Shown: piece after piece, positions 1 to 64,000 of the stretch
Layout of the letters: each line of letters begins with the position of its first letter
Position numbering within the stretch: position 1 is the stretch's first letter
Origin: Mobula hypostoma
Taxonomy: Eukaryota
Direction of reading: 5' to 3'
NCBI RefSeq assembly: GCF_963921235.1
Contig: NC_086097.1
Location: 94,366,001 to 94,430,000 of the forward strand
Length of the DNA stretch: 64,000 bases
Made by a program: the position numbers and the translations under genes
Notes under the pieces: model-generated
What the model saw: the letters and a program-made list of their open reading frames with translations, nothing else
What the model was told of the DNA's origin: nothing
The model's database searches: none

Positions 1-13976: not shown

Positions 13977-14867
13977 TGTGTGAGTGTCTGTGTGAGAGAG
14001 AGAGAGTGTGTGAGTGTCTGTGTGAGAGTGAGAGAGTGTGTGTGAGTGTCTGTGTGAGAGAGTGTGTGAGTGTCTGTGTGAGAGAGAGTGTGTGAGTGTC
14101 TGTGTGAGAGAGAGTGTGTGAGTGTCTGTGTGAGAGAGAGTGTGTGAGTGTCTGTGTGTGAGAGAGAGTGTGTGAGTGTCTGTGTGAGAGAGAGTGTGTG
14201 TGAGTGTCTGTATGTGAGAGAGAGAGTGTGTGAGTGTCTGTGTGAGAGAGAGAGAGTGTGTGAGTGTCTGTGTGAGAGAGAGTGTGTGAGTGTCTGTGTG
14301 AGAGAGAGAGTGTGTGTGTGTGTGTGTGTGAGAGAGAGTGTGTGTGTGTCTGTGTGAGAGAGAGAGAGAGTGTGTGAGTGTCTGTGTGAGAGAGAGTGTG
14401 TGAGTGTCTGTGTGAGAGAGAGAGTGTGTGAGTGTCTGTGTGTGAGAGAGAGTGTGTGAGTGTCTGTGTGAGAGAGAGAGTGTGTGTGTGTGTGTGTGTG
14501 TGAGAGAGTGTGTGAGTGTCTGTGTGAGAGAGAGTGTGTGAGTGTGTGTGTGAGAGAGAGTGTGTGTGTGTGTGTGTGTGAGAGAGAGTGTGTGAGTGTG
14601 TGTGTGTGAGTGTGTGTGTGTGAGAGAGTGTGTGTGTGTGTGTGTGAGTGTCTGTGTGAGAGAGAGTGTGTGTGTGTGTGTGTGAGAGAGAGAGTGTGTG
14701 AGTGTCTGTGTGTGAGAGAGAGAGTGTGTGTGTCTGTGTGAGAGAGAGAGTGTGTGAGTGTCTGTGTGAGAGAGAGAGAGTGTGTGTGTGTGTCTGTGTG
14801 AGAGAGAGAGAGTGTGTGAGTGTGTGTGTGAGAGAGAGAGAGAGTGTGAGTGTCTGTGTGAGAGAGT

Positions 14868-14898
<31 letters not shown>

Positions 14899-15006
14899 TG
14901 TGTGAGTGTCTGTGTGTGAGAGAGTGTGTGAGTGTCTGTGTGAGAGAGAGAGAGTGTGTGAGTGTCTGTGTGAGAGAGAGAGTGTGTGAGTGTCTGTGTG
15001 AGAGAG

Positions 15007-15076
<70 letters not shown>

Positions 15077-15977
15077 TGTGTGAGTGTCTGTGTGAGAGAG
15101 AGAGTGTGTGAGTGTCTGTGTGAGAGAGAGAGAGTGTGTGAGTGTCTGTGTGAGAGAGAGTGTGTGTGTGTGTGTGTGTGTGAGTGAGAGAGTGTGTGAG
15201 TGTCTGTGTGAGAGAGAGAGAGTGTGTGAGTGTGTGTGTGTGAGAGAGAGAGTGTGTGTGTGTCTGTGTGTGTGAGAGTGTGTGTGTGTGTGTGTGAGAG
15301 AGAGAGTGTGTGAGTGTCTGTGTGTGAGAGAGAGAGTGTGTGTCTGTGTGAGAGCGAGTGTGTGTGTGTCTGTGTGAGAGAGAGAGTGTGAGTGTCTGTG
15401 TGAGAGAGAGAGAGTGTGTGAGTGTCTGTGTGAGTCAGAGAGTGTGTGAGTGTCTGTGTGAGAGTGTGTGTGTGTGTGAGAGTGTCTGTGTGAGAGAGTG
15501 TGTGTGTGTCTGTGTGAGAGAGAGAGTGTGTGAGTGTCTGTGTGAGAGAGAGAGTGTGTGTGAGTGTCTGTGTGTGAGTGTGTGAGTGTGTGTGTGAGTG
15601 AGTGTGTGTGTGTGTGTGAGAGAGTGTGTGAGTGTCTGTGTGAGAGAGAGAGTGTGTGTGAGTGTGTGTGTGTGTGAGAGAGTGTGTGTGTGTCTGTGAG
15701 AGAGTGTGTGAGTGTCTGTGTGAGAGAGTGTGTGTGTGAGAGAGAGTGTGTGTGTGTGTGTGTGTGTGAGAGAGTGTGTGAGTGTGTGTGTGTGTGTGAG
15801 AGTGTGTGTGTGTGTGAGTGTGTGTGTGTGAGAGAGTGTGTGTGAGTGTCTGTGTGAGAGTGAGAGAGAGTGTGTGAGTGTCTGTGTGAGAGAGAGTGTG
15901 AGTGTCTGTGTGAGAGAGAGTGTGTGAGTGTCTGTGTGAGAGAGAGAGAGTGTGTGAGTGTGTGTGTGAGAGAGAGA

Positions 15978-16008
<31 letters not shown>

Positions 16009-16327
16009 TGTTGTGTGGAGAGAGTGTGTGAGTGTCTGTGAGAGAGAGAGAGTGTGTGAGTGTCTGTGTGAGAGGAGAGAGTGTGTGAGTGTCTGTGTGA
16101 GAGAGAGAGTGTGTGAGTGTCTGTGTGAGAGAGAGAGTGTGTGAGTGTCTGTGTGGAGAGAGAGAGTGTGTGAGTGTCTTGTGAGAGAGAGTGAGAGTGG
16201 TGAGTGTCTGTGTGTGAGAGAGAGAGTGTGTGAGTGTCTGTGTGGAGAGAGAGTGTGTGAGTGTCTGTGGGAGAGAGAGTGTGTGAGTGTGTGTGAGAGA
16301 GAGAGTGTGTGAGTGTCTGTGTGAGAG

Positions 16328-16391
<64 letters not shown>

Positions 16392-16497
16392 TGTGTGTGT
16401 GTGTGTGAGTGTGTGTGTGTGTCTGTGAGAGAGAGAGTGTGTGAGTGTCTGTGTGAGTGTGTGTGTGAGAGTGTGTGAGTGTCTGTGTGAGAGAGAG

Positions 16498-16537
<40 letters not shown>

Positions 16538-16557
16538 TGAGTGTGAGTGTGTGTGAG

Positions 16558-16589
<32 letters not shown>

Positions 16590-16967
16590 AGTGAGAGAGT
16601 GTGTGAGTGTGTGTGTGAGAGAGAGAGAGAGTGTGTGAGTGTCTGTGTGAGTGTGAGAGAGAGTGTGTGAGTGTCTGTGTGTGAGAGAGTGTGTGAGTGT
16701 CTGTGTGAGAGAGAGAGTGTGTGAGTGTCTGTGTGAGTCAGAGAGTGTGTGAGTGTCTGTGTGAGAGTGTGTGTGTGTGTGAGAGTGTCTGTCTGAGTGA
16801 GTGTGTGTGTGTGAGTGTCTGTGTGAGAGTGAGAGAGTGTGTGTGAGTGTCTGTGTGAGAGAGTGTGTGAGTGTCTGTGTGTGAGAGAGAGTGTGTGAGT
16901 GTCTGTGTGTGAGAGAGAGAGAGAGTGTGTGAGTGTCTGTGTGTGAGAGAGAGTGTGTGTGTCTGTG
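1..16967. repeat. Giant compound GA/GT satellite, unit about 26-30 bp (commonly 28): TCTGTGTG(AG)4-6TGTGTGAGTG; more pure (GT)n toward the right end
   Basis: Tandem periodicity directly visible. Runs off the window start and ends at the assembly gap. The C/E/R/V/S ORFs here are translations of the repeat. Confidence 0.98.
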
Positions 16968-17167
16968 NNNNNNNNNNNNNNNNNNNNNNNNNNNNNNNNN
17001 NNNNNNNNNNNNNNNNNNNNNNNNNNNNNNNNNNNNNNNNNNNNNNNNNNNNNNNNNNNNNNNNNNNNNNNNNNNNNNNNNNNNNNNNNNNNNNNNNNNN
17101 NNNNNNNNNNNNNNNNNNNNNNNNNNNNNNNNNNNNNNNNNNNNNNNNNNNNNNNNNNNNNNNNNNN
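16968..17167. other. Assembly gap (200 N, probably a nominal scaffolding size)
   Basis: Run of exactly 200 N between two different tandem arrays. Confidence 0.99.
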
Positions 17168-19285
17168 TGTATGAGGGAGAGTGGGAAACGGGAAGCTGGT
17201 GTGGATGAGGGAGAGTGGGAAACGGGAGGCTGGTGTTTAAAGGGAGAGTGGGAAACGGGAACTGGTGTGTATGAGGGAGAGTGGGAAACGGGAGGCTGGT
17301 GTGTATGAGGGAGAGTGGGAAACGGGAGGCTGGTGTGTATGAGGGAGAGTGGGAAACGGGAGCTGGTGTGTATGAGGGAGAGTGGGAAACGGGAGGCTGG
17401 TGTGTATAAAGGGAGAGTGGGAAACGGGAGCTGGTGTGTATGAGGGAGAGTGGGAAACGGGAGGCTGGTGTGTATAAAGGGAGAGTGGGAAACGGGAGGC
17501 TGGTGTGTATGAGGGAGAGTGGGAAACGGGAGGCTGGTGTTTATGAGGGAGAGTGGGAAACGGGAGGCTGGTGTGGATGAGGGAGAGTGGGAAACGGGAG
17601 GCTGGTGTGTATAAAGGGAGAGTGGGAAACGGGAGGCTGGTGTGAGGATGAGGGAGAGTGGGAAACGGGAGGCTGGTGTGTATGAGGGAGAGTGGGAAAC
17701 GGGAGGCTGGTGTGGATGAGGGAGAGTGGGAAACGGGAGGCTGGTGTGTATAAAGGGAGAGTGGGAAACGGGAGGCTGGTGTGTTTAAAGAGAGAGTGGA
17801 AACGGGAGCTGGTGTGGATGAGGGAGAGTGGGAAACGGGGTCGTGGTGTGTTTAAAGGGAGAGTGGGAAACGGGAAGTGGTGTGTTTAAAGGGAGAGTGG
17901 GAAACGGGGTCCTGGTGAGTTTAAAGGGAGAGTGGGAAACGGGGTCTGGTGGTATAAATGGAGAGTGGGAAACGGGACTGGGGTTTAAAGGGAGAGTGGG
18001 AAACAGGAACTGGTGAGTTTAAATGGAGAGTGGGAAACAGGGGTCTCGGTGTTTAAAGGGAGAGTGGGAAACGGGAACTGGTGGTTTAAAGGGAGAGTGG
18101 GAAACGGGGCTGGTAGTGTTAAAGGGAGAGTGGGAAACGGGCTGGTGTGTATGAGGGAGAGTGGGAAACGGGGCTGGTGTGTATAAGGGAGAGTGGGAAA
18201 CGGGGCTCAGTGAGTTTAAAGGGAGAGTGGGAAACGGGGGTCTGGTGTGTTTAAAGGGAGAGTGGGAAACGGGGTCTCTGTGGGTTTAAAGGGAGAGTGG
18301 GAAACGGGGTCTCGGTCGGTTTAAAGGGAGAGTGGGAAACGGGGTCTCGGTGAGTTTAAAGGGAGAGTAGGAAACGGTGTCTCGGTGTGTTCAAAGAGGG
18401 AGAGTGGGAAACAGGGTCTCGGTGAGTTTAAAGGGAGAGTGGGAAACGGGGTCTCGGTGCGTTTAAAGGGAGAGTGGGAAACGGGGTCCGGGTGAGTTTA
18501 AAGGGAGAGTGGGAAACAGGGTCTATGTGGGTTTAAAGGGAGAGTGGGAAACGGGGTCATTGTGAATTTAAAGGGAGAGTGGGAAACGGGGTCTCGGTGA
18601 GTTTAAAGGGAGAGTGGGAAAAGGGGTTCCGTTGCGTTTAAAGGTAGAGTGGGAAACGGGGTCTCGGTGAGTTTAAAGGGAGAGTGGGAAACGGGGTCTC
18701 GGTGAGTTTAAAGAGAGAGTGGGAAACGGGGTGTTGGTGGGTTTAAAGAGAGAGTGTGAAACGTGATCCCGGTGGGTTTAAAGGGAGAGTGAGAAATGGG
18801 GTCCCGGTGAGTTTAAATGAAGAGTGGGAAACGGTGTCTCGGTGGGTTTAACGGGAGAGTGGGAAACGGGGTCCCGGTGCGTTTAAAGGGAGAGTGGGAA
18901 ACGGGGTCTCGGTGAGTTTAAAGGGAGAGTGGGAAACGGGGTCTCAGTGAGTTTAAAGGGAGAGTGGGAAACGGGGTCTCTGTGGGTTTAAAGGGAGAGT
19001 GGGTAACGGTGTCTCGGTGGGTTTAACGGGAGAGTGGGAAACGGGGTCCCGGTGCGTTTAAAGGGAGAGTTGGAAACAGGGTCTCAGTGAGTTTTAAGGG
19101 TGAGTGGATAACGGGGTCTCAGCGAGTTTAAAGGGAGAGTGGGAAATGAGGGTTCGGTGAGTTTAAAGGGAGAGTGGGAAACGGGGTCCCGGTGCTTTTA
19201 AAGGGAGAGTTGGAAACGGGGTCTCAGCGAGTTTAAAGGGAGAGTGGGAAATGAGGTCTTAGTGAGTTTAGGGGGAGAGTGGGAT
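17168..19285. repeat. G-rich minisatellite, 34-35 bp unit: GGGAGAGTGGGAAAC followed by GGGAGGCTGGTGTGTATGA or GGGGTCTCGGTGAGTTTAAA
   Basis: Roughly 60 tandem copies sharing the core GGGAGAGTGGGAAACGGG. Confidence 0.97.
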
Positions 19286-19347
19286 ACAAGACCCAGTGAG
19301 CTAGCTACTGAACAATTGGGATTTCCAAACACTCAGATAGTAGACTA

Positions 19348-19701
<354 letters not shown>

Positions 19702-19900
19702 TTACAACCTCGGTACAACAGTCAAAACACCACATAAACCGTCCCTTTGGCCCACTGAATCCATGCTAACCACCAATCACCCATTCACACCTTTCCTACA
19801 CAGAACCCCATTTGATTTTCCCCACACTCCCATTAATAGTTCCAACACCCCAAATTCTACAAATCACCTGGACATTTGGGGCAATTTACAATGGCTAATT

Positions 19901-20116
19901 TAGCCGGCTGGTGGCGTAGTGGCATCAGCGTCGGACTTTGGAGCAAAGGCTCCCAAGTTCGAATCCAGCCAGCTCCCTTGCACGCTTTCCATCCGTGCTG
20001 GGTTGATCGTCGAGCTAGAAGCTCTTCATAAAAACAAGAAAGCCTGCTAAAAAAAAATGCTGTCATGATGGCGTCCCGATGACTCTACTCGGAGTTAAGG
20101 GCTTTATTCCTTCTTC
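19901..20116 (+). mobile_element. tRNA-derived SINE with 14-bp target site duplication, nested in an older opposite-strand SINE
   Basis: A box TGGCGTAGTGG, B box GTTCGAATCC, TTC-rich tail. TACAATGGCTAATT repeated at 19887-19900 and 20117-20130. Confidence 0.85.
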
Positions 20117-20825
20117 TACAATGGCTAATTAACCCACCAAACCACACATCTTTGGGATGTGGGTGGAAAGCTGGAGGAGATCTGCACGGCCACAGGGAGA
20201 ACATGCAACCTCCACACAGGCAGCACCCGAGGTTGGGATCGAACCCAGGTCACTGAAGGTGTGAGGTGGCGGTTCTACCAGCCTCGCCACTGCCTTCTTC
20301 TGGATAACCACTAATCAATGATTAAACCCAACAGACCACCGAAAACCGGGTGAACAATTCTGAAACCTACTAAACTCCAACTGCATTCCCTCCGCAATTC
20401 CTGTTTCTCCTCGGCTGAAGTTTGGTGGAACAAGGCTGACTTAGTTATTTTTAAATAAAGGAGCTGGCTGCAAGTGGTTAAATTCAGCCTTACTTAGATT
20501 GTTTCCAGCTGGAATTGGTTGACAGAGCATGGTTGCTGTTCCTGAGTAGACACACTCCTGGAATTATGTGTATGAGTCAGCTTTCCAGTGAATTGGCTCC
20601 TCGTTAATTAACAGACACTTCTTGACTGAATATCAAATAACCTTTGTCCCAATCTTCAACACTGTCATAACTAGTAAAATAAAAATGTTTAGCAATATTT
20701 TTAGAACACTTTTCTGTTCACTGCCTGTCCAATATTCCCTCTGCATTGCGTCAGGCACCATACGAATAATCTTAACTTCCACGAAGTTTGGGCACAGGCC
20801 TGGAAGCCTATCATAAAGTCTGATT

Positions 20826-22305
20826 ATAAGACCATAAGACAAAGGAGCAGAAGTCAGCCATTCGGCCCATCGAGTCTGCTCCACCATTTTATCATGAGCT
20901 GATCCATTCTCCCGTTTAGTCCCACTCCCCCACTTTCTCACCATAACCTTTGATGCCCTGGCTACTCAGATACCTATCAATTTCTGCCTTAAATACACAC
21001 AATGACTTGGCCTCCACTGCTGCCCGTGGCAACAAATTCCATAGATTCACCACCCTCTGACTAAAAAAATTTCTTCGCATCTCTGTTCTGAATGAGCGCC
21101 CTTCAATCCTTAAGTCATGTCCTCTCGTACTAGACTCCCCCATCATGGGAAACAACTTTGCTACATCCACTCTGTCCATGCCTTTCAACATTTGAAATTT
21201 TTCTATGAGGTCCCCCCTCATTCTTCTAAACTCCAAGGAATACAGTCCAAGAGCGGACAAACGTTCCTCAAATGTTAACCCTCTCATTCCCGGAATCATT
21301 CTAGTGAATCTTCTCTGCACCCTCTCCAACGTCAGCACATCCTTTCTTAAATAAGGAGACCAAAACTGCCCACAGTACTCCAAGTGAGGTCTCACCAGCG
21401 CCTTATAGAGCCTCAACATCACATCCCTGCTCCTATACTCTATTCCTCTAGAAATGAATGCCAACATTGCATTCGCCTTCTTCACTACTGACTCAACCTG
21501 GAGGTTAACCTTAAGGGTATCCTGTACGAGGACTCCCAAGTCCCGTTGCATCTCAGAACTTTGAATTCTCTCCCCATTTAAATAATAGTCTGCCCATTTA
21601 TTTCTTCTGCCAAAGTGCATAACCATACAGTTTCCAACATTGTATTTCATTTGCCACTTCTTTGCCCATTCTTCCAATCTATCCAAGTCTCTCTGCAGAC
21701 TCTCTGTTTTCTCAGCACTACCGGCCCCTCCACCTATCTTCGTATCATCAGCAAACTTAGCCACAAAGCCATCTATTCCATAATCCAAATTGTTGATGTA
21801 CAACGTAAAACGAAGCGGCCCCAACACGGACCCCTGTGGAACACCACTGGTAACCAGCAGCCAACCAGAATAGGATCCCTTTATTCCCACTCTCTGTTTC
21901 CTGCCAATCAGCCAATGCCCTATCCACTTACGTAACTTTCCCGTAATTCCATGGGCTCTTATCTTGTTAAGTAGCCTCATGTGCTGCACCTTGTCAAAGG
22001 CCTTCTGAAAATCCAAATATACAATATCCACTGCATCTCCCTTGTCTAGCCTACTTGTAATTTCCTCAAAAAATTGTAATAGGTTTATCAGACAGGATTT
22101 TCCTTTAAGGAAACCATGCTGAGTTCTGCCTATCTTGTCATATGCCTCCAGGTACTCTGTAACCTCATCCTTGACAATCGACTCCAAGAACTTCCCAACC
22201 ACCGATGTCAAGCTAACAGGTCTATAATTTCCTTTTTGCTTCCTTGCCCCCTTCTTAAATAGCAGAGTGACACTAGCAATCTTCCAGTACTCCAGAACCA
22301 TGCCT
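20826..22305 (-). mobile_element. 5'-truncated CR1-clade LINE with an open 461-aa RT/C-terminal ORF2 segment (20916-22301)
   Basis: Motifs NYRPVSLTSVVGK, YLDFQKAFDKV, SGVPQGSVLGP, KFADD, LVRPHLEYC. Short-repeat 3' tail (TCTTATGGTCTTAT). Confidence 0.95.
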
Positions 22306-23647
22306 CACATCCGACTATCGTCAGTGAGGAACACTGAAGTTCAATGCCAATAAAAAGATGAACACAAGAAAACAGCAGGAGTCAGTGATCAGGCCCATTA
22401 AAACTGCCCCACCATTCAACATCATCATCAATACTGGTGTCAGCTGGGTGGGCAGGGTGGAGATACGTCTCTACCAAAGGAGGTGTAAGGCGCTCCTTCC
22501 CTCTGTTAGCCTGCAGGTCATCCTTGGGCAAGGTGTAGCACCTCAGGGTCAGGCAAAGTTGTGGGATCAGGAGGTGGATGGTTGTATATGCAGCCTGTGC
22601 ATATCACAAGTCCTGTTTATCTGACCAGGGACAGCATGCAAACATTCTCTGAAGAGTATTAGTAATGGCTGAGGTCACACGTCCTGTAAAGACACTGCTC
22701 AGAAGAAGGCAATGGTAACTCACTTCTGTAGAAAAATTCACCAAGAACAATGGAAAGACCATGGTCACCCATGTTATATGACATGGTGCCTAACAAATGA
22801 ATGAACTAGTCTCAGCATCTCTCCTGTACCATTCCTCCATACCTCTCTAATCCTTGGGTGTTCAAATATTTACCCATTTCCACCTTAAATACTTCTAATG
22901 ATCCTGCTTCCACCACCCACCAGGACTGAGAATTCCCGAGATCCACTGACCGGAGGGAAAGAATTCCTATTAAATGATCAGCCCCGTATCAGGTAAAGTT
23001 ATGTCCCTTTGTTCAAAACTCTCCCCGCAGCGAACACATTCCAGCAGCTATCCAGTCCAGCCCCTTTAGGGTCCTATGTCTGAATAACGTCACTCCTCAT
23101 TCCATCAAATTCCAAGGAATACAGCTTCAAACTAGGCAATGTCTCCTGACAGGACACCCTTCTCATCCCAGGAAATAACCTGGAATCCTCTTGGTATTGC
23201 CTCCATATGAACATAAGAAATAGGAGCAGGAGTTGGCCACCCGGCCCATCAAGCCTGCTCCGCCATTCAATAAAATGGCTGATCTAACCATGGACTCATC
23301 TCCACCTACCCGGCCTTTCCCCATAACCCTCCAGTGTACAAGGAAAGGGGACTAAAACCATGCACAGATTCCAGGTGAGGCCTTACCACCACCCTGTGCA
23401 ATTGATAGAAAGCTTCCCTGTTTTTAAATGCCTACCCCTTCATACCAGTGTGAAGTAGTTGCCCCTTCAGGTACCCGTTAAATCTTTCCCCTTCACTGTA
23501 AACTTATGCCCTCTAATTCTTGATATAATTCTGGACAACGACAGAGTGCATTCGCCTGATCTATGCCCCTCAGGATTTTATACATCTCTATAAAGTCACC
23601 CCCCTCCCCCCAAGGAATCAAGTCGTAGCCTGCCCAGCCTCTCCCTA

Positions 23648-23881
<234 letters not shown>

Positions 23882-26178
23882 CTAAATAATCGGAGAGTTA
23901 ATTAGAACAAAACCCATCTCCTTCCTTACATGCCTCACGCACAGAACCAAGACCAGCGTTATCAACAGCAGCACTAAACACATTGCGGAAAGCAATCAAC
24001 CAGCTATTAGTTGGAGGCAGGCTTTGTGGCCCCTTGAGGTCTCTCCTCACTTGGCTCTGCATAGTTTCTGAGCTCCTATAACCCAGCTCTGTGTGCCCAG
24101 GCTCGTCACTGGCTTCTCCTCTTTTGGAGCGTGTTGCTGACACGGGGAACATCAATGGAATGTCACCCAGCAAAGACTGAGCTCTGTCTGCAATCACGAC
24201 TTTGAACCGCAACCCGTGGCCAGACCCGCAGCCCAATACCACTGAATAAACGGGAACTCCAAACAGTTATGCAGAAAGTTTAATATTATTGCCTCAAATT
24301 TACTACATCCCTGAAATCAGTCTTCATTAGACCATTCCCGGATTGAGCCACTGTTATCCCAGAGTTTCCGTCACAGTTCTATTCCCTTACACCCAGCTCA
24401 GGCACTGCTATTGAGCCAACTGCCTTCAGACAGAAGGGACTAGTTTTAGAGGCCACTTCCAATGCACTGGCAACTTGATATTTCCACTAAGGCCTGTGAG
24501 TGGATGCTGAGGTTTAATTAATTGCAGACAGTAGACCTGCTGAAACACACAAAGCTGTGTATTCCCACACCTACAGGACTTGGTTTTCTGCTCTGAGCCA
24601 GGCAAACGGGATGCATGCACACTGCCAGTTCTGCCAGCACAAAAGAAGGAAGCCTCAAGTTCTTGGTGGAGGTCCAAGCAAAGTACAGAACAAGTGCTCC
24701 TCTAGTCACCTCACCCCAGCAACTGCCATTCTGAACTTGGTGGGTGGAAGGAACCATTTCTGTGTTACGTCTCTCTGTGAACCAGCCAAGCTGTGCTGGC
24801 ACAGGCGTCTGGTGTGGGCATTGGCTTGGAACTCACTATACAATGACCAAGCCTCACTGTCTGCTGGTATGGCCAGGTACATCACCTCTCCAGACCGTGA
24901 CACACCTCTCATTCTCTTTGTACATCACAAAGCTCAAGCCTTTGGTAATTACCAGAGTTCCCTCTCACCTCCAGTCTTTCAACGTCTGGTTAGTCCCACC
25001 CAGCCACAGCAGCATTCTCAGTGTGCACTGTTCAACAGGCAAACATGGCCACTCGCAGGGAGTACCACACCCAGTGCAAACTGTAGTCTCCCTCTTTGTT
25101 CCAAGATTGGAAAACTCAATAGCACTGAGCGCCTTCCTGATGGCACTCCACTTGCATTTACACTTTTCAAATGTAACCTCCTAGAGAATGCTGATCAACC
25201 ACAGGCATTGCGATGGGGATGCAATTTTATCTGGTTCACTGCCTTGAGGGGAAAGAGTGGTACATGCCCAGGAACACAATACAACAAAGTGTACTTTACA
25301 GCTGCACATTAACTGACAAATATCTGCCCCAGCTCAGGAACTGAGGGTGCAAGTCTTTCAAAGTTATTGAAGAATAAACACAGTATATATTTCTACACTT
25401 CCTTACAAGGAGGAAGCCCTCTATTTAGCCCATCAAATCTATTACATTTTTGAATCGAACAATCAAATTGAATTTATTATTATCTCTTTCTTTTTGCATT
25501 TGCAGTTTGCTGTCTTTTGCCCAGTGGTTGAACGCCCGAGTTGGTGCGGACTTTCATTGATTCTATTCCGGTTGGTATTCATTCTATGGATTTATTGAGT
25601 ATGCAGGCAGGACAATGAATCTCAGGGTTGTATACGGTGACATATCTGTACTTTGGTAATAAACTTACTTTGAACTTTAAATCTATTCTGGCTCACAACT
25701 CAATCTAGTTCTCCATTAATTTTCCATGTCACCCACACATCCCACATTCCCATCCATTCCCCTCACATTCTACCTCACACTAGGGACAATTTATAGTGGC
25801 CAATTAACCTACCAATCTGCACGTCTTTGGACACAGGAGGACACTGGAGCACCCAGAGGGAATCTATGCAGGAATAGGGGAAACATGCAAACTCCACACA
25901 GACAGCACCCAAGGTCAGGATTGAACCTGGGTTCCTGGAGCTGAGAGGCAGCAGCTCTTCTCTGCGATCACTAATGTCACCCCACTCTTCAAATGCAAAA
26001 GATTAGCCGTGGCTTTACCCTCAACTAGCCACACATGGCTGCTATGTTCCTTGCGTTCCATCCGGCCGAGGCCCAAAGCAGTCCTGGGGAATGGATAGCT
26101 CACATTGCACCAGAGGTAGCAGAATGAACCCACTTGTCCTTCAATCATCTGACTGGAGTCTACTTCTGGGTCGCTTTA

Positions 26179-26331
<153 letters not shown>

Positions 26332-27896
26332 TCACTTTTACTGGTAAAGTGAACCAAATCTGAGGACCCACAGACACCTGAGCCTGGAACTACAATCGCA
26401 TAAATATTCTAACCACGTACCATGTTTCCATCCATCAGCCCTAGAGGAAGTAAAATGCTGAAACTGGCTTCTCCTCTAGTTGTGATACTAAAAAAAAAAC
26501 TTTCGAACAGTTTCCATCATTTAAAATTGTGGATATTCAGATTGGGAGCAGTTTCTCTCTAAAATGGGAGAACTTTTAAAGGCTATGGCCCAGGATTAGA
26601 GGCACATTCTTCCAGGACTGAGCCAAAAGTTTTCAGTTAAACTCTTTTGGGAAGGAGGAAAACGCATACTGAGAATTTTTGAAATGTCTGTGGAAGCTCC
26701 ACTGCTGAAACAGGAGCTTAATAGCATCTTCCTCTCAGCAGGGCAGTCTGCTCATCCTGCTCGCAAGCAATGAGATAGGTGGCTCTAAAGGCCACCTCAT
26801 CACAATCATACACACAAGACGAGGCTAAGGCAAGTTGCTCTCTGACATATGCAACTTTCAGCCTTGGGGCCGCTCACGTTCAACAGAGCTCAAACAAAAG
26901 CACAGGGCCTTCATCTGAGAGGATTAACAGAAAGAATAGCAGCAGGTCTTGGGTTTATCCTGAGATAGTTGATCTCATTTGGTATGGCAGATACATCAAC
27001 AATCTATTTTATGTAGCACGTAATGGAGGAAATCGGCTAAAGAGAAACAAGGCAAGGGAGATCAGATTGGAGCAGGTGAACAAACACTCAGAGGCCCCGA
27101 TTTCAGGAACAGCTGAAAAGGGAAGGGGAGATTAAGGGAGAGGTGGACAAGTGAAGGTCTAGCTCCCATCGGCGAGAGAGATAGAAGGGGCCGGAGTTGG
27201 AGGTGAAGGCATGGAGTTTAGAGTCTACACCTGAGATTCCATTGAGGATGGATCCCTGCAGAGGAATCGTGTGGATGTGTTCCTCAGTTGAGGCTTGTCA
27301 CCTCCTCTTGCTAATCGATAGTGCACACCCAAGGAACAGCTGACTGACTGGGGAACTGAGGAGGACATGCATGGGTGGGGAGAGATTTAGTTTCAAGATC
27401 CAAAGTACTGCACCTTCAATTGCAGTTTGCATTGCCAAGAAAGCCTGTTCTTGAAATCCAGAGAAAATGAAGTTTCCTTGAGTTATAGGGGACTTGGTGA
27501 GATCAGATCCGGAGAGAATAAATAGGCTGGAGCTTTCCTCTGTGGAATGTCGGAAGGCTGACCTTGGAGGTTTACAACATTTGTGAGGGGAATAGATAAG
27601 TAAACAGTCTTTTCGGCAGGGTAGAGGAATCTAAGAGCAGATGGCATAAATTAAAGGGGGACTGAGGGACAACATTTCCATTAATGGTGGTGGGTACATG
27701 GAATGAGCTGCCAGAGGGAGTGGTAGAGGTGAGTGCAATTAACTTTAAGAGATGGTTAGACAGGAAAGGTTTTGATGGTTATGGGGCAAAAGTAAGACTA
27801 GCTCAGGTAGGCAACTTAGTCAGCAAGGACAAGGTGAGCTGAAGGCCTTTTTCCGTGCTTTTTAACTCTATGACTCTAAAACTGTCTTCCTCACTG

Positions 27897-28024
27897 AAGT
27901 TGCTGGTGAACGCAGCAGGCCAGGCAGCACCTCTTCCTAGAGATGCTGCCTGGCCTGCGGCGTTCACCAGCAACTTTGATGTGTGTTGCTTGAATTTCCA
28001 GCATCTGCAGAATTCCTGTCGTTT
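27897..28024. mobile_element. Miniature Penelope-like 3'-end insertion forming a 33-bp-arm hairpin, with 13-bp TSD
   Basis: Arms 27897-27929 and 27944-27976 (1 mismatch). Same sequence as the termini of the element at 52569-54055. TTCCTCACTGAAG at 27887-27899 and 28023-28035. Confidence 0.85.
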
Positions 28025-29629
28025 CCTCACTGAAGGCTGGATATGTCTTCTAAAGACGGAATGCAATGAAGACTGGATCCTGGGTTAGCAGGAACACTGA
28101 CAGATTACACAGGCCCATATTCAACCAAATTCAGAAGAATGCGAGGAGATTTAACAGAAAAACAAAATTCCTAGAGGGCTCAGCCAATCTGGTGAATGGA
28201 GGACGTTTCCCCTGGCTGACAGTGTTTACAACGAGGAGTCACAGTCTCAGAATATGGGCAAAAACTTTTAGGAGATGTTTCTTCATTTGGAAGACAGCAA
28301 CCTGTGGAATTCCCTATCACAAAGGATGTGGACAACATGACTGGCCAGGATTAAGGAGGAGGTGAAAAGATTTATTGGAAGGTCTTCGAAGAGAATGAGG
28401 AGAGAGAAGGATTGTGATTAAACTGAAAGGTGGAGAGTCCAGAAAGCCTGAGTGGCCTCTGCTGCTGTTTCCCATGTTCCTGAGTTGCTCACCAATGACA
28501 GCCTGAAGCCGCAACAAAGGTGCCCATTGGCAAGCTCTCAGCAGTCCCACCCAGGCAAAAAACAGTTCATTCTGCATCTGGGTGAGGGCTGGTGGGGGCG
28601 GGGTGCTAGCTGGTGCCAAGGTCGCAAGAAACCATGTGGGAGAGACGTGCATACTAATAGGAAACAAACTGTTAATATGAAACTCACCGCAGAACTAAAG
28701 GAGTGGTGGGGGGGCGGGGGGGGCGAGTGGAGAAGGGGGTGCACATTCTTCTGCCCTGGCATCAGGCCAAGTAGTTTAATTGGCTTTGCCTAAACACAGC
28801 TTTTGAGCCAGCACCAACTTCAAAGTGTCCTGTCTCAATTGTTGAGAACCCACAGAACCAGATCTCTACCCTCATCCGAATAAATGTGCTAAGCAGCCCT
28901 TTGATTGCAACATCTGGCAGACTACTGTAAATGCACGGGGCTTTGTAGTAAGACAATGCCTGCTTATCACAAGCTGGGATTTGAGCTGTTACCAAACCCC
29001 AAGGTGCAGGGGAATCTCTCATCTTCGATTTAGGAGTTAGTGTGGGGAGGGTGTCCAAGGGAATGAACTTGCATTAAGAGTGCATAACCCAATGCAGTCT
29101 GATTTATGCTCCGAATGACTATAATAATTTTTACCAGATGCTGGAAAGCTGAAATAATAATCAAAATTGCCAGCAACACTCAGCAGGTTTCATCAGTGTC
29201 TGTGGAGAGAGAAGTTGTTAAGCATTCAGGCTGGTAGCTTATTATCTAGCAGAAGTGTATCCTCCCTCCACGGATGCTGCCTGACCTCCTGAGCACCTTG
29301 AGCAATCTTGATTAATGGCGGAGGTTCCCCTGGCATCACACGGCTCCCTTTCCGTGTTGCTGTAGAAAATGCCCCTTTTCAGCAGGGAAGAACGTTGGCC
29401 AGAGGGTGAAGGCAGCAGCTGTGCGGCCATTGCAGAAATTCCTGTACCTTTCCTGTGCCTGCCCAGCCCCTGCACTCACTGAACTCTGCCGAGGGCTGGG
29501 CTCCTCCTGCCAATCAGTCATGGTGCTGCACATGTGTGTCTTACCTGAAGGCAGAAGCCATGAGCACCTGAGAGGCCTTATTCCCGATGCAGTGAGCTTC
29601 AATTCCATGAGACAAGGCTGACCCTCCCC

Positions 29630-30760
29630 CCCCCCCTCAGCCCCACTCCCTGGCCTTCTTCCCGTAACCTTTGGATGCTGTGTCCAATCAATGTCTGTCT
29701 TAAGTACACCCAACAACCTGGCCTCCACAGCTGCCTGTGGTAATAAATTCCACAAATTCACTAACCTCTGGCTATAGAAATGTCTCCGCATCTCTGTTTT
29801 AAATGGAGACCCCTCTATCCTGAGGCTGTGCCCTCTTGTCCTAGACTCCCCTACCATGGGAAGCATTCTTTCCATATCGACTCTGTCAGCATTCAAAAGG
29901 GTTCAATGAGATTCCCCCGGCCCGCCCCCATCCTTCTAAATTCCAGTCAGTGCAGACCCAGAGCTATCAAACGTTCCTCGTATGATAACCCTTTCATTCC
30001 TGGAATCCTTGCGAATCTCCTCTGAACCCTCTCCAATGTCATCACATCTTTTCTTAAATAAGGAGCCCAAAATTGCTCACATTACCCAAGGTGAGGCCTA
30101 ACCAGTGCTTTATAAAGCCTCAGCATCACATCCCTGCTCTTGCATTCTAGACCTCTCGAAATGAATGCTAACATTGCATTTGCTTTCTTCATCACCGACT
30201 CAACCTGCAAGTTAATCTTCAGGGTGTTCTACACAAGGACTCCCAAGTCCCTTTGCATCTCAGATTTTGGATTTTCTCCCCATTTAGAAAGTAACCTGCA
30301 CATTTATTTCTACTACCAAAGTGCATGACCATGCATTTTCCAACAGTGTATTTCATTTACCACTTTCTCCTAATCTGTCAAAGTCCTTTTGCAGCCTACT
30401 TGTTTCCTCAACACTACCTGTCCCTCCACCAATCTTCATATCATTCGCAAACCCATCTATTCCATTATCTAAATCACTGATATACAGCATAAAAAGAAGT
30501 GCTCCCGACTCTGACCCCTGCGGAACACCTCTAGTCACTGGCTGCCAATAGGAAAAGAATCCTTTTATTCCCAGTTGCTGTCTCCTACCAATCAGCCAAT
30601 GTTCTAACCATGCCAGTAACTTCCCAGTAATACCATGGGCTCTTAACTTGGTAAATAGCCTCACGTGTGGCACCTTATCATAGGACTTCTGAAAATCGAA
30701 ATATATAACATCCACTGCATCCCCTTTATCTATCCTACTGGTACTCTCCTCAAAGAGGAC
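29630..30760 (-). mobile_element. Degenerate CR1 LINE fragment
   Basis: ORF pieces DVIYFDFQKSYDKVPH, GVPQGS and RTRGHSLRIEG; clearly related to the copy at 20826-22305 but frameshifted. Confidence 0.88.
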
Positions 30761-30963
30761 TTGTAATTTCCCCAAGTCCCTGGAGGCACAATCATACCAT
30801 AGAATGGCAGAACTATCATTGAGCAAGTTGGATCCAGTCAGCCTACGCTAGTCAGACATGCTAATCTTACGCCAGTGCATTTCATTGCCCCAATTTTCCC
30901 ATCAATTACCCCATAGATTTGCCCCCATGCACACATTAGGAGCCACTTGCAGTGCCCAATTCA

Positions 30964-31200
<237 letters not shown>

Positions 31201-31399
31201 CTATAGGGGCTAGCGCTGTACTGTGAGGAAGCCAATGGGAGCATGTGCCCTGAGGAAAAGGGATCTTAACACACCTTGGTGCTGTGCTTAATTGGTGAGG
31301 GGCTACATGCTACTCCTGAATCCTACACTGAAGAGCTTATAAACTGTATCAGTGTCTGGATGAGGATGCACAAGGCAGGCTTAGTAAGCTTGCAGAACC

Positions 31400-32235
31400 A
31401 GCTGGTGTTAACACTGAAATGGTTATCAGGATTTACAGATGGATCTTGATTGGCTGGGTAAACTGATTCTGCATCTGGGCCAAGGAAAAGCAGATGAAGT
31501 TTAATCCAGATAAGTGCGAGGTGTTGCATTTTGGGAAGACAAGTCAGAGTAGGACTTTCACAGTGACCGGTCAGGCCCCGAGTGGTGTTATAGAACAGAT
31601 GTACCTGGGAACAAGTACATTGTTATCTGAGAGTGGTACCATAGGTAGCCAGGGTACTGAAGGAGGCTTTTGGTGCGCTGGCCTTCATCAGGCAGGGCAC
31701 TGGGTAGAGAAGTTGGGATGTTATGTTGCGGTTGCATAAGATGTTGGTGAAGCCAAATTTGGAAAATCCAGCTACATGAAAGATGCCATTAGGCATCTAA
31801 TGAGATTTATGAGTATGTTGCCAGGACTCATGGGACCGAGGGAGGGACTGTCTTCACTTGAGTTTGGGAGAATGAGGGGTGATCTTATTGAGGAGTGTGG
31901 AATCATGAGGGGGCTAGGCAGGGTCGGAGCGTGTGGTCTTTTACCTCGGGGGTCTGAATCAAGAACCAGGTTTGCGATGAGAGGGGAGGAATTTAATAGG
32001 AATCTGAATTTACCCTTTCACTCAGAGGGTAATTGGTGTATGGAATGAGCTGCCAAAGGAAGTGGTTGAGGCGGGTACGGGTACTTTAATGACACTTAAA
32101 GGGTACTTGGACAAGGTACGTGGATAAGAAAGGCTCAGAGGGATATAGGGCAAATTGGGCTAGCTTAGATAAGTCTCATGGTCAGCAGGGACCATTTGGG
32201 CTGGAGGGCGTGTTTCACTGCTGAGTGACTCTGAG
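31400..32235 (+). mobile_element. Degenerate CR1 LINE 3' portion
   Basis: MKFNPDKCEVLHFGK and RMRGDLIE motifs, followed by a CR1-like 3' UTR. Confidence 0.8.
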
Positions 32236-32533
32236 ATTGAATATTCACACGTTGACACGGTGTCTTTGCACACCCTTTGTACTCGATCGGCACGTCACAA
32301 CCATCACGTTAGATGCTCGGCTTCGAATGGCATCAGTGGGGTAGGAGGTAGATGGGGAAGTACACATGATCATTGATGCAGAGATCCAGCAGATCACCAG
32401 ATACCTGAAAGCTGGAAGGGCAAACTGATCGGTTCAGTGCGTTGGGTGGGATTACTAGCCTGGATATCCCCGTGGTCCACGTGGGAAGGGGTGGGGGCAC
32501 AGTATATTTCCAGAGGTGCACACTTGCACTTAC

Positions 32534-32951
<418 letters not shown>

Positions 32952-33894
32952 TTAGGCGACCGCTTCAGGTGGGCACAGAGTCTAACGTGGTGTGAAAGGA
33001 CAGCGAGGAAAACCTGGCACCCACTTCCCAAGGAAGGGTAGGTGGCTGAAAAAACAACAGCAGTATCTAGTAGCGATGCTCTGGATGGAGTTGGAAGATC
33101 CATCTATCCTCTTAGTTTTATCATGTGGAGAGGTGGAGGTGGGGCAGTATCATGTGACTACACTTCCCATCCAATCACATCACTCATCAAGAGGTGAAAA
33201 GTCACATGAAGACACTTTCTATCCAATCACCTTGGGCTTACAATCTCCTGACCCATAAGGCAATGAGGTATCAGCACTGCTGGGAAAGACACACCCAGGG
33301 CGACCTGCGAATGGTCCTAGAACTGTGAACTTGGGCCAGATTCTTAAACAGGTACACTGCTACTTACCAATCCCTTCCCACCCTCCCCCAGCCACCTACC
33401 CCCTTCACTAAAATAATCACTCTGCCACTTCTTGTACCCCCCCCCCCCGCTTCCTGTCATCCTGCCATTGGCAGCTGTGCCTTTGGCTGCCTGGGCCCCA
33501 AACTCTCAGGTTCCCTTCCCAAACCCCTCTGCCTCTCGTCCCATTACTAAGCCTTAAGAGCTTAGGGTAATACTGTGGAGCTCCTGGGAATTAGTGTGGG
33601 CAAGAGGTGTGGTGGAAATGCAAGGTGCTTTGGTCTTCAATGCCACCAACCACAATTGCATCTCCTTAACGTTACAGTCAAAATGCAAAATTGCTTTGAT
33701 TTGCATATCTAAGAATTTGATCAGATCTATAACAGCTGTGGAAAGGGACTGGTGATGTGAAGTTGGAGAGAGAGGACTGATACTGTTGGATTAACACCAT
33801 CATTAAGTGACTGCTTTCCCAATCCCTGATGAATATTTCAGCCGAGGACCATTCAGGACTCTAATGTACCAGGAGAGAAAGCGGTCTGCGGTCA

Positions 33895-34182
<288 letters not shown>

Positions 34183-36249
34183 TCAGTAAGACAACTCCAA
34201 CTACACTTTTCATAACATTTCTTTCTGACAATCATCCCTTTCTTTGCCTGTCGTTTCTTCCACAAGTGGAAACAGTTTCTGTTTATTCTACCTACATCCT
34301 TCTTGACTGCAACTACCTTGATCACTCGTGCTGTCCACCTCCTTTGCTTTAAGGAGGACCACTGCCTCTCCAGTTTACCCACTGAACTCAAGTCCACATC
34401 CGGGACATGCTTCCTTCTTTTGCAACTAACAGCCCAACTCCAACTTTAAGGCCACTTCCAGCTTGCTGGACTCCTGTTTAACCAGGTGAATTGGACCATC
34501 CTCTCCCCAAGAAGCTGCACAGTACAGGCAGCAACAGATCTGTGGAGACCACTGATCGTAGAAGTAAAAATGTGTAGATTGCATTGGGGTTGAGAGGACT
34601 CCTTCTCCCAGGTATCAGACAGTAGACAGTCAGTCTTTGACTGGTCAGGAAGGGTCAGGGAAGCCTAGCGGATGTGTGCACAGGTATTTAGTCTTGCATA
34701 ATTTGCAAGTTTGTTGTTAGTTGAACTAATAAAGCTCTCTGTCAGTTAATACAGATTCTGTGTGCCTAACTGATCATTGTTTTTAAGGGTGAATACTCAC
34801 AACAGTCAGCTTTGTAAAAGAATCTTTGTGGTTAGAGCCCAAGAGGAGTCTATTTGCCCCATTAGACATACTGTCTCTATGCCAAAGATATTGAGTCAGT
34901 GCCAATCTCATGCCCTCTCCAAGAGTGCTACTGGTTCTTTTCTATCAGATACTTCAGCGAATCTGCCTCCACTACCGTTCCTGCTGATACATTGCAGATA
35001 TTAACTACGTGCTTTAAGGAAAACTTCCCTACGTGTCACATTTGGTTCTTCCTGCCATCGCCTCAAGTCTTTCCCCTCTAACACTAACGAGGACAGTTTC
35101 TGTCTATTCTACCTATATTCTTGGTTGTAAGAAGCTCGATTATTCACCCCTTCACCTTCTCTGTCCAAGGAGAACTGTAGCTATGTAACTGAAGTCCCTC
35201 ATCCTGGATTGTTTTTTTAAGTAACATTTTTTCCTCAACACTCCCCAAAAGTCTTTTACATCTTCCCTAAAGTATGGCGCCAGAACTGGACACATTACAC
35301 CAGCTGTGTCCCAACCAAGTGTTTTATTAAGCTCCACCAACTTTTCCATGTTCTTTATGCCTCTACTCAAAGGCCAGGGTGCTGTTCGCCTTTTTAAACA
35401 CATTCTCAACTTGCCCTTACTTTGATGAAACACACAAAGCCCAGCGTATTGGTGTGTTCACACCTCCGTGAGAATGGTGCTCTCTTGTAGACAAAGCCTC
35501 TGGCCATCCAGATCTGCACTGGTTAGACCCTTTCTGCAGATCGGTTGCCATGTTTCCTTTACAGAGTCATACAGCAAGGAGACAGGCCCTTCAGCCCAGC
35601 TGGCTCATGCTGACCAAGATTCCCATCTAAGCTCGCCACATTTGCCTGTATATGGCCCATATCCATCTCACATTTCCTATCCATGGTCCTGTTCAGGTCT
35701 CTTTGAACTGTGGATCATGTACCTGCCTCAGCCACTTCCTCTGGCAGCTCATTCAATACATTGACCATCCTCTGGGTGAAAAGGCTGCTCTGAGGCTCCT
35801 GTTAAACCTTTTTGCCCTCATCTTAAACCTACGCCCTCTTGTTCTTAATTCCCCAAACCTGGGAGAAAAAGACTGCGCACATTGACCCTCTATACACCCG
35901 ACTCCATAAACTCAATAAGATCACCCCTCGTTCTCCTACCCTCCCGACCAACTCAACCTCGCGATGTAACTCAGTCCCTCAAGTCCCAGAGTCAGCAACA
36001 TCCTCATAAAGTCTCCACTGCACTCACTCAACAGCAGGCTGACCAAAACTGAACACGATATTCCAAACGCCGACACTTTGTGCGACTGGAACACGACCCT
36101 CAGTGCTTGGTGCCCTGACTGAAGGCCAGCTTGCCAAATGCCTTGTTCAGCTGGTGACTCCACCTTCCAGGAATCTGCTGCTTTGCTACCTCCTGCCCCG
36201 CCGCACCGCGAGGAGACGTCAGCTGTGATGTTGGAGACACGCTCACTCA

Positions 36250-36438
<189 letters not shown>

Positions 36439-36781
36439 TCAAATTCCAGCAAGACAAATGTGGCATTACCTTTAGCACACACTATCCTGCCTGCAACCCA
36501 GTTCCTTGCCTGGAGTCCACGGGAGGGGTGAGGGATGGAGCGGGTGTAGACACAACCAGCTCAGAGACACCAGGCAAGGTCATTTGATTCCAAACATTTG
36601 GAATATTGTTCATTACTGAAATCCCTCCCCTCTCCCTTCCCCTTTTCCCAACCATGATTCCCCTCTCTCTGACCCCTTCCCACTCTCAGTGCATCAGAAT
36701 CAGGTTTATCATCCCTCACAGATGTCATGAAATATGTTTTTTTATTGCGACAGCACTACAGTACCATACACAAAATTACTA

Positions 36782-36848
36782 CAGTACTGGGCAGAAGCCT
36801 CAGGCACCCTAGTGATGTACATGTGGCTCAGACTCTCGCACAGTACTG
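36782..36848. mobile_element. Tiny Tc1/mariner-type MITE
   Basis: Imperfect TIRs CAGTACTG...CAGTACTG flanked by TA on both sides. Confidence 0.6.
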
Positions 36849-37940
36849 TATATTAACCCCTTTTATTCCCGTCACCGACCCCAGCTCTCCACCGTCACAC
36901 CCCCAGGTTCTGCCTACAGAATTCACCTGCCAACCTGTACCAGCCCAGAGGGCAAGCCCATTCCAGCGCATCTGAAATTAACTTATTTCCTTTCCCGTAC
37001 ACATCTACGCTCCCTGATTCCCACACAGCTTGGAAAACAGGCCATTCTGCCCCTCTCTCCATGCCCACCAATGGGCAGCAACCTGTACTCATCCCACCAA
37101 TCTCTGCTTTTCCACACCAAAGCGATTCATGTGCTCGTTGAAACACTTCTCAAGTGTCAGGGAACACTCTTGCTGGTAGAGTGTTCCAGGTACTCATCAC
37201 TCTGTGGGTGAAGAAAAATGTCCCTCAGATTCCCTCATCCCTTTCCATCAATCCCTACCTTCTAATTTTATCCTCCTGCAACAGAAGCTGCCCAACTCTC
37301 CTGGTGTTTTCAGCAAACGCTGTTGTTACTTCTGTTGAAGACATGCTTTCTTTGGCCTTGTTCTTACTTTCTAAAGAGCCCTGCTGAACTATCTACTTCA
37401 GGAGTAAGCCTCCCATCATGATCCATGATTACTCAGACCTTACTATATGGACTCAGACCTCACCATATGGGAGCGGAAGAAGGCAACCACCAGCTCGTAG
37501 CCTCCAAAGGATGCCAGCCCTGCCAGGGATGCCTATGAGTTGATAAAGCCAAGCCACTCTGACCTGTCTTTGACCTCCAGCACACACGTCGATGAGAAAC
37601 AGCATGTCACCTTCTATTGGGCAAGTCGTAGCCTCCGTTCTTTAACTCAAATCCAACTATTTCAGGCAACCCGCTTTCTCGATCTGTATTAAAACTGAAC
37701 AGTAAGCCATCCAGCAGTAATATTAACTCAGACTTTCTCTCACCACGGACGCTGCCTGGCCTGCTGGGCATTCCCTACTGCTCTGAGCTGCACTGCACTT
37801 CTTCTGCAACTAAACTCTGCATTGTTTTGTTTTTGATACCTTGATACACTTGTATATATGGCTTAACTGTGGAACGTGTGGGTTTTCCCCGGGTCCTCTG
37901 GCTTCCTCCCACAGTCCAAAGACATCCCGTGATTAGGTCA

Positions 37941-38793
37941 GGGTTAAATCCGCATTGTGGGGTTGCTGAGATGGGGTGGTTCGAAGGGCCGGGAGGCCTG
38001 GGTTAAATCAGTGTTGTGGGTTGGCTCGAAGGGCCGAGAGGCCTGGGTTAAATCAGCGTTGTGGGGTGGCTCAAAGGGCCTGGGTTAAATCTGTGTTGTG
38101 GGGTGGTGTCAAGGGCCGGGAGGCCTGGGTTAAATCAGCATTGTGGGTTGGCTCGAAGGGCCGGGAGGCCTGGGTTAAATCAGCATTGTGGGTTGGCTCG
38201 AAGGGCCTGGGTTAAATCAGCGTTGTGGGTTGGCTCAAAGGGCCGGGAGGCCTGGGTTAAATCAGCACTGTGGGTTGGCTCGAAGGGCCTGGGTTAAATC
38301 TGCATTGTGGGGTGGTGTGAAGGGCCGGGAGGCCTGGGTTAAATCAGTGTTGTGGGTTGGCTCGAAGGGCCTGGGTTAAATCAGCGTTGTGGGTTGGCTC
38401 GAAGGGCCGGGAGGCCTGGGTTAAATCAGCATTGTGGGTTGGCTCGAAGGGCCTGGGTTAAATCTGCATTGTGGGGTGGTGTGAAGGGCCGGGAGGCCTG
38501 GGTTAAATCAGTGTTGTGGGTTGGCTCGAAGGGCCGGGTTGGCTCGAAGGGCCGGGAGGCCTGGGTTAAATCAGCATTGTGGGTTGGCTCGAAGGGCCTG
38601 GGTTAAATCTGTGTTGTGGGTTGGCTCGAAGGGCCGGGAGGCCTGGGTTAAATCAGCGTTGTGAGGTGGCTCGAAGGGCCTGGGTTAAATCAGCGTTGTG
38701 GGTTGGCTCGAAGGGCCTGGGTTAAATCAGCGTTGTGGGGTGGCTCGAACGGCCGGGAGGCCTGGGTTAAATCAGCATTGTGGGGTGGCTTGA
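37941..38793 (+). repeat. Minisatellite (37- and 45-bp units, about 20 copies) expanded inside the 3' part of a V-SINE-type element starting near 37870
   Basis: Unit GGGTTAAATCAGCRTTGTGGGTTGGCTCGAAGGGCC(GGGAGGCC)T. Preceded by the SINE core GTGGGTTTTCCCCGGGTCCTCTGGCTTCCTCCCACA and followed by a SINE-like tail. Confidence 0.9.
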
Positions 38794-39592
38794 ACTACTC
38801 TGCGCTCTATCTTTGTAACACACAAGCCGTTTTCTCACTGCATTGGAGTACTCTTGAAAATAAAATAACCAGCTTTCATATACCTGTTCGGTCGCATTTT
38901 CTCTCTTTCCCAACATCCAAATTAACCTACCCATCAAACAGCATCATCAACGTTGTGATCCCACTACCTTCCTGTAAGGAATTTGTATATTCACTCTGTG
39001 ACTGCGTGGGTTTCCTCCGGGTGCTCCGATTTCCACCCACAGCCCAAAGACGTACCGGTTAGTAGGTTAAGTGGTCATTGTAAATTGTCCCGTGATTAGG
39101 TGAGGGTTAAATCGGGGGTTGCTGGGTGGTGTGCCGGATAGGCCTATTCTGTGCTGTATCTCAATAAATAAACCCAAGCCTCACTAAGGAATATTTTATT
39201 TCTCCTATTCATCTCTCCCTAAACCAGGGGTTTCCGACCTTTTTTATGCCACAGATCCTACCAATAACTGAGGAGTTTGTGCAACCCAGCTTGGGAATCC
39301 TTGCAAATTAGCCTGCGTTTGCTCTTTCCCACTTCTTCAAACTGAAACATTAACCCTGGCTGTCTCTCTGCAGATGCTGCTCAGCCTGCTGAGTATTCCC
39401 AGTGTTTTCTGGTTAACTAAGGACGCGCTCTTGGCATCTCAAAGCTGCCCCTCTGTGCTGCTTGGATAAGCAGGCCAGTCTCCCTGCAGTGTGGTTCCGC
39501 TGGGTAACAAAGGGACTGATGCGAGGATCAGGGGTTCCAGGCTCACACCTGGCCTTCAGCCTACTGTACGTAAAACTGCTCATCCTACCTAC

Positions 39593-39684
39593 CCCTTTCA
39601 AGGTGGTGTAGACAGGAACCGTCACATTCTTGTAGATGAGCTGAGTGAATGAGCCAGATGTGATACCTGCAGGAAGGTTCGACA
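39593..39684 (-). CDS. PLEKHH1: PLEKHH1 coding exon ((L)SNLPAGITSGSFTQLIYKNVTVPVYTTLKG)
   Basis: ttccccag| acceptor (a second in-frame acceptor would start the exon at 39666), GGG|gtaggt donor, 92 nt, phase 1 to 0. Conserved YKNVTVPVYTxLKG. Confidence 0.92.
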
Positions 39685-40574
39685 CTGGGGAACGGACAGA
39701 GAAATGGAGGAGGTTAACACAAGAACCAAGAGCCTGATGCTTGCTTTGCAAGACCCAGCCTAGATTGTCTTATTTCCAGAATTGCTGACCACCTTGGCTT
39801 GGTGTGTCACAACACCACGTTCCCCACGCCCCCCCCCACCCCCAACATTGTCCCTTGTGTTTACAAAGACTTGTCCAACCACTCTACCAAGTTGCCCCAT
39901 TGGGGAGCCAGGGCCAATGAGAACGGCCTCAAAGTTGGCCTGGGCAGGCCCCAGCCATAGCAGTGATGACAGCGAGTGGGGAGACAAGAGACTGTAGATG
40001 CACGAATCCAGAGCAATAGACAATCTGCAGGAGGAGCTCAGTACATCAAGCAGCACCTGCGGGGCAAAGAAACTGCCGACTCTTTGGGTTGACACCCTGC
40101 GTCTGGACCGAGAATCGAGAGGTGAGATGGCCAGTATAGAGAAGAAGGTGGTCAGAGGCAAGAAGGAATTCTGAGGTGGTTGGCAGACCTGGAAAGAGGT
40201 ACGTGAGCAGGCAGGTGGTGCCAGGTAGGGATCGTGAGCAGCGGTAGAACTGAGAGACTGCCAGGTGAATGATAGATGGACGCAGACAAATGCAGGGCCA
40301 TGGTTAGTGCGATGCCATTACAGCTCGGGGCATCAGAGTTCAATCCCAGCAATCCTCTGTAAGGAGTTTGTATCTCCTCCCTGTGGAATGTATGGGTTTT
40401 CTCCGGTTTCCTCCCACAGTCCCGAGGGACTGGTCATTGGTCATTGAAAGTTGCTCCCCAGTTAGGCTACGGTAAAACCGAGGAGGTGTCGGGGATATTA
40501 GTTCAAAGGGCCAGAAAGAGCTACTTTGTGCTGCATCTCCAAATAAAAATAAATATGATTAAAAAAACAGAGGA

Positions 40575-42135
40575 AAAGGAGGAAAACAGATGGAACAAAC
40601 ACAAGAGAGGAATAAATAGTCGATGTTTTGGGCCAATATCCTTCATCAAGGCAGGAAAGGAGGGGAAAAGAAGCCAGAATAGGTAGGTGGGGGAGGGGAA
40701 GGAGTACAAACTGGGAGGTGATAGGTGGAACCAGGAGAGGGGATGATGGGTAGGCGGGGGAGGGGAAGGCATACAAACTGGGAGGTGATAGGTGGAACCA
40801 GGAGAGGGGATGATGGGTAGGCGGGGGAGGGGAAGGCGTACAAACTGGGAGGTGATAGGTGGAACCAGGAGAGGGGATGATGGGTAGGCAGGGGAGGGGA
40901 AGGCGTACAAACTGGGAGGTGATAGGTGGAACCAGGAGAGGGGATGATGGGTAGGCAGGGGAGGGGAAGGCGTACAAACTGGGAGGTGATAGGTGGAACC
41001 AGGAGAGGGGATGATGGGTAGGCAGGGGAGGGGAAGGCGTACAAACTGGGAGGTGACAGGTGGAACCAGGAGAGGGGATGATGGGTAGGCAGGGGAGGGG
41101 AAGGCGTACAAACTGGGAGGTGATAGGTGGAACCAGGAGAGGGGATGATGGGTAGGCAGGGGAGGGGAAGGCGTACAAACTGGGAGGTGATAGGTGGAAC
41201 CAGGAGAGGGGATGATGGGTAGGTAGGGGCGGGGGAGGGGAATAAAGTGAGAAGCTGGGATGTTAAAGTCTGAAGAAGGAGGAATCTGATAGGAGAGCAG
41301 AGTGGATCATGGGAGAATGGGAAGGAAGGAACCAGAGGGAGGTGAGAGACAGGTATGGAGAAGGAGTAAGAGGAGAGGCAGAATGGGGAATGGAAAAAGA
41401 GAGAAGGGGAGAATTTAGAAATTGCCAGAAGTTAGAGAAATCAATACTTGTCCCGCCAGATTGGAGGCTACTCAGACGGAATGTGAGGTGTTGTTCCCCC
41501 AGCCTGAGAGAGGCCTCATCGTGGGCAGTAGAGGCCATAGACCAACATATCATAATGGGAATGCAAAGCAGAATTAACATTTTTCAGGTGGCCACCGGGA
41601 AAGCCCGGCTTTTTATGACGGATGGAATGTAAATGCTCGATGAAGTGGTCCCCTAATCTACATCTGGTGTCACCAATGTCAAGGAGGCTGCACCAAGAGC
41701 TCCAGAGACAGCTGATTACCCCAAGAGATTCACAGGTGAAGTGTCGCTTCCCCTGAAAGGACCGTTCGGAAAGCCTCATTCTGGGAACAGATGTGGCAGA
41801 GACGGAAAAACTGAGAGAAAGGAATAGTATTTTTACAAGTGACAGGGTGGGAACAGATATAGTCAAAGTAGCCATGAGAGTCAGTAGGTTTATAAAAGGT
41901 ATCAGTGGATAGACTGTCTCCAGAGATGGAGACAGAGATCGAGAAAAGGGAGAGAGGTTTCCGAGATGAACTAGGTAAATCTGAGGGCAGGATGGAAGTT
42001 GCGGGTAACTTTGATGAAGTCGACGATCTCAACACGTGTGCAGGTAGCAGCACCAATGCAGTCGTTGATGCAGCGCAGAAGGGGTTGGGATGCACTTCCA
42101 TTGCAGACTTGGAACATGGACTGTTCCACATAGTC
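40575..42135 (-). mobile_element. Degenerate Penelope-like element (RT C-terminal region, GIY-YIG endonuclease remnant, 3' UTR)
   Basis: FYKPTDSHGYFDY..SHPVTCKNTIPFSQFFRL (PLE RT C-terminus), then HFTCESLGVISC..DIGDTRCRLGDHFIEH (GIY-YIG remnant). Decayed hammerhead-like motif near 40617-40654. Confidence 0.85.
40681..41223. repeat. 67-bp minisatellite, 8 copies, inside the Penelope-like 3' UTR
   Basis: Unit GGGAGGGGAAGGCGTACAAACTGGGAGGTGATAGGTGGAACCAGGAGAGGGGATGATGGGTAGGCAG. ORF-track starts are offset by 67 bp. Confidence 0.95.
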
Positions 42136-44099
42136 AACAAAATGCAGTGTTTCTCCAGCAGCGTGCGTGCGTTCCTCCAGATTTCCAGCGTCTGCAGGCT
42201 CTTGTGTTTACAAAACAGTGGTGGGTGGGAGGGGAGTGTGAAGATGGGAGCCAGCTGCTGGAGGGAACAAACAGTGCTCGATTGGGAATCCTTGGAGAGA
42301 GGTGAACGGCAGCTGAAACCAGACTGTGTGAAGTGAGGGGATGGAACCAGGAGGGGAGGGAGACAAAGGTGGATGAAGGCTAGGGGTTCTGGTGCCAGCC
42401 CAGCCATTGTTGCAAGCTCCCTGATGTGCAATTCCTACTTCTCCAAGGCCCTCTCCCAGGTCTCTTTCATCCTTTTGCCCATGGAGCTGGTCAGAACAAG
42501 GATGAGGATAGCGTACACAGGAGTAGGAATACACCAACCAATCAGTCCCACAAGCCTGCTCTGCCATTTAACAAAGTCAAGGCTGACCTGGGAGACATCT
42601 ACAGTAGGTAACTCTGCCAGAGGGTGAAGTGCAACGAAAAGTGCCCCACCAAGAGTGAAACAACTGACCACGCATCCAGACTTGACCCTCTGTTTCCACC
42701 TACCTCTCATCATCTTTCACCTCCTTGCTTTCCACGAATCTATCTACGTTCAAGGACCCTGCCCACACCACCCTTCAGGGAAGAGAGCTCCAAAGACAAA
42801 CGCCAGCCTGTCCTCTCTACTTTATGCGGGCAATGCCTTCTTATGAAAGGGCGAGCCACAGCTCTGGGCTCTCCCACAGCAGGAAGCGTCTCCCTGTCAA
42901 CAGCTACTGTGATCCTCCAGGAGGGGGAGCCACATTACTGGAAGATAAACCTTCCCCCCTTTCCTGCTGCTCCTGGCCACATGAAGTTAAACCAATCGGC
43001 TTGTCTGGACTTTGACTGCCTCCTGTCTCGGGGCGGGCTCTCTCCAGTGGAGCACAGCCACTTCCTTCCTGATCAACCCCGAATTAAGCATTGGTGATGC
43101 CATCGGACCCCACCCTGCAGGGACCCAAAAGTCCGACACTCTGAAAACCCAAGTGAAAATCAAGGGAGCTGGAGGCTTACAGATGGGTTAAGTCAGTTGG
43201 AGGACTGAAATACCCATTCCTTTAGTACTTTCCAAGGTAATGGAGTCAGCCCTCTCCATCCTGATTGTGGTCACTGATGATGGCAGCTACAGGGGATTGA
43301 AAACTTCTTGGATTTCAAAAGCAGCTCCCTCCTTCCCTCCTTTGGTGGAGAGTGTAAGACGCCACAAAGCCATCAATTCCAGCTGAAAATAGTCAGGAGA
43401 CAGAAATAGCACCTAATCACAAAGCAGACAGCAGAACTCTTGATCTTTTCACTGTTGTCGTTTTGCTTCCTTCAAAAATTATTGACCCAGTTCCAGCTCC
43501 GGTCTCCATCAGCCTGTTTATTTAGTGCTTTGAAGCTGAGCTGATGCAGATTTGCCAGTGAACACAGCCTGCATACTTCAGGTTAATCGGGGATGTGGAG
43601 GGTGGAGCTTTCTGTCTGATTTGCAATGTGGGCTGCAGTGCTCGAGTGGAGACAGTCAGACCCGACAACCTGAGACTCCCATTCCCCTGGGAAAGCTGTT
43701 CCATTTGCACATCTCACAGTAGGGTACAGCGTGATACAGGATCTCTAGTCCACGATGTCCATGCCAGTCACGAGAGCAAGTTTAAATAATCCTGTCTGCC
43801 TTCCTGCAAGTGATCCACATTTCTCCATCCTCCACCTGTCCAAGTGTTCCTATTGCATTTGCTTCCGCAGCCTCCCCAAGGCTGTAGGTTCCAGGCTCTA
43901 CAACATCCCAAGTTAGAAATCTGGCCTTGCTTGACTTCTTTAAGCTTCCTCCTTCTTACCTTTAACCTATGACCTTTAGAATTTGATGTTTCCACTCTGG
44001 GGGAGAAAGACCATCTAGTCTGTCCATGCCTCTCATAAAAATACACATTTCAAACAGGTTACCCCCTCACCACAGAAAGCAAAGCAAGTTTCTCCAATC

Positions 44100-44528
44100 C
44101 AAGCAACACACACAAAATGCTGGAGGAACTCAGCAGGCCAGGCAGTATCGATTGAAAAGAGTACAGTCGATGTTTCAGGCCGAGACGCTTCAGCAGGACT
44201 GGAAGTCAGAGTAAGAAGGTGGGGGGAGGGGAGGAAGAAGTACAAGGTGGCAGGTGATAGATGGAACAGAGAGAGGGGGCGGGTGAGCGGGGGAAGTAAA
44301 GAGCTGGGAAGTTGGTTGGTGAAAGAGATACAGGGCTGGAGAAGGGGGAACCTGATGGGAGAGGATGGAAGACCATGGAAGAAAGGGAAGGAGATGCACC
44401 AGAGGGAGGTGAAGGGCAGGTAAGGAGACAAGGTGAGAGAGGGAAAACTAAATGGGGGAATGGTGAAGGAGAGGGGGAGGGGCATTACCAGAAGTTTGAA
44501 AAATCGATATTCATGCCATCAGGTTGGA
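44100..44528 (-). mobile_element. Penelope-like 3' fragment
   Basis: Encodes the endonuclease tail QPDGMNIDFSNF plus 3' UTR with a decayed hammerhead motif (44164-44201). Possible TSD TTCTC(C/T)AATC. Confidence 0.75.
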
Positions 44529-45210
44529 GACCATCTCTGCGGTTCTCTAATCAATGGTCTATTTACCCAAACCACTGGCCCTGGTCAGACAACTGGAGGC
44601 TCTTCACGCTGCACCACACAGCCCATTCAAAAGAGGACCCCAACTCTGATCAGGCACATTCCTCAAGACCCAATCTCATCTCACAACATCTCATCTTCAG
44701 CTGCCCCTGTATCCAGCTGCAGAACAGATGATAAGCAATTTTTCAGAGAAAAACAAAGAAAAAATGTGTTTGAATTGATCTTTCCCCTGGGTTTGTTTGA
44801 CCGGCAGTGTGTGGGAGGTTAATCTATAGTTGCTCAAGACCTCCGGTGTTGTATCTAATGCAAGCTCTCATATACATGCTCTGGCTCTGCTTACAACATA
44901 CTGACACACACAGGACGTTCGTGCACCCGGACAGAGGCTCACATTCATGAACTGGGTGAGAGAAGCAGTATGTTACAAAAGACTCTTCACCATGTCTATA
45001 TAGTGTACAGAGGAGAGCATTCTGACCGACTACACCACAGCCTGGTACAAAGGCCCACAGCACAGGATCACAAGAGGCTGCCAAGGGTTGTAGACTCAGG
45101 TTCCTGAGCCCTAGAACACTTCCTTCTGAATGACGTTGTTTACTCTATTTTTGCTGTATGTTTCACTGTATGTGACAAATAACCGTCTTTACCTGAACAA
45201 ACACACTTAC

Positions 45211-45289
45211 GTCTCTTAGAGGGGTTAGCTCCCAAGGTCACATCCGACATCCTCATGCCCGACTTTGCCAAGGCGTAGATCCGACCCTC
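45211..45289 (-). CDS. PLEKHH1: PLEKHH1 coding exon (EGRIYALAKSGMRMSDVTLGANPSKR)
   Basis: ccttttcag| acceptor, C|gtaagt donor, 79 nt, phase 0 to 1. Continues FPSW into ExRIYAxAxSGMR. Confidence 0.93.
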
Positions 45290-46811
45290 CTGAAAAGGCA
45301 AGGGGATATGTTCATCGGAGGGCAACACTAATCCTGCGTCTGAAGTTAAAAAACTCATCCTGAATGAGTGCAGTGTGAGTGAAGGGTGTCACCGTACAGC
45401 CATCATGGTCCTTAACTACAATGAGCCAGCTGTGCGTCAGTGGGTTGCAACCTCTGCCCAAGGCCCAACTGGACGCAGCAGAGGATGCAGACGCCGGAAT
45501 CTGGAGCACGGAAACAACTGCTGGAGGAACTCCATGGGTCCAGCAGAATTTGTTGGGGGTGGGGGAGAGGGGGGAAGAAAATTGTCAGTGCCCTGATGAA
45601 AGTTGACCCAAAAAGTTGTCGACTTCTACCTCTAGCCCAGCCTTCCCAACCCCCAATCAGGTGCTGCTTGACCCACCGACTTCCTCATGCACCAAGACAG
45701 ATTATTTGGTGCTCACAATGGCTAAATGATGGCAAATGTTAGAACAAGTATGCTTCCTACAAGTTTTCTCTATTACACCGCAAAAACTAAATCTGTCAAG
45801 GGTTTGAAGTTTTCCAGAAGGTCTGAGGCTTTGAAAGATTCTGAAGGAATGTATTTCTATAGGCAGACCATTCTGACTAAGACGCACAGAATTGGGAATG
45901 GGCTACCAATTAATTATCCATCCGTGTCTGGTATGGGTGAGTATCCTTCCATTTTCACCTCTGCAATCCATTCCCCCCCTTATCCATCAGCTATAGATTC
46001 CTGGTCACGGTCTCAGGATAAGGAACAAAGCATTTGGGGCTGAGATGAGGCTCTCCTTCACTCAGAGAGTGGAGAACCTGTGGCATCCTCCAGCACAGTC
46101 GGCAGTGGAAGCCGATTTGGTGAATTTAATTACAGGGGTCGATAGATTTCTGGAGACAAAGGCACATGAGGATATGGTATTGAGACACAGGATCAGCTGT
46201 GATCACACTGAGTGACAGAACAGGCCAGGAGGGTCAAATGGCCTGCGCCTGCTCCCTTTACTGGTGATAACCACATTTCAAGTTTAAGTTCTCAATTGGA
46301 ACACCTTGCAGTGGTATTAATTACTCCACATAGTGGAAAAACTTCATTGCTCTATAATCAATAAAAATTCACTTCTCCCCAGCTCGCTGTTAAATCTTCT
46401 ACTAAATTATAAATCAAATATAATCAAATTCTCATCGTAAAGCCAGTTAGTGCGACGTTATTACAGCTGGCGGGGGGGTGGTGTTGGAGTTCATAGTTCA
46501 ATTCCAGCATCCTCCCAATGGAATGCGTGGGTTTTCTCCAGGTGCTCTAGTTCCCTCCCACAGTCCAAAGATGTGCCGGCTGATTGGTCAGTCTAACTTG
46601 TCCCGCGATGAGGCTGGGGTTAAATCTCGGGTTGCTGGGCAGCGCAGCTTGAAGAGCCAGAAGGGCCTAGTCCACACTTTCTCAAAATAAATAAACTCAT
46701 AGTCAAACAGAACTCGGACAACGGAGTATCTGTCGACCAGCAAACGCCCATTTCGTCTCATCCTCTTCTATTCTCTCCACGTCTTCTGCAACACCACACC
46801 CCGCCCCCACA

Positions 46812-46853
<42 letters not shown>

Positions 46854-47974
46854 GATTGACATGGCCAATTAACCCGGCAACCCACACACCTTTCTGACGC
46901 GAGGGGAAATCCAAACTGCACGCAAACGGCACCCGTCAGGACTGAACCTGGATCATTGGAGCCGTTAGGCAGCAGCTCCACCAACTCTGCAGATAGAGGG
47001 CAGCAAAATATTTCCCAACCCCATTCTCCTGCTTAATCCTGGTAATTCTTAACCCCCTTACCAATCAAAAGCCTGTCCATTTCTGTCTTAAATTCTCCCA
47101 ATTATTTGGCCCTCTATGGCATTCTTCAGTAATGATTTCCACAGATTCACCACCTCATCCCAGTTGGAAGGCTGAGCCCTGAGCTCCAAGATTCTGTTAC
47201 TCATGGGAACATCCTCTCCAAGTCCACTCCATCCAGGCCTTTCAGCATCCGGTTGGTATCAATGAGATCCTCACCCCCACCCTTATGATTTACATCGAGT
47301 ACGGGCCCAGTGACATCATATGCTCCTCATAAGTAAGCCTGGGATCATTCTTGTGAAATTTTCTATACACAAAGCCCTTGTATGTGGGAAGAAGACATTC
47401 TGTGCACTGAACTATCCTTGGAGATAGGATTATGTACACAAACAAAGCATTCTAGAAATGTACATGGAGACAGCCTCTGTAACTGCAGAGAACAGAGATT
47501 ATAGTTACTGGGATTGGCCACTGTACTTTACTACAGAAGGGTGTCCAGCCTACACAAACGGACGCAGGGGAGACCATTCCCCAACCCCACAGATGGGAGG
47601 ATGGCCACCATATGTAGAAAGAAAAGAATTCTACAGGAAAGACGTCCACAGAATAATTCTGATGCAGGCTTTTGACCCGAAACGCTGCAACGACTTCTCC
47701 CAACCCCTACAGATGCTGCTTGACTCCCCAAGTTCCCCCAAGGATTGTTGTTCCAGATTTCAGTGCCAGCAGTCTCGTGTCTCCACAGAGGTCCTCGGAC
47801 ACACAGACTCACCCTTCACCAAACCCAATGTGTTTACAGAGATAGGTCTTTGTAACTATGGAGACTGGCCACTCTACAAGGCAGTCCAAACATGGACCTT
47901 GTTACATTCCCCCACCTTTACCTGCTCAGCTCTTCCTGTAATTTTTCTTTTTTCTCCCAGATTCCAGGTTCCTT

Positions 47975-48570
47975 GAGGTTGTTATAGGCGGGGGCGGGGG
48001 TGGGGTGAGGTAATAGGGGCAAGCTCCCACTACCTATCCAATACTCCCAATGGCGAGCACCTCAAACAGCCTCTGACCACCAAGTCCAGCTCCTGGCCTT
48101 CACGCGTGGCTTAGCACTGAGCCTGGCGGAACCATTTCTACTGACAGGAGAAAGGGGCAAAGGTGGGTTACTGGTGCCTTAAAACCAGTCACTTTGGGCA
48201 GATGGGGCACATCAGCCATAGATGGCAGCTCATCTAGGAGAAGGAAAACTCTGATTTCAAACCTCCGCTGCCTTGGGGCTGTACCCACTCATGGGGAAGG
48301 CTTCGGCAGTAAACCCCAAGGAAAAAATCCAGAGCTGGACTTCCCAAGGCAGTCCCATGTTGAGCTCAGCACTGATTGACCACTCCTGCAACGCTGCTGC
48401 TACCAAACTGTATCGGTCTCTGCCGTTCCTTTGGGTTCATCAGGTGTGTGGGGAGGGGGAGCTTGCTACATGAGCAACAGCTTGCTCTCCATATCATACT
48501 GCCCTGGCCTGTGTATCTAGACAGCTAGGCCACATTATCCATGGTCGACCCTGACCGACAGAGGCCTCAC
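47975..48570 (+). mobile_element. Interspersed repeat, probably derived from an RTE-clade LINE or SINE
   Basis: Resembles a recurrent fish repeat by recall only; no coding motif seen. Confidence 0.35.
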
Positions 48571-50006
48571 TCAGGGTCCAGCACCTGCAGTGTGTCTTGT
48601 CCCAGGCTCTTTTACACAGTGACAAGCTGTTCTACAGAGAGAGGGAAGCCACTTGTGATCCTGGGAGAATTATCCTATAGACAAACCATTCTCCACTCTT
48701 CCCATGCCATTCCAAGCAAGACAAAGCACTGGACACACCCAGCCTGTCTGCAGACAGGGAGGTTACCCTGCAGAGAGGAGCAGATCATATCAAATTTAAC
48801 ACTCAATACTACTTTGCAAGAGAGATTACGTTTTGAACACAGACAGTTCATGGTGTATGTGCGAGCTGTTTTGTTGTTGATGCTGTCTGTGGTGTAGTCA
48901 CCCGAGTACAAGCGGGGCCTGTCGGGACTCGCCTGTGCTGCTGTCAGTCGGAAGCTCAGATCATCCACACAATAAGCAGCTTTGACAGGAATTAAATAGA
49001 AAGCCGAGACATGCCATTCCAGTAATTGTCCTTTTCCTGCCTTTTGGGAAGGAATGGCTTACACTTGTGGATTCTGACAGACGAGGACAAGGAGCTGTGT
49101 CGTCGCCTCCTGTGTGTGAGCATAGCGGGGGTGGGCTGTGGAGAAAGCTGTGGTGGGCGTGGATGAGAGGGGGAGGGGCGTGGATGGGGGAGAGATGTGG
49201 ATGGGGGGACGTGGATGACGGGGGCGCGGATGGGGGGGCACGGATGGGGTGCGCGGAGAGAGGGAGCAAGAGTTGGGAATCATGTCCCACTCAGCACTTG
49301 CCCAATTCCTCTGCCTATCACCAGGGCTGTGTTTTCTCACTGCCCACCATCTCATCTTGAGACCCAGTGAACTTTCCTGGTTAACTGAACACCTTTTAAA
49401 ACAGTGAATTGACAGTGCGTTGGACTAATAAAAAAGTACACCCAGTAACTCTGCAGGCTGGTCAGCACCAAACTCCACAGCGTGGATTAGCGGAAGTGTC
49501 CCGTACTCTGGGTTCACAGGGGCCCAGTACCCTGCCACATTAGAAACTGATGGGGGAGAGGCAATGTCATTGTAAATGGGGTGGGGCCTTGTCACCTTGA
49601 GAGGGCAATTGAAAGATCTCCCTTACGTTGCTCGGCAATGTCAGAATAGAAAGTTATACGGCCGGAGGGTAATACTAAGCCCCCGCGGATGTGGTTAGTG
49701 CCATGGTCTCACAGCTCCACCTGCCCGGGTACAAACCTGACCCGAGAGTTATTTGTGTGGGGTGCGCACGTTCTCAATGTGACATGTGAGGGATTCCACA
49801 CACCCCTGCCCCAGGATTTCAGATTTCCCTGAAGTCCCCAAGTTGTGCAGGTTGGCAGATTAACCGGCCACTGAAAATAGCCAGTAGCGTGGGTGAGTGG
49901 TCGAACTGGGAGGAGCTGATGGTCACGTGAGAGGGATGGGGTGACAGAAGAATGTTTTGGAATGGGACTGATGGGATTATTCCATCATTCCATCACGATG
50001 GGATTA

Positions 50007-50326
50007 ATATAGATAGAGTGGATAGCTAGCCCCTCTTCCCCAGGGCACCACTGCTCAATACAAGAGGACATGGCTTTAAGGTAAGGAGTGGGAAGTTCAA
50101 GGGGGATATTAGAGGAAGGTTTTTTACTCAGAGACTGGTTGGTGCGTAGAATGCACTGCCTGAGTCAGTGGTGGAGGCAGATACACTAGTGAAGTTTAAG
50201 AGACTACTAGACAGGTATATGGAGGAATTTAAGGTGGGGGGTTATATGGGAGGCAGGGTTTAAGGGTCAGCACAACATTGTGGGCCAAAGGGCCTGTACT
50301 GTGCTGTACTACTCTATGTTCTATGA
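50007..50326 (+). mobile_element. CR1 LINE 3' end
   Basis: TRGHGFKVRSGKFKGDIRGRFFTQR-like coding end with a CTATGTTCTATG tail. Confidence 0.8.
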
Positions 50327-50536
50327 TTCTTGAGGGCCAGCATAGACAATGGGTTGAATGGCCTTTGTATTTAGGACACTCCTGCCATCTTTTACTGGAA
50401 GACCGTTGCAGTGGAGAATGGTAAAGACACTTTATCCAGGTGGGTGGGGCTGACAGAGTTCCAATGTCTTTGTAGGGTTGTGGGGGGGTGCAGGTTAGAA
50501 TCTACCTTGGGCAAAGGTCCGGGGAAGTAATCTTAC

Positions 50537-51465
50537 CCATGAGGGAAAGCGATGCAGTGGTGGGGGTGGGGGCCTGCTGGTAGTAGAGACACGCCTGGAG
50601 CAGTCTGAGCCTGGGGCCTCCAGCGGAAAGCGGGACGAGTCGTGGATGGCAGCGGGGGCCCACTCGTCTGTCTCCATCTGCTCGGAAACGTCGTCGATGT
50701 CCGTCTCCTGCAGCTGCACAGGTGGTGGTGGGACGGCCGCCGGCTTGAAGGGGGGGATGTCAATGGAGACGATGTGGTTGGGCCTCTCGGCGCCGGCCTG
50801 CGGTTGGCTGCAGTGTTTCTTCGCCAGCTGGATGCTGTCCCTGGGTACCAGCGGGGTCCTGACCTTGGGCAGAGTCATACTGGTTCCTGCGCTGCCTTCG
50901 CGGGTAGCCAGGCTCAGCGGGGCAGGTGCAGCAGCCTTGGGTCTGGGCGAGGGCAGCAAGGAGAGCAGGGGTGGCGGCCTGGCGGGGAGATGGAGGTCCG
51001 GTCCGTTGGTCTCGCTCGAGGAGTCCAGTCTTTGCCGGCGGAACACGGTGTGCTCCTCGCAGGAGGCCTCCTTCTGCACGGCGGGCGGTGGGGCCGACCC
51101 GCTTTGGGCATCCGGGGCCGCTCTCAGAACTTCCTTGGCCACCCTCTGCGGCCTGGCGTGCTCAAGCCTCACTCCCCCGCTCTCCGGGTTGCCCGCCGAC
51201 TGCTGCGACTCGCCCCCGTGATCCCAGACGTCCGGGCCGGATGCTGCTGGGGTCAGACTGCAGACGCATCGACCGGCTTCCCCGGCTGGACTCCCTTCCG
51301 CTGCCGGCTCGCTTCCCTCCTGACACAGCTCCTTCTTGTCCTCAGGGGGCGGCCTCGCGGCTTGGTCAGGCTTCCCTGGCGGAGTGGGGGCCTGAGGAGC
51401 TGGGGGCGCAGGAGGAGAACCAGAGACCTCTGTCACGCCAGTCACCGGCCTTTTGCCTTGTAGAT
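50537..51465 (-). CDS. PLEKHH1: PLEKHH1 large GC/CpG-rich coding exon ((D)LQGKRPVTGVTEV...PRDSIQLAKKHCSQPQ...PPLHRFPSW)
   Basis: ttgaacag| acceptor, TGG|gtaaga donor, 929 nt open, phase 1 to 0. Conserved LPKVRTPLVPRDSIQLAKKH and PPLHRFPSW. Confidence 0.94.
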
Positions 51466-52630
51466 CTGTTCAACAGAAAAACAATCCTGTTACTGACAAC
51501 CACGACAGCCAGAGGTGCCACCTCTCTGTGATGGGGGTTGGTTGCTGGCAGGTTACGGAGTTATACAGCACAGAAACAGGCCTTCGGCCCAACTCTTCCA
51601 TGTTGACCAAGGCGTCCAGCTACGCTGGTCCCATTCACCCATGTCTGGCCTACATCCTGCCAAATCTTCACCATGTACATACCTGTGCGAGTGTTTTTCA
51701 AATGTTGTTAATGTACCCGCCTCAACCACTTCCTCTGGCAGCTCATCCCATATACCGGCCATCCCCGGCATGACAAAGTTGCCCCGCAGGGTCCTGTTAA
51801 ATCCACCCCCTCTCCCCTTAAGTCAATTCCCCAATCCTGGAGGGCTGGGGCTGCACAATCACACTCCTCTCTCACCATTGGCTCGACTGCATCCAAGGAT
51901 TCCAGCAGGGTATCGGACAATAGCTTCAGCATCTACAGGCCAGGCCGCCCTGCCCTTGGGTAGAATGCCAGGGACATGGTAGGAGTGGATGGGAGGTGGG
52001 GAAGGTCAGTGTGCGGAGATAGAGGGGGGAGTTTGTGATGGCAGTGGAGCAGGGTATTACAGTGTCCTGGGAGAGCAGGGTTGGGATTCTGAAGGGGGGG
52101 CATGGCCAACCTGCATTGTGATGGGAATGGAGGTGCTGGACAACAATGGTGTTTGGGCTGTGATAGGACAAAGGACAGGAAATAGTCCCCTATTGGGCAG
52201 GAAGAGGAAGGAAGGGATGGGTGTTAAGTTTTAGCATAATTCAGAGGGCGGATAAGGATAACAGTCCAAACCCCTCTTCATCTCCCCACCCCAACTCAGA
52301 TATCCAAATTCCACCTACCCCCTTTCATGATTGGCACTGTTCTCACTCAGTCCTTGTTGGGGGAGCAGGGTACAGTGGGTGGGGAGTGGGTAGGGGGCAA
52401 CTGTTTCACTCTGCATCGCATGTGAAACTCCACCTATGGAGCTTACAAATCTGTACTTTTTGTACTAGTCAGTCCATAATATATAGGATCAGACACTGGC
52501 CATTCAGCCCATCGAGTCTGCTCCACCATTCCAGCCACAGCACTTGAAACCATCTTCATCTAAACCAAGCAACACACATCAAAGTTGCTGGTGAACGCAG
52601 CAGGCTAGGCAGCATCTCTAGGAAGAGGTG

Positions 52631-52668
52631 CAGTCGACGTTTCAGGCCGAGACCCTTCGTCAGGACTA
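52631..52668 (-). ncRNA. Minimal type I hammerhead ribozyme motif (PLE-associated)
   Basis: Minus strand reads TAGTC-CTGACGA-AGG GTCTCGG CCT-GAAA-C-GTC-GACTG: intact core, stems I and II, and a palindromic ACGT helix III. Confidence 0.75.
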
Positions 52669-53915
52669 ACTGAAGGAAGAGTGAGTAAGAGATTTGAAAG
52701 TTGGAGGGGGAGGGGGAGATCCAAAATGATAGGAGAAGACAGGAGGGGGAGGGATGGAGCCAAGAGCTGGACAGGTGATAGGCAAAAGGGATACGAGAGG
52801 ATCATGGGACAGGAGGTCCGGGAAGAAAGACAAGGGTGGGGGAACCCAGAGGATGGGCAAGGGGTATATTCAGAGGGACAGAGGGAGAAAAAGGAGAGTG
52901 AGAGAAAGAATGTGTGTATAAAAATAAATAACGGATGGGGTACGAGGGGGAGGTGGGGCATTAGCGGAAGTTAGGGAAGTCAATGTTCATGCCATCAGGT
53001 TGGAGGCTACCCAGACGGAATATAAGGTGTTGTTCCTCCAACCTGAGTGTGGCTTCATCTTTACAGTAGAGGAGGCCGTGGATAGACATGTCAGAATGGG
53101 AATGGGATGTGGAATTAAAATGTGTGCCCACTGGGAGACCCTGCTTTCTCTGGCGGACAGAGCGTAGGTGTTCAGCAAAGCGGTCTCCCAGTCTGCGTCG
53201 GGTCTCGCCAATATATAGAAGGCCACATCGGGAGCACCGGACGCAGTATATCACGCCAGCCAACTCACAGGTGAAGTGTTGCCTCACCTGGAAGGACTGT
53301 TTGGGGCCCTGAATGGTGGTAAGGGAGGAAGTGTAAGGGCATGTGTAGCAATCTGCGTCCGGTGCTCACGATGTGGCCTTCTATATATTGGCGAGACCCG
53401 ACGCAGACTGGGAGATCGTTTAGCTGTCCTCCAGAGAAAGCAGGATCTCCTAGTAGCCACACATTTTAATTCCACATCCCATTCCCATTCTGATATGTCT
53501 ATCCATGGCCTCCTCTACCGTAAAGATGAAGCCACACTCAGGTTGGAGGAACAACACCTTATATTCCGTCTGGGTAGCCTCCAACCTGATGGCATGAACA
53601 TCGACTTCTCTAACTTCCGCTAATGCCCCACCTCCCCCTCGTACCCCATCCGTTATTTATTTTTATACACACATTCTTTCTCTCACTCTCCTTTTTCTCC
53701 CTCTGTCCCTCTGAATATACCCCTTGCCCATCCTCTGGGTTCCCCCAACCTTGTCTTTCTTCCCGGACCTCCTGTCCCATGATCCTCTCGTATCCCTTTT
53801 GCCTATCACCTGTCCAGCTCTTGGCTCCATCCCTCCCCCTCCTGTCTTCTCCTATCATTTTGGATCTCCCCCTCACCCTCCAACTTTCAAATCTCTTACT
53901 CACTCTTCCTTCAGT

Positions 53916-53953
53916 TAGTCCTGACGAAGGGTCTCGGCCTGAAACGTCGACTG
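53916..53953 (+). ncRNA. Minimal type I hammerhead ribozyme motif (PLE-associated)
   Basis: TAGTCCTGACGAAGGGTCTCGGCCTGAAACGTCGACTG, identical to the left-arm copy. Confidence 0.75.
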
Positions 53954-56900
53954 CACCTCTTCCTAGAGATGCTGCCTGGCCTGCTGCGTTCACCAGCAAC
54001 TTTGATGTGTGTTGCTTGAATTTCCAGCATCTGCAGAATTCTTGTTGTTTGCGTTTTCATCTAAACCAACTCCACCATTCTTTAATAAAACACTTAAGGT
54101 TTTCAGCCTCCTTAACCTGTTCCTACATTCAATTCAATCATTGCTGAGTTGCAGTTTAATTTCACTTGCACCCTGACCCAGTAAGACAATCACCAGTCTC
54201 CATTTGGTTTAAACACCCTCCTTTGGAAGGAAAACGGCATGCAGGTTTTCATTAACTCCAGTGAAAATGCCTTTCCTGCCTTCTTGGCTAAGTGTCTAGT
54301 TCTCATTTAAAGATTACATTCACATTGAGTTTCACTCACCAGAGGAAATAGAATCTTTCCCCACCTGCCTATTCCATCTTTCGATTGTGACTGTTACTAT
54401 TATTTTAAACACAAATTAAATTTATGCAACGTTTATTTTTTCCCCTCAGGAACTACCTCCTGGTGATTTCCTTATCCTTTGTCCTCTCAACTGTCCCCAA
54501 CCTGACGGATCCTGTGCAGAGCAGTGCTTGGTTTCTGAATGACACAAGGAGAGCTCTCTTGACAGAACACCACTCCCTCTGTAAGCTGAACGCTGGGGAT
54601 AAGAGTAACGACTGGGAAATCGGCACACACAGGTCCTTCTCTCAGGTTATAAACAGCCAACCTATGTACAGCCCACTAATACAACAGGGTGTTAGGGAGA
54701 CCGGCAACGTGAGGCTGCAGGCACACTCTGGTATGTGGGAACCGAATTTATGGTCACAATCACAACTTACGAAGAGGTAAAGATTTCTCAGGAACAGAGA
54801 AATAACCTGGGGAGGAGCATACCAAAGCGTAGAAATATCCCGTACGTGGGACTCAACCTCGTGCACAGCTGGTTTCCCCAAGTTCAGCATTCAGTTAGAA
54901 GATCGCTCCTTATCTTACTGATTGACAGAGGCTGGTTGGCAGGCAGAATGACCAACCTCAGCTCCAGTTCAATTTACCCCAAGCTTTTATAGAAACTTTG
55001 AGAACACACGTGCTGGGCTCAACTTTGAAAAAAAAGTTTGTGTGAAGAACATCTTGGTCACTATATATTGCGTCCAGTGTGCTGGTGAGTGGTAGAGGCT
55101 TGGGTTGTGGGGGGGTAGGAATGGAGAAATTATAGGAACTTGGGGAGAATAAAATGGAGTGGTGTAAATTGGTGCTTGAAGGTTATCATGGATTCAGTGG
55201 GCTGAAGATAGTTTCTCTCTGTCCCTAACTCCCAGCCTAACACAAGCAGAAAATAGATCTTACTTAGTTTGCTAAGGTGGGGGAGAACTCACAGCCATTG
55301 TTTTTGCAATTTGACAAATAAAAGAAAATCCATTTGTTCCGAACCTTCCCTCATTTCCCTCAGTGGGAAACAAAAAACAAAATTGCACTATCCGTCCTCA
55401 TCCAAGTGGTGAACAATATCAGAATCAGAATCTCTTTATTGCCAGTACTGTATGTGAGACAGACCAGAATTGATTGTGGTTTGGTGCCAAGCATAAAACA
55501 CAGGACAGTACCAGAACAGACAACACAATAGCGTCTAACAGTTTACAAGACAACAGTGCAAACAGCCATCAGCAATCAATTCACAGAACAGTCACATGCG
55601 CAAACGTCAATAATCAAACTTAAATAAATGTGAATGTACAAGCAGACGCAATAATTCTCTGCAGGACAAGGAGAGCAGGAAAGACCACTGAACGGACATT
55701 GTATAGGGACAGAGGGTTATTACACCTGAGTGAGTTTTGGTGAGAAGGAGTCAACAATAACTGATCGGTCCAATTTAAGGTTAACATTCCTACCAGTTAA
55801 TCTCTAGTTACTGAATAACAAGCCATGGATTACATGTCAGAGCTGTAAATCGATCTCTGGTTTCTAATAAGTCGTTTAGTTATATGGAATATTATGGGAA
55901 GCAGTCAAACATTAAACTCCAAGATTAAGCATTCCTGAAACCACTAAATGTATCAATGCTCAGCTTCTCAGCTGGTACCCACTGATGTCCTTCAGTGTTT
56001 TCTTCACTGAGATTGTGTTATTGGGGATAACCAGAAGGTGAACGAGTTCATTCATTATTACTTCCACTAGGCGGGGTGGGGGAGAGAGGGAATACAGGAA
56101 GAGCTGCTCCTTTTCAACACCCTTAGACAAACTAAAAAGCCCCTCTGTCTCTCCACCTCAAAACACACTCTGGTCTTGAGGTCTCTTCCCTTGACACAGT
56201 GTCAGTAACGCTCTTTGTTCACACATCACACGTCAGTTATTGGGAAAAAGTTTCACTATTGGAGAAGTTATAAGCCAAGGCACTTGACAAGATTTAACAG
56301 GAATAAAGAGAGTCAATATGTCTACGGGAAAGGAAAATTATGTTTGATAAGTATTAACAGGCAAGACAAAAAGTTTACTGGTATTTCTTAAATATTCAGG
56401 TGATACATATGGCTCTTTGGGTGGGAGGAAGGTACTTTAGGGTTGGTAAAAGTCTGCTTTCAGTCTGGGAAGCAGTGACAACATAGGGGTGTGAGGAAAT
56501 AGATGCAGGAGTCAGAGCTGGGGCCTCAGTTACTGGCAGCACAGTGTGATGCAGCCGGTAGAGCCAATGCCTCACACTTCCAGTGACCCAAGTTCAACGC
56601 TGAACTCTGTGTGAGGTTTGGGGCACTCTCCCGGTGACCATGAGGGTTTCCTCCGGATGTCTGTGTTTCCACCCAGATCCAAAAGACGTGCAGGCTGGTT
56701 GGCTAATTGGCCAGTGCAAATTTCCCCAAGTGTGCGAGTGGGTGGGAGAAAGTGGGGAAGGGAGTTGAGAAAAGGGAAAGGAATGGGATTAATACAAGAT
56801 CAATGCAAATGGGTGACTGTCAGCCATGCCTTTGGAATGCATAGGTTAAAGGGCTGTACCACTGTGAACATTAATCATCCAAGTTATTGGTTTAGATAAG

Positions 56901-57352
56901 GGTGCCAAGAGTAATATGTATATCCAAGCTTGCCGACAATATACAGTGGGGATGAGTTGTGAAGGGGGCACCAAAATTCTAAAAGGCGAATTATGCAAAT
57001 GGACAAGAAGATGGCTGAAAGAGAGATATTAAACTCAGGTATGAAGTATGGGGAAAGGAACAGTTTATTTTAAGTGAACAGCAAGTATTAAAAATGTTGA
57101 TGGCCCAAGAGATTTGGGTGCCAGTAGATTAATAAATAATAGGAGTAGGCTATTCAGCCCCTTAAGCCTACCCCACCATTCAAAACAATCATGGCTGATC
57201 TGCCTGAGGCTCACCTGCTCAGCTGTGCCAAGTTCCCACAACCCTTGATTCCCTGATCTGCCAAAAAAGCATCGACTTCCCCTGTGTATCTGTAGCAGAA
57301 CTAGAACACCTCAGCCAAACCTGGAGCTGTCCATGTTAAGTAAGGAAATAAC

Positions 57353-57434
57353 CTTGAATTTTCTCCTGCAGGGCCTGGATTTCTTCAGCTTGCTTGCGGC
57401 TAGTCACTTTCAGATGGTAGTTCTCAAATTCCAA
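57353..57434 (-). CDS. PLEKHH1: PLEKHH1 coding exon (coiled coil; LEFENYHLKVTSRKQAEEIQALQEKIQ), first exon visible in the window
   Basis: tttttgttatag| acceptor, G|gttatt donor, 82 nt, phase 0 to 1, compatible with the next exon. Resembles recalled LEMENQHLK of PLEKHH1. Confidence 0.85.
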
Positions 57435-58144
57435 CTATAACAAAAAGCAGAACAAGAAAGAAGGGAATGTCATTGTTGTTTTGTAAGTTCCAAAACATTC
57501 AACTAATTAGAAGAAATTCATGGGACCAGGAATGCGAGGCTAACTTCGCGTTTCACTTTCAGCGAGGCACGTGCTCATGGTGCGCCATGACGTGTGCAGT
57601 TCATGTATTTTTACATACAATCCATAATGGATTATTGAAACCAACAAGAATGCTTAATCAAACTATATATTTACAATATTACTCATATGCTGCTGAAATA
57701 TTAAATACCAGGCAGGGTTTACATCTAACAACAACTTTTTTGTTGCTTTTGATTTCCAGATCGATTAAAATTAGTTCCAAAAAAATAAAATTCACACCTT
57801 GTTCATTTGGAAGGGGGATATTTCTGTTGCATTGAAGAGTACACGTCACAGTCTCCCCTCCTTAGCTATAAACCAACTCAATATAGAATGCATCTCAACA
57901 ATATACATAGTACACTATAAAATACAAATACTACAGACATCCACAACATAGTAAATTTTAATCGCTGTGGAGGATTTCTTACTCTTGAGGGATAATGTCT
58001 TTCGTGACAAAGGAGGTCACTCGGCTTGGGAGGCGAGACTTGTGACTGTGAAACAATCTCAGGTTCTGGGGCCTCCTCCATGTTAATTGTAGGAGCTGAC
58101 TCTGAGACTGCAGGAAATGGTTCTGATAGCTCAGGACACCTTTC

Positions 58145-58700
58145 TTTTTCATTTTTTCGCTTCCAGTTTGTGCATCTTGATCTTGGGAAGGCACATTTAA
58201 TTCACTGGAGTATTCTCTTATTAATCCCTCTCTTGCTGCTGTTATGATCTGATCTGTCCTCTTCATTTCCTTATCCACAACATCATCTGACAAATCCTCT
58301 GTTTTTGTATCTCCGTTGACTCCTTTCTTCTTGGTCTTCCATTCATCTAGCTGGGCTTTGGTTTTGCATCTACTTTGACAAGCAGCTTTTTGTCTCCCAC
58401 TTGAAGTTCATGCAATAACCTTAATGCACGCAGAGTCAATTCTGGTTCTTTATATTCACAAAAGCTGAATGCTACAATCATCCTGAAGCTCCTTGAATGC
58501 TTCCAACTGAAAACCAAGCCACATTTTGCAAATAACTGCCTGATTAACACATCAGAAGCTTTCTCAGTTACATTGCCTACAAAAACTGATTTTATCACTT
58601 TTATTCTTCTTCTGAACAGCATGGTCCTTCGTTAAGCTTTCCAACCAGAGGCGCAGAGGGTCGCACCGAGACCCATTTGCAGGGCTCTGTTGGGCCATAG
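58145..58700 (-). pseudogene. RBM25: Processed RBM25 fragment (RRM and following helix), frameshifted, inside the LTR element
   Basis: VFVGNVTEKASDVLIRQLFAKCGLVFSWK..FCEYKEPELTLRALRLLHELQVGDKKLLVKVDAK / TKAQLDEWKTKKK..EGLIREYSSELNVPSQ matches recalled RBM25. No introns. Confidence 0.92.
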
Positions 58701-58779
58701 TTTACGAGTACAGCATGAAGACAATTGTGGTATCATCCAGTACCTTTTAAAATTTGCTTCCAGTTGACTGCATTTGGAT

Positions 58780-59485
58780 AACACATACAAAAAATGCCGG
58801 TGAACGCAGCAGGCCAGGTAGCATCTCTAGGAAGAGGTACAGTCGACGTTTTGGGCCGAGACCCTTCGTCAGGACTAACTGAAAGAAGAGCAAGTAAGAG
58901 ACTTGAAAGTGGGAGGGGGAAGGGGAGATCCAAAATGATAGGAGAAGACAGGAGGGGGAGGGATGGAGCTAAGAGCTGGAAAGTTGATCGGCAAAAGGGA
59001 TACAAGGCTGGAGAAGGGAGAGGATCATGGGACGGGAGGCCTAGGGAGAAAGAAAGGGGGAGGGGAGTCCAGAGGAAGATGGAGAGCAGGCAAGGAGTTA
59101 TAGTGAGAGGAACAGAGAGAAAAAAAGAGAGGAACGGGGGGGGGGGATAATAAATAAATAAATAAGGGATGGGGTACGATGGGGAGGAGGGGCATTAACA
59201 GAAGTTAGAGAAGTCAATGTTCATGCCATCAGGCTGGAGGCCACCCAGACGGAATATAAGGTGTTGTTCCTCCAACCTGAGTGTGGCTTCATCTTGACAG
59301 CAGAGGAGGCCGTGGATTGACATATCAGAATGGGAATGGGATGCAGAATTAAAATATGTGGCCACTGGGAGATCCTGCTTTCTCTGGCGGGCAGAGTGTA
59401 GGTGTTCAGCAATGCGGTCTCCCAGCCTGCTTCGGGTCTGGCCAATATATAGAAGGCCACACCGGGAGCAGCAGACACAGTACAT
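58780..59485 (-). mobile_element. Penelope-like 3' fragment nested in the LTR element
   Basis: ORF YCVCCSRCGLLYIGQTRSRLGDRIAEH..QPDGMNIDF. Near-perfect TSD CTG(C/T)ATTTGGAT at 58768-58779 and 59486-59497. Hammerhead motif at 58840-58877 with GAAA changed to AAAA. Confidence 0.88.
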
Positions 59486-59860
59486 CTGTATTTGGATTTT
59501 CAGTTAGGTTGTAGTTGTCTCAGCCAATCATATCCCGCCAATGCTGGCCCCCCTGTTTTTGCCACATACAAGCCCAATATGGCTTGTTAGTTGTTGTATC
59601 TCACTGATACGAATGTCATTCCCACAGCAATTATCCTTTCTCCACTACAAGTTGTTATTTGGATATCTGCAGGCTTCAGTTTAGTATCTTTGAAATGCTG
59701 TTCAAACTAATTTTGTAGAATGAATGAAATAGCCAAGTCTGGGTCCAATTCCATTTTAATTAATATGCTGTTCACTTCTGGTGTAAGCCATATTGCCTGT
59801 CTATTGCTAGTGTTCACATTATAAATTTCAAGATTAACCCAGTCCTATTCATATCATCTA

Positions 59861-60409
59861 CAGACATCTCACCTCTCCTGGAAGTTCCAGGAGTCTCCCG
59901 CATATTAATAGTGGCTCCCTGATGCCCACAATTTATATACAATGTCACGGAAATTGATTTTTTTGAGAGTGAGCGAGCGAGAGAAAGAGTGTGAGAGCGA
60001 GAGAGAGCACGAGAGCAACCACGAGAGGGGGAGAGAGAGACAGCGAGTGAGTGCGCCATGGCAGAGTGTTCCAAAAAAGAAAATATAAAACATACATCAC
60101 CCCAGACTTCACTAAAGTGTACCTCTGCCTAATAGGGGTCAAAAATAATGACAGTGTTGCTCGCTGCACTGTTTGCAACAGTGACTTTTCTATTGCCCAT
60201 GGTGGGTTAAGACTGTAAAAGACATGTTGAGGTGAGTTTAACAGGTGTCATTCGTTCATTAGCATAGCTAACGTTATTTAAACTAGCTGGTCGGCTGCTA
60301 AGGAGCTACTCTATTGCAGACATCCCACCTCTCCCGGAAGTTCCAGGAGTCTCCTGCAAATTGATGGTGCTACCTCCCTGAAATGAGTTTTTGCAGGGTG
60401 GGATGTCTG
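59861..60409 (+). mobile_element. Non-autonomous hAT-like DNA transposon nested in the LTR element
   Basis: TIR CAGACATC(T/C)CACC...GGTGGGATGTCTG. Frameshifted BED-finger-like N-terminus (VARCTVCNSDFSIAHGG..CKRHVE) at about 60058-60230. No clean 8-bp TSD seen. Confidence 0.7.
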
Positions 60410-62653
60410 TCATTGGCATTTTCATCAACAGCATGCAGATTGGTGTTCTTTTTGAAACTGCAACTTGACTTTTTAGCTTTTCCTCTTCGCTGTGTGCCTG
60501 ACATGCTCTTACTTTGTTACATTTTCTGCAAGTTTCACCTTTAAACCTGCATTGGTGTGCTGTATGTGAGCCCCTGCCACAACGGTAACACAGTTTGTTT
60601 GGCCAGGCCAGTTTCTATTTAGATGTTGCAATTTTGTTCACCCTCACTTTCACTCCTGACTGCACCTCAATTGTGTCTCTGTCTGCTATTTCCATTGATA
60701 CAGCAAGTTCAATTGCTCTTTTAAATGCAAGTTGCACTTCCATTAGGAGCCATTTTTGAATGCTTCCTTGTAAGATTCCACAAACTAAATGATCTCTCAG
60801 TGTATCATTGAGCCCATCACTGAACTGACAATGATCAAACAATCTCTCCAATTCAGCCACATACACTGAAATGGACTCCACTTTCTTTTGATTCTGCTTA
60901 TGAAACCTAAAGTGTTCTGCATTCAACAATCATTTCGAACCTAAATATTCCTGTATTACTTTGATGCTATTAGCAAAACTTATTTCAGCTGATTTGGTAG
61001 GAGCAGTCAAACTTCTAAGCAAACTGTAAGCACTTCCACCCAATGCACTCAGCAAAACAGTTTTTCATTGGTTATTCCATTTGTTTTAAAATATTGCTCA
61101 ATTAGCTCAGTATACACGAGCCAGTTATCTCTGTGCAATAGAACGTGTCTATCCTTCCGATGTAGCTAGTAATTTTAGTTTTTTTAAATTTAGAATTATT
61201 ACCCAATACTCACTGTTCATGAACCCGTGAACTCTTCAACTCTCTGCCTTTTTTTTTTAAAAACTCTGTCATCTTTGGTGAAGAAAACACGCTGCTCTGA
61301 ATAAAAAAAATGTACAGCACTTTTCTTTTCAAATGACCCTTTTTTGCTGCTCTCTTTTTAATTTGAATATCTCACTGTGCTCCAGCAGGTAGGTAGTCGT
61401 CTTGAGTTCATTTTAAAACTAACTCATCACCACTGTTATGTTGTGTAAACTCCAAAACATTAAACTAATTAAAAGAAAGACACAGGACTGGGAATGCAAG
61501 ACTTTGTTCTTTTTTTTTACTTTAAGCAAGCCGCACGCTAATCACGTGGTAGCATCATAACGTGTGCAATTCAGGTATTTTTACATATCCCATAATGAAT
61601 TATTTAAGTGAACAAGTATGCTTCAAACAATATATTTACAATATTACTGAAATATTAAATACACAGTTGTGTTGACTCATCATTATGTAACGTCATTCAC
61701 TTATCACAACCTGCTCCACCCAATCCTGGACCACTCTGTATAATTCTATTTTTCCTTATGACAAAGGAGGCCATTCATCCATTGAGTCTATGCTGGCTCT
61801 CAGAGCAATGCCATCAATACCACTCCTCACTTATTTCCCTGTAACCAAGTTTCTCTGACATTTCCACCAATTCCATCATCCCACTTGGGCTACACGGCAC
61901 TGACTAATTAACCCACCAGCCAGCAAGAGGGGGGAAACTGGAGTACCCAGAAGAGATTCATGCAGTCAATCTCCACAGAATCCTCACCGACAGCGCCGAG
62001 GTCAGGATCACTGTATTGTTGACCAAGTGCTAACTCATTCAGGGTGCTGTTTGCAGAAAGATCATTCCTTGCACCATCCACTCTGTCATACTTTGTCCCA
62101 CTCTGATATTTTATGCTCGTCACTGTATTTATCAAGACATTTAATTTTAATTTTTGTACTGTTTATTCTGGGAATATCAGGCAAACATCATTCTGGTGTT
62201 TATGACATTAAATTAACCCGAATCTAGACTCCAGCACTTTCATACCATTCTTGTTGGGCTAACTCCTCTGTGTTTCCCGCTTTACATACCTTCCTTTAAA
62301 AGCAGTTCCCATCACCCCTAACTTCAAATCTACGAAAATCATTCCATAATCTACAGCTAATTAGAAGATGACAACCAATGCATCCACCATTTCCATGGCA
62401 ACCTCTGAGAACTCTGGGATGCAGGTCATCCAGCTCTCAGGATTTATTGGCTTTCAGTCCCATTAATTCCCCCAGCACTTTTCTATTTATGAAGACTAAT
62501 TTCCTTTCTTTACACAAGACTCCTGATCCACTACACAGGACAATGTGCTTGAGATTAACTCACCCTCTCATAGTTCTGAGCAGAATAGATGTGAGGCCCC
62601 ACACTGCAGTCCTCCCCACTGTCCCAGAGCCACCACTGCCATTTGAGCTCTGA

Positions 62654-63650
62654 ATCAGAATCACCTTTATTATGACTGAAATAGGCTGTGGAATTTTGTT
62701 TAGCAGGAGCAGGTGAGTGTAACGCATGAAAATTACAAAGTTACAGAAATTATATATAAAAAAAGATCAAAAAAAGTGAGGAATGTTTGTGGGTTCAGAA
62801 ATGATGGCGGAGGGGAAGCAGCTGTTCCTAAAACAGCGAGTGTGCATCGTCAGGCTTGTGTACCTGCTCCCCGATGGTAGTAATGAGGAGGGCTTATTCT
62901 GACTGGCGAAGGTCTGTAACGATGGATGCCCCCTTCATGAGGCATCACCTTTCGAAGTTGAGAAAATGATTGAGTTGGCCAACCCGTGCAGCTTTTTGTC
63001 GATCCTGTGTACGGCAGTCTCTATACCAGATGGTGATACAGCAGTGAGAGTGTTCGCCACGAAACATCGGTAGATATTTACTAGTCTTTGGTGACACACA
63101 AAATCTCCCCAAGCTCCTGATGAAGTACAGCCAGTGGTGTGCCTTTGTGATGGCATCAATGTGGTGGGTCCAGGAAAGATCACGGGGCTGTCGACACCCA
63201 AGAACTTGAAACTGCTCACCCTTATCACTGCCGATCCCTTAATGAGCATTGGCGTTTGTTCTCCCTACTTCCCTTCCTGAAGTCCACAATCAATTCCCTG
63301 ATCTTACTGCTGAGTATAACGTTGTTATGACACTGCTCAACCGGCCGACCTACCTCACACCTGTACACTTCCTTGTCACCACCTGAGATTAGTCAATAAA
63401 CAGCAGCCTGCATAGGTATTGCTGTTGCTGTTGTCTAAGGCAGAGTGGAGAGCCAGTGCAATTGCATCTGCCATGGGCCTATTGTCACAGTATGCAGACT
63501 GCACTGGGTCCAGGGTCCTTGCCTGGGGAGGAGGTGATTCTACCCACGAGTTAATGAGCTGAGGGAAGAAGCAGGACCACGTGGCTAAGGAAGAGAAAAG
63601 TAAAGCTGGGAAGGAATCAGGCTGCTCACCAGTTTCCAGTGCCTGTGGGA
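62654..63650 (-). mobile_element. Degenerate Rex1/Babar-like non-LTR retrotransposon
   Basis: LDPVQSAYCDNRPMADAIALALHSALD and VSSFKFLGV remnants; (ATTCTG)-like 3' tail near 62654. Confidence 0.7.
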
Positions 63651-64000
63651 GGTCTGGCGAGTAGTAAAGCTCCATTGACATGGGTTTGATCCCAACGTCT
63701 GGCACTGTCTGTGTGGAATTTTCATGTTCTCCCTGTTGGGCCTTTTTCCAGATTTCCTGCCTCGTCCCAAAAGTTATTATCTTAAGAATGTAAGTTACCC
63801 CTAGTGTGGGTACGTAGCAGGGGGTTAGGAATGAGAGACAGAACAGGTGGTGGAGGGGGTGGAATTCAGACTGATGGTAATACTGCATTAGCTGGCATAG
63901 ACTTGATGGGCCAAATGGCCTCCTTGACAAATATATACGTTACACTGTCTGGGCTTGTGTTCGCTTTAATCGAACACTGAACAATATAACACACTTTTAA

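Follow-up and report, generated by a model that had tools for sequence, protein, structure and literature searches.

A Ty3/Gypsy family of Mobula hypostoma carrying intronless RBM25 sequence in place of its RT–RNaseH–integrase core

LTR-mediated retroposition is known from animals through Tan et al. 2016 (PMC5131818), who describe its products as "pseudo-LTR retrotransposons"; the mechanism of capture considered in the current study is thus already published. As far as the portion of that paper used here extends, the RBM25 chimera analysed below shares with those elements the exchange of a section of the internal ORF for an incomplete spliced mRNA with both LTRs retained, the microsimilarity at both switch points (median of 6 bp in Tan et al.; 7 and 9 nt in the RBM25 chimera) and the further rounds of mobilisation, for which the chimera would have received its enzymes in trans. 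It differs in that it is old and that one capture gave rise to an estimated 2,000 copies, with a series of deletions and, probably, exchange with helpers. Old vertebrate LTR elements amplified together with captured host mRNA are also represented by the crocodilian endogenous retroviruses CrocERV29, which captured KIT-ligand, and CrocERV31, which captured nectin3 (PMC4299795). According to the sections of that source drawn on here, these are retroviral, number nine and six copies, keep pol and have ORFs under purifying selection, whereas the RBM25 chimera is Gypsy, has lost the pol core, is present in far more copies and gives no sign of selection in what is a weak test. Maize Bs1, in the part consulted of a review (PMC13317346), is likewise an LTR retroelement with transduced pieces of host mRNA in a chimeric frame; unlike this plant element, which combines three donor genes and became a chimeric gene, the RBM25 chimera has one donor and no intact copy was found. 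A literature search returned no paper on an RBM25-bearing LTR family; as subscription journals, Repbase and Dfam lay outside its scope, the family may be present in a repeat library. The RBM25 chimera is a known kind of accident on an unusually large scale.

Structure of the window element

The window, that is, the whole stretch of 64,000 nucleotides analysed, holds on its minus strand a decayed Ty3/Gypsy copy in which intronless RBM25 sequence occupies the place of the RT–RNaseH–integrase core. The parts that the earlier note had read in it (LTR, PBS, gag, protease remnant, linker, RBM25, integrase tail, PPT, LTR) were all found, in that order. They are listed below in the direction of the element, with P0121, a full Gypsy polyprotein, as reference for mapping the element parts, and with RBM25 exons numbered by our own count along the native gene.

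61434–61665, minus strand: 5' LTR, ending in ...TAACA, start eroded
61422–61432, minus strand: PBS, an 11-nt decayed complement of the 3' end of tRNA-Ser(GCT)
60471–61129, minus strand: gag (capsid region and CCHC knuckles) with stops and frameshifts; tblastn match to P0121 aa 16–246, 56–59%
59860–60410 (about), no strand: later insertion, MITE-like with inverted ends, missing from other copies and not part of the family
59493–59846, minus strand: aspartic protease remnant, P0121 aa 277–391, 46% (alignment 59838–59482)
58780–59492, minus strand: later insertion, Penelope-like fragment, GIY-YIG below cut-off
58733–58779, minus strand: parent protease–RT linker (..KVLDD), from comparison with parent copies
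58726–58732, minus strand: 5' switch point, 7-nt microhomology between parent and RBM25 exon 3, in frame
58170–58725, minus strand: RBM25 cDNA comprising the terminal part of exon 3, the 48-nt cassette exon (starting at 58722), exons 4–6 and most of 7; contains the RRM
58150–58169, minus strand: initial ~20 nt of RBM25 exon 9, flanked by the two internal deletions
58141–58149, minus strand: 3' switch point, remnant of the 9-nt microhomology that links the integrase tail of the parent with RBM25 exon 10
57957–58140, minus strand: integrase C-terminal tail, matching the end of P0121, out of frame with RBM25
57851–57863, minus strand: polypurine tract, directly before the 3' LTR
57474–57850 (about), minus strand: 3' LTR, enlarged by ~140 bases close to its start, ending in CA

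The family LTR is 247 bp long and has TG...CA ends, with TG seen in 11 and CA in 11 of 13 copies. When aligned, the two LTRs of the window copy are 82% identical (K2P 0.20), and no clean target-site duplication is left around them (3/5 letters only). Over 33 copies the PBS matches tRNA-Ser(GCT) at a mean of 8.5 of its 11 positions, the mismatches falling mainly on CpG positions. The zf-CCHC_5 domain of the window gag lies below the Pfam cut-off; the protease of a sister copy (L013) passes Pfam RVP. The Penelope-like fragment occurs also in RBM25 introns and at other loci. The autonomous form is represented by P0121, with the Pfam order Gag-PR-RT-RNaseH-IN, and genome copies with the same gag, PR and LTR map along it, one of them (L084) reaching aa 1256. 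From its single ORF and two CCHC knuckles, the family presumably resembles the Mag clade of Ty3/Gypsy.

The RBM25 segment and its switch points

Native RBM25, missed by a Pfam PWI search, was located by a protein stretch, and together with RT-bearing parents it served as reference for the switch points. The longest form of the chimera has ~1,070 nt of RBM25 from nine exons, spanning eight exon junctions and continuing through exons 8 and 9 into exon 10. It is joined to the parent over 7 nt of microhomology at the 5' end, in frame with the protease, and over 9 nt at the 3' end, out of frame, the chance per random pair being 5e-4 and 3e-5, respectively. RBM25 takes the place of some 2.5 kb of pol (P0121 aa ~418–1255) rather than interrupting it. 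The window copy is a derivative shortened by two internal deletions. Its RRM_1 exceeds the Pfam cut-off and is 76% identical to shark RBM25.

Measured against these boundaries, the earlier description of the segment was right in kind and needed correction in extent. Of the linker KVLDDTTIVF (in the parent, KVLDDATAVF), the last four residues already belong to RBM25, which begins at 58732 and not at ~58715. The piece given as about 550 bp of RRM plus following helix measures ~590 bp and additionally includes the end of exon 3, the cassette exon and all of exon 4. A 3' junction does lie near 58145; its RBM25 side is exon 10, reached via the two internal deletions, and the end of exon 7 was rejected as the junction in view of longer forms. 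A splice-made 5' junction, suggested by a BLAST match starting at the cassette exon acceptor, was likewise dropped, as 10 more nucleotides of exon 3 are present.

That RBM25 crosses its native exon junctions was confirmed, the segment being intronless in nearly all of 59 copies; the flanks are homologous to Gypsy, as had been proposed, and the insert has neither poly(A) nor a duplication of its own, showing instead microhomology to the parent at both ends. The suggested Gag-PR-RRM product was encodable, because natural copies continue from the protease into RBM25 without a change of frame.

Amplification and shortened forms

The chimera had been suggested to be an amplified family, and it is indeed multi-copy with the same 5' junction: a junction-specific 20-mer gave 208 exact matches on many contigs and a control 0, while the parent-type junction gave 509. 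Among 30 loci chosen by a common upstream 20-mer, 10 were RBM25-type, 19 parent-type and one neither. Two rough estimates put the chimera at ~2,000 copies, roughly a third of the parent family, these being extrapolations from samples biased toward well-kept copies. A 5-bp target duplication with at least 4/5 letters is found in 7 of the 13 copies for which both ends could be located (72 examined; an earlier round had 7 usable), as compared to 1.9% of 156 mismatched pairs. Median LTR divergence (K2P) is similar for chimeras (0.24, 14 pairs) and parents (0.27, 4 pairs), and the family is present in three differently labelled organisms. Of the top RT matches, 21/30 come from another Gypsy family.

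Chimera copies occur in long, middle and short forms. The parent-like letter at PR site 226 is kept in 11/12 long forms and 30/36 parents and in 18/58 short forms. In gag, with ~723 sites, 24 letters have risen to high frequency in the middle and short forms, and 13 of them are silent (p 0.0026); the protease has 7 such letters over ~371 sites and RBM25 has 2 over ~562, the baseline for RBM25 being only 13 long copies. Copies are mosaics, and an RT-bearing copy (L293, 1 of 24 among those listed) has the same derived letters. The many, mostly silent, gag changes of the later forms, which have no counterpart in RBM25, are best explained by recombination with helper elements. Because supported clades are few in the nearly star-shaped trees, and a strict test of long-range linkage among copies found almost nothing, it is letter frequencies that underlie both the long-to-short order and the helper exchange. 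The original frame relation to the tail is kept in 44/66 short, 9/19 middle and 5/11 long forms; triplet slippage accounts for frame conservation among deletion forms, and it is therefore not counted as evidence.

Origin and its alternatives

With a probability of roughly 0.88, the chimera is understood as a non-autonomous Ty3/Gypsy family that captured RBM25 mRNA by template switching and was amplified by the enzymes of its relatives. Reverse transcriptase would have switched onto a co-packaged RBM25 mRNA, and then back, at short common stretches, and the hybrid was likely born in a single copying slip. The chimera keeps LTRs, PBS and PPT, and was likely mobilised in trans by the enzymes of intact relatives. 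Long forms would have come first, with shrinkage by slips in a purine-rich stretch coding for RE/RD; the gag and part of the protease of later forms may derive from other helper lineages, through recombination within shared particles, with the RBM25 part probably riding as passenger. The earlier note's reading of a transducing, non-autonomous element of template-switch origin with its cis signals kept is supported, each observation that it had named as able to overturn it having come out in favour.

A DNA-level origin, in which a LINE first made an RBM25 retrocopy that then recombined with a Gypsy element, or landed in one, before amplification, appears highly improbable. Microhomology is also a mark of DNA repair joins. 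However, both RBM25 ends lie within coding exons, far from the poly(A), and the lack of a poly(A) or own duplication in the insert, together with the replacement of pol, argues against a retrocopy; the pattern observed is that of template switching as Tan et al. 2016 (PMC5131818) present it in the portion used.

The same capture by template switching could have been followed by RBM25 helping the element, either as an in-frame Gag-PR-RRM protein or as an RNA stretch that aids export, stability or packaging. We hold this to be unlikely, even though the protease runs in frame into RBM25 in 149/150 of the matches listed, ~600 nt with the whole RRM persist in all three forms (short, middle and long), with the 3' part lost, and one lineage grew to about a third of the family. 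The very few common changes in the RBM25 part could also mean constraint, yet both common derived ones are replacements, and the replacement/silent rate ratio is 1.02 (0.89–1.17). That test is weak because post-insertion decay swamps the signal, the parents' protease, which must have worked, giving 1.03; within this limit, no sign of selection on a Gag-PR-RRM product was seen. Against a helper function stand, moreover, the first deletion, which puts exon 9 out of frame, and the existence of plain deletion derivatives without RBM25 (L086, L087, L089, L090). No intact copy was present among 300 scored matches (150 + 150; longest open frames 381 and 436 aa), nor a fusion protein among the best 150 of 1.84 billion representatives, one candidate (P0131) having been dropped for want of a Gypsy link. 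That the RBM25 stretch, as protein or RNA, gave an edge and that the lineage's Gypsy is a general gene-capture engine behind much of the "retrocopy" load of cartilaginous fishes is a distinctly doubtful proposition; if true, a parasite-of-a-parasite advantage let a single capture expand to a third of the family.

On the reading of template-switch capture and amplification in trans, a single LTR-mediated gene capture can grow into a major vertebrate repeat family, one whose history can be read in its exact switch points, the packaged splice form (with cassette exon), the stepwise shrinkage and the likely helper exchange. RBM25-like fragments, present in thousands, will mislead both annotation and the counting of retrocopies, and families of this kind would imply that such counts can reflect one capture multiplied by an LTR element. 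A survey (bioRxiv 10.64898/2026.06.26.734816), in the main text of which RBM25 is absent, links the number of retrocopies in vertebrates to non-LTR elements and, in the part drawn on here, places SUDS3 among the top retrocopy parents in cartilaginous fishes.

The chimeric element and its Gypsy relatives

Based on the order and identity of its parts, the chimeric element in the window is well supported as real. An earlier note on this DNA had claimed a minus-strand Gypsy element with RBM25 in place of the pol core, and all parts of it are found, in the order LTR, primer site, gag, protease, RBM25 stretch, integrase tail, PPT and LTR. The terminal repeats, 82% identical to each other (K2P 0.20), are placed as follows.

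Terminal repeats of the window copy
61665-61434, minus strand, 5' LTR
about 57850-57474, minus strand, 3' LTR

Gag, protease and final residues match P0121, a full polyprotein encoded in a single ORF, with Gag-PR-RT-RNaseH-IN domains, i.e., in Gypsy order; it was the one such polyprotein found, using a protease stretch of a sister copy as query. The chimera's primer site is the complement of tRNA-Ser(GCT) over 11 nt. The RRM in the window scores above the Pfam cut-off and has RBM25 proteins as its closest relatives (top, shark isoform, 76%). This shark match, together with the cassette exon described below, is the basis for regarding the host as a cartilaginous fish. The copy is broken by two later insertions. 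A stretch resembling an exon, complete with acceptor and donor sites (57434-57351, minus; reads LEFENYHLKVTSRKQAEEIQALQEKIQ), starts 40 bp beyond the 3' LTR, and the element thus seems to sit sense-oriented in an intron, just upstream of the polypyrimidine tract. The flanks (61670-61666 and 57473-57469) differ at two adjacent positions in the pattern of CpG decay on opposite strands, and could represent a 5-bp target duplication that has eroded.

Among the 30 best RT hits, 9 have the chimera's protease region, and 8 of these also match its LTR (exception L088). These RT-bearing parent copies are decayed to the same degree as the chimeras. One of them, L084, carries a young high-copy repeat at 600-934, also present in L123-L151 (identity 95-97%, 9,339 candidates). 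The other 21 hits belong to a second, better preserved Gypsy family (L054, L056-L063 and others).

Spliced origin of the RBM25 insert and the probable switch points

The native RBM25 gene shares a contig with the window, at a distance of 5.4 Mb. The insert aligns to separate native exons, kilobases apart, that adjoin without intron in nearly all of 59 chimera copies, in agreement with the intronless RBM25 claimed previously; a constant -2 offset at one exon junction in this check is an artefact of the chosen exon bounds. The captured transcript contained a 48-nt in-frame cassette exon, identical to shark RBM25 in 14/14 residues. Its native counterpart (G000:C1:99832633-99832586, on the contig carrying RBM25) is protein-identical in the shark isoform P0001 and lacking from the bony-fish and frog RBM25 proteins viewed. 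On average the copies match the native exons at 87% and the commonest letter of each column at 90% (79 copies, range 86-94%). Their commonest codons differ from present-day RBM25 by 23 silent and 5 replacement differences, three of the latter at a deletion joint. Upstream of RBM25, ~35 and ~65 kb from the first coding exon located, there are two solo LTRs of the chimera's family (G000:C1:99876648-99876890 and 99906403-99906635).

The probable 5' switch falls in 7 nt common to the parent and RBM25 exon 3, with frames agreeing. That RBM25 is in frame with protease, a point the earlier note wished checked, is borne out by 149 of the 150 matches listed for a natural protease-RBM25 query, in a ranking that favours copies without frameshifts. 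The probable 3' switch falls in 9 nt common to exon 10 and the parent integrase tail, which is then out of frame. Chance matches of these lengths have probabilities of 5e-4 (7 nt) and 3e-5 (9 nt) for random position pairs. A 3' junction in exon 7 was dropped, since the RBM25 sequence of some copies extends over exons 8 and 9 and reaches exon 10. The longest capture comprises ~1,070 nt from nine exons and replaced ~2.5 kb of pol. Two RT-bearing copies (L086, 4699; L090, 4728; oriented copies) have a common integrase deletion ending at the tail site of the RBM25 capture, which suggests a switch hotspot; other internal deletions occur in L087, L089, L261 and L265.

Size, forms and age of the family

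A DNA search turned up 5,879 candidates at first look, of which 40 were scored; every one of these spans the 3' junction and 35 start upstream of the 5' junction. A shark RBM25 query gave 5,555. The amplified chimeric family proposed earlier is confirmed by 208 exact matches to a chimera-specific junction 20-mer (control, 0). Since 7 of 59 copies chosen without this 20-mer contain it exactly, the family is estimated at ~1,750 copies (binomial spread about 900-4,200); a second estimate, from an upstream shared 20-mer (703 matches; 10/30 loci RBM25-type; 6/59 exact), is ~2,300. For the parent-type junction there are 509 matches, so the chimera makes up ~30% of copies retaining the junction site. 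Thirty loci chosen by the shared upstream motif were only RBM25-type or parent-type, plus one unclassified.

The 70 pattern-picked copies comprised 29 of the short form seen in the window copy, 15 of a middle form and 10 of a long form with exon 8; the other 16 were truncated or interrupted. Short copies pass from exon 7 straight to the start of exon 9 and from there to exon 10. Parent-like letters in the long forms and derived letters in the middle and short forms point to the long forms having come first. The copies are separate integrations, given that 5-bp target duplications (4 or 5 letters matching) flank 7 of the 13 copies with both ends found (72 examined), compared to 1.9% in controls. 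LTR divergence of about 0.2-0.24 places the amplification burst as old.

Three organisms with different labels (B, C and D) were covered through their Logan contigs; in each, ~10,000 pieces match the stretch, and the matches extend to its RBM25 part. Among the pieces listed, some span the 3' junction in B and D, and one from B aligns with 4 differences to the 5' junction of the window copy; those listed for C span exon junctions and no element junction.

Decay, precedents and likely helper exchange

Replacement/silent ratios, taken relative to column-commonest letters with CpG transitions excluded, were 0.72 (0.62-0.87) for gag, 1.06 for protease and 1.02 (0.89-1.17) for RBM25 in copies chosen without protein similarity. 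They were 0.76 and 1.08 for gag and protease in 131 chimeras, and 0.92 and 1.03 in 42 parents, the parental protease value marking the test as weak. No intact fusion frame occurred in 300 scored matches and no fusion protein in the 150 best library hits; the chimera copies are dead, with no sign of function.

The mechanism of capture is already published: Tan et al. 2016 (PMC5131818) describe elements of the same structure and mechanism as the RBM25 chimera, further mobilisation included, in flies, mosquito, zebrafish, chicken and mammals. Crocodilian ERVs that carry KIT-ligand or nectin3 (PMC4299795) and the maize element Bs1 (review PMC13317346) are precedents, amplified or chimeric. Literature searches found no publication on an RBM25-carrying Gypsy family. 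The published mechanism, the dead copies and the lack of functional signs limit its significance; it stands above routine in its scale, in how readable its history is and in the likely exchange with helpers, intact relatives that would supply enzymes.

In gag, 24 letters are derived and at high frequency, 13 of them silent (expected silent share 0.26, p 0.0026); protease has 7 such letters and RBM25 has 2. In a clonal lineage the unconstrained RBM25 part is expected to change at least as fast as gag, and we infer from this sequence pattern that gag was probably taken from other helper lineages, imported by recombination inside shared particles. Star-like trees, little linkage and a baseline of only 13 long copies point against such exchange. 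Helper exchange is considered likely; the chimera copies have mosaic sequences, and the derived letters also turn up in one RT-bearing copy.
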